Positions 1 to 64,000 are shown, numbered from the stretch's first letter. The stretch: 64,000 nt of DNA from Lentisphaeria bacterium (GCA_041690595.1 JAWLHB010000022.1:1-64000); one strand, 5' to 3'. Notes: a model not told the origin generated them from the sequence alone. Translations and numbers: made by a program.

Positions 1-50
1 TCAGCGGCGATGGTACTGTCTAACGACGGGAGAGTAGCACGTTGCCAGCC
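1..50 (+). rRNA. rrf: 5S rRNA, 3' part (truncated by window edge)
   Basis: AGCGGCGATGGTACTG...GGGAGAGTAGCACGTTGCCAG matches the conserved 3' half of bacterial 5S rRNA (GCCGATGGTAGTG...GAGAGTAGG...TGCCAG) and is followed by a strong terminator. Confidence 0.85.
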
Positions 51-60
51 TTTTTCTACT

Positions 61-99
61 GAGCCCCTGCGCACCTCTACGCGCAGGGGCTCTTTTTTT
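61..99 (+). terminator. Rho-independent terminator of the rRNA operon
   Basis: 12-bp perfect stem GAGCCCCTGCGC / GCGCAGGGGCTC, 8-nt loop, then T7. Confidence 0.9.
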
Positions 100-105
100 G
101 CCCAG

Positions 106-226
106 GACATGGACGGCATGGACCACGGAGGCACGGAGACACGGAGGTGGGGCGGTATGAAGGCCGGCAGCTTATGAAGAGCAGCTCAGAGGATTAACCA
201 CAAAGAACGCAGAGAGCGCACAGAGC
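106..226. repeat. short 9-nt-periodic dispersed repeats (CACGGAGGCACGGAGACACGGAG; ACCACAAAGAACGCAGAGAGCGCACAGAG)
   Basis: The second element is the reverse complement of module C found several times at 19.6-21 kb and 36.6-36.9 kb. Confidence 0.6.
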
Positions 227-386
227 GGGCAAGCCGTGGCTGCCCATGGAATAGAGTTCAACGCAATCAGGATGATTGCGGCCACCTCGGCAAGCTTGGA
301 TGCGTGGCGTTGGGTGCTGGAGAGCTTCTCGGATGGATGTCACCACCAAGAGCGGGAAAAGGTTGGCTCCAACCTGGGCTTCGTTT

Positions 387-1871
387 TCAGCGCAGTTCGA
401 TGGCGGAGCGATCCGTCAGGAAGAGGGGGCTGTTGGTGATGGGCAGGGGACTGAAGAGCCGTATGCCTTCGGCTTCAGGATCGTCGAACATCCACGTTTC
501 GCCACAGGCGCGCTTGTCGAAGCGCATGTCGATCTCATAGACTTCCTGCGTGATCGGGTCGATGAGAACGGGCGCATCGAGCCGAAGCTCGCGATCCATC
601 CAGTAGCTCATCTCGGCCTGCTTGACGATGGGCTCGTCTTCAACAGAGTCGGGGAACCACCAGGCGTGCACGGGGTGGTTACCTCGGACGAAGTTGACGT
701 GCCAGGTGGCGGCCTTGGTCGCCCGTGGATCATGAGTGTCGTCCAGAATGCTCATGTGGCAGGAGGTGCGCCCGTTGGCATTCTCCAGTGGATCGCTGAG
801 CAGCGTGGCGAGTGACTGCATGGCATAATAGGACGGTTTCGGCGAACCGTCGGCGAGACGCAGCAGGCCATAGTGGAAGGTCTGCTTGAAGGCGGCGTAG
901 TGAGCGAAGTCGGCCATATGAAAGTAGCTGGTCATGGCGCAGCCGTGGCTGAGTTCCAGGAGGTTGCGCCGCAAGAGCATGCGCGCCTGATTGGCTTCCG
1001 TGCAGACCATGCGGGACAGTGCACCCGCCCCTTTCGCGGCCTCGGGTACAAAGGATTGCACGCCCGCTTCGCCCTGCCAGTATTGCAGCGTTGGCTTGTA
1101 CTTGGCAACCAGATGGAGAAAGGCGGGAATCTCCTGGGTGGAATGCCGTTCGGGTATCGACTTGTAGCCATGGTAGCTGATGATGTCGATCCACTCGTGC
1201 ATCCCCGCTTCCAGGCAATCCTCCAGGAACTTGAGGCTCCATACGGTCATCCCCCAGGCAATGGCGCCGCCGATCACCCTGGCTTCCGGCTGTTCCCGGC
1301 GAATGGGCTCGACCGTCAGCCGCACCAGCTCTACATAGTCGGCGGCCTTGGGCTGGCACTTCCAGAAGCTGAGCAGATCGGGCTCGTTCCAGACTTCGTA
1401 GTGGGTGACGCGGTCCCGGAAGTGGCGCACCAGGTGGGTGACGTATTGGTGCCAGCCTTCGCGTTCTTCGGCGCTGTAGATTGGCGGATAGCCCACCCCG
1501 TACTGGTCGCAGTCGCGGAGCTTGGGCGGCTCGCCGGGAGGCGCGACATTGAGGCTGCCATTGTAGAGCGGGTTGCCGTAGCTGATGCTGAGCCAGGGAT
1601 TCACCCCCCGCTCCAGCAGCTTGTCGACGATCTCGTCGAGCCAGCCGAAGTCATAGACTCCACGCTGCTTCTCGGTCTTTGCCCAACCGGTCTGCACGCG
1701 CGCCCACTTGATGCCAAGGTCAGCCAGTACCGGCCACGCCTGCCCGGCGTCCCACATGTCACGATCGAGGCATTCGAAGCCGACGCCCAGGCGCGAGGAG
1801 CCGATGTCGAGGCTGGAGCGCGTTTTGAGTTTGCCGAGATAGCGAAGATTGGGAAAGTCACTGAATTGCAT
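387..1871 (-). CDS. clan GH-A glycoside hydrolase (GH39/beta-xylosidase-like)
   Basis: 494-aa ORF; LGIKWARVQTGW, YDFGWLD, YEVWNEPD acid/base motif, ISYHGY, QGEAG nucleophile region. Confidence 0.75.
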   Translation of the reverse strand: MQFSDFPNLRYLGKLKTRSSLDIGSSRLGVGFECLDRDMWDAGQAWPVLADLGIKWARVQTGWAKTEKQRGVYDFGWLDEIVDKLLERGVNPWLSISYGNPLYNGSLNVAPPGEPPKLRDCDQYGVGYPPIYSAEEREGWHQYVTHLVRHFRDRVTHYEVWNEPDLLSFWKCQPKAADYVELVRLTVEPIRREQPEARVIGGAIAWGMTVWSLKFLEDCLEAGMHEWIDIISYHGYKSIPERHSTQEIPAFLHLVAKYKPTLQYWQGEAGVQSFVPEAAKGAGALSRMVCTEANQARMLLRRNLLELSHGCAMTSYFHMADFAHYAAFKQTFHYGLLRLADGSPKPSYYAMQSLATLLSDPLENANGRTSCHMSILDDTHDPRATKAATWHVNFVRGNHPVHAWWFPDSVEDEPIVKQAEMSYWMDRELRLDAPVLIDPITQEVYEIDMRFDKRACGETWMFDDPEAEGIRLFSPLPITNSPLFLTDRSAIELR

Positions 1872-1886
1872 CGGGCATCCTTCTGG

Positions 1887-2645
1887 TTAGGCTTCCACGT
1901 CAGCGGGAAAGAGTTGGGTACTGGCGCCACCGTCAACGGTAAGGTGGGCGCCGACAATGTTGTTGGCCATCTCGGAGGCGAAGAAGACCACGGCGCGACC
2001 GATGTCCTCACCGCTGGCCTCGAGACCGAGGGGAATGTTGGCATGGCGGCGGTCGCGAGTTGCGGCGCTGATGCTCTCCCAGCGTGTGGTATGGATATAG
2101 CCGGGCGAGACGGTGTTGACGCGAATGCCGTGAGGCGCCAACTCGACGGCGAGTGCCCGCGTCAACGCGTTGATCGCTCCCTTGCTCGCGATGTAGGTGC
2201 TGCGCTGACGAATGACCCGGTCGGCGGTGTTGGAACTGATGTTGATGATCGCTCCCTCCCGGTGGCGCATCATCTCTCGGGCGGCAAGCTGCGCCAGTAG
2301 AAAGGTGGCGCGCAGGTTGACCGAGAGGACCTGGTCGAGCAGTTCCATTGGGGTTTCGACAAAATCGGGGCCAATCCCGAGGTGACAGGCATTGTTGACC
2401 AGAATGTCGAGCCGCCCGGCTTCGGCAAGAAGATCCGCCATCATGCCGCGAACCGCATGCTCCTGGGAGAGATCGGCCAGCGCTGGACGGGCGCCGGCGC
2501 CAAGCCGCTCTACCGCGGCAGCCAGATCCTCCGCGTTGCGTCCGTTGACGTAGACAATGGCACCTTGGCGGAGCAATTCGGCGGCAATTGCATAGCCGGT
2601 GTGGCGAGTGGCGCCGGTGACGAGGGCGATCTTTCCAGTCAGCAT
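1887..2645 (-). CDS. short-chain dehydrogenase/reductase (SDR)
   Basis: GKIALVTGA, LDILVNNA, YIASKG (YxxxK), GIRVNTVSPG, VDGG. Confidence 0.92.
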   Translation of the reverse strand: MLTGKIALVTGATRHTGYAIAAELLRQGAIVYVNGRNAEDLAAAVERLGAGARPALADLSQEHAVRGMMADLLAEAGRLDILVNNACHLGIGPDFVETPMELLDQVLSVNLRATFLLAQLAAREMMRHREGAIINISSNTADRVIRQRSTYIASKGAINALTRALAVELAPHGIRVNTVSPGYIHTTRWESISAATRDRRHANIPLGLEASGEDIGRAVVFFASEMANNIVGAHLTVDGGASTQLFPADVEA

Positions 2646-2651
2646 GACATG

Positions 2652-3458
2652 TTACTCCTGATCGGCGGTGGGAATCCAGTCGATGGCCGGGGTTGGCGTG
2701 GGGGCACCTTCCCAGCCGAGTTGCCGGGAGAGGTCGATAGCGGCGAGGTGGACCTCCCGGAGCATCTTCATGGAGTGCTCGGAATTGGCCCGAAAAGTTG
2801 GGGCGGAGGCACCGATGGCCGCAAGCACATTCTCCCCGGCGGTGCGTATGGGCGCGGCCATCGCCGTCTGTCCGCCGCTGTGACGTTGCAGAACGCAGCA
2901 GCCGAGCTGACGCAGTTGCTCCAGCTCTTCCGTCCAGCGCTCGGTTTGCCAGTAGGGTTGAGCCCCGGAGTTGCGTTCGATGAAAGCGGGCCATACCTCT
3001 GGGGGCTGAAGGGCCACAAGCAGCCGGCCGGTCGCGAGGCTCATCGCATTGGGCCATTCCCACTGGGGATAGTGGATGGTGACCGCCTCGGTTCCCGGAG
3101 AAAAAGCAATCAGGCGAGCGCTGTAGCCGACCAGAATGGCGGCGGATGCGGCTTCGCCCGTGCGGGCGCTGATGCGGTTGAGGAATGGCTGCATCTGGCC
3201 AGGCAGGCTCTGCAGTGGATCCCAGCTCGAGGCCAAGGCCGCCATGGCCGGGCCCAATCGATAGCGCCCATTGATGTTGAGCAGGTAATGGCGCGCGGCC
3301 AGCGTGCGCAGGATGTTGTGCACGGTGGCGACGTGCAGCCCGACAAGCGTCGACAGCTCCGTAACTCCCGCTTCTCCGGCGGCACTCACCGCTTCCAGTA
3401 TATCCATGGCCCGGTCCAGGCACTGTACGCCACGCGGCGCTGCTTTCTTCATATTCAC
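2652..3458 (-). CDS. IclR-family transcriptional regulator
   Basis: VQCLDRAMDILEAV N-terminal HTH (GVTELS..GLHVATVHNIL..L), ATGRLL, MAAPIR C-terminal effector domain. Confidence 0.9.
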   Translation of the reverse strand: MNMKKAAPRGVQCLDRAMDILEAVSAAGEAGVTELSTLVGLHVATVHNILRTLAARHYLLNINGRYRLGPAMAALASSWDPLQSLPGQMQPFLNRISARTGEAASAAILVGYSARLIAFSPGTEAVTIHYPQWEWPNAMSLATGRLLVALQPPEVWPAFIERNSGAQPYWQTERWTEELEQLRQLGCCVLQRHSGGQTAMAAPIRTAGENVLAAIGASAPTFRANSEHSMKMLREVHLAAIDLSRQLGWEGAPTPTPAIDWIPTADQE

Positions 3459-3562
3459 CTATTACATGATGATATGGCATCTTGCAATGTAATTCGCAAA
3501 AAAAAAGAACGCGGGCGAGGTGGCTTGTCCGCGTTGAAGGGATCCGGGGCGGCGCTATCCGG

Positions 3563-4591
3563 TCAGGGCATGGCGTCCATCTTCTCGATGCTGCCGCGGG
3601 GTGCGCCGGAGTGGGGGACAACGAGGCTGAGCGACCACTCTTCCCGGCCCACGCGGCGACTGCCGCTGAAGGTCCAGTTCCATTCCCAGCTTGCCGCGTT
3701 CTGGCGCGCATGATAGGACCAGGAGCCGGAGTAGGTGCCGCCATCCCACTCCACGTTCATGGTTTCACCTGCCATGAAGAAGAGGGTGATGCTGGAGGAT
3801 TCCGCACGGATGTCGAGGGTGGTGCCGGGTTTGACATTGACCGTGATGGCGCGCGAAAGGGGCACCTGCAGCTGAGTATCGAGTTTGACTGTGGCGGTGG
3901 TGTTCTCTGGCTTGGCGCCGTTGAAGCTCATCTGGCCGTTGGCGAAGGTAAGGTTGAGCGTCTCGGCCGTCAGCAGTGGCGTGGGGCGATCTCCCGGAGC
4001 AGGAATCTCGCTGAAGTCCTGAATGGTGAGGATGTAGGGGGTATACTCGGCCAGATCGATGAAGAGCGCGTCGGTGGAGCCCTGCAGCGTGGTGTTGCCA
4101 ATGGCGCGCAGATTGTCGACGATCTGGCTGAGGGCAGTGGGCGGCTGACGGTTTTGAAGCTGCCGGCCAAGAGCATCCAGATGTTGGACCCGCTCGTTGT
4201 GGGCACGCTCGGGCATGTAACTGTAGTAGGTGGTCGCCTTGTCGAGGTTGAGGAGCAGGCGCGAGTTTGGCGCGAGTTCGACGGCGATGTTGCGGGTGGC
4301 GCCGCCGCCATCGGGGGTTACCTTCAGCGTCTGCTTCTCCTTCATCCCCACGTAGAGGGTGAACTGCACGTGCGACTGGGGATGGAGAACGCGTTTCAGC
4401 CGCCGCCAGCCGAGTGAAAGGTCGTAGCTCTGATCCGTGTCGTTGACGACCCAGAGGTTGGATGGTTGCTGACGCTGGTGGCTGAGGAGCGGACCGATGC
4501 CGTACTTCCAGCCGACCAGGACGGCGATGACGAGGATGATCAGCTTGAGCACGGTAACCAGCGGATTTCGCTTCTTCTTCTCTTCAGCCAT
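3563..4591 (-). CDS. hypothetical membrane-anchored protein
   Basis: 342-aa ORF with basic N-terminus followed by a hydrophobic helix (LVTVLKLIILVIAVLVGW); no family recognised. Confidence 0.65.
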   Translation of the reverse strand: MAEEKKKRNPLVTVLKLIILVIAVLVGWKYGIGPLLSHQRQQPSNLWVVNDTDQSYDLSLGWRRLKRVLHPQSHVQFTLYVGMKEKQTLKVTPDGGGATRNIAVELAPNSRLLLNLDKATTYYSYMPERAHNERVQHLDALGRQLQNRQPPTALSQIVDNLRAIGNTTLQGSTDALFIDLAEYTPYILTIQDFSEIPAPGDRPTPLLTAETLNLTFANGQMSFNGAKPENTTATVKLDTQLQVPLSRAITVNVKPGTTLDIRAESSSITLFFMAGETMNVEWDGGTYSGSWSYHARQNAASWEWNWTFSGSRRVGREEWSLSLVVPHSGAPRGSIEKMDAMP

Positions 4592-4671
4592 AACCAGTAG
4601 TTCCTGCGATAGTGGAGGGAGTTGCCGCCGAGGGAGCCCGGCGGCATGGGCGACGTGCGGAGTGGGTTGGC

Positions 4672-5718
4672 TCAGTCGAAGCGGATCTCCACTCCTTCGG
4701 TGGCGCTGCGATAGAGGCCGTCCAGGATCTTCTGGACCTTGATCCCATCGTGGCCGCTGGCCATGGGCGGGCGGTCTTCCAGGATGGAGTTGATGAACTC
4801 CTCGTACGGGGAGGGGGGCTGAACGACGGACTGGTCGAGGACCTTCGTGTAGAGGTTGCCCCCTTCTTCGGTATAGATCTCGGCGTGGAACTCGTAGCCT
4901 GCATTGACGTTTTTCTGCACGAGTCCGCCCTTATCTCCGTACAGCGAGGTGATCATGTGCTCGCGCTCTTTCGTGTTGAGGGCCCAGCTCGCTTCCACGA
5001 TCAGCGTCGCGCCGTTGTCGAACTTGACAATGCCCGCGGCCAGATCTTCCACGCTGAAGTGCTTGTTCTGCTTCTCGGCGGCGACCTTGGCAATGACGTT
5101 GTAGGCAGAGCCGCTGACGGCGATAGGGTCGGGATGCCCCATGAGCCACAGCGCCAAGTCGATGCGGTGCACACCGAGATCGATGAGCGGGCCGCCGCCG
5201 GCAAGCTCCTTGTTGCCGAACCAGCCGCCGAAACCGGGCATGCCGCGGCGACGATGCCAGACCGTGCGGCCAAAGTAGATGTTGCCGATCACCCCCGCGT
5301 CGACCTGCTGCTTGAGCGCATAGCTCATCGGGCTGAAGCGATAGGAGAAGTTGATCATGAGTTTCTTGCCCGAGGAGTCCGAAGCCGCCTGCATCTGCTC
5401 GGCCTGCCGAAGCGTCAGCGCCATCGGCTTCTCGCAGAGGACGTGGATGCCCTGCTCGAAGGCCGCCAGGGTGAGGGGGCAGTGAAACTTGTTGGGTACG
5501 GCGATGCTGACGGCATCCAAGTTGGCCTTGGCGAGCATTTCTTCAGCATCGGTAAAGCGTGCCTTGACGCCGTATTCGTCGCCAGTGGTGGCGAGGCGCG
5601 CGGGATCGGTGTCGGCAATGGCGACCACCTCGCAGAAGGGATTGGTCGAGTAGCTTTTCAGATGGCCGCGGCCCATGCCGAGACCGATGACCCCAACGCG
5701 GATCTTGCTGCTGTTCAT
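4672..5718 (-). CDS. Gfo/Idh/MocA family NAD(P)-dependent oxidoreductase
   Basis: IRVGVIGLGMG, HVLCEKPMA, GGGPLIDLGVH; start taken at the ATG after an AAGGAG RBS. Confidence 0.92.
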   Translation of the reverse strand: MNSSKIRVGVIGLGMGRGHLKSYSTNPFCEVVAIADTDPARLATTGDEYGVKARFTDAEEMLAKANLDAVSIAVPNKFHCPLTLAAFEQGIHVLCEKPMALTLRQAEQMQAASDSSGKKLMINFSYRFSPMSYALKQQVDAGVIGNIYFGRTVWHRRRGMPGFGGWFGNKELAGGGPLIDLGVHRIDLALWLMGHPDPIAVSGSAYNVIAKVAAEKQNKHFSVEDLAAGIVKFDNGATLIVEASWALNTKEREHMITSLYGDKGGLVQKNVNAGYEFHAEIYTEEGGNLYTKVLDQSVVQPPSPYEEFINSILEDRPPMASGHDGIKVQKILDGLYRSATEGVEIRFD

Positions 5719-5954
5719 ATGAGGCTCCTTGCTTGGTCGATTGGGCTGCTGAAGAGCCCGCGGCGGGCGGGCGGAAGTCCATAACGTGAACGATGCATGG
5801 CGAATTGCAACTGTTCGAGCCGCTGAACCGCGGATCTTGTTCAGCTGGGCAAGAACCGTTCTACGCCTCGGATCGGACATTTCCACTTTCAAAATCGCAC
5901 TTCTCATCTATGGTGTAGATGAGACAGAAACCCATCACTATCTGGAGTTGAGCC

Positions 5955-6941
5955 ATGGATGCCTATCCTGACGTTCGTCTGCGCCGTCTGCGTCGCACCC
6001 CCGCCCTGCGGGCTATGCTGGGGCAACCCATGCCTGGACCCGAGAAGTTTGTCTGGCCGATTTTTGTCATCGAAGGTCAAGGGCTGGAAGTGCCGATCAC
6101 GGCCATGCCCGGACAGAGCCGTTACTCGGTCGACAAGCTGGTGCCGGCGCTGGAACCGGTGGTTGCGAGCGGCGTCGGTGGCGTGCTGCTCTTCGGTGTC
6201 CCCGACAGCGGCAAGGATCCATCCGGCAGCAGCTCCTCCCATGACGATGGGCTGGTTCAGCAGGCGATCGGCGTCATTCGCCAGGCTTTTCCCCACCTGC
6301 TGATCATGACTGATGTCTGCGTCTGCGCCTATACCACGCATGGCCACTGCGGAACACTGACCGAAGATGGCTCATCCGTGGACAACGACGCGACGCTGGA
6401 AACGCTGGCCGAGATGGCCGTTTCACACGCCCGGGCGGGGGCGGACGTTGTGGCCCCCAGCGCCATGATGGATGGTCAGGTCCAGGCCATCCGCCGGGGG
6501 CTTACCGAAGCCGGCTGCCTCGATACCCTCCTCATGAGCTACAGCACCAAGTTCGCCAGCGCCATGTACGGCCCCTTTCGCGAGGCGGCCCATTCCGCCC
6601 CGGGCAAAGGCGACCGCCAGTCCTATCAGGCACCGTATAACGACCTGCGGCAGGCTCTGCGCGAATCGCAGCTGGACGTAGCCGAAGGGGCCGACATCCT
6701 CATGGTCAAACCATCGCTGCTCTACCTGGACATTCTCGCACGGCTGCGTGCCGATCACGACCTGCCCATCGCCGCCTACAACGTCAGTGGCGAGTATTCG
6801 ATGCTTTGCGCGACGGCCGAACGCGGCTGGGGAGATCTCGATGCCATGGTGCGCGAAGCGACCCTCGCGCTGGTGCGTGCCGGCACGGACATCCTTCTCT
6901 CCTATTGGGCCAACCAGTACGACCGAATCTTCCGCTCCTGA
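5955..6941 (+). CDS. hemB: porphobilinogen synthase (ALA dehydratase)
   Basis: RLRRLR, DVCVCAYTTHGHCG zinc motif, APSAMMDG, SYSTKFASAMYGPFREAA, MVKP, AYNVSGEY. Confidence 0.97.
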   Translation: MDAYPDVRLRRLRRTPALRAMLGQPMPGPEKFVWPIFVIEGQGLEVPITAMPGQSRYSVDKLVPALEPVVASGVGGVLLFGVPDSGKDPSGSSSSHDDGLVQQAIGVIRQAFPHLLIMTDVCVCAYTTHGHCGTLTEDGSSVDNDATLETLAEMAVSHARAGADVVAPSAMMDGQVQAIRRGLTEAGCLDTLLMSYSTKFASAMYGPFREAAHSAPGKGDRQSYQAPYNDLRQALRESQLDVAEGADILMVKPSLLYLDILARLRADHDLPIAAYNVSGEYSMLCATAERGWGDLDAMVREATLALVRAGTDILLSYWANQYDRIFRS

Positions 6942-6945
6942 AGCT

Positions 6946-9636
<2,691 letters not shown>

Positions 9637-9789
9637 TATCGTCTCTCCGTCTGCTTCCGGTAACTGGATGTCGCGTTACGTGCCGCGTGATCGCAAACGG
9701 GGAATATACGGGTCACCCTCCCCCCATGCAAGGGCAGACGATCCGATCGTATGGGCATCCTCGACACGACGCGACGGGGATCCGCCCCT

Positions 9790-11748
9790 TCATTCTTGTG
9801 TCAGAACCACCTTCAGGACCGCGTAAACCAGCAACTCCGGCACAACAACGGCTACGCGTGCCTCGTCCTTCAACCATGTCGCCTCCAACTGCTGACGGAT
9901 CTGGCCGTCGGGCGAAAGCAGCCACACCTCCTGGACCTGCCGGTTGGCCGGCAGCGTCAGTTCGATCGCGATATCCATTGCCGCGCGCGGATGCTCGTCC
10001 TTCGGCCCGACCGGTTTGGTTGCCGCTGCTTCGTCGCGGTCATAGTTGACCAGGTGCAGCGCCAGGCCGTCCGGCACCGTGTAGGCGGCCGCCCGCACCG
10101 TCCATGGCGCGCTTATGCGGCTCACGCCGGGCAGCTTCTTCAGCTCCGCCGCCAGTCTTTCCGCCGTTATCGGCTGCACCTTGAGGCCCTCCTTCCACGC
10201 CGCCTTCTCGCGCCCGTTCCGGGTCATCAAGTCCCCGTCGCCGATGGTGAACAGCTTGCCGCCACGCTCGGCAAAGGCGGCGATCACGTCGCGCTGGTTC
10301 TGGTCGAGCGCCGCCGGCAACGGCACGACGAGCGCGCGGCAACCCTCCAGCCGCCCGGCCGTCAGCCTCTCATCAACAATGAGATCGAAAAGGAGCTGTT
10401 CTCGCGCCATGGCTTCGCCCGCCAGCTTGAGGGTATCCATGGCCTGCCGATGGCCATTCATCAGCGCCTGGCGGGAGAGCAGAAGGCCGATCTCTGCCAG
10501 CGGCTGGCGTTCCGCGTACAGCGGCCGATTCTCATGCACGAAGCGCGTATAGGCGACCCCCGCTGCGTGTGCCGCCGGATCGTCCATCGGCATGCGCAGC
10601 CCCATCCCGATGCCGCCGCTTGCCAGCCCTTCCGCCATGCTGTTGCGGATGCGTATCCCCTCGTACTTGCCCAGCACGAAGGGCTTGCCGCCGCCCAGTT
10701 CGCGCATGTAGAGACAGTCGAGCCAACCTTCGCCCAGCTTCCCCTCTTCCAGCTTTGTCGGCCCATAGCCGCCGCTGTACCAGAAGTAATCCTCGCCCTT
10801 GCCCCACAAGTCGATTGGCAGAAAGGCCCTCTCTTCGCCCACGCCGAGATAGCCAAGGTGGTTCCAGGCAGCGAGGATCAGTCCCGGCCTGATGGTGCGC
10901 CCGTAGTCGATCAGCAGCTCGTCGAAGCAGGCCTTGAAGGCAATCGCCGCCCATCGTTCGGCCGCCAGCGCCAGCGGCGTCACCTCTTCCGGATACCCAG
11001 GCGATGCCGCCGGAATCCGTTCGAACTGGTGGGAGTCCAACTCGGCGATGCCCATCGCCTTCAACTCGTCAGGCGTATGATGGTTCCGCAGGTAAGCCTT
11101 GAACGAAGTCTGGCAGTGCTCGCAGACACAGCCCCAGTAGTAGTTGTAGTTGGTCATGATGCCGTCCGCGCCACTGTCGAGCGCCAGCTTCAGCATGCGC
11201 TTCCGCAGCTCGCGAGTCGCGGGATTGCTCATGCAGAGCCCCAGATAGCTGATGTGATAGCCCTGCCGACGCAGTGGTGTACCCTCGGCATCGCGCTGCA
11301 GGTACGCCTCCGGCGCCAGCTCCGGCCGCGGCCCCAGAAGCTCTTCCGGCCAACGCTCCGTGAGCAGCTTTGCCCATAGATTCTCCGCTTCCCCGTCGCC
11401 ATCGATGACATTGGTCATCTGAAAGTGCACGACCACCTTTGCGCCTGCCTCCTGGATCGCCCGGATCGTCGCCTGCTGGTTCCTGACCGCCTCCACTTGT
11501 CCAGCCACCGGCAACTGCATCGGATAGCCGGTCGACTTCTGCTCATCCGCATAGGCGTGGAACATCGGCCCGAAGAAGCAGATCTGCGCCACTTCCGGCT
11601 GGGCCTCGCGTACGTAGGGAACCACCCACTCTTCGCCATTCCCCGTCCAGGTCACGAAGAAGGTCTGAAAGTCGAAGCGACTCTCCTCCCGCGCCAGCAC
11701 CATGCCGCCGAGCACCAGCCCCGCCACCACCAGAAGTCTCTTCATCAT
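9790..11748 (-). CDS. secreted putative glycoside hydrolase (TIM barrel plus beta-galactosidase trimerisation-like domain)
   Basis: Signal peptide MMKRLLVVAGLVLGG after a GGAGGG RBS; C...CVCEHC zinc-like motif as in GH42; C-terminal LHLVNY. Confidence 0.6.
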   Translation of the reverse strand: MMKRLLVVAGLVLGGMVLAREESRFDFQTFFVTWTGNGEEWVVPYVREAQPEVAQICFFGPMFHAYADEQKSTGYPMQLPVAGQVEAVRNQQATIRAIQEAGAKVVVHFQMTNVIDGDGEAENLWAKLLTERWPEELLGPRPELAPEAYLQRDAEGTPLRRQGYHISYLGLCMSNPATRELRKRMLKLALDSGADGIMTNYNYYWGCVCEHCQTSFKAYLRNHHTPDELKAMGIAELDSHQFERIPAASPGYPEEVTPLALAAERWAAIAFKACFDELLIDYGRTIRPGLILAAWNHLGYLGVGEERAFLPIDLWGKGEDYFWYSGGYGPTKLEEGKLGEGWLDCLYMRELGGGKPFVLGKYEGIRIRNSMAEGLASGGIGMGLRMPMDDPAAHAAGVAYTRFVHENRPLYAERQPLAEIGLLLSRQALMNGHRQAMDTLKLAGEAMAREQLLFDLIVDERLTAGRLEGCRALVVPLPAALDQNQRDVIAAFAERGGKLFTIGDGDLMTRNGREKAAWKEGLKVQPITAERLAAELKKLPGVSRISAPWTVRAAAYTVPDGLALHLVNYDRDEAAATKPVGPKDEHPRAAMDIAIELTLPANRQVQEVWLLSPDGQIRQQLEATWLKDEARVAVVVPELLVYAVLKVVLTQE

Positions 11749-11875
11749 CCGCTCCCTCCAGAGGTTGTTTCCCTCAACATACCCCCGCTGGTGCCGCGGC
11801 GGCAACCCGGTGCCTTGTCTTTCTCCAAGCTGTCGCAATTTTCCAGAGGCGCGGCTATCGTATGTGGAACCGGGG

Positions 11876-12577
11876 ATGATCATGTACGGCGACTATACGG
11901 AAGAAGAACTGGTACAGCAGGCACGCGACGGCGACTTTGACGCCTTCGACGAGCTGGTGAACCGTCACGAGCGGCGCCTCTATTCCCTCGCCATGGGCAT
12001 TCTGCGCCAGAGCGAAGATGCCGAGGACGCCGTTCAGACCGCCTTTATCAAGGCGCTCGACGCCCTCGATTCCTTTCGCGGCGATGCCTCCTTCAAGACC
12101 TGGATCACCCGCATCGCCACCAACACCGCCCTGAAGATCCTCCGCAAACGGCGCGGTCTGCCCACCGTCTCCCTCGATGAAGCCACCACCGAGAATGAAG
12201 ACGGCATCATCAAGCATCCCGAGTACATTGCCGACTGGCGCGCCGATCCCGCCCTTCTCGCCCAGCAGGACGACGTGAAGCGCGCCATCGAAGATGCCCT
12301 TGCCCAGCTCGACGACAAGTATCGCCTTGTCTTCCTGCTCCGCGACGTGCACGAATTCTCCACCCGCGACACCGCGCGAACGCTGGAGCTGAGCGAGGCC
12401 AACGTCAAGGTACGGCTCCTGCGGGCACGCCTCTTTCTGCGCGAGAAGCTCACCCGGATCTTCGGCGATCGGGTCAATCGCCTTCATCCCCCGGACCATC
12501 AGCATGGCGACCACGATTTCACCACCGCGGCCTCGCTCTTGCGCCTATACCAAGCCGAGCAGGGAGCCCTTCCATGA
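11876..12577 (+). CDS. ECF (sigma-70 family) RNA polymerase sigma factor
   Basis: GDFDAFDELV, DAEDAVQ, FRGDASFKTWITRIATN, region 4 NVKVRLLRAR; start at 11876 or 11882. Confidence 0.92.
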   Translation: MIMYGDYTEEELVQQARDGDFDAFDELVNRHERRLYSLAMGILRQSEDAEDAVQTAFIKALDALDSFRGDASFKTWITRIATNTALKILRKRRGLPTVSLDEATTENEDGIIKHPEYIADWRADPALLAQQDDVKRAIEDALAQLDDKYRLVFLLRDVHEFSTRDTARTLELSEANVKVRLLRARLFLREKLTRIFGDRVNRLHPPDHQHGDHDFTTAASLLRLYQAEQGALP

Positions 12578-12819
12578 CGTGCGACGACCTTCTGAAAATG
12601 CTCAATGACTATGTCGATGGCGACATCGATCCCGGCGTCTGTGAGGGGCTCCAGGAGCACCTCGACGACTGCAACCCCTGTCGCGTTGTCGTCGATAACA
12701 TCCGCCAGACGATCACCCTCTACAAGGGCAGCGAGAGCTACGAGATCCCCGTCAAGTTCCGCCGCCGCCTCCACGATTCCCTGCGCGAGCGCTGGAAGCA
12801 GAAGCACGGCGAGAAGTAG
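12574..12819 (+). CDS. zinc-finger (zf-HC2/ZAS) anti-sigma factor
   Basis: MTC...HLDDCNPC (HxxxCxxC); ATGA overlap with the sigma gene. Confidence 0.88.
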   Translation: MTCDDLLKMLNDYVDGDIDPGVCEGLQEHLDDCNPCRVVVDNIRQTITLYKGSESYEIPVKFRRRLHDSLRERWKQKHGEK

Positions 12820-12825
12820 CCCCGG

Positions 12826-15800
12826 CTACTGCCCCGCGAAGTCGTAGAGGGCGGCGCGGGCCTCGGCCCAGGCGGCGCGATCGCGCGAGTAGGTGTACTT
12901 GCCGGGAACCAGCTTTTTTACCAAGTCGGCCGCTTCGTCGTCCACCAGGCGCAGCAATTCGGCATCGCGAATGGCTTCCGCTTCATATTCGCGGCGGGTG
13001 GAGTCGAGGAGCGTACCATCCGGCAGGAAGGCGATGCGCCAGCAGAGGCCGTGATCGTAGCGGAAGGGCAGATCCGTCGACTCTGGACCACTGGCCGGTG
13101 GGGAGAGGGCCGCGTAGCTGTGACCACCGTCGAGCTTCCAGGCCGCCGTCAGCCAGTAGAAGGGCAGGGTGTCGACCGGAAGTCCGGTAATCCGCGTGCT
13201 GGGCACGCCGCAGATGTACCACCAGAAGGGATCGCCCGCTGCCTGGCGCTCGTGCAGCAGTGGCGTCTCCAGGTCGTGCTCGTAGTTGGGACACCAGGCA
13301 TTCATCAGACCGACCACGGGAGAGAGGTCGTAGCGGGTACTGTGCGCGGTCGTCACCTGAAGACCCCCTTCGCTGTATGGCCGCGCCAGATTTCCCCAGG
13401 CCACGATGTCGCCCGGTTCATCCCCCGCCTTCAGGTAGAAACGGTCATGGCGGTCATTGGCGCGAAGCCGCTCCGCGAGAGCCGCCGCGAAGGCGCGCTC
13501 GTACTCCGCTGCCTCCGTCTTCGGCAGGAGGCGCGGCGCATACATGAGATACCGCGGCGGCGCGAGCCCGGCATCCCGATAGATGGCGTCCGCCGTGGCG
13601 AACATCCAGTCGACCAGCTCGAAGTTGAAACGCGGGGGCGTTCCCTGCCAGCTGATGGCGGGTTGAATCGAGACCATGGTCGCCCCATGCTCCGCTTCGT
13701 TGCGGATGAGTGCCTGGAAGGCCTCGCGCCAGGCATTGCTGCCGGCATGGTACCAGTAGGGCAGGCTCGCATAACTGTACCAGCAATACGGCGATGGCGG
13801 CAGCACCACGGGCCTCACCTCCACCGAGACCGGCAGGTCGATAGATTGGCCATTGGCGATGAGCGTCAAGGTGCCCGTGTAGGTTCCGGGAGCCGTGTCG
13901 GCCTGGGTGGCAACCGTCATCCAGAGCGCGGTGGCGGCGGGCGCCTCCAGCGGCAAGGGCGGCTCGTCCACCAGCAGATCCGGCAGGCGCAGGCTGCCGA
14001 AGAAGGGGATCCATTCGTAGCCGGCGACCATTCGCACCCGGGGCGCCGACAGGCTGGCGCCAGCTTCGTTTCGTAGCGGCGAACAGCTCGCCGACCAGCT
14101 CCGCAACGTCTGGTTGAAGCGCAGACCCACGGCGGCGGAGCGGCGGTCGTTGCGGCCCATCTCCACCCGAAGCTGCTCCGGCGCCGGCCGTACCACATTC
14201 AGTTGCCACGGATAGACCCGCTCCCAGATATCCGTCTCGAAGAGGCTGCACACATCCCCAGGTGCGTCGACCTTCGGCAGAGCCGCCAGCAGCCGTTCCG
14301 CCGCGGCAACCACGGCCTCGGGCCTCTCGCCGGTGACGTAGGCGAAGCCGTCGGTCCAGCCGATACGGCCCCGTGGATCGTTCAGGTAGTCCGCGTCCTG
14401 CCAGAGGGTGGTGCGCGCCGTGAGCTGGCGAGCGAGCCGGTGGGTGAGGGGCGTGCCGATCACCAGGTAAGGCCCTAGATAGTCGTTGAGCCCCACATCG
14501 TCCGAAACCAGGTAGACGTGGCACGCTTTCGCCAGGCGCTGGGCGATCTGGTGCTCCTCGGCGCTTCCATGCTTGGCATAGACCACCGTCAGTTCCCGTG
14601 CCGCCAGGGCAGCCGCCACCTCCGCCAACGGTTCACCGGCCTTTGGCGCGACATCAGGCGCCTGCGCGGGAGCTGAGGCGCTCGGCCCAGGCGTCAGCCG
14701 CAGCTCCGTCAAGGTGCCGGTCACCTCGGCCTGGACGTCGCGATTGTCGAAGCGGGCGCCAAGCTGGTAATGGGTGGCATTCTCCCAGGCCACCGGCGTA
14801 CCGGCGGCTTCGGTCAGTGGCAGGCGGGGGCCCCATGTTTCCCCATTGCCGAAGGCGATCCACGGCTCCACCACCGCCTGCGCCTCAACCTCGAGGGCCG
14901 CGAAGGCGAGACTGCCAACGTGCTCGTCCGTGATCAGGAAAAGCTGATGGGGGCCGATGCCGGGCTGGCGGGGCAGGGCGATCTCGGCGCCATCTCCCGC
15001 ATGCTCTCCCGACTCCGTCCCCAGCCGCCAGCGCACCTGGCCCGTGCCGGTGAGGTGCAGGGTTGCCTGCCGTCCATGGAAGGTGACGGCCAGATTCCCG
15101 CCGGTCTGCCGCAACGGCAGGGGACCGGATGCGTGCGGCCAGGGGCTGCGCCAGCGCATGAGCGGATAGGCCCGCGCGTTCTCACCCTCTGCCGTGATGC
15201 GCATGGTCCGCGTCGGCTCTTCCGCCTGCCAGCTCACGATTCCCGTACCCGATACCGATGGCAACGGCCGCGGCTCATCGACAGCTTCCGCCACGGCCTC
15301 GAACGGACTCGCTGTCGCGATCACTCGCGTTATGGCGGCTCTTGGCGCGGCTCGTTCCAGGAGATCGACCTTCACCCAGGCGACGCCGTCGACTGGCGGG
15401 AAGTCGAGCGTCAGTGGCGAGGCGGACCAGTAGATGTCGTCCGCATAGATATCCCAGAAGGGCCAGGCGCGTTCCGTCCGGTAGAGGAGGCGGCCATCGC
15501 CGGCCAGCAGGGAGAGGACGATCTGGATCCGGTCGCTGCTGTGCAGGGTCACCTGCCGCAGGGTCGAGATCCGAGGCAGGGGCAGCACAAGGGAGGCGGG
15601 CACCCGATCCGGTGTCCATGGCTCCGCCAGCAGCTCGAGTGGCGACTCAGGTTCAGTATCGCCGGCCTCCGTGAACGCCGTCGGCAAGGCAGGGGCCTCG
15701 GGAAAGGGGCGAAAGTTATTGTCGGGCCGTGGCTGCAGTCCCTGCACGATCTGCTGGCGCCCTTCGAGCGCTGCCAGCAGCCAGGCCGCCTTGGCCGCAT

Positions 15801-17109
15801 TCGGAGATCCGGGGCAGACCTCGCTGCATCGGCGCAGATCCGCCAGCGCCTGCTCCAGATCGATGTCCCAGGCCAGTTGTGCCCGCTGATAGAGATAATC
15901 CGCCTGCAGATCGGGCATCCCAGCCTGACCGGCAGCCTCCGCCGCCAGCGAGATCGCCGACAATTGCTCCGCCGGCTCCAACTCCCGCTGCGCCTGCCGC
16001 ACCCAGCGCTCCAGATAGAAGGTCAGCCGTCCCCGATCGTGCCGATAGAGCGGGAAATAGCGACCAGCCAGCGACTCCCCCGCTCGGTAGAGCCCATCCT
16101 TCACCAGGAAATTGCGCCCCACAACGAGCTTCAGCAGGTACTCCCCCGCCATGCCTGCACCCACCTGGTCATAGGCAATGTCGAGAACCGCCAGCAGTGC
16201 CTCATCGTCCAGCTCCTTGATATCGCCGGCCAGCTTCACCCAGCTCGCATCGATGAGCCATGCCGGCTTGCCGTCCCAGCTCCTCAGCACCGTCAGCGCG
16301 GCCGCCAGGTCGCCATCCTTCAGCGCCTGCTGCACCCGCGCATAATCCCCCTGGATCGCGGCGAGATCTCCCTTCTCCCGCTCGCGAAGCTCCCTCGCGG
16401 CGCCCGCATCCTCTTGCTGCAGCAGCCAGGCGGCCACCTGCCGGCAGGCCGCGTCCTCCGTGGGCCAGAGGGTGAGGAATGCCTCCGCCTCGGCCGTCGC
16501 TTGGTCGCCGGTCATCTCCGGCAGGGCCGCCAACAGAAAGGGAGCCAGAAAACGCCCCGCGCCCGGCGAATCGCCATAGATCTCCACCGCCCGACGCGCC
16601 AGCAGGTACCGCTCGCTGGCGAGCAGAGGCAGCTTCTGGATCCACCGGCGCGTCCCCTCCAGAATCTGCAGCTGCCCGCGCAGGTTGGGCAGCACGATCG
16701 CGAAAGCCGCTGCCTGCAGCGACGGATCGACCGTATCGTTCCAGGTGAGCCGGTTGAGGTTGTAGAGGATCGGGCGGTGCAGGCTCATGTAGCCGGGATA
16801 GCGCTGGAAAAAGCCCGCCGCTTCCAACACGTATCGCTGCCAGGCCTCCTCACGGCCGAGGATGCCCAGAATCTCGCTCTCGGCACGCGCCGCCCACCAC
16901 GAGCCCGGCGCCATCCGGATTACATCCCGAAAGCGCGTCGTCGCCTGCTCCGCGCTCAGCCGCTTCAGGTAGTACTGCTCGCGCGACCGGTTGAAGCGCC
17001 CTTCAGCCGGCGTCATCGCCGCCAGCTTCGCTTCGTGATCGACGACCGGGGCCGCCGGCGAAACACCCAGGAGCCCAATCAGCATGGCGGCTGCCAGGAA
17101 GAGCTTCAT
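12826..17109 (-). CDS. large secreted multidomain protein (helical/TPR-like N-terminus, C-terminal GH123/DUF4091-like region)
   Basis: 1427 aa, signal peptide; ALWMTV..PGTYTG, GDEP, WCP, WWYIC, STRREYEAEAIRDAE resemble the DUF4091-type tail. Confidence 0.6.
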   Translation of the reverse strand: MKLFLAAAMLIGLLGVSPAAPVVDHEAKLAAMTPAEGRFNRSREQYYLKRLSAEQATTRFRDVIRMAPGSWWAARAESEILGILGREEAWQRYVLEAAGFFQRYPGYMSLHRPILYNLNRLTWNDTVDPSLQAAAFAIVLPNLRGQLQILEGTRRWIQKLPLLASERYLLARRAVEIYGDSPGAGRFLAPFLLAALPEMTGDQATAEAEAFLTLWPTEDAACRQVAAWLLQQEDAGAARELREREKGDLAAIQGDYARVQQALKDGDLAAALTVLRSWDGKPAWLIDASWVKLAGDIKELDDEALLAVLDIAYDQVGAGMAGEYLLKLVVGRNFLVKDGLYRAGESLAGRYFPLYRHDRGRLTFYLERWVRQAQRELEPAEQLSAISLAAEAAGQAGMPDLQADYLYQRAQLAWDIDLEQALADLRRCSEVCPGSPNAAKAAWLLAALEGRQQIVQGLQPRPDNNFRPFPEAPALPTAFTEAGDTEPESPLELLAEPWTPDRVPASLVLPLPRISTLRQVTLHSSDRIQIVLSLLAGDGRLLYRTERAWPFWDIYADDIYWSASPLTLDFPPVDGVAWVKVDLLERAAPRAAITRVIATASPFEAVAEAVDEPRPLPSVSGTGIVSWQAEEPTRTMRITAEGENARAYPLMRWRSPWPHASGPLPLRQTGGNLAVTFHGRQATLHLTGTGQVRWRLGTESGEHAGDGAEIALPRQPGIGPHQLFLITDEHVGSLAFAALEVEAQAVVEPWIAFGNGETWGPRLPLTEAAGTPVAWENATHYQLGARFDNRDVQAEVTGTLTELRLTPGPSASAPAQAPDVAPKAGEPLAEVAAALAARELTVVYAKHGSAEEHQIAQRLAKACHVYLVSDDVGLNDYLGPYLVIGTPLTHRLARQLTARTTLWQDADYLNDPRGRIGWTDGFAYVTGERPEAVVAAAERLLAALPKVDAPGDVCSLFETDIWERVYPWQLNVVRPAPEQLRVEMGRNDRRSAAVGLRFNQTLRSWSASCSPLRNEAGASLSAPRVRMVAGYEWIPFFGSLRLPDLLVDEPPLPLEAPAATALWMTVATQADTAPGTYTGTLTLIANGQSIDLPVSVEVRPVVLPPSPYCWYSYASLPYWYHAGSNAWREAFQALIRNEAEHGATMVSIQPAISWQGTPPRFNFELVDWMFATADAIYRDAGLAPPRYLMYAPRLLPKTEAAEYERAFAAALAERLRANDRHDRFYLKAGDEPGDIVAWGNLARPYSEGGLQVTTAHSTRYDLSPVVGLMNAWCPNYEHDLETPLLHERQAAGDPFWWYICGVPSTRITGLPVDTLPFYWLTAAWKLDGGHSYAALSPPASGPESTDLPFRYDHGLCWRIAFLPDGTLLDSTRREYEAEAIRDAELLRLVDDEAADLVKKLVPGKYTYSRDRAAWAEARAALYDFAGQ

Positions 17110-17112
17110 CGC

Positions 17113-17826
17113 TTAGTGCCGAACCAGAATGCCGTATTGATTGACATAGTTCCAGCCCCAGTTCGCACGGCGAGACAACCATGTCTGGCTGCTTTCCATC
17201 CCCCAGGTGCCGCGGAAGACCTGCCGCTCCGGCACCCCCGATACGTGGCCGTCGCCAAAAGCAATGTTCGCGCGGCCGAAGTGCCTCGCGTGCACCAGCC
17301 GCGCCGCCGCCGCCGTGGAGTCCCGGTGAAGATAGTACGACTGCGTATTCACCATCCCGCCGGACAACCCGACGCTGTCCGCAAACCACAGCCCGTTCTC
17401 CGAACGGTCGCAGCGATCGATCTTCAGCTCCTGCTGGTCCCACATCCCATACGTGTCCCCAGTGGCCGCATACACGCCCGGCTTGAAGCTCGGACAGACG
17501 ATGATGACCGGCTTGTCCTTCGACTTGTTGAAATCCGCTGGAATCCCCAGGTAGCCCATCATCCGCAGTCGCGCCGACCAGTGCACATTGGCATACTGCG
17601 CATACGGTGCATACGCCATGCTCCACCAGCCATCCTGATCGTCCACGTAAAGCTGGGCCGCCTGCGTCGTCTGCTTCAGGTTGTTGATGCACGTTGTAGC
17701 ACGGGCGCGGTCCCGGGCCCGCGACAACGCCGGCAACAGCATCGAGGCCAGAACCGAGATGATCGCCACCACGACCAACAGCTCGATCAACGTGAATGAA
17801 GCGGATTTGCGTCTATCGTTACGCAT
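17113..17826 (-). CDS. prepilin-type N-terminal cleavage/methylation protein (DUF1559/H-X9-DG type)
   Basis: [36 protein letters not shown]-terminal HFGRANIAFGDGH. Confidence 0.92.
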   Translation of the reverse strand: MRNDRRKSASFTLIELLVVVAIISVLASMLLPALSRARDRARATTCINNLKQTTQAAQLYVDDQDGWWSMAYAPYAQYANVHWSARLRMMGYLGIPADFNKSKDKPVIIVCPSFKPGVYAATGDTYGMWDQQELKIDRCDRSENGLWFADSVGLSGGMVNTQSYYLHRDSTAAAARLVHARHFGRANIAFGDGHVSGVPERQVFRGTWGMESSQTWLSRRANWGWNYVNQYGILVRH

Positions 17827-17934
17827 CGGTACTGACCTCCGTGATTGTGAAAGCTTCCCATAGTATACAAAAGCGGGCAGTCTCTTTCAATACGAGCTTT
17901 TGAAAATAGAAGTTAAAAAGATATATTTGACCCC

Positions 17935-19518
17935 ATGAACCGCACCCTCCATCTCGACCTCCGCCTCGGTTGCTACCGCCCCGACTACCTGGCCGCCCTC
18001 TGGCCTCGCCTCGCGGCCGCCGGCTACACCGCTATTCTGGTCGAACTCGCCGACAGTCTCCGACTCGATACCTTCGGCGACGCGGCGGCGCCCGAAGCAT
18101 ACACAAAAGACACCTTTGCCGAGCTCCTGCAAGGCGCCCGTTCCGCGGGGCTGACCCCGATCCCCCTCGTGCAGAGCCTCGGCCATTCCGAGCACCTGCT
18201 CACCCATCCGGCCTTTCACCACCTCCGCGAAGCCGCTCCCATTGCCAGCACCATGTGCCCCACCAACCCCGAGACGCACGCCTTCCTCGACCGCCTCATC
18301 GATGAGGTCGCCGAACTCTTCGCCCAGCCGCCATACTTCCATCTCGGTGCCGACGAAGTCTGGCTCCTCGGCGCCTGTCCCCGCTGTCGCCAGCATCTCG
18401 GCGACGCGCCGAAGTGGACCCTCTTCGCCGAGCACCTCGATCGTCTTTCCCGTCGCGTCGCCGCCCGCGGCATCCGCCCCATTGCCTGGGCCGACATCGC
18501 CCTCGGCCATCCCGACCTGATCGACCGCTTCGATCGCCGCCTTGTCTGGATGGATTGGGACTACTGGACCGGTCAACCCCAACCGCCCACCTTCCGCGAC
18601 TGGGGCAGGGGACGCATGACCAGCGTCGCCGACCTGCTCCCCGAAAGCCGCCGGCGCTTCGGCGACTGGATCCTCGCCGGCGACGACCGCTTCCGCGCCT
18701 GGGGCTACGCCGATTACCTCATGGCACAGGGCTTCGACGTCATGCTCGCCCCCGCCATGCGCAGCAGTGGCGATCACGCCTTCGCCCCCGCGCCCTCCCA
18801 TCTCGACAACGTCCTTACCGCCGCCAACCGCATGCACCGCGGCCCCGCCCCTCTCGGCATGACCGTTACCAGTTGGTCCTGCCGCGTGAACCCCATCGAA
18901 ACCCAATGGCCGGGCATCCTCCTCCCCGCGGCAGCCGACACCCGCCCCGCCGACGCCCCCGCCGAGCTGCTCGACCGCGTCATCCGCGAAACCTTCGGTC
19001 AGCCCTGGCCCCAGTTCCTCGACATCTGGACCGACATCGCCGCCCCATGCCCCTATGCCGACAGTTTGCTCGCCATCTCCGATGACGCCGCCGAAACCTT
19101 CCTGCCCCGCCGTTCCCTGCGCGAGGCCCTGCGCCTCAAGCCCCCCGACCTTCCCACCGAGCTGCCGCGCATTGAGGCCCTCGCCGAGCGCTACCGCGAC
19201 GCCCACCGCCGCCTGCTCGCCACCGCTCCCGCCATCCCCGCCGATAATCTCCCCTTCGCCTGCTGGGAATTCGCCGGCCGCGCCATCGCCGCCAAAGCCC
19301 ACGAGTATCGCCTCTCCCTCCTCGCCCTCGACGCGCGTCCCGATACCGATGCCGCCGCCGATCTCCTCCTCGAGACCGAAGCCCTGCGCGACGACTATCG
19401 TCGCCTCCTCGCCCGCATCTATCTCCCCGAAGCCGTCACCCGTCACGTCAACATGATGTACGCCGCTACACTTCCCCATCTCTACCACCTCGCTTGGAAT
19501 CGCATTCTTCCCGACTGA
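17935..19518 (+). CDS. GH20 hexosaminidase-like protein
   Basis: LHLDL, IPLVQSLGH, FHLGADEV catalytic motif, WAD, WDY. Confidence 0.8.
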   Translation: MNRTLHLDLRLGCYRPDYLAALWPRLAAAGYTAILVELADSLRLDTFGDAAAPEAYTKDTFAELLQGARSAGLTPIPLVQSLGHSEHLLTHPAFHHLREAAPIASTMCPTNPETHAFLDRLIDEVAELFAQPPYFHLGADEVWLLGACPRCRQHLGDAPKWTLFAEHLDRLSRRVAARGIRPIAWADIALGHPDLIDRFDRRLVWMDWDYWTGQPQPPTFRDWGRGRMTSVADLLPESRRRFGDWILAGDDRFRAWGYADYLMAQGFDVMLAPAMRSSGDHAFAPAPSHLDNVLTAANRMHRGPAPLGMTVTSWSCRVNPIETQWPGILLPAAADTRPADAPAELLDRVIRETFGQPWPQFLDIWTDIAAPCPYADSLLAISDDAAETFLPRRSLREALRLKPPDLPTELPRIEALAERYRDAHRRLLATAPAIPADNLPFACWEFAGRAIAAKAHEYRLSLLALDARPDTDAAADLLLETEALRDDYRRLLARIYLPEAVTRHVNMMYAATLPHLYHLAWNRILPD

Positions 19519-21138
19519 ACCTTGCAGCCCCCAACGTGGGAGGCGGCCTCCGGACGGCGATCTCCTGGGCACGCCACTCGCCTGAGTGGCACCGGCGTTG
19601 GACGTTGCCACTCCCCAAAACATCGGTCCATTCCTCGGTCCAAACCAACCACCACCACACTCTCCTTCTTTGCGCTCTCTGCGCTCTTTGTGGTAGATCC
19701 CCAAAACATCGGTCCATTCCTCGGTCCTGCCTTCCGGCAATGTGGGAGGCGGCCTCCGGACGGCGATCTCCTGGGCACGCCACTCGCCTGAGTGGCACCG
19801 GCAATGTGGGAGGCGGCCTCCGGACGGCGATCTCCTGGGCACGCCACTCTCCCGAGTGGCCCCGGCAATGTGGGAGGCGGCCTCCGGACGGCGATTGCAG
19901 CCTTGCAGCTCCAACGTGGGAGGCGGCCTCCGGACGGCGATCTCCTGGGCACGCCACTCGCCTGAGTGGCACCGGCGTTGGACGTTGCTTCTCCCCAAAA
20001 CCTCGGTCCATTCCTCGGTCCTGCCTTCCGGCAATGTGGGAGGCGGCCTCCGGACGGCGATTGCAGCCTTGCAGCCCCCAATGTGGGAGGGGCTCTCCGA
20101 GCCGCGATTGGGCTGTTGCCCCCAACAGCCCTGCATTTGCCGCTCCCCAAAACCTCGGTCAAATCCTCGGTCCAAACCAACCACCATTTTCCTTCTTTGC
20201 GCTCTCTGCGTTCTTTGTGGTAGATCCCGAAAACCTCGGTCGAATCCTCGGTCCTGCCTTCCTCCAACGTGGGAGGCGGCCTCCGGACGGCGATCTCCTG
20301 GGCACGCCACTCGCCTGAGTGGCACCGGCGTTGGACGTTGCCCACTCCCCAAAAACATCGGTCGAAACCTCGGTCCTGCCTTCCGGCAATGTGGGAGGCG
20401 GCCTCCGGACGGCGATTGCAGCCTTGCAGCCCCCAACAGCCCTGCATATGCCCACTGCCCAAAACCTCGGTCCATTCCTCGGTCCGAAACCCATAACCAA
20501 CCACCACTCTCCTTCTCTGCGCTCTCTGCGTTCTTTGTGGTAGATTCCTTGTCCCCGCTTCCACTCCCCAAAAACCTCGGTCCAAACCTCGGTCCAAACC
20601 AACCACCTTTTCCTTCTTTGCGCTCTCTGCGTTCTTTGTGGTCAATTTCAGTCGCCCCCTCCCAAGATCCAAAACTATAAAATCAAAAAAAACATAGCAT
20701 GACTAACTCAAAAGTCAAGGCGGATCGAATAAGATATGAACATCCATCCCATCGGAAAGTAAGGCAGACATTCCTGTCTGCCCGTCAAGTCCTGCCAAGA
20801 CCTGCCTCCGGCGGCTGGGAAGATCGCATCTCCCCAAACCCCTGCTGGACTCTCAACAAGGATTGCCCTCCGCCAACACCTCCTGTCCCCGGTTCAGTTC
20901 AGGCCGTAGCCCCTTACGGCCTGCTTCCGACATCGCCCCTCCTCCTTTCTGCGCTCTCTGCGCTCTTTGTGGTTAAAGCTGCCCCATCCTGGGCACGCCA
21001 CTCTCCTGAGTGGCACCGGCGTTACCCCCTGCAGCCTCAATGTGGCAGCCGGCCTCCGGACGGCGATTGTCCTCAGCTTGCCAAGCCCTGCCTCCGGCGG
21101 CTGGGGAGATCGCATCTCCCCAGACCCCTGCTGGAGTA
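19519..21138. repeat. mosaic of REP-like hairpin modules (left cluster)
   Basis: Repeated modules in one orientation: A CAA(C/T)GTGGGAGGCGGCCTCCGGACGGCGAT (about 10 copies), B CTGGGCACGCCACTCGCCTGAGTGGCAC, C TTCTTTGCGCTCTCTGCGTTCTTTGTGGT, D CCTCGGTCCATTCCTCGGTCC, E TGCAGCCTTGCAGC; also GGCAGACATTCCTGTCTGCC and CTGGGGAGATCGCATCTCCCCAG hairpins. Confidence 0.9.
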
Positions 21139-21144
21139 TCTCAA

Positions 21145-21180
21145 TGGCAGGTTGAATGACTGGGGCCAGCCCACCTGCCA
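21145..21180 (-). terminator. hairpin at the trailer end of the CRISPR array (terminator or degenerate terminal repeat)
   Basis: TGGCAGGT...ACCTGCCA stem, one spacer length beyond the last full repeat; on the minus strand the stem end runs into ATTGAGAT. Confidence 0.45.
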
Positions 21181-21213
21181 AGAACGGTGCCAAAATGATT
21201 GCCGCCAATAGGA

Positions 21214-24200
21214 GTTTCAATCCACGCCCCCCGTGCGGGGAGCGACTGCTGATCGACCGTGGCAGCAACACGTTTGCCGCGGTTTCAATCCACTCCCCCC
21301 GTGCGGGGAGCGACCAAGACACTGTGGGAAACTAACGATCTACTGGCGGGTTTCAATCCACGCCCCCCGTGCGGGGAGCGACGGTTACGGCGCATACCAG
21401 CCCGAAGGTGGACTGGTTTCAATCCACGCCCCCCGTGCGGGGAGCGACAGGACGCAAAAAGCCCCCAGCCCCCGACCCCGAAGTTTCAATCCACGCCCCC
21501 CGTGCGGGGAGCGACGAATCTGGTGGCGAAGAGTGGCGAGATTGCGGAGTTTCAATCCACGCCCCCCGTGCGGGGAGCGACGTTTGAGGCTGATGTTGCG
21601 TGGTCGCAGGACTGGTTTCAATCCACGCCCCCCGTGCGGGGAGCGACCATGTACGATAGCCGGGCACGAAGCCGGCTGGAGGTTTCAATCCACGCCCCCC
21701 GTGCGGGGAGCGACATGATTCGGGCGTATTTCGCGATGATTCCGCTATCGTTTCAATCCACGCCCCCCGTGCGGGGAGCGACAGAGTGCTAAACTTTATT
21801 TTAGCGAAATTGTAAGTTTCAATCCACGCCCCCCGTGCGGGGAGCGACTCGTCCAGTATTTGTAGGGGAGTACCGTTGACAAGTTTCAATCCACGCCCCC
21901 CGTGCGGGGAGCGACTTACGGCGTGATCCAAGACTGGTCCGGAGCCTACGTTTCAATCCACGCCCCCCGTGCGGGGAGCGACCCGAAGATACAAGAGGCG
22001 TTCGCTAAGATCAAAGTTTCAATCCACGCCCCCCGTGCGGGGAGCGACACATAACGATCAACATGGCGGAAGAATCGCAATGTTTCAATCCACGCCCCCC
22101 GTGCGGGGAGCGACCCCCGAACGCCGCCAGCTCGTCCTTGCCTTCCAGAGTTTCAATCCACGCCCCCCGTGCGGGGAGCGACAAGAGACCCGCATCACCG
22201 TCAAGACCCCCGGGACGTTTCAATCCACGCCCCCCGTGCGGGGAGCGACTCTGGGCATACCGGATTGCCGTGTCGCTCATGACGTTTCAATCCACGCCCC
22301 CCGTGCGGGGAGCGACATCATGTCCGGATGGCTAAAACGCCTCATCATTGTTTCAATCCACGCCCCCCGTGCGGGGAGCGACTCACGTGGGGGCCACTGG
22401 AGTACTGGATTGGACTGTTTCAATCCACGCCCCCCGTGCGGGGAGCGACAGAAGGCGCCGACTCCAAAGCTGGAAGTACCAAAGTTTCAATCCACGCCCC
22501 CCGTGCGGGGAGCGACTGTCCTGACATGCCAACTCACATGCCGCAATCATTGTTTCAATCCACGCCCCCCGTGCGGGGAGCGACATCTCACTGTGCACGC
22601 CGCCGTGATCGGGTTGGAGTTTCAATCCACGCCCCCTGTGCGGGGAGCGACCTGCCCGCCGACCAGGGCAATCGTCTGGGCGACGTTTCAATCCACGCCC
22701 CCCGTGCGGGGAGCGACGCCTGCCAATGCACCAGATGGTGCGGGTGATGGAGTTTCAATCCACGCCCCCCGTGCGGGGAGCGACCTTCCTCATTGCGCGC
22801 ATCGATGACCAGACCTGGTTTCAATCCACGCCCCCCGTGCGGGGAGCGACGTAGAGGCCCTGGGGATTGCGCCTGAGCTTGCTGTTTCAATCCACGCCCC
22901 CCGTGCGGGGAGCGACGTTGCTGCTCATGTAGTCAACGATGCGATCCTTGTTTCAATCCACGCCCCCCGTGCGGGGAGCGACGTCCATCGAGGCCGAGGT
23001 GCTGGGCGACCAGGANNNNNNNNNNNNNNNNNNNNNNNNNNNNNNNNNNNNNNNNNNNNNNNNNNNNNNNNNNNNNNNNNNNNNNNNNNNNNNNNNNNNN
23101 NNNNNNNNNNNNNNNGTTTCAATCCACGCCCCCCGTGCGGGGAGCGACCAGGTAGACGCCGCCTTGCGTGTACGCTTCGTAGTTTCAATCCACGCCCCCC
23201 GTGCGGGGAGCGACCAGGTAGACGCCGCCTTGCGTGTACGCTTCGTAGTTTCAATCCACGCCCCCCGTGCGGGGAGCGACTCTCCACAAACGGCAGCCGC
23301 GCCTCGCCACATTCATGTTTCAATCCACGCCCCCCGTGCGGGGAGCGACTTGACGACGGGCGGCGCGGTGACCACGCCGGAGTTTCAATCCACGCCCCCC
23401 GTGCGGGGAGCGACTACTTGGCTTGGTCGAAGGCGGTGGCGGGGATGTAGTTTCAATCCACGCCCCCCGTGCGGGGAGCGACGGGGGGGCTGATAGCCCT
23501 TTCAGCGGGGGATGGGTTTCAATCCACGCCCCCCGTGCGGGGAGCGACCGAAGGAGGCGGTCTGCGCGGCGAGGGCGGCGCTGTTTCAATCCACGCCCCC
23601 CGTGCGGGGAGCGACGCAGCAGCACCACGCAATCCACCATCTTGGCGTTGTTTCAATCCACGCCCCCCGTGCGGGGAGCGACTCAGCGCAGAAGATCTTG
23701 CCGACGCCATGGACGCTGTTTCAATCCACGCCCCCCGTGCGGGGAGCGACGCGGCCGGCGATGTCAACGTCAAGGTTTACAAGTTTCAATCCACGCCCCC
23801 CGTGCGGGGAGCGACTCGCGACGGCATACTCAAAGGGCAGTTCACCACGTTTCAATCCACGCCCCCCGTGCGGGGAGCGACCCACCTTCGCGCCGGTCGG
23901 AGGATCCACCCGATGTTTCAATCCACGCCCCCCGTTGCGGGGAGCGACCAACAGCCCACACCGCCGAAGCTTCGTATGTATGTTTCAATCCACGCCCCCC
24001 GTGCGGGGAGCGACTCAGCGTAGCGGGTTATTCGCTCGCCATCTCCTTCAGTTTCAATCCACGCCCCCCGTGCGGGGAGCGACCCAATAATGGACGGCTT
24101 CCGCCAGTGCCAGTTTGTTTCAATCCACGCCCCCCGTGCGGGGAGCGACCCCAGCCGGGACAAAATCGCATGCGGATTCGAGGTTTCAATCCACGCCCCC

Positions 24201-27200
24201 CGTGCGGGGAGCGACGGTAGTCGATAACACGGATGTTTTCGACGACTTGGTTTCAATCCACGCCCCCCGTGCGGGGAGCGACACCGACATCGTCATCACC
24301 TGGACCGGGCAAACCGTTTCAATCCACGCCCCCCGTGCGGGGAGCGACGAGACCTGCGCGACACGTTGCCCATCTTTGCGATCGTTTCAATCCACGCCCC
24401 CCGTGCGGGGAGCGACCCCCGGGGAGGTTACGCCGTGGGGGTGGCGAGGAGGTTTCAATCCACGCCCCCCGTGCGGGGAGCGACCGACTAAGTCAACCAA
24501 CGAGGATACCACCCAATGTTTCAATCCACGCCCCCCGTGCGGGGAGCGACCATCGAAGTCGTTTCGCATGAGTTCCGCTGGGTGTTTCAATCCACGCCCC
24601 CCGTGCGGGGAGCGACTATATTAGGTTTGCGGTCGAACAGCGCATACATGTTTCAATCCACGCCCCCCGTGCGGGGAGCGACCGATCGCCACTTCCCAGA
24701 GGGGCAAGGGCACAACGTTTCAATCCACGCCCCCCGTGCGGGGAGCGACCCCCCGTACCCTTCTCGGTCACCAAGCCTCCGTGGTTTCAATCCACGCCCC
24801 CCGTGCGGGGAGCGACCATATTGGCGCACATCGCGGGCATGGAAGCCACGTTTCAATCCACGCCCCCCGTGCGGGGAGCGACAGGCGCCGCGGCTGTTAC
24901 GGCGAGATCGAACTGGTTTCAATCCACGCCCCCCGTGCGGGGAGCGACGGTGAATTTCGCGGTCGTGGCGTTGCCTGTCTGGTTTCAATCCACGCCCCCC
25001 GTGCGGGGAGCGACCGGGTCTGCCGTTGGGATTGTTGGCGGGACTCCTGTTTCAATCCACGCCCCCCGTGCGGGGAGCGACCAGACTATGCGAGACAGAC
25101 GCTATTTGCCCGGATGTTTCAATCCACGCCCCCCGTGCGGGGAGCGACGTTCGATTTCTCGACCGTCATCGTCAGCCTGCTGTTTCAATCCACGCCCCCC
25201 GTGCGGGGAGCGACCCACCGGATCGAAGGCATTTACGATCCCCGCGGGTTTCAATCCACGCCCCCCGTGCGGGGAGCGACGGCTATCACCTCAGGAGGTA
25301 GCTTCAATGCTTTGTTTCAATCCACGCCCCCCGTGCGGGGAGCGACAGTACGCTCATTGTCATCACCCTTGGTTATATCGTTTCAATCCACGCCCCCCGT
25401 GCGGGGAGCGACGCAGCAAGATTTCGCGATGCAGGATGCCGCACAGTTTCAATCCACGCCCCCCGTGCGGGGAGCGACGCTCTTCCACGATCACTACACC
25501 GCGAATGGATGGTTTCAATCCACGCCCCCCGTGCGGGGAGCGACTCTCCATGGATGGCGGGGTCGAGCTTGCTGGCGGTGTTTCAATCCACGCCCCCCGT
25601 GCGGGGAGCGACCAAGGTTGCCGACACGTTGGTTTTCGGCGGCTGGTTTCAATCCACGCCCCCCGTGCGGGGAGCGACGATCTGGCGATTGCGCGGGAGA
25701 ATCTGACGGGGGTTTCAATCCACGCCCCCCGTGCGGGGAGCGACCATCTGGTTCGACCCCCGGACCAATGCCACCCGCGTTTCAATCCACGCCCCCCGTG
25801 CGGGGAGCGACCTACTTCTACAGGCCGGTATGGAGAGGCAACGAGTTTCAATCCACGCCCCCCGTTCGGGGAGCGACGGCCTTCAGCAGCTTCCGGACCT
25901 CCGCCTCGGTGTTTCAATCCACGCCCCCTGTGCGGGGAGCGACGTACCCAACCATCATGACTCCCATCGGGACCATGTTTCAATCCACGCCCCCCGTGCG
26001 GGGAGCGACAAACGTCACGACCTACACCAGCAACATGACCGATGTTTCAATCCACGCCCCCCCGTGCGGGGAGCGACCAACATCGTTTCCCAGATGCCCG
26101 CGATGTCGGCGTTTCAATCCACGCCCCCCGTGCAGGGAGCGACGAAGCCATCCTACCCGACCCGCCCGACTACATGGTTTCAATCCACGCCCCCCGTGCG
26201 GGGAGCGACGATGATGAACGCTGACAGACACACAAGCCCGACGTTTCAATCCACGCCCCCCGTGCGGGGAGCGACTGAGTCGTGATTTGCCCTATCGCGA
26301 GGACTGGCAGTTTCAATCCACGCCCCCCGTGCGGGGAGCGACACTGATCCTGTCGAAGAGCTGCTTGCACTCCTCGTTTCAATCCACGCCCCCCGTGCGG
26401 GGAGCGACGGCGGCTCGATCGAAGTACCGACCGAAGTCATGGTTTCAATCCACGCCCCCCGTGCGGGGAGCGACGCTGATCAAACGCGGCAACAGCTTTC
26501 TCGTCAGAGTTTCAATCCACGCCCCCCGTGCGGGGAGCGACGTTCTTCATCAATGCCGCGGTTGCGTTCTGGCGGTTTCAATCCACGCCCCCCGTGCGGG
26601 GAGCGACTGCTACCTTGCGGAGATATGACTTTTCGGTCCTGTTTCAATCCACGCCCCCCGTGCGGGGAGCGACTCACTTCAGGGTTTCCACGGATGCGCA
26701 CTACGCAGAGTTTCAATCCACGCCCCCCGTGCGGGGAGCGACGGGGGCTGTAGTGGTGTTAGTCAAGTGGGAGTGTTTCAATCCACGCCCCCCGTGCGGG
26801 GAGCGACCGCTCCCTCAACCAGCGAGGCGCCGAGCTGATAGTTTCAATCCACGCCCCCCGAGCGGGGAGCGACTTCTGGAGCCCAACGTATATGGCGTGA
26901 TCAGTCGTTTCAATCCACGCCCCCCGTGCGGGGAGCGACAGACGGGCGGTGCAGACTGTGCGGCTGCTTCGTGTTTCAATCCACGCCCCCCGTGCGGGGA
27001 GCGACTGTAGACCATATTGAGGCGCTTACGGGCAATCTTGTTTCAATCCACGCCCCCCGTGCGGGGAGCGACCCAGCAGATGGGGTCTGATGAGCAGCTG
27101 CCGTTGTTTCAATCCACGCCCCCCGTGCGGGGAGCGACATCGAGGAACTGGCATCGCGGGGAAAGGGTACCGTTTCAATCCACGCCCCCCGTGCGGGGAG

Positions 27201-28469
27201 CGACGCAGGCGGCATGATAGCGGGGCTTCGTAGATCGTGTTTCAATCCACGCCCCCCGTGCGGGGAGCGACTGACGGTCGCGGGCAGCGCCCCGGCCATG
27301 TTCAAGTTTCAATCCACGCCCCCCGTGCGGGGAGCGACATGGACGGCATACCCGACCCCGACCGACTCGGAGTTTCAATCCACGCCCCCCGTGCGGGGAG
27401 CGACATGCGCGATGCGCTGGCGGGGAGGGCAGGGGTATGTTTCAATCCACGCCCCCCGTGCGGGGAGCGACGTCCTCGGCGCGCTCTCCTATCAGTCCGG
27501 ATGGTTTCAATCCACGCCCCCCGTGCGGGGAGCGACTTGTCGAGCGCAGCCAGACCATGGGGCGAACGATGTTTCAATCCACGCCCCCCGTGCGGGGAGC
27601 GACGTGCACCGGAGCGTGGAAGAAGTCTTCTTCAGGGTTTCAATCCACGCCCCCCGTGCGGGGAGCGACGGCGGCGATGTGCTCGAAAACGTCCTGAGCT
27701 GTGTTTCAATCCATGCCCCCCGTGCGGGGAGCGACATCGAAGAGCTGCACGATGAGCACGGGGCGATTTTGTTTCAATCCACGCCCCCCGTGCGGGGAGC
27801 GACATGCGGTTAGGTGGGAAGTCGAATTTTCGCAAGGGTTTCAATCCACGCCCCCCGTGCGGGGAGCGACATTGTCAGCTTCATTACTGACAACTGGGAA
27901 CTGAGGTTTCAATCCACGCCCCCCGTGCGGGGAGCGACGCACTCTGTCACGCCCCATTTGCACCATCTCCGAGTTTCAATCCACGCCCCCCGTGCGGGGA
28001 GCGACACGATCACGACTCGCACGCCGTTCGCTGCCGACTGTTTCAATCCACGCCCCCCGTGCGGGGAGCGACCCTCGCTCCATCGGCTGTTAGTGTGTGT
28101 GTCCAGTTTCAATCCACGCCCCCCGTGCGGGGAGCGACCAGCCGCCTCGCCGCCTCCCCCGTCGCCCGCGTGTTTCAATCCACGCCCCCCGTGCGGGGAG
28201 CGACGCCTACCCAAGTTAAAAGCCGACTCGGAAACCTGTTTCAATCCACGCCCCCCGTGCGGGGAGCGACCCAAGTAGTCGACATGGTGCTTGCCAAAGG
28301 CGCGTTTCAATCCACGCCCCCCGTGCGGGGAGCGACATGGCGCGAGACCTCGAGAAGACGGCCAACGCCCTGTTTCAATCCACGCCCCCGTGCGGGGAGC
28401 GACCGCATCCCCATAATCCGCACACGTCAACACCTGGTTTCAATCCACGCCCCCCGTGCGGGGAGCGAC
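21214..28469 (-). CRISPR. type I-C CRISPR array, about 108 repeats (manual count), interrupted by a 100-N gap
   Basis: 33-bp repeat GTCGCTCCCCGCACGGGGGGCGTGGATTGAAAC on the minus strand; 8-bp stem, ATTGAAAC 3' end; spacers of about 33-36 bp; leader on the cas side. Confidence 0.99.
23016..23115. other. scaffold gap (100 N) inside the array
   Basis: Run of N. Confidence 1.
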
Positions 28470-28745
28470 TCGGTCCCGTCAAATGTGGCCGACTCAGGCA
28501 AGGATTTCAAGCCGCATCCGCGAACCTTCCGAAAGCTCCTGCGCTTCGGTAGGGCGCCGGACCTGAAGCAAATCACAAACCCTTGCCATTGAGGGCCTTG
28601 CGGCGAGCGCGAACCTCTTTGCGTGAGGGCTGCTCGCCAAAGGTTCGCGGTGAGGCATTCTCGCAGGTTTTCCGGCTCCGGGGCAGTTTCGTCCCATGAG
28701 GATGAAGCTGCCGACTATGGAACTTTTGATTGTCAAAGAACGCCG
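28470..28745 (-). promoter_or_regulatory. CRISPR leader
   Basis: Non-coding region between the cas genes and the first repeat, with GCGAACC...GGTTCGC motifs and TCTTTGACAA as often seen in type I-C leaders. Confidence 0.7.
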
Positions 28746-28824
28746 GTAACAGTGAGTGGTCGGACGTGCCGGAATCCAGGAAGAGGCTCGCTTGGACCGC
28801 ACTGTCATTTCCAGACAAGGCAGA

Positions 28825-29048
28825 AAGCCATTGAGAACCGACCCAAGACGTACGCTGGTGGCACGGTGGATCCCGGGACGACTACTGGCGCCGGCTGATC
28901 CACCCGCGCGTGCAGCAGCCGCTCCTGGGCCGTCAATCGATTCTCTCGCCACAACTGCACGATGTGGATGAGGGGGGAACTACCGCTCGCAGAATAGCAG
29001 ATGCTGCAAACCTGAGAGCGGCAGGTACTCATCCTCATTCTCAGAAAT
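28825..29048 (-). pseudogene. cas4: cas4 remnant (5' fragment only)
   Basis: ISENEDEYLPLSGLQHLLFCER* (TAG at 28982-28980 where Gln is expected), frameshift in a C6 run, LIHIVQLWRENRLTAQERLLHARVD, second shift to GASSRPGIHRATSVRLGS; no ATG in frame; directly after cas7. Confidence 0.88.
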
Positions 29049-29052
29049 GACG

Positions 29053-29961
29053 TCAGAGTCGCTCATCGATGGTGATGCCCTGCGGAAGGTTGTCGCGGTC
29101 GATGTCAATCTGATAGTCGGCGATGGCGCGAGGTGGGTGATCCTTGTGCTTCAGGGACACCGTTACCCGCTCGAAGAGCTGGTGGGCGTGGGCATTCCCC
29201 AGTTTCGACTCGTGCTTGAAGACGACGAGCTTGCGGGTGGCCATTTCGCCGCGAGCCGCGGAGCGGTCGTGCTCGAACATGTTGACGAGTGCGTCCCAGA
29301 GAAGCTGCAAGTCATCCTCATTGAAGCCGGTCTGGGCGGCAATCGGAGCAGAGACAAAGCCGTGGGCGCGATACAGGCCATAGGGTACAATAGTCTTGCG
29401 GCCCATGGTGCCGGTGACCTGGCCATGCTTTTTGATCTGCTCGTCGGCTTCAGACTGCTTGGCAACGGCTTTACGGACGATGGTCTGTTCGGGGGCGGCG
29501 ATAGGGTCGAGTGACCGGGCGAAGGTGATCTGCACGGGGCCGCGCACCTGCCCGCAGTTGATATCGAGCGTGAGAACGGCGCCGAAGGAGCGGATATCGA
29601 AGAAGGTCTGGCACATCCATGCCCGAGCCTTTTCGACGTTGCTGAGCGACTTCTCCTTAGGGTCGAGACCATTGACTTCGTAGGCCTGCATATGCATGGT
29701 CTGGAGGACGCCGCGGTGCTTGATGTAGATGTCATAGCCATCGGACGGAGATCCATCGGCGGCGCCCTTGGCGAGGGTGACGTAGTCCCGGATCTTGCGC
29801 TTGAGGCAGACGTCGGTGACGAGACCATGGCCGGTTTCGTTGTCGAGGCGCGGTGCGTTGCCGGCATCGGGGTCACCGTTGGGGTTGCCGTTGGCGACGT
29901 CGAAGAGAAGCACGAAGTCGTAGCGGTTCTCGATGGCGGGGGCTACAGTGGTAGTACTCAT
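29053..29961 (-). CDS. cas7: type I-C Cas7 (Csd2)
   Basis: IENRYDFVLLFDV.NGNPNGDPDAGNAPR, TDVCLKRKIR, FFDIRSFGAV, GQVRGPVQ, TMGRK, MFEHDRSAARG. Confidence 0.97.
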   Translation of the reverse strand: MSTTTVAPAIENRYDFVLLFDVANGNPNGDPDAGNAPRLDNETGHGLVTDVCLKRKIRDYVTLAKGAADGSPSDGYDIYIKHRGVLQTMHMQAYEVNGLDPKEKSLSNVEKARAWMCQTFFDIRSFGAVLTLDINCGQVRGPVQITFARSLDPIAAPEQTIVRKAVAKQSEADEQIKKHGQVTGTMGRKTIVPYGLYRAHGFVSAPIAAQTGFNEDDLQLLWDALVNMFEHDRSAARGEMATRKLVVFKHESKLGNAHAHQLFERVTVSLKHKDHPPRAIADYQIDIDRDNLPQGITIDERL

Positions 29962-29995
29962 GATCGGTCCTTTCTGTTGTGGTGGTTGACTGAGG

Positions 29996-31990
29996 TCAGA
30001 CGTTTTGATTTTCGGGTTCAGCTTCGCGGGTCTTGCTCCAGATATACGCACGCGGTGCGTCGGGATTCTCCTTCTCCCACTGTGCTCGCTCTTCCTTGTT
30101 GAGCCAAAGCCACTTGCGCATCTGGTGATAGCCAATAATGAAGAGGCCCTGCTGGTTCTGGTCGAGACTGGCGGGGAAACCATTGCTGACTTGGCTGGCG
30201 AGTTTGTCCTGGAAGCGTGGATCTACGACGAGGAAGCGGTCGGCGAGTTCATCGACCAGCCTTTCCAAGCGGAAGACGAAGCCGGCGTTCTGCTTGTCGT
30301 CCATGCCCTTGCGGGCGTGGTGTCTGGCACTTTTCAGCAGGTTGATGAAGATGCTGCGTGGCGCGGCGGAGGCGCCGCTAAAGTAGCGGTCGATAACGGA
30401 GGCGTTGATGTCGCCGAGGGCGGCTGCCTGAAGCCGTTCAAGAACAGCAATGAGCTGGCCAAGCACATAGCCTTCGTCTGTGCAGGTGGGATTCATGATC
30501 GGGTGGATCTCCTTGTTTGTAGATGTGGAGGACTGGCGATAGAGACGTAACAGGACAGCTCGGATGAGAGCAGCGCGCGCATCGTTCCACTGGCGGGCGC
30601 GCCATCCTTCGGCGCCGCCGGCATTTTCCTGAGCGACCTCGATGCGGTAGCGGGCGACGGCGCGTGGCAGGACTGCGTAAGGGAAGAGTTCGCCGGTGAT
30701 GGCAGCGCGATAGAAGCCGGCGGCCACGTGAGCGGGGACGCCTTCGGCCCGGCGCTCGCGTGGTTCTGCGATGGCTTCGAGCAGCTCACCGATGGGAAAG
30801 CCGGGTGGGTGAGATTTCCCCTTGATCGGCGAATTTCGCCGCACCATGCGCAGATCGGCGAAGTAGGCGGCGAGGTTGTTCACCACGTTCTGGGTGTTGC
30901 TTTCGATCCAATCGCGGAGCGTGGCACGCCCCTGGGCGCCGCTGAGCACCAGAGAGTAGAATGCGGTCGGCGTCGCCACGGGAAACGGCCGACCGCTCCA
31001 GATGGACTGGTACAATCGGCGTAGCTCCTCTGGATCAGCCGCCGGTTCTTCCTGATCCAAGTCGGGATTCATGATCGTGTTCATCATATCCGCAATCCTG
31101 TCACCCCCTTTGCGCGTCCAATAGCAGGCGACGGTATCGGCGCTGAGCTTGGAATTGCGGCGAGTGAGTGACCGGTTGGTATCGGCGGGGTCCGGATAGG
31201 CCGGATGGATGAGGCGATTGAGGGCGGTCATGGTCGCTTCGGATGCTTCGCGGGAGATAGGCGCATTCTCCGCCCCTTCCAAGCCGTACGATTCAAAGGC
31301 GTTCTTGTTGAAGGAGATGAGAGCGATGCCGCTGGTGGAACCGCCTGGCACCCGCTTGATGACCGGATGCTTGTCGACCGGCAAGCAGGGCTTTCCGGTG
31401 ACCATGCACCGTACGCCACCGTCCCCGGATGGCTCGTCTTCGGCGCGCTCGGCCGCCCAGTACTCACGTACGGCCGAGCGTTCGTGTACCAGCAGGTCGA
31501 TATCCGGAGCATAGATGAAGGCAAAGAGATCGTTTGTTGCGCAGTCTTCGGGCAGTTCAACGGATCCTGGGACGCCGCCAAGCCGGTCTAGAAAATCGGC
31601 GACGGCCTTGACGCCAGGATCCCGAGTTGCGGCCAGACACGCGTGGACCTTCTCCCGAAAAAGCTCGAAGCGGATATGGAGCTTGTCCACGTCTCGCATA
31701 CCGGCAGGGTCGATCCCAAGGACGTACTCCGCTTTGTCGACAAGGAAAAAGGCGCGGTCGCCACTGGTACGGGCGGACTCTCTCGGCACAAGGAAAGTGC
31801 GGGCAAAAGATTTTGGCTTGCGTTTGGAGTCTTCCGGCACCTCCTCGACAACCTCCGTCTTCTGGACACCGCCAAGCAGTTTGCCGCCGTCGGCAACGGT
31901 AAGCAGGTAGCGGACTGGCTTTGGTTCGAAGTCGGGATCGCCCATGAGGTGCTCGCGTACCGATAGCTCGTAGAGTGCTTGAAGGATCAT
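29996..31990 (-). CDS. cas8c: type I-C Cas8c (Csd1)
   Basis: MILQALY, FLVDKAEYVLG, CMVTG, LISFNKNAFESYG, YVLGQL.A.LERLQ, QGLF.IGYHQ. Confidence 0.95.
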   Translation of the reverse strand: MILQALYELSVREHLMGDPDFEPKPVRYLLTVADGGKLLGGVQKTEVVEEVPEDSKRKPKSFARTFLVPRESARTSGDRAFFLVDKAEYVLGIDPAGMRDVDKLHIRFELFREKVHACLAATRDPGVKAVADFLDRLGGVPGSVELPEDCATNDLFAFIYAPDIDLLVHERSAVREYWAAERAEDEPSGDGGVRCMVTGKPCLPVDKHPVIKRVPGGSTSGIALISFNKNAFESYGLEGAENAPISREASEATMTALNRLIHPAYPDPADTNRSLTRRNSKLSADTVACYWTRKGGDRIADMMNTIMNPDLDQEEPAADPEELRRLYQSIWSGRPFPVATPTAFYSLVLSGAQGRATLRDWIESNTQNVVNNLAAYFADLRMVRRNSPIKGKSHPPGFPIGELLEAIAEPRERRAEGVPAHVAAGFYRAAITGELFPYAVLPRAVARYRIEVAQENAGGAEGWRARQWNDARAALIRAVLLRLYRQSSTSTNKEIHPIMNPTCTDEGYVLGQLIAVLERLQAAALGDINASVIDRYFSGASAAPRSIFINLLKSARHHARKGMDDKQNAGFVFRLERLVDELADRFLVVDPRFQDKLASQVSNGFPASLDQNQQGLFIIGYHQMRKWLWLNKEERAQWEKENPDAPRAYIWSKTREAEPENQNV

Positions 31991-32658
31991 GCTGTCACCT
32001 CCTCGGGAAGCGGATTCAGGGGCACCTCGATGACGCCATTCTCCATCTTTGCTTCGAAGAAGAGCGGGGTTGTGGATTTGGCGGCGAAGTCGATATCCCA
32101 GAGCATCCGGCCAAGGTCACGGCTATCGGTTATGGGCTGCGGGTCGTCGAGCGGCGGAAGGATTTCCGCCGCGCACTCCCGGCAACCGAGGTAGGGCTGG
32201 TGAAAATGCTGGCCCTTCTCGACGCGGCGGGTGAACATGTCGATGAACTTGTAGATGTTGTCTTCAGCACCGGCGTGCTCCGTCAGGCTGAAGTGTGCAT
32301 CGACCTGATAGTCGACATCGCGCAGGGCGATGGTATTGCGTTGGGCGCGGTTGCTCGAATCGTCTGCGAAGTAAACGGGCGGCGCACCTCCGTTCTCGAC
32401 GATTTCGCGGGTGGGCGCCGCCCCCTTGTTGTTGATTTCATTGCGTCGAAAGGCGATGAAATGGATGGGCGCCAGCACAAAAATGCGCTCTACGTGCCAG
32501 CGGATCGCCGGCTTCCAGAAGACCGCCTCGATGAGTCCGCGCATGGCGGAAGGAGTGGGGACAGGATAGCTGACCCGCTCGGTTTTAAGCTCGGGGCGCG
32601 TAAAGATGGCCAACGGGCCGCGCGCTCGTATGCTCAGTGTGGGACCTCTTTCAGGCAT
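31987..32658 (-). CDS. cas5c: type I-C Cas5 (Cas5d, pre-crRNA processing nuclease)
   Basis: GPLAIFTRPELKTERVSY.VPTPSA.RG..EAVFWKPAI, RRNEI, LRDVDY, QPYLGCRE; AGAGG RBS before the ATG at 32658. Confidence 0.97.
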   Translation of the reverse strand: MPERGPTLSIRARGPLAIFTRPELKTERVSYPVPTPSAMRGLIEAVFWKPAIRWHVERIFVLAPIHFIAFRRNEINNKGAAPTREIVENGGAPPVYFADDSSNRAQRNTIALRDVDYQVDAHFSLTEHAGAEDNIYKFIDMFTRRVEKGQHFHQPYLGCRECAAEILPPLDDPQPITDSRDLGRMLWDIDFAAKSTTPLFFEAKMENGVIEVPLNPLPEEVTA

Positions 32659-32754
32659 GGTAATACCTCTTGGGTTGGGGACTTGAGAAAGAGATGTGGA
32701 ACAGATTGGAAAACGTATGCAGAGGAGAGCTGGTCTATCGCAGTCTTTACGAAT

Positions 32755-32782
32755 ACAATAACCAAATTTAATATTCATACAA
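32755..32782 (-). promoter_or_regulatory. predicted sigma-70 promoter of cas5-cas8c-cas7
   Basis: TTGTAT-N16-TATTGT in an AT-rich island upstream of cas5; overlaps the crlRNA target site. Confidence 0.45.
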
Positions 32783-32807
32783 GTAAACTTATACAGAACT
32801 GGAGGAC

Positions 32808-32837
32808 TTGCGGGCACAAGTTGTGTAGATATATTGT
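32808..32837 (+). promoter_or_regulatory. predicted divergent promoter for the mini-array RNA
   Basis: TTGCGG-N16-TATATT (or N18-TATTGT) ending just before the pseudo-repeat. Confidence 0.4.
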
Positions 32838-32844
32838 CCCGTTA

Positions 32845-32952
32845 GTTTTCGCTCACAGAGCGTGGATTGAAACTGTATCAGCGAACTTGTGGCAATCGTA
32901 TCAGTCTCGGCCTCACACCGTATCGTCGGCGTGGGGCCGAGCCATTTCAGAC
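32845..32952 (+). ncRNA. putative crRNA-like regulatory RNA (degenerate mini-array: pseudo-repeat, 30-nt spacer, hairpin)
   Basis: GTTTTCGCTCACAGAGCGTGGATTGAAAC shares its last 14 nt with the array repeat and keeps a CGCTC/GAGCG stem; spacer 32874-32903; long hairpin GTCTCGGCCTCAC...GTGGGGCCGAG..ATTTCAGAC. Confidence 0.7.
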
Positions 32953-35121
32953 AGTCCATGCACGTCCTCCGGCGGCTACGTCAGTCATCAGGCCGAATCG
33001 CTGGTCATAGAGATCGTGAAATCCTGGCGACAGGGTGTACACGGTATCGGCGATTAGGTGAATGGCGCCGGCGTCCTGGAGCTTCTTCCAGTTCTGGGGG
33101 TAGAGATTCACGCTGAAGGGCTGGAGGGCGCGCAGGTTCTGACGAGTCATGCCACCGGGCTGCTGCAGCGTTTCAAGTCGAGAGGCCGCATCTCCGAACA
33201 GAACCACCAGCGACTGCGTCTGCCCATCTGGAATGATGCTGAACGTCTGTGCCACGTTCGGATAATCCCAGCTTTCTCTGAGCGTCATGATGCTTTTGCC
33301 GTCGGTGCTTCCACTTCCATAGAACTTGCGGAAATAGTAGGCGTAGAGATCTGGACTGGTGAGATCCAGATGGCCGTCGACAGTCTGCACGATCCCCTTT
33401 TCGCCTGCATCGAGCACCAGCTTCATCGTATCGCGGCCCACGCGGGGCGTGCCTGACGGCGGACTCGTGGGGGCCACGAACACGTAGACGTGGCCAAGCG
33501 GCAGTTCACCTTCGCGATTACAGCGTCCGGCTGCTTGCACGATGGAGTCAAGCCCTGCCAGCGCACGATACACAATGGGAAAACTGACGTCGACGCCGGC
33601 CTCGATGAGCTGAGTTGAGACGAGCAGACACGGCTTCTTCTCCCGTAGTATCTTGCGCACGCGGTTCAGTACCTGGAGGCGGTGAGCCGGGCACATGAGC
33701 GCCGAGAGATGGTAGGTGTACTCGGATGGCAACAACTCCGCCAGCTCGCGGGCGTCCTTCCGCAGGTGAGTGACGGCCAGCACCTGCCGCTCCGGATGCT
33801 GCAGGATGCGTTGCGCCAACTCATCGTAGCTTGTCGCATCTGATGTCTCCGGCCAATGAACCTGAACGCGATTGAGATTCCGCGCCAAGTCCTGGGGCCG
33901 TGGTATGATTTCACGGACGTCGACAAGACCCTCAAAGCGCTCGCGTCTGGCCAATGCGGGCTGTGTTGCGGTGGACAGCACAACCGTGCAGCCGTAACAG
34001 TCCGCAAGTTGCTGCAACATGTCGAGTATGGTCATGAGATACTCCATGGGCAGTGTCTGCACTTCGTCGAGGATGACGACGCTGCGGGCGATGTTATGGA
34101 GCTTGCGGCACGTTGATGAGCGATTGGCGTGAAGAGATTCGAGGAACTGGACCGACGTAGTTACGATGACCGGAGCATCCCAGTTCTCACTGGCCAGCTT
34201 GTTTTGGCGCGATTCGCGGACGGGATCGAGTGCGGAATGGTGTTCGATGACCTGTTCGGCACCGAACACATCTTTGTAGACCCTGGCGTTCTGCTCGATG
34301 ATACTGGTATAGGGGACGACAACAATCACCCGCCGCAAATCGTGCTGCTGAGCGTGATTCAGTGCGAAGGACATGCCGGCGAGGGTCTTCCCGCCACCTG
34401 TCGGCACGCTGAGGGAGAAGATGCCCGGTTCTTTGGAGGCAGCGGCGCGACAGTCATTGAGGATCTGAGCGCGTTGTAGGTTTACTGGGGTAGGATCGGC
34501 AGTGACAACGATGGCATCGAGATGAATATCGAGTCTCTGCCGCAACTCGCCGATATCCGCAAACGATGGCCGGGCGGTTTCCCGCATCGCCGCCTCGGTG
34601 TCGAGGAAATCCGCATCGACAAGAGCTGAGAAGAGGAAGCGCATCCACATTTCGAAGCGGCGCTTCTGGTGCTGGAGATTATCGGACTTGATGAACGCTG
34701 GCGGCTGAAGGTGGTCAGGTGGCGGCAGAGCGCGGGCGCACGCGGGCAACTTCGACAATAACGACTTCTTGGCAAGCATGGCGCCGGTTACGGTGGTTAC
34801 ATTCTGGAGCCCGGTATGATGCGAAAGGATCAACAGCGCGAGCGGCAAACTGTTGGCCAGGAGCGCCCCGAAGATGGCATGATCCTTGTCTTCACCGTTG
34901 CGCAACTGACCGCGGAGATAACGCTGAAAGCTGGCGCGGTACTTGCCGACGTCATGCAGCAGCCCAGCAGCTTTCCCCCATGCTTGTGAGTCGAATGCGG
35001 CCGCGAACTGCCCTGCCAGTTCCGCGACACCCCGCAGGTGGTCATCGAGCGTCTGCCACTGGTCCTCTGGCAACGGCAGTCGAGTGACCGGGTCCTCCTT
35101 GGTATGCGCGTGATACGTCAT
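32947..35121 (-). CDS. cas3: Cas3 HD nuclease-helicase
   Basis: YHAHT, LDDHL, LHDVGK (HD), LVDADFLD, PTGGGKT, LDEVQ, SATQP, STQLIEAGVD, QAAGRCNRE. Confidence 0.97.
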   Translation of the reverse strand: MTYHAHTKEDPVTRLPLPEDQWQTLDDHLRGVAELAGQFAAAFDSQAWGKAAGLLHDVGKYRASFQRYLRGQLRNGEDKDHAIFGALLANSLPLALLILSHHTGLQNVTTVTGAMLAKKSLLSKLPACARALPPPDHLQPPAFIKSDNLQHQKRRFEMWMRFLFSALVDADFLDTEAAMRETARPSFADIGELRQRLDIHLDAIVVTADPTPVNLQRAQILNDCRAAASKEPGIFSLSVPTGGGKTLAGMSFALNHAQQHDLRRVIVVVPYTSIIEQNARVYKDVFGAEQVIEHHSALDPVRESRQNKLASENWDAPVIVTTSVQFLESLHANRSSTCRKLHNIARSVVILDEVQTLPMEYLMTILDMLQQLADCYGCTVVLSTATQPALARRERFEGLVDVREIIPRPQDLARNLNRVQVHWPETSDATSYDELAQRILQHPERQVLAVTHLRKDARELAELLPSEYTYHLSALMCPAHRLQVLNRVRKILREKKPCLLVSTQLIEAGVDVSFPIVYRALAGLDSIVQAAGRCNREGELPLGHVYVFVAPTSPPSGTPRVGRDTMKLVLDAGEKGIVQTVDGHLDLTSPDLYAYYFRKFYGSGSTDGKSIMTLRESWDYPNVAQTFSIIPDGQTQSLVVLFGDAASRLETLQQPGGMTRQNLRALQPFSVNLYPQNWKKLQDAGAIHLIADTVYTLSPGFHDLYDQRFGLMTDVAAGGRAWTV

Positions 35122-35219
35122 TATAGCGATTCCTGAAGGTTGCGGACATGCTTATCCGTCAGCAAAGTGCTCGGGTCGACGGGTACCTCTTGCGGTCCCT
35201 TCTTCTTGAATCTGTTCAC
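35121..35219 (-). CDS. putative 32-aa small ORF translationally coupled to cas3
   Basis: AGGAGGT Shine-Dalgarno (35230-35224), GTG start, (M)NRFKKKGPQEVPVDPSTLLTDKHVRNLQESL, TAATG overlap with the cas3 ATG. Confidence 0.45.
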   Translation of the reverse strand: MNRFKKKGPQEVPVDPSTLLTDKHVRNLQESL

Positions 35220-35287
35220 CCTTACCTCCTTCTGCCCTTGTCGCAAGATGATGCATCGTTCATCGCTTTCAATCACAATTCCTGATA

Positions 35288-36295
35288 TCAGATCAAGTTG
35301 CTGACGCTGTCCGCCGTCTCTCCTGCATCCGCATGTCGTTCGGCGAGCTTCAGGGCGGCGGCGTGGAGTTGGGGACGGAGGGAGGGTGGGGCGATCAGCG
35401 TCAGATGGGGGGCGTAGGCGAGGATCCAGCGGACCAGGAGGGGCTCCGGGGCCGACGGGAAGCGGAGCGTCAGCGAACCATCCTCGTGCATGGTCAGCCC
35501 CTGACCCGGAAACCATTCGCGCTCGCTGATCAGGCGCCCCTTCTCGGGCGCCACCCGCACGACCACCTCCGCCACTTCGTCGTAGCCGAAGGGATTCCCA
35601 TTGCTCAAGCCCGCCAGCAGCCCCAGACTCCGCTCAAAGGTCGACTCCAGCACCACCGTATCCAGGCAGCGATGCATCGCGAAGGAGCGCACCGCGCGTC
35701 GCAGTCGACACCAGGCCCGAATGTACCAGCCGCCTCCGCTCAGAAAGAGCGCATGCGGCTCGATATCCCGCGGCAGATAGCGGTCATCCTCGCTGCAATA
35801 GGTGATCCGCAGCACGCGGCACTCCCGCCACCCCTCCAGGATATCCTCGAAGACCCGGCCCGGCGGCTCCACCTGCGCTGTCGTCGCCTGGATGACCGAG
35901 TGCAGCATCTCCGCCGAGAGCATCGTCGGATCCCCCGCCGCCAACAGTACCCGATCCGCCTCGGCCAGCGGCTCCTGCAGCGCGCTCGGCAGCAGCGGTG
36001 TCGTCAGCCGATGCGCAAACAGACTCGCAAAGCGCGCATCCTCCTCCAGCGCTGACGTCGGATAGGTCCAGGTCCGATCCCGCAGACAATACCCATGCTC
36101 CGCCGCATCGTACGCGATCGGCGCATCCAGCTTCCCTTGCATCCACTGGATGTCCCGCTGAATCGTCTTCGCGCACGCGCACAGGTGCGGCCGCATCCGC
36201 TTCGCCAGCGCCTGCGACGAAAGCACCCGGTTTACCTTCAACAGGCCGACAATCGCCACTCGTCGGCTGACCGTCTGAGAGTAGGAATCCTGCAT
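35288..36295 (-). CDS. HTH-WYL-WCX domain transcriptional regulator
   Basis: N-terminal wHTH (KTIQRDIQWM, APIAYD...GY), RDIEPHAL...WYIRAWC..R...RSF..HR, C-terminal WCX-like region; AGGAGG RBS. Confidence 0.92.
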   Translation of the reverse strand: MQDSYSQTVSRRVAIVGLLKVNRVLSSQALAKRMRPHLCACAKTIQRDIQWMQGKLDAPIAYDAAEHGYCLRDRTWTYPTSALEEDARFASLFAHRLTTPLLPSALQEPLAEADRVLLAAGDPTMLSAEMLHSVIQATTAQVEPPGRVFEDILEGWRECRVLRITYCSEDDRYLPRDIEPHALFLSGGGWYIRAWCRLRRAVRSFAMHRCLDTVVLESTFERSLGLLAGLSNGNPFGYDEVAEVVVRVAPEKGRLISEREWFPGQGLTMHEDGSLTLRFPSAPEPLLVRWILAYAPHLTLIAPPSLRPQLHAAALKLAERHADAGETADSVSNLI

Positions 36296-36389
36296 GCAAC
36301 CTCCTTGCGTTGATGCAGTTTATCCGGTAGCCCAAGCACATACCATGTTCCATCCCCACTTTTTTATGACTTTTTCTTCAGCTTCCATC

Positions 36390-36925
36390 CTGCCTCAACG
36401 TGGGAGGCGGCCTCCGGACGGCGATCTCCTGGGCACGCCACTCGCCTGAGTGGCACCGGTTGTTTCCCTGCAGCCCCAATCCAATGTGGGAGGCGGCCTC
36501 CGGACGGCGATTGCAGCCTTGCAGCCCCAATGTGGGAGGCGGCCTCCGGACGGCGATCCCTGGGCACGCCACTCGCCTGAGTGGCACCGGCGTTGGACGT
36601 TGCCACTCCCCAGAACATCGGTCCATTCCTCGGCTCAGTCCAACCACCAGCCATTCTCCTTCTTTGCGCTCTCTGCGTTCTTTGTGGTAGATTCCTTGTC
36701 CCCGCCATTCCCATCCTGGGCACGCCACTCGCCTGAGTGGCACCGGCGTTGGACGTTGCCACTCCCCAGACCCCTGCTGGACTAGACCCTACATTGCCGG
36801 GCCCGTCGCGGCTATCTTTGCGCTCTATGCGTTCTCTGTGGTTAATTTCAGTCGCCGCGTTGTCCTCTCCCATAGCAGAACCTTTTGTAGCGCCTTCGTG
36901 CTCTTCGTGTACTTCGTGGTTATCT
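36390..36925. repeat. mosaic of REP-like hairpin modules (right cluster)
   Basis: Same modules A (3 copies), B, C, D, E in the same orientation as 19519-21138. Confidence 0.9.
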
Positions 36926-37036
36926 TATTAGCGTCAGATGTTGAAGTATGAGCTTTCTCCCTCCACTACCGAGAATTCATAGGTTGCCGGGCCCGCGTCT
37001 CCCACATCCCCCCACAACAATTTCCTGAAAATATTC

Positions 37037-37065
37037 TTGCATATTCATCGGCATATTCATAAAGT
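37037..37065 (+). promoter_or_regulatory. predicted sigma-70 promoter with overlapping direct repeat
   Basis: TTGCAT-N17-TAAAGT; GCATATTCAT at 37039-37048 and 37051-37060. Confidence 0.55.
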
Positions 37066-37105
37066 ACCAGTGGATATCCGCTCAACCCCTATTGGAGTGA
37101 TGGCC

Positions 37106-38170
37106 ATGGCTTTCCCGAATCGAACAGGCGGCAAGGTGCTCATGTCCGACGTAGCGGACCTTGCCGGCGTCTCGCAATCGACCGTTTCCCGCGTCGTCAA
37201 CGGGCAGGCGGGCGTCAGCCAGGAAGTGGTCGACCTCGTCAACTCGGCCATCGAAGAGCTTGGTTACGAAGGGAGTGTGCGCCGCCGCACCGAGCCGCAG
37301 TCCGATTCCACCTCCCTGGCCCTCCTCGTCCTCGACGACCATTATCTGCGCCACGTCGACGTCTTCAACACCATCCTCGGCGGCGTCAACCTCGCCCTCA
37401 ACCGCAGTCACGCCTCCCTCCTCTTCATCCAGTCCGACGATCCTCAGCTCATCGCCGATCGGCTCGCGCAGCATCAGGTCAGTGGCCTCCTTCTCGCCGG
37501 CACGCAGCTCAGCCCCGCCATCGAAGCCGTCATCGCCCACCTCCCCGCCGTCTGGCTCTCCTCCTACCACGACCGCACCGGCGACCATGTCCTCGCCGGC
37601 AACGAAGCCATCGGCAAGCTCGCCGGCAGCTACCTTGTCGAGCAGCGCGGCCATCGCGACCTCGCTTTCCTGGTCACCGGCATGGGCTATCCCGCCTTCC
37701 GCATCCGCCAGCAGGCCTTCGAGTTCTACGCCTTCTCGCACCAGGTGCCCGTCCGCATCATCCAGGGCGAAACCGAGTTTCATCGTCGACACTCCGAAGA
37801 TTTCCTCCTCGAACTGGAAGCCCACGCCAGCAGCCTCGTCGAAGCCCTTCTCGACCTCGATCCCCTGCCCACCGGCATCTTCATCCCCTACGACCTGCTA
37901 ACTGCCCTCGTCTACCGCCATCTGCTCAAGCACAACGTGCGCATCGGCCACGATCTCGAGATCATCTCCTGCAACAACCAGCCCACCTGTCTCGCCGGCC
38001 TGGCCCCGCGTCCCGCCACCATCGACATCGGCGCCGAGACCATCGGCACCCACGCCGTCGAGCAGCTCCTCTGGCGCATGAAGTACCCCGACGTCCGCAA
38101 GAACCTCCAGCTCCTCGTCGAACCCTCCCTCGTCGACGGCGAACTCCTTCGCCACACCTGGAAAGACTGA
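37106..38170 (+). CDS. LacI-family transcriptional regulator
   Basis: MSDVADLAGVSQSTVSRVVNG...AIEELGY HTH; periplasmic-binding-protein-like C-terminus. Confidence 0.92.
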   Translation: MAFPNRTGGKVLMSDVADLAGVSQSTVSRVVNGQAGVSQEVVDLVNSAIEELGYEGSVRRRTEPQSDSTSLALLVLDDHYLRHVDVFNTILGGVNLALNRSHASLLFIQSDDPQLIADRLAQHQVSGLLLAGTQLSPAIEAVIAHLPAVWLSSYHDRTGDHVLAGNEAIGKLAGSYLVEQRGHRDLAFLVTGMGYPAFRIRQQAFEFYAFSHQVPVRIIQGETEFHRRHSEDFLLELEAHASSLVEALLDLDPLPTGIFIPYDLLTALVYRHLLKHNVRIGHDLEIISCNNQPTCLAGLAPRPATIDIGAETIGTHAVEQLLWRMKYPDVRKNLQLLVEPSLVDGELLRHTWKD

Positions 38171-38247
38171 CCCCATCATGACCGCCCTTTCACCCCAAAC
38201 CGCCCCCCGGCTGCCAGCCGCGACCGAACACCCAGCAAGGCATCCTC

Positions 38248-39207
38248 ATGGTTAAGCTCACCGAAAAGCTCCACGGCATCATCCCCCCGATGGTCACCCC
38301 CCTCGCCACCCCCTCGACCCTCGACGAAGCCGCCGCCCGCCGCCAGCTCCGCCGCCTCCTCGACGGCGGCGTCCACGGCATCTTCGTCCTCGGCACCACC
38401 GGCGAAGGTCCCTGCCTCCCCGACACCGTCAAGTACGACCTCATCCGCGTCAGTTGCGAAGAGATCGCCGACCGCGTCCCCCTCCTCGTCGGCATCAGCG
38501 ATGCCGCCTTCGACGAATCCGTTCACCTCGCCGAACTCTGCGCCGACCTCGGCGTCACCGCCCTTACCATCACGCCCCCCTTCTACTTCCCCCTCGGCCA
38601 GGACGAAGTCGTCGACTACTACGAGCAGCTTGCCGCCCGCCTCCCGCTGCCCTTCATCATCTACGACATGCCCGCCATGGTCAAGACCCATGTAGAGCCC
38701 GACACCGTCCGCCGCCTGATGCACCTCCCCAACCTCCTCGGCATCAAGGACAGCTCCGGCATCATGATCTACCACCACGAACTCATCCGCCTCGCCCGGC
38801 GACGGGACGACTTCAGCGTCCTCATCGGCCCCGAGGAGCTCCTGGCCGATTCCGTCACCCTCGGCAGCGACGGCGGTGTACCCGGCGGCGCCAACCTCTG
38901 GCCCGAACTCTATGTCGGCATCTACGACGCCGCCCGCCACCACGATTTTACCCGCCTCGACAGCCTGCGCGAGCAGCTTTTCACCCTGCGCGGCATCTAT
39001 TTGCGCGGCCGCTATGGTTCCAGCATGATCAAGGGAGTAAAGTGCGCCCTCAAGCTGCTCGGCGTCTGCCAGGAAACCATGGTCGAGCCCTTCCGCCCCT
39101 TCGGGACGCCCCAGGCAGACGAGATCGCCGCCATCCTTCGCTCCCTCGGCCTCCTTGCCGATCACCCCGCCGCCGAAGTCAAATCCCGAAACAACGCCGC
39201 CGCCTGA
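38248..39207 (+). CDS. DapA/NAL-family class I aldolase
   Basis: [34 protein letters not shown]. Confidence 0.9.
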
Positions 39208-39310
39208 GCATCATGACCGTCAGCCAATCAGGAGGTCACCCCCCTTGAAATCCGCCTGCACTGCCAAACCATTTGACGACGACCAGCATACCAAAAGAGG
39301 GAGTGAAAAG

Positions 39311-40015
39311 ATGAAACCGACACGTGCAACCTTCACCTTGATCGAGCTTCTCGTGGTGGTGGCGATAATCGCCGTACTCGCCTCGATGCTCCTGCCCGCA
39401 CTCAGCCGCGCCCGCGACATCGCCCGCCGCACCACCTGCCAGAACAACTTCAAACAGCTCGCCCTCGGCATCTTCCTCTATGCCGATGAGAACGACGACA
39501 CCGGCCCTGCCAGGGCCATCTCCGAAGGCCCCGTCGACCGCGGCCACTGGATGCTCAAACTCGCTCCCTATCTCGGCACCGAACGTACCGACCTCGCGAC
39601 CAACGCCTCCCTCCCTAATGCCGCCGACAAGCATATCCGCATCCTCCAGTGCCCAACCACATGGGGCCTGCCATTCGCCAGCAGCGGCCACTCCTACGGC
39701 CTCAACGAGTACTTCATCATGGAAGATAACTGGAACAAGTACTCGGCCCCCGCCCAGTTCAAGAATGGCGATGTTCAGGACAACATCGAATCCTTTATCC
39801 TCGCCGCCGACTGCTTCATCTACGGCTTCGGCACCATGCTTACCGTGGACGACGGTATCCTCAGCACCAACATCTACCGCCAGGGCAAACAGCACCAGTT
39901 CGGCGTCAACATGCTCTTCGCCGACGGTCATGTCGAATGGAACGCCCTCGGCAATCGCCGGCGGATCCTCATGGCCCCCAGGAAGAACAGCCCCAACTGG
40001 TGGCAGAACTGGTGA
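39311..40015 (+). CDS. prepilin-type N-terminal cleavage/methylation protein (DUF1559/H-X9-DG type)
   Basis: [56 protein letters not shown]. Confidence 0.92.
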
Positions 40016-40040
40016 CCCTACCGCGCAGAGGTACGGAATC

Positions 40041-41657
40041 GTGCTGACGACCGACATCGCCATCTACGGCGGGACGCCTGCCGGCGTGACCGCCGCTGTG
40101 CGTGCCGCACGCGAGGGCTGGCGCGTCGTGCTGATCAACCACACCCATCACCTCGGCGGCATGCTGGCGAATGGCCTTTTCCAATGGGACGCCCTGAGCG
40201 CCCACCGGCGGGCGCCCCTCTTCCGCGAGGTACTCGGTCGTATCGAGGCGCACTATCGCGAAACCTTCGGCGCGGATTCGCGCGAGCACCGCAACGCCTG
40301 CTTCCTCCCCGGTCGTCATCCCTCCGGCGCCGTCGAGCCACACGTCATCGAGCGCCTCTTCACCCAGATGGTCGCCGCCGAACCGCACATAAGCGTGCTC
40401 AACGGATGGTGCATCTCCCGCTGCCGCCGCCGTCACCGCCGCGTCGAGGCCCTGCACCTGCAACAGATGGACGGCGACGACACGAAGGTCGTCCAGGCTC
40501 GGGTCTTCATCGACGCCAGCTACGAGGGCGATCTCGCTGCCCAAGCCAACGTGCCGTATCGCGTTGGCCGCGAAGGTCACGACGAGACCGGAGAACCGCA
40601 TGCCGGTCGCATCTACACCCAGACTACCGCGGCAGCGGGTCTCGATCCCACTGTGGCCGAAGCATGGGGCGTCTTCCCATACCCCGTGGGAATGGCCGGC
40701 TTCGATCCCCGGAGCCCGCGCAACGCCGATCGCGCCATTCAGGCCTGCAACCTGCGCCCATGCGTCACCTGCAATCCCGCCAACGGCGTCCCCCTGAAGG
40801 TGCCTCCCCCAGCCTATGACCGTCACGACTATCTGACCTACCGTCGCCGCTTCATGGCCCTGCATACCCCTGATCGTACCCTCGATGGAAAGAGCACCTT
40901 CAACGCGCCGATCATGCCCGGCGCAAACTGGGATTATCCCGATGGTGACTGGGCCACCCGCCGCACCATCGCCGAGCGACACACACGCTTCGCTCTGGGC
41001 CTCATCTGGTTCCTCCAGAACGACCCCGCCATCGAGGCCGAACAGCAGGAGCAGTTCCGCCAGTGGCAGCTCTGTGCCGACGAGTGGCCCGATAACGGCC
41101 ATCTCCCATACGAGATCTACGTCCGTGAAGCTCGTCGCATCGTCGGCCGTCACATGCTCAGCGAGCATGACCTGCTGCCACAGCCACGGACCGATGCGCC
41201 ACGTCCCTTCGATGACAGTATCGCCTTCACCGACTGGTACATCGACAGCCACTCCTGCGATCGCGATGGGACGACCGGCGAGCCTGCGTCGCCCGACTAC
41301 CCATGGAACGGCAAGCTCATCATGGGCGCGGAGTTCCGCCCCGCACAGATTCCCTATCGCAGCCTCCTGCCACGCGGCGTGGACAACCTTCTGGTCCCGG
41401 TCTGCCTTGGCGCCACCCACGTCGCCTTCAACGCCGTGCGCCTCGAGCCCTGTTGGATGCATACCGGCGAAGTTGCGGGATTTGCCGCCGCCATTGCCTT
41501 GCGCGACGGGACGCTGCCGGGCAACCTGCCGGGCGAAGAGCTGGCCGCCGAACTCTCCGCGCGCGGCGTCCACGTCCGCTATCCAACTCCGCGACATCCC
41601 GTCCCCGTGCCGTGCCCCCCTCAGGACCAGATGACCCTTTCCACGGCGACGGGCTGA
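40041..41657 (+). CDS. FAD-dependent oxidoreductase (FAD_oxidored family)
   Basis: DIAIYGGTPAG, LGGMLANG, FIDASYEGDL, YVREARR, IPYRSLLP, NLLVPVC..ATHVA...RLEP; GTG start. Confidence 0.88.
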   Translation: MLTTDIAIYGGTPAGVTAAVRAAREGWRVVLINHTHHLGGMLANGLFQWDALSAHRRAPLFREVLGRIEAHYRETFGADSREHRNACFLPGRHPSGAVEPHVIERLFTQMVAAEPHISVLNGWCISRCRRRHRRVEALHLQQMDGDDTKVVQARVFIDASYEGDLAAQANVPYRVGREGHDETGEPHAGRIYTQTTAAAGLDPTVAEAWGVFPYPVGMAGFDPRSPRNADRAIQACNLRPCVTCNPANGVPLKVPPPAYDRHDYLTYRRRFMALHTPDRTLDGKSTFNAPIMPGANWDYPDGDWATRRTIAERHTRFALGLIWFLQNDPAIEAEQQEQFRQWQLCADEWPDNGHLPYEIYVREARRIVGRHMLSEHDLLPQPRTDAPRPFDDSIAFTDWYIDSHSCDRDGTTGEPASPDYPWNGKLIMGAEFRPAQIPYRSLLPRGVDNLLVPVCLGATHVAFNAVRLEPCWMHTGEVAGFAAAIALRDGTLPGNLPGEELAAELSARGVHVRYPTPRHPVPVPCPPQDQMTLSTATG

Positions 41658-41727
41658 GCAACCCCTTTCTTCGAAACTTACCGACGATAGCCAACACCGC
41701 GACAAGCCAAGGGAACAGAGAAACCAT

Positions 41728-44193
41728 ATGCACCGTACGATACCCCGAGCCCTGGTCGTTATCTGCGCCATTGCCGCCTCTGCCGCGTGCGCCTCCGCCG
41801 CGGAAAGCGTCAAGCTCGCCGCTCCAGGCCGGCCGCCCGCCCCGATCGTCCTCTCCGGAGACATCACCGTCCTCAAGCTGACCCCCCAGCAGAAGCGCCA
41901 GCTCAGCCCCGCCCAGCTCGAAGAGCGACGCCAGATCGAACTGCAAGCCACCATCGTCGAGGACCTCGCCTACCACCTCGAGAAGATGACCGGGCAGCGC
42001 CCCGAGATCATCGTCGCCGATGAAGCCGGTGCCATTCCCACGCCCGCCATCGTCCTCGGCGACCAGGCGGTCCAACTCGGCGCCATGCCGCAACACCAGA
42101 CGACGATGGGTGAGTCCTTCCGCCTCCTCACCCGCGACGGCCGGCTTCTCATCGGCGGCGAGAGCATCTACGGCGTCTCCCACGGGCTCTACCAGCTCCT
42201 GCGCGAACTCGGCTGCGACTGGATCTTTCCCGGCGAGGAAGGCGAGATCATCCCCCGAAACGAGAGCGTGACCATCGGCCCGCTGGACATCGCCCTCAAG
42301 CCCGACTTCGAGATGCGCGCCCCCTGGTACAGCGGAGGCCGCATCATCGTCAAGCCCGAAGAGTTCGTCCTCTTCGACCAGTGGAAGCTGCGCCAGCAGC
42401 AGACCCATCCCGGGCGCGAGCATCCCCGTTACCTCACCGGCGGCCACTACTGGTTCTACGTCCTTCGCAACCATCGCGAGCTGCTCGAAAAGAACCCCGA
42501 GATGCGCGCCCTCTCCCGCATGCCCGACGGCTCCCTCGTGCGCAACTGGAGCCAACTCGAATCCACCCATCCCGCCGTCATCGACCTCGTCGTCGAGGAC
42601 ATTCGCGAGCGCTTCAAGACCAACGGCTGGCCCAACGACCATACCGTCGCCATCAACATCGGCCCCAACGACGGCACCAACTACTCCGTCTCCCCCGAAA
42701 GCATCGCCGCCTCCCCCCGCCGCATGGACCCCGTCTCCGGCGAAGAAGACTTCACCGACCTCCTCATCGCCTACGGCAACGAGGTACTGACGCGACTCGA
42801 AGACGAGTTCCCCAACCTCTACCTTGGCATGCTCCTCTACGGCGCCCACACCGACTACCCCATGCGCTACAAGCCTCATCCCCGCTTCGCTATCGTCATC
42901 GCCGACATCACCCAGTCACGCTACCACAGCCTCCTCGACCCTCGCAGCGCCACCCGCACCTACTACCGCAACATCCTCGAGCAATGGGCCCAACTCCATC
43001 GCGAGCAGGGTAACCCCATGGGCTTCTACGGCTACAACTGGAACCTCGCCGAAAACCTCCTCCCCTACAGCAAAATGAAGATCTGGGGCCAGGACCTGCC
43101 CTACTACCACCGCATGGGCGTCATCGGCCACAACAACGAACAGGACAAGGCATGGAGCATCCTCGGCTCGCACGACTACCTCATGGCCCGCATGGGATGG
43201 CAGATCGACCTCGATTGGCGACAGCTCCTCACCCACTACTGCCAGCTCGCCTTCGGCGCCGCCGCACCGCACATGGAAGCCTATTACCTCGATCTCATCG
43301 ACACCCAGGAATCCGCCGGCATCGAGGCAGGCGCCCACTACGCCAGCGAACAGATTCTGAACCTCGACTTCCTCGACCGCGCCAAGGCTCACATGGCCAA
43401 GGCCGCTGCCGCCGCCGACACCGATGTGCATCGACGCAACGTCGACTACTTCAGCCAACCCGTCGGCATGCTCGATATCTTCCACCAGTATCGCGCGGCC
43501 ATGAAGCGTTTCGACTTCGCCGCCGCCAAGTCGCGCATGGACGCCATGTTTGCCCACTTCGACGCCTACCAGCAGAAGAACCCCATGATGGTCTCCCGCT
43601 ATGGCCGCCGCTACCTCGAACGCCTCCAGAAACCCTTCATCGAACAAGCCGTCACCTACTCCACCGGCGACTACCGCATCGTCTACCAGCTGCCCGATGC
43701 GCTGCCGACCATCTTCGATCCCCATGCTCAGGGGCAGTTCATGGGCTTCTATCATCCGAGCATGCGTGAGAAGGATCTGGTGACCACCCGTACGTATTCG
43801 ACGACGTGGGCCGCTCAGGGCCTCGGCGCCTACCGCCCAGGCGCCGTCTGGTACCGCGTTCGCTTCGACCTCCCCAATGGCGTGGGTGACCAGGGCATCG
43901 GTCTCTTCGTCGGCGCCGCCGAAGACGAAATCCACGTCTGGTGCAACGGCGACTACATCGGCAGCGGTCACGGCTTTCCCCGTCCATTCACCTTCGACCT
44001 GACCGAACACGCGCAGTCGGGGCAGGAGAATCTACTCGCCCTCCAGGTCATCAAACGCAGCATGGTTAACGAGATCTGGCTCGGTGGACTCATCTATCCG
44101 AGCTTCGTCTTTGCCGGTCCTCAACTCGAACAGGTCGCGCCTCGCCAGGAACCGCTACAGCGCGTGTTGCCCGGCAGCGGAGGTACGGAGTGA
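41728..44193 (+). CDS. secreted DUF4838-like protein with C-terminal sugar-binding-like domain
   Basis: Signal peptide; DLAYHLEKMTG, LRELGCDWIFPG, AFGAAAPHM..YY, C-terminal AVWYR..F / VWCNG galactose-binding-like fold. Confidence 0.7.
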   Translation: MHRTIPRALVVICAIAASAACASAAESVKLAAPGRPPAPIVLSGDITVLKLTPQQKRQLSPAQLEERRQIELQATIVEDLAYHLEKMTGQRPEIIVADEAGAIPTPAIVLGDQAVQLGAMPQHQTTMGESFRLLTRDGRLLIGGESIYGVSHGLYQLLRELGCDWIFPGEEGEIIPRNESVTIGPLDIALKPDFEMRAPWYSGGRIIVKPEEFVLFDQWKLRQQQTHPGREHPRYLTGGHYWFYVLRNHRELLEKNPEMRALSRMPDGSLVRNWSQLESTHPAVIDLVVEDIRERFKTNGWPNDHTVAINIGPNDGTNYSVSPESIAASPRRMDPVSGEEDFTDLLIAYGNEVLTRLEDEFPNLYLGMLLYGAHTDYPMRYKPHPRFAIVIADITQSRYHSLLDPRSATRTYYRNILEQWAQLHREQGNPMGFYGYNWNLAENLLPYSKMKIWGQDLPYYHRMGVIGHNNEQDKAWSILGSHDYLMARMGWQIDLDWRQLLTHYCQLAFGAAAPHMEAYYLDLIDTQESAGIEAGAHYASEQILNLDFLDRAKAHMAKAAAAADTDVHRRNVDYFSQPVGMLDIFHQYRAAMKRFDFAAAKSRMDAMFAHFDAYQQKNPMMVSRYGRRYLERLQKPFIEQAVTYSTGDYRIVYQLPDALPTIFDPHAQGQFMGFYHPSMREKDLVTTRTYSTTWAAQGLGAYRPGAVWYRVRFDLPNGVGDQGIGLFVGAAEDEIHVWCNGDYIGSGHGFPRPFTFDLTEHAQSGQENLLALQVIKRSMVNEIWLGGLIYPSFVFAGPQLEQVAPRQEPLQRVLPGSGGTE

Positions 44194-45332
44194 TGAAACA
44201 CGTGCATACTGCAACGATCGAGCATCTGGAAGTCTACCGCAAGGCCGGGCACTTTGCCGGCTGGCCCGCCAACTATGGCATCTGGTCATGGGGCGAGGAC
44301 ATCGTACTCGGCTTCACCCTCGGCCACATGCGCGTCGCCGAAGGGCTCTTTCACCTGCGCGACACCAGCCGCCCCTTCACCACCATGCAGGCCCGCAGCC
44401 GCGACGCTGGCCGCACCTGGGAGTGCCAACCCTTCCCCGGCGCCACCCCCGACCATCGCGCCCTCTCCGCTGACGAACACATGGTCGGCGAACTCGGCCT
44501 CGAACAGGCCCTCGCCCGCCCCGATTGCCCCAATCGGCCACAGCCGCACCCCGGCGGCATCGACTTCACCGCCCCCGATTTCGCCTTCATGGCCGCCAAG
44601 ACCGGCATCGTCTCCGCCGCCGGCGTGCGCTCCTTCTTCTATACCTCCAACGATCGCTGCCACACCTGGGATGGCCCCTGGGAGCTGCCCATGTTCGGCC
44701 AGACTGGCGTCGCCGCCCGCACCGACTACCTCCCCCTCGCCCCGCACGACTGCCTCCTCTTCCTCACCGGCAACAAGGCCGACGGCAGCGAGGGCCAGGT
44801 CTTCTGTGCCCGCACTCAGGATGGCGGCGCCAGCTTCCGTTTCGTCTCCTTCATCGGCCCCGAACTGCATGGCGAAGGCTGGGCCATCATGCCCGCCTCC
44901 CTCCGCCTCCCCGACGGCGAAATCCTCGTCGCTCGTCGCTGCGGCAAACCCGTCGGCGGCGATCGACTCTGGCATCACTGGATCGATCTCTACCACTCCC
45001 GCGACGAGGGGGCCACCTGGGCCTGCCTCGGCACCCCCGTCCCCAACGCCGGCATCAACGGCAATCCCCCCACCTTGAATCGCCTACCCGATGGCCGACT
45101 CTGCATCATTTACGGCTACCGCGACAAGCCCCACGGCATCCACGCCGTCCTCAGCGGCGACGACGGCCGAAGCTGGAGCGATCCCATCCATCTGCGCGAC
45201 GACGGCGGCGCTCCCGACCTCGGCTACCCCCGCACCGTCGTCCTCGATGACGGCACCGTCCTGACCGCCTACTACTTCGAAGATACCAACGAAGGCGAGC
45301 GCTACATCGCCGCCACCCGCTGGAAACCCTGA
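44193..45332 (+). CDS. BNR/Asp-box sialidase-like beta-propeller protein
   Basis: Asp boxes SRDAGRTW, SNDRCHTW, TQDGGASF, SRDEGATW, SGDDGRSW; DLGYP. Confidence 0.85.
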   Translation: MKHVHTATIEHLEVYRKAGHFAGWPANYGIWSWGEDIVLGFTLGHMRVAEGLFHLRDTSRPFTTMQARSRDAGRTWECQPFPGATPDHRALSADEHMVGELGLEQALARPDCPNRPQPHPGGIDFTAPDFAFMAAKTGIVSAAGVRSFFYTSNDRCHTWDGPWELPMFGQTGVAARTDYLPLAPHDCLLFLTGNKADGSEGQVFCARTQDGGASFRFVSFIGPELHGEGWAIMPASLRLPDGEILVARRCGKPVGGDRLWHHWIDLYHSRDEGATWACLGTPVPNAGINGNPPTLNRLPDGRLCIIYGYRDKPHGIHAVLSGDDGRSWSDPIHLRDDGGAPDLGYPRTVVLDDGTVLTAYYFEDTNEGERYIAATRWKP

Positions 45333-46252
45333 TGAACCATCCCCTGCGCAGAGGCATCCTTCCCGTCCTGCAGACCGAGTTCGACGCCACCGGCGCCATC
45401 GACCTTGCCGGCACGGAGCGCCTTGTCGAACACGCGCTCGCCTCCGGCGCCGCCGGCTTCCTCGTACCCGCCGTCGCCAGCGAAGTCGCCTTCCTCACGC
45501 CTCAGGAGCGCCAACGCCTCATTGCCCGCGTCTGCCAGATCGTTGCCGGCCGTGCGCCCGTCATCGCCGGAGCTTCCGCGGCTACCCCTCGCGACTGTCG
45601 TGAACTTGGCGAGATGGCCGAAAGCTGTGGCGCCGATGTCCTCCTCGTCGCGGTCCCCGAGCCCCTCTACCAGACCCAGGACGCGATCCTTCCCTTCATG
45701 AAGGCGGCCACCGAAGGCAGCACCCTGCCGCTGCTCGTCCAGGACTTGCAGTTTGGCGGTCCCGGCCTCGACATCACCACGATCACTTCGCTCCATCGCC
45801 AGCTGCCGAGGCTGGTCGGGCTCAAGATTGAAACCGTCCCCGCCGGCCCCAAGTATACCCTCGTGCGTGAGCGCTGCGGCGACGACCTCTTTGTCGCCGG
45901 CGGCTGGGCAACACCGCAGATGATCGAGGGGCTGGACCGCGGCGTCGACGGCCTGATCCCCGAAGCCTCCATGGTTCCCGTCTACCGCCGCATCTTCGAC
46001 CTGCATGCCGCCGGAGAGCGTCCCGGCGCCGTCACCCTCTTCCGCCGCCTCCTGCCCATCCTCGCCTTCAGCAACCAGGAGATCTGGAACTCCGTCATCT
46101 TCTTCAAGCGCCTGCTGATCCGCAAAGGGATCTTCCACAGTGCCGCCGTCCGCTGTCCGGTCACCTGGTGGGACCAGATCAGCGATCGCCTTGCCGATGA
46201 ACTGATCGACTACTATCTCCAACTCGAAGCCAACCCGATGGGTGCATCATGA
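45332..46252 (+). CDS. DapA-like family protein (divergent)
   Basis: GILPVLQTEF, PAVASE, ER, PVIAG, GLKIE (Schiff-base Lys retained). Confidence 0.8.
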   Translation: MNHPLRRGILPVLQTEFDATGAIDLAGTERLVEHALASGAAGFLVPAVASEVAFLTPQERQRLIARVCQIVAGRAPVIAGASAATPRDCRELGEMAESCGADVLLVAVPEPLYQTQDAILPFMKAATEGSTLPLLVQDLQFGGPGLDITTITSLHRQLPRLVGLKIETVPAGPKYTLVRERCGDDLFVAGGWATPQMIEGLDRGVDGLIPEASMVPVYRRIFDLHAAGERPGAVTLFRRLLPILAFSNQEIWNSVIFFKRLLIRKGIFHSAAVRCPVTWWDQISDRLADELIDYYLQLEANPMGAS

Positions 46253-49200
46253 CGCCGCTGTTCCGACTCGGTCTCTCTCTCCTCTGCCTCTGCCTGATCC
46301 TGCCCGCCGCATCAGCGGAACCGGGGGCGCCCCCCTTCGACATGCAGGCCATCATCGAAGCCCCCCTCGAGCCCGAGACCCTCAAGCGCGAGGTGCGGGA
46401 CGGCATCGTCATCGAGCACGTCACCTTCAATGGCGATCGCGACCGCGACGGCGCTATCCTCCGCCTCTCAGGCATCCTCGCCTATCCCGAAGGGGGCAGC
46501 GACCTGCCGGCCCTCCTCTGGTGCCAGGGCGGCATGGGCGATGCCCAGCCCTTCTTCCCGACCCTCTTCGCCCGCAAGGGCTACGCCTGCCTCCATATCA
46601 CCCTCTCCAAGAAGGTGTGGAACGCCCATGGCAAGTTCGACGCGGCCGACCCGACCAACGGCAACCTCGTGCGCCTCGCCGTCGAGCAGATGCGCGGCGT
46701 CACCTACATCGCCAACCGCCCCGAAGTGAACGCCGACAGGATCGGCGTGGGCGGCGCCTCCTACGGCGGCCTCTTCGCCACCTTCGTCGCCGGGGCCGAT
46801 CCCCGCATCAAGGCCGGCATGAGCTTCTTCGGCGCCGGCAATCACCACCTCGGTACCAATCTGCCGCAGTTCATCAAGCTCGCCAACCAGGAAGAGGTCG
46901 AGATCTTCTCCCGCACCGGCGACGGCGCCGCCTATCTCCGCCAGCGCGAGATCCCCTTCATCTGGGGCCTCCCCACCAACGACAACTGGTTCTTCTTTCC
47001 CGCCGTCGTCGAGACCTTTCGCCAGAAACCCGGCGAGAAGCGCATCGCCATCCTTCCCCATTGGATTCATGGCTTCCCGCCCGAACTCGACCAGCAGCTC
47101 TTCGACTGGTTCGACATCTACCTCAAAGGCACCCGCGATCCTTACCTCGCCCCCGGCACCATGACCCTCGCCAGAGAGGGCGATACCCTCGTCGCCGAGT
47201 GGAGCTGGAACGGCAAACCGGCGGCCCGCCGTGCCGATCTCATCGTCAGCTACGGCCGCAGCCTCCCCTGGCATGGATGGCGCCACCGCTACTATCACAC
47301 CATTCCCGCGCGCATCGACGGCCAGCGCGCTCGCGCCGAGATCCCCATCCCCGATCCCGACCTCCCCATCCTCGTCTTCGGCAACCTCTACGATGTCAAC
47401 GATGTCCTCGTCTCCACGGATCCCGTCGAAGCGACACCCCGCGCCATGGGCATCGCCGCGGCGACCGGCTTCCCCGTCACTAATGGCTCTCCCAGAGGCG
47501 CCTTCGAGCCGGAGGACACCCACATCCTCGCGGGAACCGCCCAGGCCTTCGGCCGCGTCGACCCCTCCACCGCCCATTCCGGCAGCCAGTCCATCGCCAT
47601 CGACCCACCGGCTGAAGGCGCCAAGCCCAAGACGGGCCGCCCCGAGGCGCGCCTGATCCTCTTCAACGTCTACGAGCGGGATCATCGCCTGCGCCTCTGG
47701 CTCAAGGCCGAGCGCCCGATGACCGTCAACATCGCCGTTCGGGCTCAGGCGCCGACCCATTGGGACGCGCCCGCCGTCAAGGCGATCCTCGCGTCCATGC
47801 CCGACGCCTCGCCCATCCCCGCGGCGGAGTCCATTCCCGCCTTTACCCTCGCCGCCGAACTCTCCGCCGAATGGCGGGAATTCACCGTCGATGTACCGTA
47901 CACCGGCGTCGCCGTCGAAGGGTACGAACTCCATGTTGATCGGGCGCCGGGTGAGGCTGGGACCTACTGGATCGACGACGTCTCCTTCGAAGCCCTGTGG
48001 CACGGCGCCAGGCCCGCCCCCCTCCTTCTGGCGGACGGCGGCAACGCCAACCTCCCCATCGTCATCGCCCCCGACGCCTCCGAGGCGATCAAGGCCACCG
48101 CCGCCGAGCTGGCGACCTTCCTGCAGCGCATCAGCGGCGCCCCATTCACCGTCCAGACTGGCACCGCCGCCACCGGCATCACCCTCGGTACCTTGGCGCA
48201 GTTCCCCGATCCGGCCCTCGCGGAGCCCCTCGCCATCCGCAACTTCTACGACGGCATCGAGGCCTTTGCCATCCGCACCGATGCCGACCGCATTCGCCTC
48301 ATTGCCAACACCGACGTCGGCCTCTCCCACGCCGTCCACCGCTTCCTCGAACTCCTCGGCTGCCGATGGTTCTTCATGACCGACACCTGGGAGGTCGTCC
48401 CCGAAGCCCGCACCCTGACCTTCGCCCACAACGAAGAGAGCCGCCCCGACATCTGGTCGCGCATCATCTGGTTCGACCGCCTTGCGCAACGCATGGAGCC
48501 GGGCGACCCGGAGGCCAGGCCGCTCTTCAACCGCTGGGCCACGCGCAACCGCATGAATCAGTCCCTCCAGGTGACCATCTCGCACGCCTGGCACAAGATC
48601 CCGAAGGTGATGGCCGCCGACTTCGAGGGCCATCCCGAGTACTTCGCCCTGGTCGAGGGGGAGCGCCAGGGGCCGCAGTTCTGCGTCACCAATCCCGGCC
48701 TGCAGGCGACGATCATCGCCTATGCGCGGCGGGAACTCGCCGCCAAGCCGACCCTCGATATGGTCTCGCTCGATCCTGCCGATACCTCCGGCTGGTGTAC
48801 CTGCGAGGCTTGCGCCGCCCTCGGCCACCACAGCGTGCAGCCCTTCCATCTGGCCAACATCGCCGCCCGCGCCCTCCAGGCGTCGCACCCCGGCAAATAC
48901 GTCGGCATCCTCGCCTACAGCTGGTACTCCATGCCCCCGCCCTTCGAACTCGAAGCCAACGTCCACGTGCAGTTGACGCGCGGTCTCAATGCCGGCCGCT
49001 ACACCGCCGATGAACTCTACGCCATGTGGACGGAGCGAAAAGGCAGCCTCGGCATCTACGAGTACTACTCCTACTGGCACATGGACCGTAATCTCCTCCC
49101 CGGCACCTGGATCGTCGACCTCCACGCCAACGCCGAACGCATCCGCGATTATGCTCGCAAGGGCATCGTCGACGTCAATGCCCAGGCCTCCGACAACTGG

Positions 49201-50571
49201 GGCATCCACGGCCTCGCCTATTACGTCGCCAACCGCCTGATGTGGGATGTCGACGCCGATGTCGACGCCCTCCGCGACGATTTTCTGTCGAAGGCCTTCG
49301 GCCCCGCCGCCGAACCGATGGGCCGCTACTACGCCAGGGTCAGCCAATCCCCGGGGCCGATTCCCGGCATGGGCCTCATCCGCCAGGCCATCGACGATGT
49401 CGAGGAAGCGTCGCGACTCGCGGCCGGCAAACCGGCGATCCTCGCCCGGATCGACGATATCAAGAAGCTGCTGATCTACAGCTATCTCGGCGAAAAGACC
49501 GACGCGCCGGCCTCCAGCTATGTCGGCATCAAGATGGCCGAGGGCATCGACTGGGAGCCGCGCCGCCAGATCTTTCTCGACTGGTTCACCTGGGCCTACC
49601 GCATGCGCAACAGCCACATGATCGCCTGGCTCACCTATCGCTCCACCGTCGGAAACCCCATCTCGAAGCAGTATGGCGACGACTGGTTCTGGCGCAACAC
49701 CGTCAAGAGCAAGGCGCCGAATCCCTGGCGCGACGAGACGCCCATTACCACCGAGGAGCTGGACCAGCGTCTCGCCGACATCAAGGCTGAACTCGGCCCT
49801 CTCCCCGACCTTGCCGCGCCGCCCGAGGCCGCCACCTTCGCCCTCGCCCGCTTCGAGGCCGGCGCCGGAGTCGAAACCGTCCTTCCCGTCTCCGGGCAGG
49901 CCACCTGGCTCCTGGCCAGCACCGAAGGCGAACCCCTGCGCTTCGTCATCGAGACGAAACCGACCGTCATCAAGCTCGGCGAAGGCGTCGCCGGTGTCGA
50001 GCAACCCCGGGAAATCGTCCTCGAAATCCCCGATGCGCGCTATACCCTCACCGCCGCCGACGGCACCGTCGTCGACAGTGGTCAACTGCCGCTCGGTATC
50101 AACAACCTGGAGTTGAAAGTGCCCGCCCCCGGCATCTACCGCTTCACCTGCAAGCGTGGCGGCGCCGGCTGGATTGCCCATCTCGGCAAGGAGCTTCCGC
50201 ATGCCCTCCTCCTCAGCCCCGGCCAGGACAGCCTCGACATTGTCGACATGCCCGGTGGCGACGCCATGGGCGTGCTGCCCGTCTGGTTCTACGTCCCAGG
50301 TGACATCACGGAGATCGTCCTTCAGGCCTATCAATGCGGCGTCGTCACCATCCGCTCACCATCGGGCGACATCGCCCTTCAGGGCGTCTCCGACGGCCGC
50401 TTCCTCCGCATTCCCGTCCCCGAGGGTCAGGCCGGCCGCTGCTGGCAGCTCGACCTGACCGAGGAGATGCGGCGCGGCCGCCTCCAGTTCCTGAACCTGC
50501 CCACCGTCCTGAGCTTCACCCCAACGGCGGCCTTCGTGCCAGCCGCGGCGGCGACAGCGATCGGAAAGTAA
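46249..50571 (+). CDS. secreted fusion: alpha/beta-hydrolase (esterase) plus CBM-like plus DUF4838-like domain
   Basis: 1440 aa; signal peptide; RPEVNADRIGVGGASYGG nucleophile elbow; WIDDVS CBM-like end; LELLGCRWF, HPEYFAL, WCTC..C, FGPAA..M..YY. Confidence 0.75.
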   Translation: MTPLFRLGLSLLCLCLILPAASAEPGAPPFDMQAIIEAPLEPETLKREVRDGIVIEHVTFNGDRDRDGAILRLSGILAYPEGGSDLPALLWCQGGMGDAQPFFPTLFARKGYACLHITLSKKVWNAHGKFDAADPTNGNLVRLAVEQMRGVTYIANRPEVNADRIGVGGASYGGLFATFVAGADPRIKAGMSFFGAGNHHLGTNLPQFIKLANQEEVEIFSRTGDGAAYLRQREIPFIWGLPTNDNWFFFPAVVETFRQKPGEKRIAILPHWIHGFPPELDQQLFDWFDIYLKGTRDPYLAPGTMTLAREGDTLVAEWSWNGKPAARRADLIVSYGRSLPWHGWRHRYYHTIPARIDGQRARAEIPIPDPDLPILVFGNLYDVNDVLVSTDPVEATPRAMGIAAATGFPVTNGSPRGAFEPEDTHILAGTAQAFGRVDPSTAHSGSQSIAIDPPAEGAKPKTGRPEARLILFNVYERDHRLRLWLKAERPMTVNIAVRAQAPTHWDAPAVKAILASMPDASPIPAAESIPAFTLAAELSAEWREFTVDVPYTGVAVEGYELHVDRAPGEAGTYWIDDVSFEALWHGARPAPLLLADGGNANLPIVIAPDASEAIKATAAELATFLQRISGAPFTVQTGTAATGITLGTLAQFPDPALAEPLAIRNFYDGIEAFAIRTDADRIRLIANTDVGLSHAVHRFLELLGCRWFFMTDTWEVVPEARTLTFAHNEESRPDIWSRIIWFDRLAQRMEPGDPEARPLFNRWATRNRMNQSLQVTISHAWHKIPKVMAADFEGHPEYFALVEGERQGPQFCVTNPGLQATIIAYARRELAAKPTLDMVSLDPADTSGWCTCEACAALGHHSVQPFHLANIAARALQASHPGKYVGILAYSWYSMPPPFELEANVHVQLTRGLNAGRYTADELYAMWTERKGSLGIYEYYSYWHMDRNLLPGTWIVDLHANAERIRDYARKGIVDVNAQASDNWGIHGLAYYVANRLMWDVDADVDALRDDFLSKAFGPAAEPMGRYYARVSQSPGPIPGMGLIRQAIDDVEEASRLAAGKPAILARIDDIKKLLIYSYLGEKTDAPASSYVGIKMAEGIDWEPRRQIFLDWFTWAYRMRNSHMIAWLTYRSTVGNPISKQYGDDWFWRNTVKSKAPNPWRDETPITTEELDQRLADIKAELGPLPDLAAPPEAATFALARFEAGAGVETVLPVSGQATWLLASTEGEPLRFVIETKPTVIKLGEGVAGVEQPREIVLEIPDARYTLTAADGTVVDSGQLPLGINNLELKVPAPGIYRFTCKRGGAGWIAHLGKELPHALLLSPGQDSLDIVDMPGGDAMGVLPVWFYVPGDITEIVLQAYQCGVVTIRSPSGDIALQGVSDGRFLRIPVPEGQAGRCWQLDLTEEMRRGRLQFLNLPTVLSFTPTAAFVPAAAATAIGK

Positions 50572-50574
50572 CCC

Positions 50575-51363
50575 ATGACCACCGAGTATCCTTTGATCGC
50601 CCGGCAGGTGGAACTCCAACAGCAGTACGTCCAAATCGAGGGGCGCGTCTGGTCCTGCATGGTGCGTTCAGGGGCGGCGACGCTTGTGTTGGTAACCAGC
50701 AGTCATCAGGACTACCGCCAGTACCTCGAGCTGCTGTCGTTCCTCGATCCAGCCCTCGGCATCGTGATCGTAGAATTGCCGGGCCACCGCGAAAGCCGAG
50801 TCTTGCCGAAGCACCTGTCGATCGAAGCTTTCGCCGACGATATCTTGAGCGTGCTGCGACAGACCACGGCCGGGGCCTGGTTCATTGGTGGCCACAGCAT
50901 CGGCGGCATGATCTCTCTGGAGGTGGGACGCCGGCACCCCGCACGGCTCCAGGGTGTCATTGCCATTGAAGGATGGACCTCCATGCAGGCCGCTGTCGAT
51001 GCCTTTGAGGGAGTCGACATGCATGTTACGCTGTCGCCCGCCCTCCGTGAGCGGCACGAAGAGATGCGCCGGCAGGCAACCGGACATCTCTCTCCTGACG
51101 AGCGTTCACGGTTCTCCCGGGTCTGGACCGAATGGGACTCCGGCGAGTCCTTCCTGCGGACGACGGAGCTGTCGATTCTGGAGATCTGGGGCGACCGCGG
51201 CCGAGCCCGTCCACGGCTTTCTCAACTGCGCATCCCCGAGCGCCAGAACATTTACCTGCACTGGGTTGCAGGCGCGTCCCACAACCTGCCTCTGGAGCGC
51301 CCGCGCGAACTGGCAGAGGCTATCGATAGCTTCATCAAGCATCTGCTATCCCAAAACGACTGA
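50575..51363 (+). CDS. alpha/beta-fold hydrolase
   Basis: ELPGH, GGHSIGG, WGDR, GASHNLPLERP. Confidence 0.82.
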   Translation: MTTEYPLIARQVELQQQYVQIEGRVWSCMVRSGAATLVLVTSSHQDYRQYLELLSFLDPALGIVIVELPGHRESRVLPKHLSIEAFADDILSVLRQTTAGAWFIGGHSIGGMISLEVGRRHPARLQGVIAIEGWTSMQAAVDAFEGVDMHVTLSPALRERHEEMRRQATGHLSPDERSRFSRVWTEWDSGESFLRTTELSILEIWGDRGRARPRLSQLRIPERQNIYLHWVAGASHNLPLERPRELAEAIDSFIKHLLSQND

Positions 51364-51412
51364 CATCCCCCCGCAAATTGCCATGTCAACATCCACCCCT
51401 GAGAGAAGTACC

Positions 51413-53977
51413 ATGAAACGCCCCCAGCTTCGCTTGCTCACCCGGTATCTGCTTGCCTCCTGCTGCCTGTGGAGCGTGGGGTGGTTGAATGCACAGACGC
51501 CCGAGGGGCATGGGCTGACGTCGAGCGCCCCGCCGGTGGTGTTGGCGCAGGATGGCGCGGCGCGCCTCCCGATCGTGATCGCGCCGGACGCTTCCGAACA
51601 GCTCCGGAAGACGGCGGCGGAGCTTGCCGGCTTCCTCCAGCGGATCACCGGCGCTGAGTTCAGCATCGTCGAGGGCAGGGATGCCGCGGGCATCACGCTG
51701 GGGACCCTGACCCACTTCCCCGATCCGGCGCTCGCCGAGCCGCTGGCGATCCGCGACCATTACGACGGCATCGAAGCCTTTGTCATCCGCACCGATGCCG
51801 ACCGCGTACGCCTGATCGCCAACACCGACCTTGGCGCTACGCACGCCGCCTGGCGCTTCCTCGAACTCCTCGGCTGCCGATGGTTCTTCATGACTCCCAA
51901 CTGGGAGATTGTCCCCGAGGCCCGTACTCTCACCTTCGCCCACAACGAAGAGAGCCGTCCCGACATCTGGTCGCGCAACATCTGGTTCGACCGGATGGCG
52001 CAGATTCCGGAGCACCGGGAGCTTTTTCAAGCGTGGGGCACGCGCAACCGCCAGGGGCATTCGCTGCGCGTGCGCATCCTTCACCGCTGGCATGCCCTGC
52101 CCGGTGAGCTGCCCGAGCTGTTCGACGGACATCCGGAGTATCTCGCGCTCGTGGACGGCAAGCGGCGTGGCCCGCAGTTCTGCGTCACCAACGCTGGACT
52201 GCAGGCAGCCGTCACGACCCATGCGAAGCAGTTCTTTGCGCAGAATCCGGAGGCGGATATGGTCTCCCTCGACCCGGCGGATACCTCCGGCTGGTGTACC
52301 TGTGGCGACTGCCGCGCGCTCGGGCACCACAGCAACCAGCCCTTCCATCTGGCAAACGTCGTCGCGCGGGAGCTGCGCGAAAGCCATCCCGGCAAGTTTG
52401 TCGGGCTGCTCGCCTATAGCTGGTACTCCGACCCGCCTGACTTCGACATGGAGCCCAACGTCTTCGTCCAGCTCACGCGGGGGATGAACGCCACCTCGAT
52501 GAGCTTCGACGATCTCTTCCGTCTCTGGTCCCAACGCAGCAGCAACTTCGGCATGTACGAGTACATGAGCTACTGGGAGATGGATGAAGGGATGCTGCCC
52601 GGCAGCCGACTGCAGGAGAGCGCCGAGCTGGCCAGCCGCCTCCGCGACTATGCCGGCCACCAGGTGCGCAGCGTCAGCGCCCAGGCCACCAACCACTGGG
52701 GGCTCTACGGTCTCACCTATTACCTGGCGGCTCGCCTCATGTGGGACGCGAGCGTCGATGTCGAGGCGCTGACCGAAGACTTCTTGAACCAGGCGTTCGG
52801 CCCGGCCGCGCCGGCGATGCGGCGCTACTACGGGCGCATCCACGGTACGCCGCGCCCTCTGGCAGGCGCCCGGCTGCTGCGCCAGTCGCTGGATGACCTG
52901 GAGGCGGCGGTCGCCCTGGCCGCTGGAAATCCGGCCGTCCTGGCGCGCCTTGACGACCTGCGCGGCTACCTCGTCTACTGTAATCTGGGCGAGCAGGTCA
53001 AGCTGGCACCCAAAGAGGAGCGGCGAGCACGCCTGCTCGAGTGGTTTACGTGGGCGTATCGGACACGAGAGACGCACATGTTCAGTTGGGTCACCTTCCG
53101 TTCCACGGTCGGCAGCCCGGCCTCCCGTGAGTTCGACGAGCCGGAATGGTTCTGGCGCAACACGGTGAAAGACGCGGAGCCGCGCAATCCCTGGCGCGAC
53201 GATACGCCGATCACCTCCACCGAGCTGACGGCTCGCCTGGCGGCAATCGCCGACGACCTTGGGCAGATGGCGGATATCCGGGCAGAGAGCTTTGGTGACG
53301 ACCATGTCCTCATCGCAACCGGGAGCACGGAACGCGAGCCTCGGCGCCAGATCTTCTCTACCGGCATGGATTATCTTGTCGCCAGTATCGAGGGGGAACC
53401 ACTTCGCATGCTGATCGAGCATCGGCCGCATGCGGTGGCCCGGCCGGATGCCCTGTACGAGCTGCGCAAGGAAGATGGCGAGTTGCTGCGGAGCGGGACG
53501 CTGCCCGTGGGCGAGCACGATGTCGAGCTGCCGGTACCGGGTCCCGGGGTCTATCGGTTCCACTGCCATTCGCGGGGCGCCGGGTATCGCATCGTCTTTC
53601 CGGCCGAGCTGCCGGTGGCCTACGTCTATACGCAGGGGCAGCGCTACCGCACGAGCGGCTACATGGCCCCGCTCTACTTCTACGTGCCCAAGGAGCAACG
53701 CGAGATCTCGTGGTACGCCTACGAGTGCGGCACCATTCGTATCACCGATCCGGACGGCACGGTCGTCCATGAAGCACCCTCCGACGGCAGCGTGGTGACG
53801 GTGCCTGTGCCGCCGGAACAGGCCGGACGCGTGTGGAGCATCGGGGGCCACACCACCATGCGCATGCGCAGCTTCCATTTCATTAACGTGCCAGCGCCGC
53901 TCTCGGCCAACCCCGATCGCATCTTCGTCCCGAAAAGCGTGGCTGAACGCGATGCCTTGACTCTCCTGGTGCCATGA
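51413..53977 (+). CDS. secreted DUF4838-like protein (paralog of the C-terminal part of 46249-50571)
   Basis: Signal peptide; extensive protein and nucleotide similarity to 48010-50550; start at 51383 or 51413. Confidence 0.75.
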   Translation: MKRPQLRLLTRYLLASCCLWSVGWLNAQTPEGHGLTSSAPPVVLAQDGAARLPIVIAPDASEQLRKTAAELAGFLQRITGAEFSIVEGRDAAGITLGTLTHFPDPALAEPLAIRDHYDGIEAFVIRTDADRVRLIANTDLGATHAAWRFLELLGCRWFFMTPNWEIVPEARTLTFAHNEESRPDIWSRNIWFDRMAQIPEHRELFQAWGTRNRQGHSLRVRILHRWHALPGELPELFDGHPEYLALVDGKRRGPQFCVTNAGLQAAVTTHAKQFFAQNPEADMVSLDPADTSGWCTCGDCRALGHHSNQPFHLANVVARELRESHPGKFVGLLAYSWYSDPPDFDMEPNVFVQLTRGMNATSMSFDDLFRLWSQRSSNFGMYEYMSYWEMDEGMLPGSRLQESAELASRLRDYAGHQVRSVSAQATNHWGLYGLTYYLAARLMWDASVDVEALTEDFLNQAFGPAAPAMRRYYGRIHGTPRPLAGARLLRQSLDDLEAAVALAAGNPAVLARLDDLRGYLVYCNLGEQVKLAPKEERRARLLEWFTWAYRTRETHMFSWVTFRSTVGSPASREFDEPEWFWRNTVKDAEPRNPWRDDTPITSTELTARLAAIADDLGQMADIRAESFGDDHVLIATGSTEREPRRQIFSTGMDYLVASIEGEPLRMLIEHRPHAVARPDALYELRKEDGELLRSGTLPVGEHDVELPVPGPGVYRFHCHSRGAGYRIVFPAELPVAYVYTQGQRYRTSGYMAPLYFYVPKEQREISWYAYECGTIRITDPDGTVVHEAPSDGSVVTVPVPPEQAGRVWSIGGHTTMRMRSFHFINVPAPLSANPDRIFVPKSVAERDALTLLVP

Positions 53978-54024
53978 ATGACTGCCGGGAGCTGAACTCA
54001 CCCTCGACAGGAAAGCAATATCAG

Positions 54025-55329
54025 ATGGATACGATCGTCTATACACGGGAACTTCCCGTACGTTGGGATGTGGATGTGGCCGTGATCGGCGGCGGCATGG
54101 CCGGCGCCTGTGCGGCCATCGCCGCGGCTCAGACCGGCGCCACGGTCGCCCTTGTCGAACGCTTCGCCGTCACCGGCGGCATGCTTACGGCGGGGGGCGT
54201 CAGCAACTTCTGCGGCGAGACTGCAGGCCAGGGGCAGGTCTTCGATGAGATCATCGCCAATCTGGATGCATTCGGCGCCATCTGGCCCTACAAGCCCTAC
54301 GAACATCGCGGCGGCGTCCGTCCCTTTCACTACGAGTTTCTCTCGGTCATTCTGCAGGAGATGCTCCTCAAGTATGGGGTGCGGCTGCTCCTGCATACCC
54401 GCTTCGTCGACGTGGCGGCCTCCGCCGACGGCCGGATCGATGCTCTCCTCCTGCGTGGGCAGAGCGGCCCCGAGGCGCTGCGTGCCAGGCAGTTCATCGA
54501 TTGCACGGGTGAAGGCGAGCTGGCCCACCTCGCCGGCTGCTCCACCATGGTCGGACGACCGGACGACAACTGCCTGCCCATGAGCCTCATGTACTTCGTG
54601 CGCGAAGTGGAGGGCGACGATATCCGCTGCGAGGTGCCGCAAGGGTGGGTCGACCATCTGCGGAGCGCCGACGACCTGCCGATGACCAGCATCTGGCCCA
54701 ATGGCCCGCGCGCCAACGCCATCAAGATCAAGGTGATCGGCCGAAGCTCCACCGATACCGAAAGCCTCACCGATGCCGAGACCTTCGCCCGCAAGCGCAT
54801 GCTCCAGGTCCTCGACTATCACCAGCGGGTGGACAAGAAGCCGTGGGTGCTCGACCACGCCTCGCCCATCATCGGCATCCGCGAAGGGCGCCGCATCGTT
54901 GGCGATTACATCCTCTCCGAGGACGATGTCCGCAACGGCCGCACCTTCGAGGACGGTGTCGCCGTCGGCACCTTCTATCTGGATGCGCACGATCCCAAGA
55001 CGGACAAGCGCGTGGACCAGATCCTCACCTTCGAGGAGAAATGCGTGCCTCCCTATCAGATTCCGCTGCGCTCCCTGATCGCCCACGACGCGCAGAACCT
55101 CTGGATGGCGGGCCGCGACATGTCGGGCGATCTGCTCGCCATGAGTTCCGCCCGCGTAACCACCAGTTGCGCCATGATGGGGCAGGCCGCCGGCATCGGC
55201 GCCGCGCTTGCCGCCCAACGCAAGCTGAGCGCCCACGATCTCCCCGCCGCGGAGGTGCGCCGCCTGATTGTGGATCGGGGCGCCAACCTGAATCTGGGCG
55301 GGCGGCTCACCTCCCTGAAGAGCCAATGA
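54025..55329 (+). CDS. FAD-dependent oxidoreductase (FAD_oxidored family)
   Basis: DVAVIGGGMAG, GGMLTAG, FIDCTGEG, GIREGRRIVG.Y, YQIPLRSL, NLWMAGR. Confidence 0.9.
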   Translation: MDTIVYTRELPVRWDVDVAVIGGGMAGACAAIAAAQTGATVALVERFAVTGGMLTAGGVSNFCGETAGQGQVFDEIIANLDAFGAIWPYKPYEHRGGVRPFHYEFLSVILQEMLLKYGVRLLLHTRFVDVAASADGRIDALLLRGQSGPEALRARQFIDCTGEGELAHLAGCSTMVGRPDDNCLPMSLMYFVREVEGDDIRCEVPQGWVDHLRSADDLPMTSIWPNGPRANAIKIKVIGRSSTDTESLTDAETFARKRMLQVLDYHQRVDKKPWVLDHASPIIGIREGRRIVGDYILSEDDVRNGRTFEDGVAVGTFYLDAHDPKTDKRVDQILTFEEKCVPPYQIPLRSLIAHDAQNLWMAGRDMSGDLLAMSSARVTTSCAMMGQAAGIGAALAAQRKLSAHDLPAAEVRRLIVDRGANLNLGGRLTSLKSQ

Positions 55330-58300
55330 GAGCACTCATCCCCATCGCTCTCCTCACCCTGTGGTTGCTGCAACCGGCCGTCGGCGACGACACAATCTCC
55401 CCGAACCATGTCCCCGACGCTTCGTTCGAGAGCGAGCTGCCCCTCTGGCTGCCTCAGGATCAGAAATCGTACTACCTCGACAGGAGGCGCTCGCCGACCG
55501 CGGCGGATGGCAGGACCGTCATGCTCCTCACCGGGTGGCACGGAGGCGCCGCCACCATCGTCTCCCCCGTGCTGAACGTACCGCCCCGGCCGGCCAGCAT
55601 CACCGGCAAGGTCCGTCACCGGGGTGAAGCCGGCCAGCTCACCGTCGAGCTGGTCCTCTACGATGAAAATGCCGGGCGCATCCTGGGCAGGTGCGAGCCA
55701 TGGCAGGCGGATGGCCGCGACGCGTGGCACGCCATGAGCCGCGAGAACATCTGGGTGGGCGACTCGCTCTCCGGGCTGCTCGATGACCTCGACAATCTCG
55801 GCGAAACCCTCGGCGAAGGCGCTCAGGCCGCGGCCGTCAAGGTGCGTATAGGGCTGCTGGTGCGTGGGCCGCAACGGGGGCATGAGCTGGAGTTCGACCA
55901 GCTTGGCCTCTTCTCCGGGACGCAGGTCGGCGAGGTCACCGACAATGCTGTTGCCATCTCCCTTCTGCCGGAGGAGCTCTCTCTGACCGAAGGCGCTTCG
56001 CTCACCGAAGCCGCTGCCCTCTACGAAGGAGGGCCGACCGCTTCGGAGCTGGTCATGCAGGGGGCCAGGGATGCCGCCACCGCCTCCATCGAGGTGCCCT
56101 CTGCCGGACGCTACCGCCTCTGGTGCCGGCTCCGGTCGTCCGGTCGCAACCGCATGGAGAAGCACCTCTCCGTCCAGGTGAGTCAGGGGACGATCGACCA
56201 AGCCGCGCCCCTCGATGAGGTCGACTACGGCAAGGATGGCGTGGCGGGCTGGTACTGGAGCAGCGTCAGCGTCGAGCTGCATGCCGGTCCCGCCCGGATA
56301 CGTCTGGCACCCGCCGGCAAGCCACCCGCCAAACTCCATCTCTCCAGGCTTCTGCTCACTGCCAACCCGGATTATGTGCCCCGGGACAACGATCTGCTCA
56401 CTACCCCTGCCTACATGCGCTTCATCAACGAGTCGGCTGGGCAGGAGCCCTTCCTTCTCTGGGTCTACATCGGCACGCACAACATCAAGAGCCCCCACCA
56501 GCACATGGGCATGTATACGCTCTCCGGCATCGTCGGCTACTTCCCCCCAAAGGACCGGGATCTCTTCATCCAACCGGGCGACACCACCCCCTGGCTGGCG
56601 CTCCACGATGTGCTCTTTGGCGATCAGTGGACCCATCGCAACAACCTCCGCCTCACCGCCACCCGCGAAACGCGCCTGGGCGGTCACCTCACCGGCCTGT
56701 TCAAAGGGCGCCTCGAATTCGCTGCCGGCCCGGAGCGCACCATCATCAAGACCGTCCCCATCGAGCAGCATTCCCCCGTCATCGAGATGACGCTCCCCTA
56801 TGACGTTGGCCGCCATCCCGAGGAGGTGATGGCGCCCATGGACTATCTCCGGCAGAAGCAGGCGGTTCTCGCGACCCTTCCCGAGCGCCAAGGGCCCAAT
56901 GCCCGGCATCTCCAGATCATCGTCAACAATCCCTCCGCCGACACCGCGGCCCGCGAGCTGGCCGAGGGCGAGCTGGAGCTTGTTAAGACGCTGGGCGCCA
57001 ACACCATTCGCCGGGTGCCGGCCAGCCGCCAGGCCGTCCGCTTCCACGAAGAGCACCAGATGACTCCCCGCTACACCCTCGATCTTCATTCCGTTTGGGG
57101 GATGCTGACCGAGAACAGCATGTACCATCCCGATCTGGCGAAGATCGAGGAGAGCTTTGCCAAGGCAGCGGAAGCCCATGCCGAGACGCGGGAGCAGATT
57201 GCCCGTATTATCCTGGCTGACGAGCCGGGCGGCATGACCCATGAGGCCATGCGCAACTCACCGCAAACCCAGAAGAGCTTCGAGAGCTACCTCGCCACCG
57301 TCGGCCTTCGTGACCAGCTCGATGCCCACTTCGACGATCTCCTCGGCGACAGCGCCTCATTCGAGCCCTTCGACCCCACGGAAGACCCCGATCGGAAGCT
57401 GGCGCAACCGAAGTTCTTCTACCACATGGAGATCTTCCGCCTGCAAGCGATGGGCCATCTGGTGCGCGAGTTCACCCGCGTCAAGAACAAGCACTTCCCC
57501 AGCTCCGCGCGAACGCTGGTCAACCATGTACCTTACCATTCCGCCTACGGCAGTTGGGTGAAGCGGGGAGTCGATCCCTACTTCTGCTTCGGGAAGGATG
57601 GCCTCGAGTTGCCGTGGACGGAAGACTGGATGGCCTATGGCGCGGGGCCACAGGAGATCTCGCCTCTCTACGCGCTCCTGCGCTCGGCCGGCCGCGCGAA
57701 CGGTTCGCCGCTGGGTGGTTACGTGGTGGTCAAGGATGGCGATGCCCAACTGGTCAGGATGAAGCTCTACACGGCCCTGGCCGGCGGCATGCGCGAGATC
57801 GACCTCTACAACTACGACCCTCCCTATTCCGGGTGGCTCAACTCATGGTCGGAGCAGTTCGAGAAGTACCCGGCCCTCCAGCAGACCCTCCAGGAGTTCG
57901 GGGCCATCGACGAGCCGCTCCACGGAACTATCCGCCGCCCCACCGATATCGCCATCCTCTACAATCGCACTCAGGCGATCTGGGCCAACCCCGGCTATAC
58001 CGCCTATTACGACATCGACCTCGTCCATTGGGCGCTGGCCCATGCCGGTTACGACGCCGATTACCTCAGCGAAGAAGATCTCGAGGCCGGTCTCCTCGAC
58101 CAGTACAAGCTGCTCTACCTCGGGGGCGAGCATGTCAAGCAGAGCTGCGCGGACGCGATCGCCGCCTGGGTCAGTCGGGGTGGCATTCTCTGCGCCCAGA
58201 CCGGCGCCGGCGTATGGAACGAATTTCACGCGCCCCGGACGGAGTGGGAGTCCCTCTTCGGCGCCAAAATGGATGAAGGCCGCGATACCGGCGTCAGTCT

Positions 58301-58889
58301 CCCCCGGCTGAAGATGAAGCAGATGGAGCCCCTGGACCAGCTCACCACCGCCCCCCCAGCGGGCCTTCCCGCCTGCACCTTCCCCAACTACAGCTACAGC
58401 GAGCGCCTCCAGCCCACCACCGCAACCGTCTTCCTCACCACCGGGGAAGGAAAGCCAGCCGGCATCGTCAATCGCCATGGTGAGGGCCAGGCAATCCGCT
58501 TTGCCGGCGCTCCCGGCATCGCCTACCTCCGGTCCGCCGTCAAAGGCGATGCCTACGAGGTGAAATCCTTCCTGCCCAGAGCCTTCGATCCGCGCCTGCG
58601 CGAGCTCATTGCCTGGCCTGCCGCCATGGCCGGAGCCAGACGCATCGTCGAAACCGACGAGCCCATTCTGGAAGTCGTTCGCTACGACAAGCCCGGAACC
58701 TCCGTCCTCCTCCTCATCGACCACGATGCGAGACCCAAGGAGAGCGTCGTCCTGCGCCTGCCCGACGCCGGCGGCTTCACCCGCGCCTGGACCGCCACCG
58801 GCCAACCCGTGACGCTATCCGTCACTGGCGACACCGTCCAGCTCACCTTGCCGCTGGACACCTGCGAAGCCATCGTCCTGCAGCCCTGA
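55326..58889 (+). CDS. large secreted protein with beta-galactosidase trimerisation-like C-terminal domain
   Basis: Signal peptide MRALIPIALLTLW, ATGA overlap; ADEP, WTEDW, IAILY, LDQYKLLYL, WVSRGG. Confidence 0.65.
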   Translation: MRALIPIALLTLWLLQPAVGDDTISPNHVPDASFESELPLWLPQDQKSYYLDRRRSPTAADGRTVMLLTGWHGGAATIVSPVLNVPPRPASITGKVRHRGEAGQLTVELVLYDENAGRILGRCEPWQADGRDAWHAMSRENIWVGDSLSGLLDDLDNLGETLGEGAQAAAVKVRIGLLVRGPQRGHELEFDQLGLFSGTQVGEVTDNAVAISLLPEELSLTEGASLTEAAALYEGGPTASELVMQGARDAATASIEVPSAGRYRLWCRLRSSGRNRMEKHLSVQVSQGTIDQAAPLDEVDYGKDGVAGWYWSSVSVELHAGPARIRLAPAGKPPAKLHLSRLLLTANPDYVPRDNDLLTTPAYMRFINESAGQEPFLLWVYIGTHNIKSPHQHMGMYTLSGIVGYFPPKDRDLFIQPGDTTPWLALHDVLFGDQWTHRNNLRLTATRETRLGGHLTGLFKGRLEFAAGPERTIIKTVPIEQHSPVIEMTLPYDVGRHPEEVMAPMDYLRQKQAVLATLPERQGPNARHLQIIVNNPSADTAARELAEGELELVKTLGANTIRRVPASRQAVRFHEEHQMTPRYTLDLHSVWGMLTENSMYHPDLAKIEESFAKAAEAHAETREQIARIILADEPGGMTHEAMRNSPQTQKSFESYLATVGLRDQLDAHFDDLLGDSASFEPFDPTEDPDRKLAQPKFFYHMEIFRLQAMGHLVREFTRVKNKHFPSSARTLVNHVPYHSAYGSWVKRGVDPYFCFGKDGLELPWTEDWMAYGAGPQEISPLYALLRSAGRANGSPLGGYVVVKDGDAQLVRMKLYTALAGGMREIDLYNYDPPYSGWLNSWSEQFEKYPALQQTLQEFGAIDEPLHGTIRRPTDIAILYNRTQAIWANPGYTAYYDIDLVHWALAHAGYDADYLSEEDLEAGLLDQYKLLYLGGEHVKQSCADAIAAWVSRGGILCAQTGAGVWNEFHAPRTEWESLFGAKMDEGRDTGVSLPRLKMKQMEPLDQLTTAPPAGLPACTFPNYSYSERLQPTTATVFLTTGEGKPAGIVNRHGEGQAIRFAGAPGIAYLRSAVKGDAYEVKSFLPRAFDPRLRELIAWPAAMAGARRIVETDEPILEVVRYDKPGTSVLLLIDHDARPKESVVLRLPDAGGFTRAWTATGQPVTLSVTGDTVQLTLPLDTCEAIVLQP

Positions 58890-58900
58890 CAGGTTGCCCA

Positions 58901-59875
58901 TCAGTCGTCTTCCCACTGCACGCTGTCATCCAGATCTTCAAGCCTTTCAAGGAGATACTGCTTCTCGTCTGAATCGATGACCAAACCCATCTGGTAGATT
59001 CTCCTTGCCTTCTCCCTGTCGGCTTTCACGGCTGGTTCCCTGTAACGGTAATACATGTCGCCCCATCCGATATACGGCCACACGTTATCCGGAAACTCTT
59101 CGGTCAGCCGTTCAAATGCCCGGTCCCCTTCTTCAATCTTTCCCCAACCAAAGTAGCACTCAGCCATCGCCCTCTTCATGTTCATAATCGTGAGGTCGTC
59201 GGAATCTGGAAGAAGGGAGCAGAATTCGCTGCAATACTCAAACCTCTTTTGATAGAAGCTTGGGTCGTAATTTGCAACTGCCAGAAGTGCATGCTCAAGA
59301 TCCTGGCACCAATTCAAAACACATTCAACCCCGGCAAAAACCTTATCAGCATCCTCGATAGAGGTGATCCCACTGGTGGCAAATCGGGGTTTCAATCCCT
59401 CCCATACTTGCAACCACAATGTACAGCCTTTCGCAAAATCGTTTTCATCACTTTCGTCACTGTCGATAAGCTCATAGCCAATCTGCATAAGCTCATTCAG
59501 CCGCTCCGAGCTTGTCACGTCAGGAGCCAACCGTTGCCATAGAATCATGCAGGCTTTCCAGAGAATATCCTCTTCGAATAACGGATCCATCCGCGGGGCA
59601 GGAATTCCATACTCTTCTCGCCAATGATACGCCAAGTCGAATGCCGAATTGAAACTCTTGACATCCTCCAGAAACGCCTTTTTATCAGTATCAACACCAA
59701 GCTTCCGCAGCTTGGAGAAAATCTCCTCAGTCGACAGCAGTTCGTAATCCTCATACCGCTCCACATCGTCTTCACGGCTTTCAAGAACGGTCGGAAGGCG
59801 TTCCGTCAAGCAGCACTTCTTGTACTTCTTACCGCTGCCGCACGGGCATGGTTCATTTCTGCCAATCTTTGCCAT
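58901..59875 (-). CDS. SEC-C motif / TPR-like protein
   Basis: [20 protein letters not shown] at the N-terminus; AGGAGG RBS; visibly lower GC than neighbours. Confidence 0.85.
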
Positions 59876-60118
59876 AGGAGCCTCCTGCCAATCTCGCTGA
59901 ACGTATGGATGATCGAACGTCAAAATCGGTGCGCTGCCCTGGCGCAGTTACCGCTCGTCAGATGCAGTCATGCTGTTTCGTCGGGGCTGAAGTGAAGGTA
60001 GCTGTCGCCAGCGGGTTGGTCAAGGTGCGCGAAAGATCGATTTGGTACACAACCGCGCGGATTGGGAGGAGGCTTGCGGCCGGGGCGAGGGGGGCGGCTG
60101 GCGGCCGGGTGACCCGGG

Positions 60119-60586
60119 ATGCCATCGTCACGCCGCAATAGCAGGCGGCCCATAGATGCGCTGCTTGCGAAGTTGATTCGAGTCGAAGATGAACTGATCC
60201 GCCTTGATGAGGAGAAGAAGCGCCTGCGGCAGGAGTTGATGAGCGCCATGGAGACGATGGGCCTTAAGGCGCGGCAGCTGGGAGGTGCGACCGCCGTGCT
60301 CAGGTCGCGAATCGCAGTCGACTACGATGATGCGTTGCTGCGTGAGCGTCTTGGCATGAAGTACGCATGGATCGTGGAACCCGTTGCCAGGCAGGTCAAG
60401 TCTGTACTCCTGGCGGATCCCGAGCGCTATGCGGAGCTGCTGTGCAAGACAGGGAAACCCTCACGGAAGCAGGTCCAGCTGGCTATCGAGAATGCCAAAG
60501 TGGATCCCGGCGCGTTCCAGGGCGCCTTCACCAAGACATCCATCACCTCCATGGCCCTTCGACGTCACGCTGGCGCCCCCGCCTGA
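60119..60586 (+). CDS. hypothetical protein (N-terminal coiled coil)
   Basis: 155-aa ORF filling the intergenic space; no family recognised. Confidence 0.5.
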   Translation: MPSSRRNSRRPIDALLAKLIRVEDELIRLDEEKKRLRQELMSAMETMGLKARQLGGATAVLRSRIAVDYDDALLRERLGMKYAWIVEPVARQVKSVLLADPERYAELLCKTGKPSRKQVQLAIENAKVDPGAFQGAFTKTSITSMALRRHAGAPA

Positions 60587-60677
60587 GCCGCCGCTTGGCA
60601 TCCCAGGGACTGTGCCGTACATTGAGGGATTGCCGCCGCCCCAAACCAACAATCCTTCCCAATGCAGCCGCCGCCCC

Positions 60678-62126
60678 ATGAAGCATCGCGTTGACGTCCT
60701 TGTATATGACTCTACCTCGAGCGGGTTGATTGCAGCCATCACCGCCGCGCGCCGTGGGCTTCGCGTCCTCGTCATCACCGAAGACAAGCACCTTGGTGGC
60801 ATGCAGACAGCCGGATTGGGCAACACCAATACCGGCGAACCCGCCACGCTCTCCGGCTATACCCGTGAATTCCACGACCGCATTCTCGCCTGGTATCGCC
60901 AGCGCTACGGGGCCGATTCGCGCCAGGTGACGGCATGCCGCGATGGATGGTTTTTCGAACCCCATGTTGCCGAGGCTGTCTTCGAGGCATGGATCGCCGA
61001 GCACGATATTGAGATCTGGCGGCAGGTGCGTCTTGTCGCGGTCGACAAGGAGCGCAATCGTCTGGTCGGCATTCGCCTGGCGGATGGGCGCCACGTCATG
61101 GCGCGCGCCTTCATCGATGCCTCGTACGAGGGTGACCTGGCGCATCTGGCTCATTGTACGACCCGCATCGGGCGTGAGGCGGTGACGGAATATCGGGAGA
61201 AGCATGCCGGCATCCGCGCGCCCGCCGCCGAGCTTGGTCTCTCCGACCACCTTACGCAGGCCTACGACTATCGCCTCTGCCTGACTCAGAGCGAGGATCG
61301 CCTGCCATTTGAACGCCCGGAAGGATACGACGCGGATCTTTACGAGGATTGGCGAGCCCACTTTCGGCGACGCCAGCCGACCACCCTGGCCCGTGCGCTC
61401 CCGCTGAACATGATGCCGAATGGCAAGACCGATTCCCGCTCAGGCGAGTGGGTCGGCGGGTGCACCCATTACCCGGCCGCCAGCTTCATCGAGCGGCAGG
61501 CGATCGCGGCGGCGCACAAGCGTTACACCCAGGGCTGGATCTGGTTCCTGTTGACCGACCCGGTGATTCCCACGCATGTCCAGGACGAGCTGCGCACCTG
61601 GGGCCATGCCGCCGACGAATTCGTCGACAACGACAACTGGCCCTACCATCTCTATGTGCGGGAAGCGCGACGGCTGGTCGGCGACTGGGTGATGACCGAG
61701 CACCATATCTTCGAGCGCGAGCAACCGGATGCGATCGGGATCGGTTCCTTCTATCTTGACGTCCATGCCGTCCGCACGATTATCGGAGAAGATGGCCAGC
61801 CTGAATGGGAGGGGAGCCTCAACTGTGTGCCGGTAAAGCCTTACGCCATCCCTTACCGCGTTTCACTGCCGCGGCAGGACGAGGCGGACAATCTCTGGAC
61901 CACCTTCACCCTCTCCGCCTCTCATGTCGCCTTCTCGACCTTGCGCATGGAGCCCTACTTCACCCAGATTGGCCAGGCCGCCGGCAATGCCGCGGCGCTG
62001 GCCATCGATAGTGGTTGTCCGGCGGCGAAGATCTCCATCGGCGAGTTGCAGAAGCTCCTCTCCGAGCAGGGGCAGCGCCACGACCCGATGCTCTTCCCCA
62101 ACTACTGGCCCTCCGATCCCGCCTGA
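60678..62126 (+). CDS. FAD-dependent oxidoreductase (FAD_oxidored family)
   Basis: HLGGMQTAGLG, FEPHVAE, FIDASYEGDL, LYVREARRL, IPYR, SASHVAFSTLRMEP. Confidence 0.88.
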   Translation: MKHRVDVLVYDSTSSGLIAAITAARRGLRVLVITEDKHLGGMQTAGLGNTNTGEPATLSGYTREFHDRILAWYRQRYGADSRQVTACRDGWFFEPHVAEAVFEAWIAEHDIEIWRQVRLVAVDKERNRLVGIRLADGRHVMARAFIDASYEGDLAHLAHCTTRIGREAVTEYREKHAGIRAPAAELGLSDHLTQAYDYRLCLTQSEDRLPFERPEGYDADLYEDWRAHFRRRQPTTLARALPLNMMPNGKTDSRSGEWVGGCTHYPAASFIERQAIAAAHKRYTQGWIWFLLTDPVIPTHVQDELRTWGHAADEFVDNDNWPYHLYVREARRLVGDWVMTEHHIFEREQPDAIGIGSFYLDVHAVRTIIGEDGQPEWEGSLNCVPVKPYAIPYRVSLPRQDEADNLWTTFTLSASHVAFSTLRMEPYFTQIGQAAGNAAALAIDSGCPAAKISIGELQKLLSEQGQRHDPMLFPNYWPSDPA

Positions 62127-62169
62127 TCTCAGAAACCGATGGCAAGCTGCATGGTCAGGCCATGCATCC

Positions 62170-63588
62170 TCACGAACGGCGGGTGCGCTTCCAGCGGCGG
62201 GGGAACATGCTGCGCAGGCTCCAGACCCCTTCCGCGTCGCGAAGGAGCAGGCCGGTCCCCATAATGACGCCGTCATACTCGAGGAGCACGTAGCCGGGGC
62301 TGCAATCGCCAACCTGCTCCGGGGCGAGCGCAAAGACCTCGCGATGGAGATAGCCGGGTATCTGATCCGAGCTGAGAACAAGCCGGTTGCGGGTGGCGCG
62401 GGCACCGAAACGCAGCGCCCCGGGAACGGTCAGCTTGGGCACCTCGATATGCGTCCGCACGGCAAGCAGACCGCTGGCAATCGGGGGCGGCTCCGCGGGG
62501 GGAAGCAGTCCTTCTCCCCAGAGAAAAAGAGACGAAGCCTGGTCGTGATGCGAATGGAGGTGGTCAAAGATCGATGCGGGTAGCCCGAAGCGCTCGCACA
62601 CCGCCTCCAGCGAAGGAGATGAGGCCAGCTCCGGCGCGACCACCGGTGGCGACGGCTCGGCCTCTCCCAGCTTCTCGATCAGGCAGCAGAAGAAGCCGCC
62701 GGTGTCGTTATGGTGAGGCCAGATGCGCATCGCATGCACCAAGTCGGGCAGATACTCACGCCCTTCCCATGCAGTCAGCCCGGGCGCGCTGATGAACCCC
62801 GGAACGACAGCGGGACGGATGCGGACCATGTGCGGCGGCAGCTCCCGCAGAACGTGATCGACGACGCCTTCGTTCTCCTCCGGCGCATAGGTGCAGGTAC
62901 TATAGAGGATGCGTCCACCGGGGCGGCAGAGATGAATCGCCTTCCGCAGCAGCGCCCGTTGCGCTCCACTCTTGCGGCGGGAGAAGCTGTTGTCGACCTC
63001 TTCGAGGAGTTCGGGATGCTTGCGCGTGGTCCCCTCGCACGAACAGGGCACATCGACCAGCACTCGGTCGAACTGCCCAGCGGCGGGCGGAAAGTTCGCG
63101 CCATCGGCATTGGTGATGCTGACAATCGCGCTGCCGAAGCGTTCGACACTCTGGCGCAACCCCTTGAGGCGACGACGGTTGAGATCGTTCGCCACCAGCG
63201 TGCCGCGCTCCCGCATCGCTGCCGCCAGCATCAGGCTCTTCATACCCGGCGCGGCGCAGAGGTCGAGCACCCGCTCCCCCGGCTGGGGATCCAGAAGCAG
63301 CACGGGGAGTGCCGAGGTCTCTTCGACAATCTGGTAGAGGCCCGCGAAATACTCCCAGCGCCCTCCCATCCGCACCTCGGCCGGAAGCCGCCAGAGACCA
63401 GGCAGCGCGCTTGCCGTGCCGCGTCCCTGCAGCAGGCGCTCACGCCGCGCGGCATCCACCCGCTCCGGATGAAGCCAGACGCACGTCACCGGCGGTCGCG
63501 TGACAGCCTCGCGGAAAGCCGGCCAATCGTCTATCAGCGGCTGGTAACGGCGCAGCGACGTGAGATCGATCGAGTCGGCATTGTTCAC
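62170..63588 (-). CDS. RsmB/NOP2/RsmF-family RNA m5C methyltransferase
   Basis: VLDLCAAPGMK, FDRVLVDVPCSCEG, LYSTCTYAPEENE, RIWPH..TGGFF. Confidence 0.92.
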   Translation of the reverse strand: MNNADSIDLTSLRRYQPLIDDWPAFREAVTRPPVTCVWLHPERVDAARRERLLQGRGTASALPGLWRLPAEVRMGGRWEYFAGLYQIVEETSALPVLLLDPQPGERVLDLCAAPGMKSLMLAAAMRERGTLVANDLNRRRLKGLRQSVERFGSAIVSITNADGANFPPAAGQFDRVLVDVPCSCEGTTRKHPELLEEVDNSFSRRKSGAQRALLRKAIHLCRPGGRILYSTCTYAPEENEGVVDHVLRELPPHMVRIRPAVVPGFISAPGLTAWEGREYLPDLVHAMRIWPHHNDTGGFFCCLIEKLGEAEPSPPVVAPELASSPSLEAVCERFGLPASIFDHLHSHHDQASSLFLWGEGLLPPAEPPPIASGLLAVRTHIEVPKLTVPGALRFGARATRNRLVLSSDQIPGYLHREVFALAPEQVGDCSPGYVLLEYDGVIMGTGLLLRDAEGVWSLRSMFPRRWKRTRRS

Positions 63589-63742
63589 TTCAGGACCTTT
63601 GCGGGCATGTGGCTCTGCTTGACGAAGAAATGTTGAGGTGGCATTCTCTTAGCTCATCAATCTATCACACCAGCAGGGGTAGGTACAGTGGCATGAATGC
63701 CGACCTGCCGCCACGTTCCATCAACACTTTCATTCTGGACTC

Positions 63743-64000
63743 ATGACCATGCTGCGAACGCTTCTCGCCTTGTGCCTGCTCTCCGTCTCCACGCATGCCG
63801 TCGACTTTTATGTGGATAACGTCAACGGCAAGGACGACCATGACGGTTTGAGCGCCGTGGTGGCGGACGGTCATGGCCCCCTGCACACGATCAATCTCGC
63901 GCTGCGCAAGGCGGGCGCCGGGGACACCATCCATCTGGCCGACACCGGCGTCATGTATAGGCAGGTCATCAACCTCTATGAGCATCCCGGCGGCAAGGAA
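63743..64000 (+). CDS. secreted right-handed beta-helix (pectate-lyase-like) protein, 5' part, truncated by window edge
   Basis: Frame open to the end: signal peptide MTMLRTLLALCLLSVSTHA, then FYVDNVNGKDDHDG...GPLHTINLALRKAGAGDTIHL. Confidence 0.75.
   Translation, partial: MTMLRTLLALCLLSVSTHAVDFYVDNVNGKDDHDGLSAVVADGHGPLHTINLALRKAGAGDTIHLADTGVMYRQVINLYEHPGGKE

Follow-up and report, generated by a model that had tools for sequence, protein, structure and literature searches.

Our analysis points to a solitary CRISPR repeat unit in the gap between cas3 and cas5 of a type I-C locus of a Lentisphaeria bacterium, from which a crRNA-like RNA would guide the I-C Cascade to a TTC-flanked, partially matching site before cas5. 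The locus lies in a stretch of 64,000 nucleotides (GCA_041690595.1 JAWLHB010000022.1:1-64000), referred to here as the window. This core reading, made from sequence comparison, is well supported, and the anatomy of the unit, the statistical specificity of its match to the target and the reappearance of this design elsewhere among I-C loci were all shown. The unit is probably of the CreR type, i.e., its crRNA-like RNA would repress the cas5-cas8c-cas7 genes. It belongs to a known I-C class, for which the mechanism and the I-C architecture are already present in preprints. A preliminary description of this DNA had called the element a mini-array, but a solitary repeat unit with a 3' hairpin is the better name.

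The window carries a type I-C CRISPR locus on the minus strand, and its cas genes were assigned by profile matches. The cas3 gene (32947..35121) encodes HD, DEAD and Cas3 C-terminal domains (HD nuclease and helicase); it precedes the gap and does not belong to the genes under the predicted control. The cas5c gene (31987..32658, Cas5d family, PF09704, E = 2.5e-35) is the first gene of the presumed regulated operon and is followed on the same strand by cas8c (Csd1; 29996..31990; PF09709, E = 2.4e-107) and cas7c (29053..30183; PF05107, E = 1.1e-102). The genes cas3, cas5c, cas8c and cas7 are full-length and have strong family matches, and a WYL/WCX-domain protein is encoded at 35288-36295. The main CRISPR array (21214..28447, minus strand) contains 108 copies of the handle sequence and a 100-N gap at 23016-23115, and its repeat reads GTCGCTCCCCGCACGGGGGGCGTGGATTGAAAC in the transcribed orientation. 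The cas4 gene is a remnant with a stop codon and a frameshift, the locus is without cas1 and cas2, and a search of the 97%-complete assembly yielded no Cas1. Since cas1, cas2 and most of cas4 have been lost, some decay of the locus is plausible; it retains the 108-spacer array but can no longer acquire spacers. The cas3-cas5 gap (32659-32946, ~288 bp) has a GC content of 45.5% as compared to 63.5% for the window, and the lowest GC of the region, 28%, was found at 32750-32809, a trough with which the predicted target coincides. Neither a credible gene nor a credible small ORF was found in the ~288-bp gap, and no non-cas defence gene separates cas3 from cas5c. From the target to cas5, the sequence has no start codon preceded by a ribosome-binding site; a toxin in the form of a non-coding RNA would escape such a reading. 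Since the gap is without a credible gene, only cas5c-cas8c-cas7 are downstream of the target. No Rfam match was found in 32400-33200 at E up to 1.

The unit itself is located on the plus strand and begins with a degenerate I-C repeat at 32845..32873, which reads GTTTTCGCTCACAGAGCGTGGATTGAAAC; the shortened repeat of the preliminary description, with its stem base and exact 11 nt, is indeed present in the sequence. Both the terminal 14 nt (GCGTGGATTGAAAC) and the CGCTC at the base of the stem are the same in the degenerate repeat and the array repeat. In the predicted fold, a repeat stem-loop is formed at 32850-32862 by a 5-bp stem (CGCTC/GAGCG) with the loop ACA, and the exact 11-nt 5' handle TGGATTGAAAC (32863-32873) abuts this stem. 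From what is published on I-C processing, a cut by Cas5c is predicted between 32862 and 32863. The handle is followed by a spacer-like guide segment of 30-32 nt at 32874..32905, which ends at the foot of the 3' hairpin; the 30-nt segment at 32874-32903 reads as quoted earlier. A GC-rich 3' hairpin at 32906..32939, which starts 33 nt after the handle according to the fold, closes the unit. The whole 123-nt unit folds at -43.6 kcal/mol (z = -2.6). The hairpin with its tail as drawn at first (32904-32952) overlaps the cas3 stop codon at 32947-32949, i.e., the hairpin of the unit is just upstream of the cas3 stop codon and the tail covers it. A strong hairpin does exist in this interval (32906-32939), but its likeness to a second repeat is weak, as the 3' element starts with GTC and its tail CCATTTCAGAC agrees with the handle at only 5/11 positions by manual count. 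A two-repeat mini-array was also considered and rejected, since no second handle is present and what follows the guide is just a hairpin. A U-run after the 3' hairpin of the unit is absent, and no terminator was called by a consensus scan of 32550-33050.

The handle sequence TGGATTGAAAC has 109 copies in the window, which are made up of 108 copies on the minus strand (the array) and one on the plus strand (the unit), as against an expectation of 0 in the shuffled window. In the whole genome 111 copies were counted, and the two further ones, without a preceding hairpin, compare with ~4 expected by chance. The exact handle plus stem outside the array is a single copy in the genome, namely the cas3-cas5 unit on the antisense strand.

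The predicted Cascade target is located on the minus strand at 32766..32798, with the PAM TTC at 32798-32796 and the protospacer at 32795-32766. It lies ~80 bp from the guide; the distance to the unit is 47 bp, and the start codon of cas5 follows after 138 bp. Guide and target were found to match at 18/30 positions, exactly those listed in the preliminary description (1-5, 7-8, 12-17, 21-23 and 26-27), and the mismatches fall on positions 6, 9-11, 18-20, 24-25 and 28-30, with 5/13 matched over positions 18-30 of the guide. When 20,000 shuffles of the guide were compared with the 8 TTC sites of the gap, 18/30 was reached at p = 3e-4, and with every sixth base ignored p was 5e-5. A 15-point pairing score, which counts the non-sixth positions within guide positions 1-17, was then applied to the whole 8.1-Mb assembly, and the target was the only one of 261,085 TTC sites with at least 12/15 matched; by the simple 30-position count, thirteen TTC sites across the genome reached 18/30. 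The cas3-cas5 gaps of 189 other I-C loci served as natural AT-rich controls, and the same guide scored at best 9/15 in them vs 12/15 in its own gap. When both strands of the gap were scanned PAM-blind with guide positions 1-20, p was 0.087, and its best match was the TTC site. The guide-target match is well above chance, given the PAM and the register starting exactly after the handle, and the PAM-blind test alone is weak. Judging from the literature, the limited PAM-distal pairing would be expected to preclude Cas3 cutting.

The position of the target relative to promoters is less certain. A candidate promoter of the cas5 operon, TTGTAT-N16-TATTGT, was placed on the minus strand at 32755..32782, and its -35-like hexamer would fall on protospacer positions 14-19. 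A candidate promoter of the crRNA-like RNA gene, TTGCGG-N16-TATATT, was placed on the plus strand at 32808..32835, with a predicted start near 32842. Both sets of hexamers of the preliminary description are present in the sequence, but their agreement with the sigma-70 consensus is weak (7/12 and 8/12, respectively, by manual count), and neither a sigma-70-like promoter nor a terminator passed the consensus scan of 32550-33050 on either strand. Because the hexamers are weak and the scan reports none, we infer the promoter assignment and treat both promoters as candidates.

To place the unit in a wider context, I-C loci were gathered by Cas5 similarity from species-representative genomes (80 loci), metagenomes (80 loci) and the phylum of the window (30 loci, of which the window's own was set aside), giving 189 with cas5; within the phylum, a Cas5 match was present in 48/401 genomes. 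The cas3 end was visible upstream in 161/189 loci, where the median gap was 81 bp and 46 gaps were >150 bp. An element was defined as a handle with <=1 mismatch within the gap, and 30 such handle-bearing elements were found in 29/189 other I-C loci. They were present in 23/46 of the gaps >150 bp vs 0/115 of the shorter ones, which makes an enlarged cas3-cas5 gap a good predictor of the unit, and six further elements were in the 28 loci whose cas3 end is off the contig. Five handle matches with 2 mismatches (L030, L089, L102, L126 and L179) were left out of the family counts; among them, only L126 had strong nearby pairing, with TTG as PAM. A stem of >=4 bp abuts the handle in 23/30 elements, and folds of the 85 nt that follow the handle, computed for all 30 elements and the window's unit and read manually, revealed a comparable GC-rich hairpin ~18-40 nt after the handle in at least 18/30. 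The element is antisense to cas5, as in the window, in 18/30 cases. In some of the comparison loci the cas3-cas5 gap contains genes of the HNH, PIN plus Phd-like, or NYN kind. The best match of the window's Cas5 in a large protein collection was 69% identical, and no DNA match was found in 60 related genomes. With no close relatives, the co-variation of the window's pair could be judged only across the family.

For each element, guide positions 1-20 were compared with the whole of its own gap, the PAM being ignored, and the best match was taken. The three bases before the best match were TTC in 21/30, TTT in 3/30 and others in 6/30 elements, as compared to a background of ~2% TTC among the trinucleotides of the gaps (1895 sites in 2 x 48,211 positions). 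Across the 21 TTC cases, the match frequency was 0.95-1.0 at positions 1-5, 0.86-0.95 at 7-11, 0.95-1.0 at 13-14 and 0.62-0.81 at 15-17, with dips to 0.43, 0.33 and 0.24 at positions 6, 12 and 18; beyond position 18 it was mostly 0.05-0.38, position 19 having 0.43. As far as sequence can tell, this pairing profile is what a type I Cascade R-loop of no more than ~17 bp leaves behind, and both the PAM and the six-base mismatch periodicity were recoverable blind from sequence. The own gap beat all 189 others for 22/30 elements, and for the remaining 8/30 no own-gap TTC site was better than those of other gaps, two of these 8 using TTT. The strand of the target is mixed across the family (8, 6, 5 and 2 for the four strand combinations), and 14/21 comparison targets sit 40-206 bp before cas5, with 138 bp in the window.

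Guides vary between loci while each still pairs with its own site. In L018 and L032, both planctomycete records by their titles, a manual reading of the printed pairs shows joint changes of guide and target at positions 1, 12 and 13, and GTGTTGC is common to the guides and GTGTAGCTT to the targets. A subclass with a palindromic guide was found in L044, L048 and L152; as the guide is a palindrome, the RNA gene would be its own operator in these three loci. Between L048 and L152, the guide bases that differ do so in pairs, and the palindrome is preserved (manual reading). No description of this subclass was found in the searched literature texts. The pairing of the window, 12/15, is at the low end of the TTC cases, most of which score 13-15, with L032 and L036 also at 12 and L039 at 11. 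The three adjacent mismatches at 9-11 are unusual, L127 having a similar bubble at 10-12. The window's unit has a short stem of the typical kind, its seed (1-5 and 7-8) is intact, and the mismatches at 6 and 18 are as expected.

Natural guides of partial complementarity, by which an effector represses a promoter, are known from tracr-L of Streptococcus pyogenes II-A, acting on its own cas promoter, and from scaRNA of Francisella; these are Class 2 Cas9 systems, whose RNA architecture is unlike that of the window's unit. The preliminary description knew of no characterised I-C example, a statement outdated by bioRxiv 10.1101/2024.12.27.630466 and bioRxiv 10.1101/2023.03.10.532045. The former reports experiments on type I-C solitary repeat units that lie between cas3 and cas5c, e.g., in Neisseria subflava CCUG 29761; their crlRNAs are 48-50 nt long, with the 11-nt handle produced by Cas5c and the 3' end in the loop of the 3' hairpin. 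The same preprint gives TTC or TTA as PAM, pairing over ~16 bp that is broken at positions 6 and 12, and ~20-fold repression of reporters, the regulated genes being inserted defence systems (Nezha, Gabija and eight others). The window's unit resembles the published ones in the I-C subtype, the cas3-cas5c position, the repeat-like hairpin with an 11-nt handle, the 3' hairpin in place of a full second repeat, the TTC PAM, and the partial PAM-proximal pairing with a mismatch at position 6; the published targets adjoin promoter elements, and that of the window adjoins candidate ones. It differs from the units described there in several respects: the published units repress inserted defence genes, whereas in the window none is inserted and cas5c is directly downstream; the published pairing is ~16 contiguous bp, whereas that of the window is interrupted at 9-11; and the predicted RNA of the window would be ~60 nt if it ended in the hairpin loop, vs 48-50 nt. 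The window's unit is, moreover, antisense to the cas genes.

The preprint bioRxiv 10.1101/2023.03.10.532045 reports CreR autorepression for I-B Haloarcula hispanica, I-E Salmonella enterica and V-A Moraxella bovoculi; a manual search there also turned up creA-like elements for I-C and further subtypes, most of them beside the effector promoter. The window shares with these systems a degenerate CRISPR unit inside the cas locus and a guide which partly matches a PAM-flanked site, located at the promoter of the effector cas genes in CreR/CreA and at a candidate promoter in the window, and the same logic, autorepression relieved by crRNA load or anti-CRISPRs, is proposed for the window. The experiments of this source were in I-B, I-E and V-A, not I-C, the predicted processor in the window being Cas5c and not Cas6 or Cas12a. 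In PMC10120712, a repeat-like sequence is listed for 34% and a mini-array for 7% of 1206 I-C loci; our 29/189 handle-bearing loci are of the same order as this catalogue, whose searched text discusses no I-C case. RNA anti-CRISPRs (Racr), including the type I-C RacrIC1, are described in PMC10651486, and they are like the unit in being solitary repeat-like units that mimic the I-C repeat. Racrs are phage- or plasmid-borne decoys, often encoded next to acr genes, whereas the window's unit is part of a host cas operon, where it has its own PAM-flanked target. Phage RNAs that mimic the host CreA/R, including I-C ones of Neisseria sicca, are described in bioRxiv 10.1101/2024.10.29.618823.

Taken with published work on related units, the arrangement of these elements suggests a course of transcription, processing, binding and repression, with the promoters placed as above. 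The unit would be transcribed on the plus strand, opposite to the cas genes, from just before 32845. Cas5c would cut at the 3' foot of the repeat hairpin and leave the 11-nt handle UGGAUUGAAAC, and the GC-rich hairpin at 32906-32939 would define where the RNA ends on its 3' side. Cas5c, Cas8c and Cas7 may then assemble on the crRNA-like RNA, and the loaded Cascade would bind the TTC site at 32798-32766, the most AT-rich stretch of the gap. The R-loop would be partial, formed by the seed at 1-5 and 7-8 and then by positions 12-17, and probably too short to license Cas3 cutting. The bound Cascade would occupy the promoter region of cas5c-cas8c-cas7 and hinder its transcription, and the outcome would be a negative feedback of Cascade on its own synthesis, as in the CreR type. 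Repression would be expected to ease when crRNAs from the 108-spacer array draw Cascade away or when anti-CRISPRs block it. The preliminary description had proposed Cascade autorepression without cleavage, and the core of this proposal gained support from the recurrence in 29/189 loci and from the sixth-base mismatches, the repression itself being the conditional part.

The main alternative is that the unit is an eroding relic of a former Cascade autoregulator, whose pairing has decayed at 9-11 and 18-20 and which is maybe still transcribed and loaded, with no useful repression. We consider this unlikely. The pairing score, lowest but one in the comparison set, the three adjacent mismatches adjoining the seed, the weak promoter-like hexamers, the cas4 remnant with its stop and frameshift and the missing Cas1 of the 97%-complete assembly all fit such erosion. 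But the handle is exact, the stem, the PAM and the seed (1-5 and 7-8) are intact, cas3, cas5c, cas8c and cas7 are full-length, and the target is still the best of the genome's TTC sites by the 15-point score; among the other loci, L127, L032, L036 and L039 likewise tolerate imperfect pairing, with scores of 11-13 and, in L127, a bubble at 10-12. A speculative and rather improbable reading takes the bubble at 9-11 as tuned low-affinity pairing, not decay, which together with the antisense placement would yield a two-layer control. In one layer, a single bound Cascade would reduce transcription in both directions, from the cas5 promoter as well as from the divergent promoter of the unit, which is 10 bp away from the PAM; in the other, transcription of the unit would run head-on into the cas3 end. 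If this were true, Cas3 read-through would be coupled to the Cascade level. An alternative to occlusion of the cas5 promoter is that the bound Cascade acts as a roadblock of read-through from cas3, or represses the unit's own divergent promoter; both are variants of the same mechanism, and we regard them as doubtful. Read-through from cas3 is possible, since the hairpin after cas3 on the cas strand is without a U-run, and no strong cas5 promoter was called. In the case of a roadblock, antisense transcription of the unit into the cas3 end could add interference. For the unit's own promoter, the candidate -35 (32808-32813) is 10 bp from the PAM. As a roadblock, however, Cascade would have its guide paired to the template strand of the cas genes, and in type I CRISPRi this orientation blocks elongation less effectively. 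The position of the target within the AT-rich trough also speaks against a roadblock, and promoter occlusion fits better with a target strand that is mixed across the family (8, 6, 5, 2). One CreA site represses two divergent promoters in bioRxiv 10.1101/2023.03.10.532045, a precedent for control of the unit's own promoter.

It is very unlikely that the unit is a decoy which soaks up Cas5c and Cas7 in the manner of an RNA anti-CRISPR, or that it guides Cascade to a distant gene, e.g., a toxin or defence gene (CreTA, CRISPR-supervised). Solitary repeat units can serve as RNA anti-CRISPRs, one of them of type I-C (PMC10651486), and the published I-C units regulate inserted defence genes according to bioRxiv 10.1101/2024.12.27.630466; the HNH, PIN plus Phd-like and NYN genes in the gaps of some comparison loci would also be in line with targets other than cas5. 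The window's unit, however, lies inside a host chromosomal cas operon, flanked by cas3 and cas5, and not on a phage or plasmid; its gap is without a credible gene, no other genomic TTC site pairs as well by the 15-point score, and the two other genomic copies of the handle are without a hairpin. It is extremely improbable that the resemblance arose by chance, or that recombination left a stray repeat which happens to have a match close by. Such an origin would be consistent with the PAM-blind result (20 nt, p = 0.087) and with a guide and target that are both relatively AT-rich, but it has against it the lone plus-strand handle, the guide shuffles (p = 3e-4), the genome-wide rank of the target, the 189-gap comparison, and a design which recurs in 29 other loci with PAM enrichment and six-base mismatch periodicity.

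The CreR-type reading, in which the unit would repress cas5-cas8c-cas7, opens no new question, as the mechanism and the I-C architecture are already in preprints. Units of this kind account for half of the enlarged cas3-cas5 gaps in our I-C comparison set. The Lentisphaeria unit is a well-supported example, from a little-studied uncultured bacterium, of how effector complexes may use a worn-down guide to sense and adjust their own level.

Among the 29 of 189 other type I-C loci that carry a handle-bearing unit before cas5, like the solitary degenerate repeat, guide and 3' hairpin of the Lentisphaeria window, three loci (L044, L048 and L152) have guides of a distinct kind. Their units lie in the sense orientation in the gap before cas5, about 64-92 bp ahead of its start codon, and the first 18-20 bases of each guide form a perfect palindrome, which is followed within a few bases by a consensus TTGACA. 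The guides of L048 and L152 differ from each other by paired changes that preserve the palindrome. Because the guide is palindromic, the predicted target in these loci is the DNA of the RNA gene itself, read on the other strand and beside a TTC or TTT. No description of this palindromic-guide subclass was found in the literature texts searched. In the window, a short inverted repeat, ACTTG-N6-CAAGT (32807-32822, + strand), occupies part of the interval between target site and unit. By eye, AACTTGTG occurs both in the guide on the + strand and in this inverted repeat on the - strand. The inverted repeat could be a protein-binding site, or it could be due to chance.

In two further unit-bearing loci, L039 and L091, the target of the guide is 470-570 bp ahead of cas5, and small genes are located between cas3 and cas5. 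The gene in L039 encodes an HNH endonuclease (2926-3228; family match E = 5e-6), and those in L091 (630-1489) encode a Phd/YefM-like antitoxin (E = 5e-6) and a PIN-domain protein (E = 1.3e-13). A NYN-domain protein is encoded in L122 (2215-2904, E = 4.5e-14), the guide of which has no clear target (the PAM of the best match is ATA, p = 0.29), and ORFs without a family match are present in L017, L130, L136 and L143. The cas3-cas5 insertions of these loci are similar to published CRISPR-supervised arrangements.

In the window, the gene immediately upstream of cas3 (35288-36295, - strand) encodes a protein with WYL and WCX domains, which is likely a transcription regulator of the I-C locus and possibly a second control layer, acting on cas3. 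Further along, the region 39480-62126 looks like a polysaccharide-use neighbourhood: it encodes several paralogous proteins of the FAD-dependent oxidoreductase (PF12831) and DUF4838 families, as well as glycoside hydrolase domains.

The CRISPR array contains a gap of 100 Ns at 23016-23115, and the two repeat-spacer units directly past it (23116-23181 and 23182-23247) are 100% identical, which is due either to duplication of a spacer or to an artefact of assembly. Short direct repeats of several families were observed at 20000-20700, past the array's far end; examples are 22-30-mers containing ACCTCGGTCC (5-6 copies) and a 32-mer starting CAATGTGGGAGG (4 copies). Downstream of cas7 lies a cas4 remnant (28860-29052, - strand), in which the coding sequence meets a stop after the N-terminal codons and continues in a different frame; this fragment can be aligned with the site that cas4 occupies in 53 other I-C loci. 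No match to the Cas1 family was found in the whole assembly, which is 97% complete. Since cas4 is reduced to a remnant and the assembly has no Cas1 match, the I-C locus of this bacterium retains an interference module and a 108-spacer array but lacks an adaptation module.
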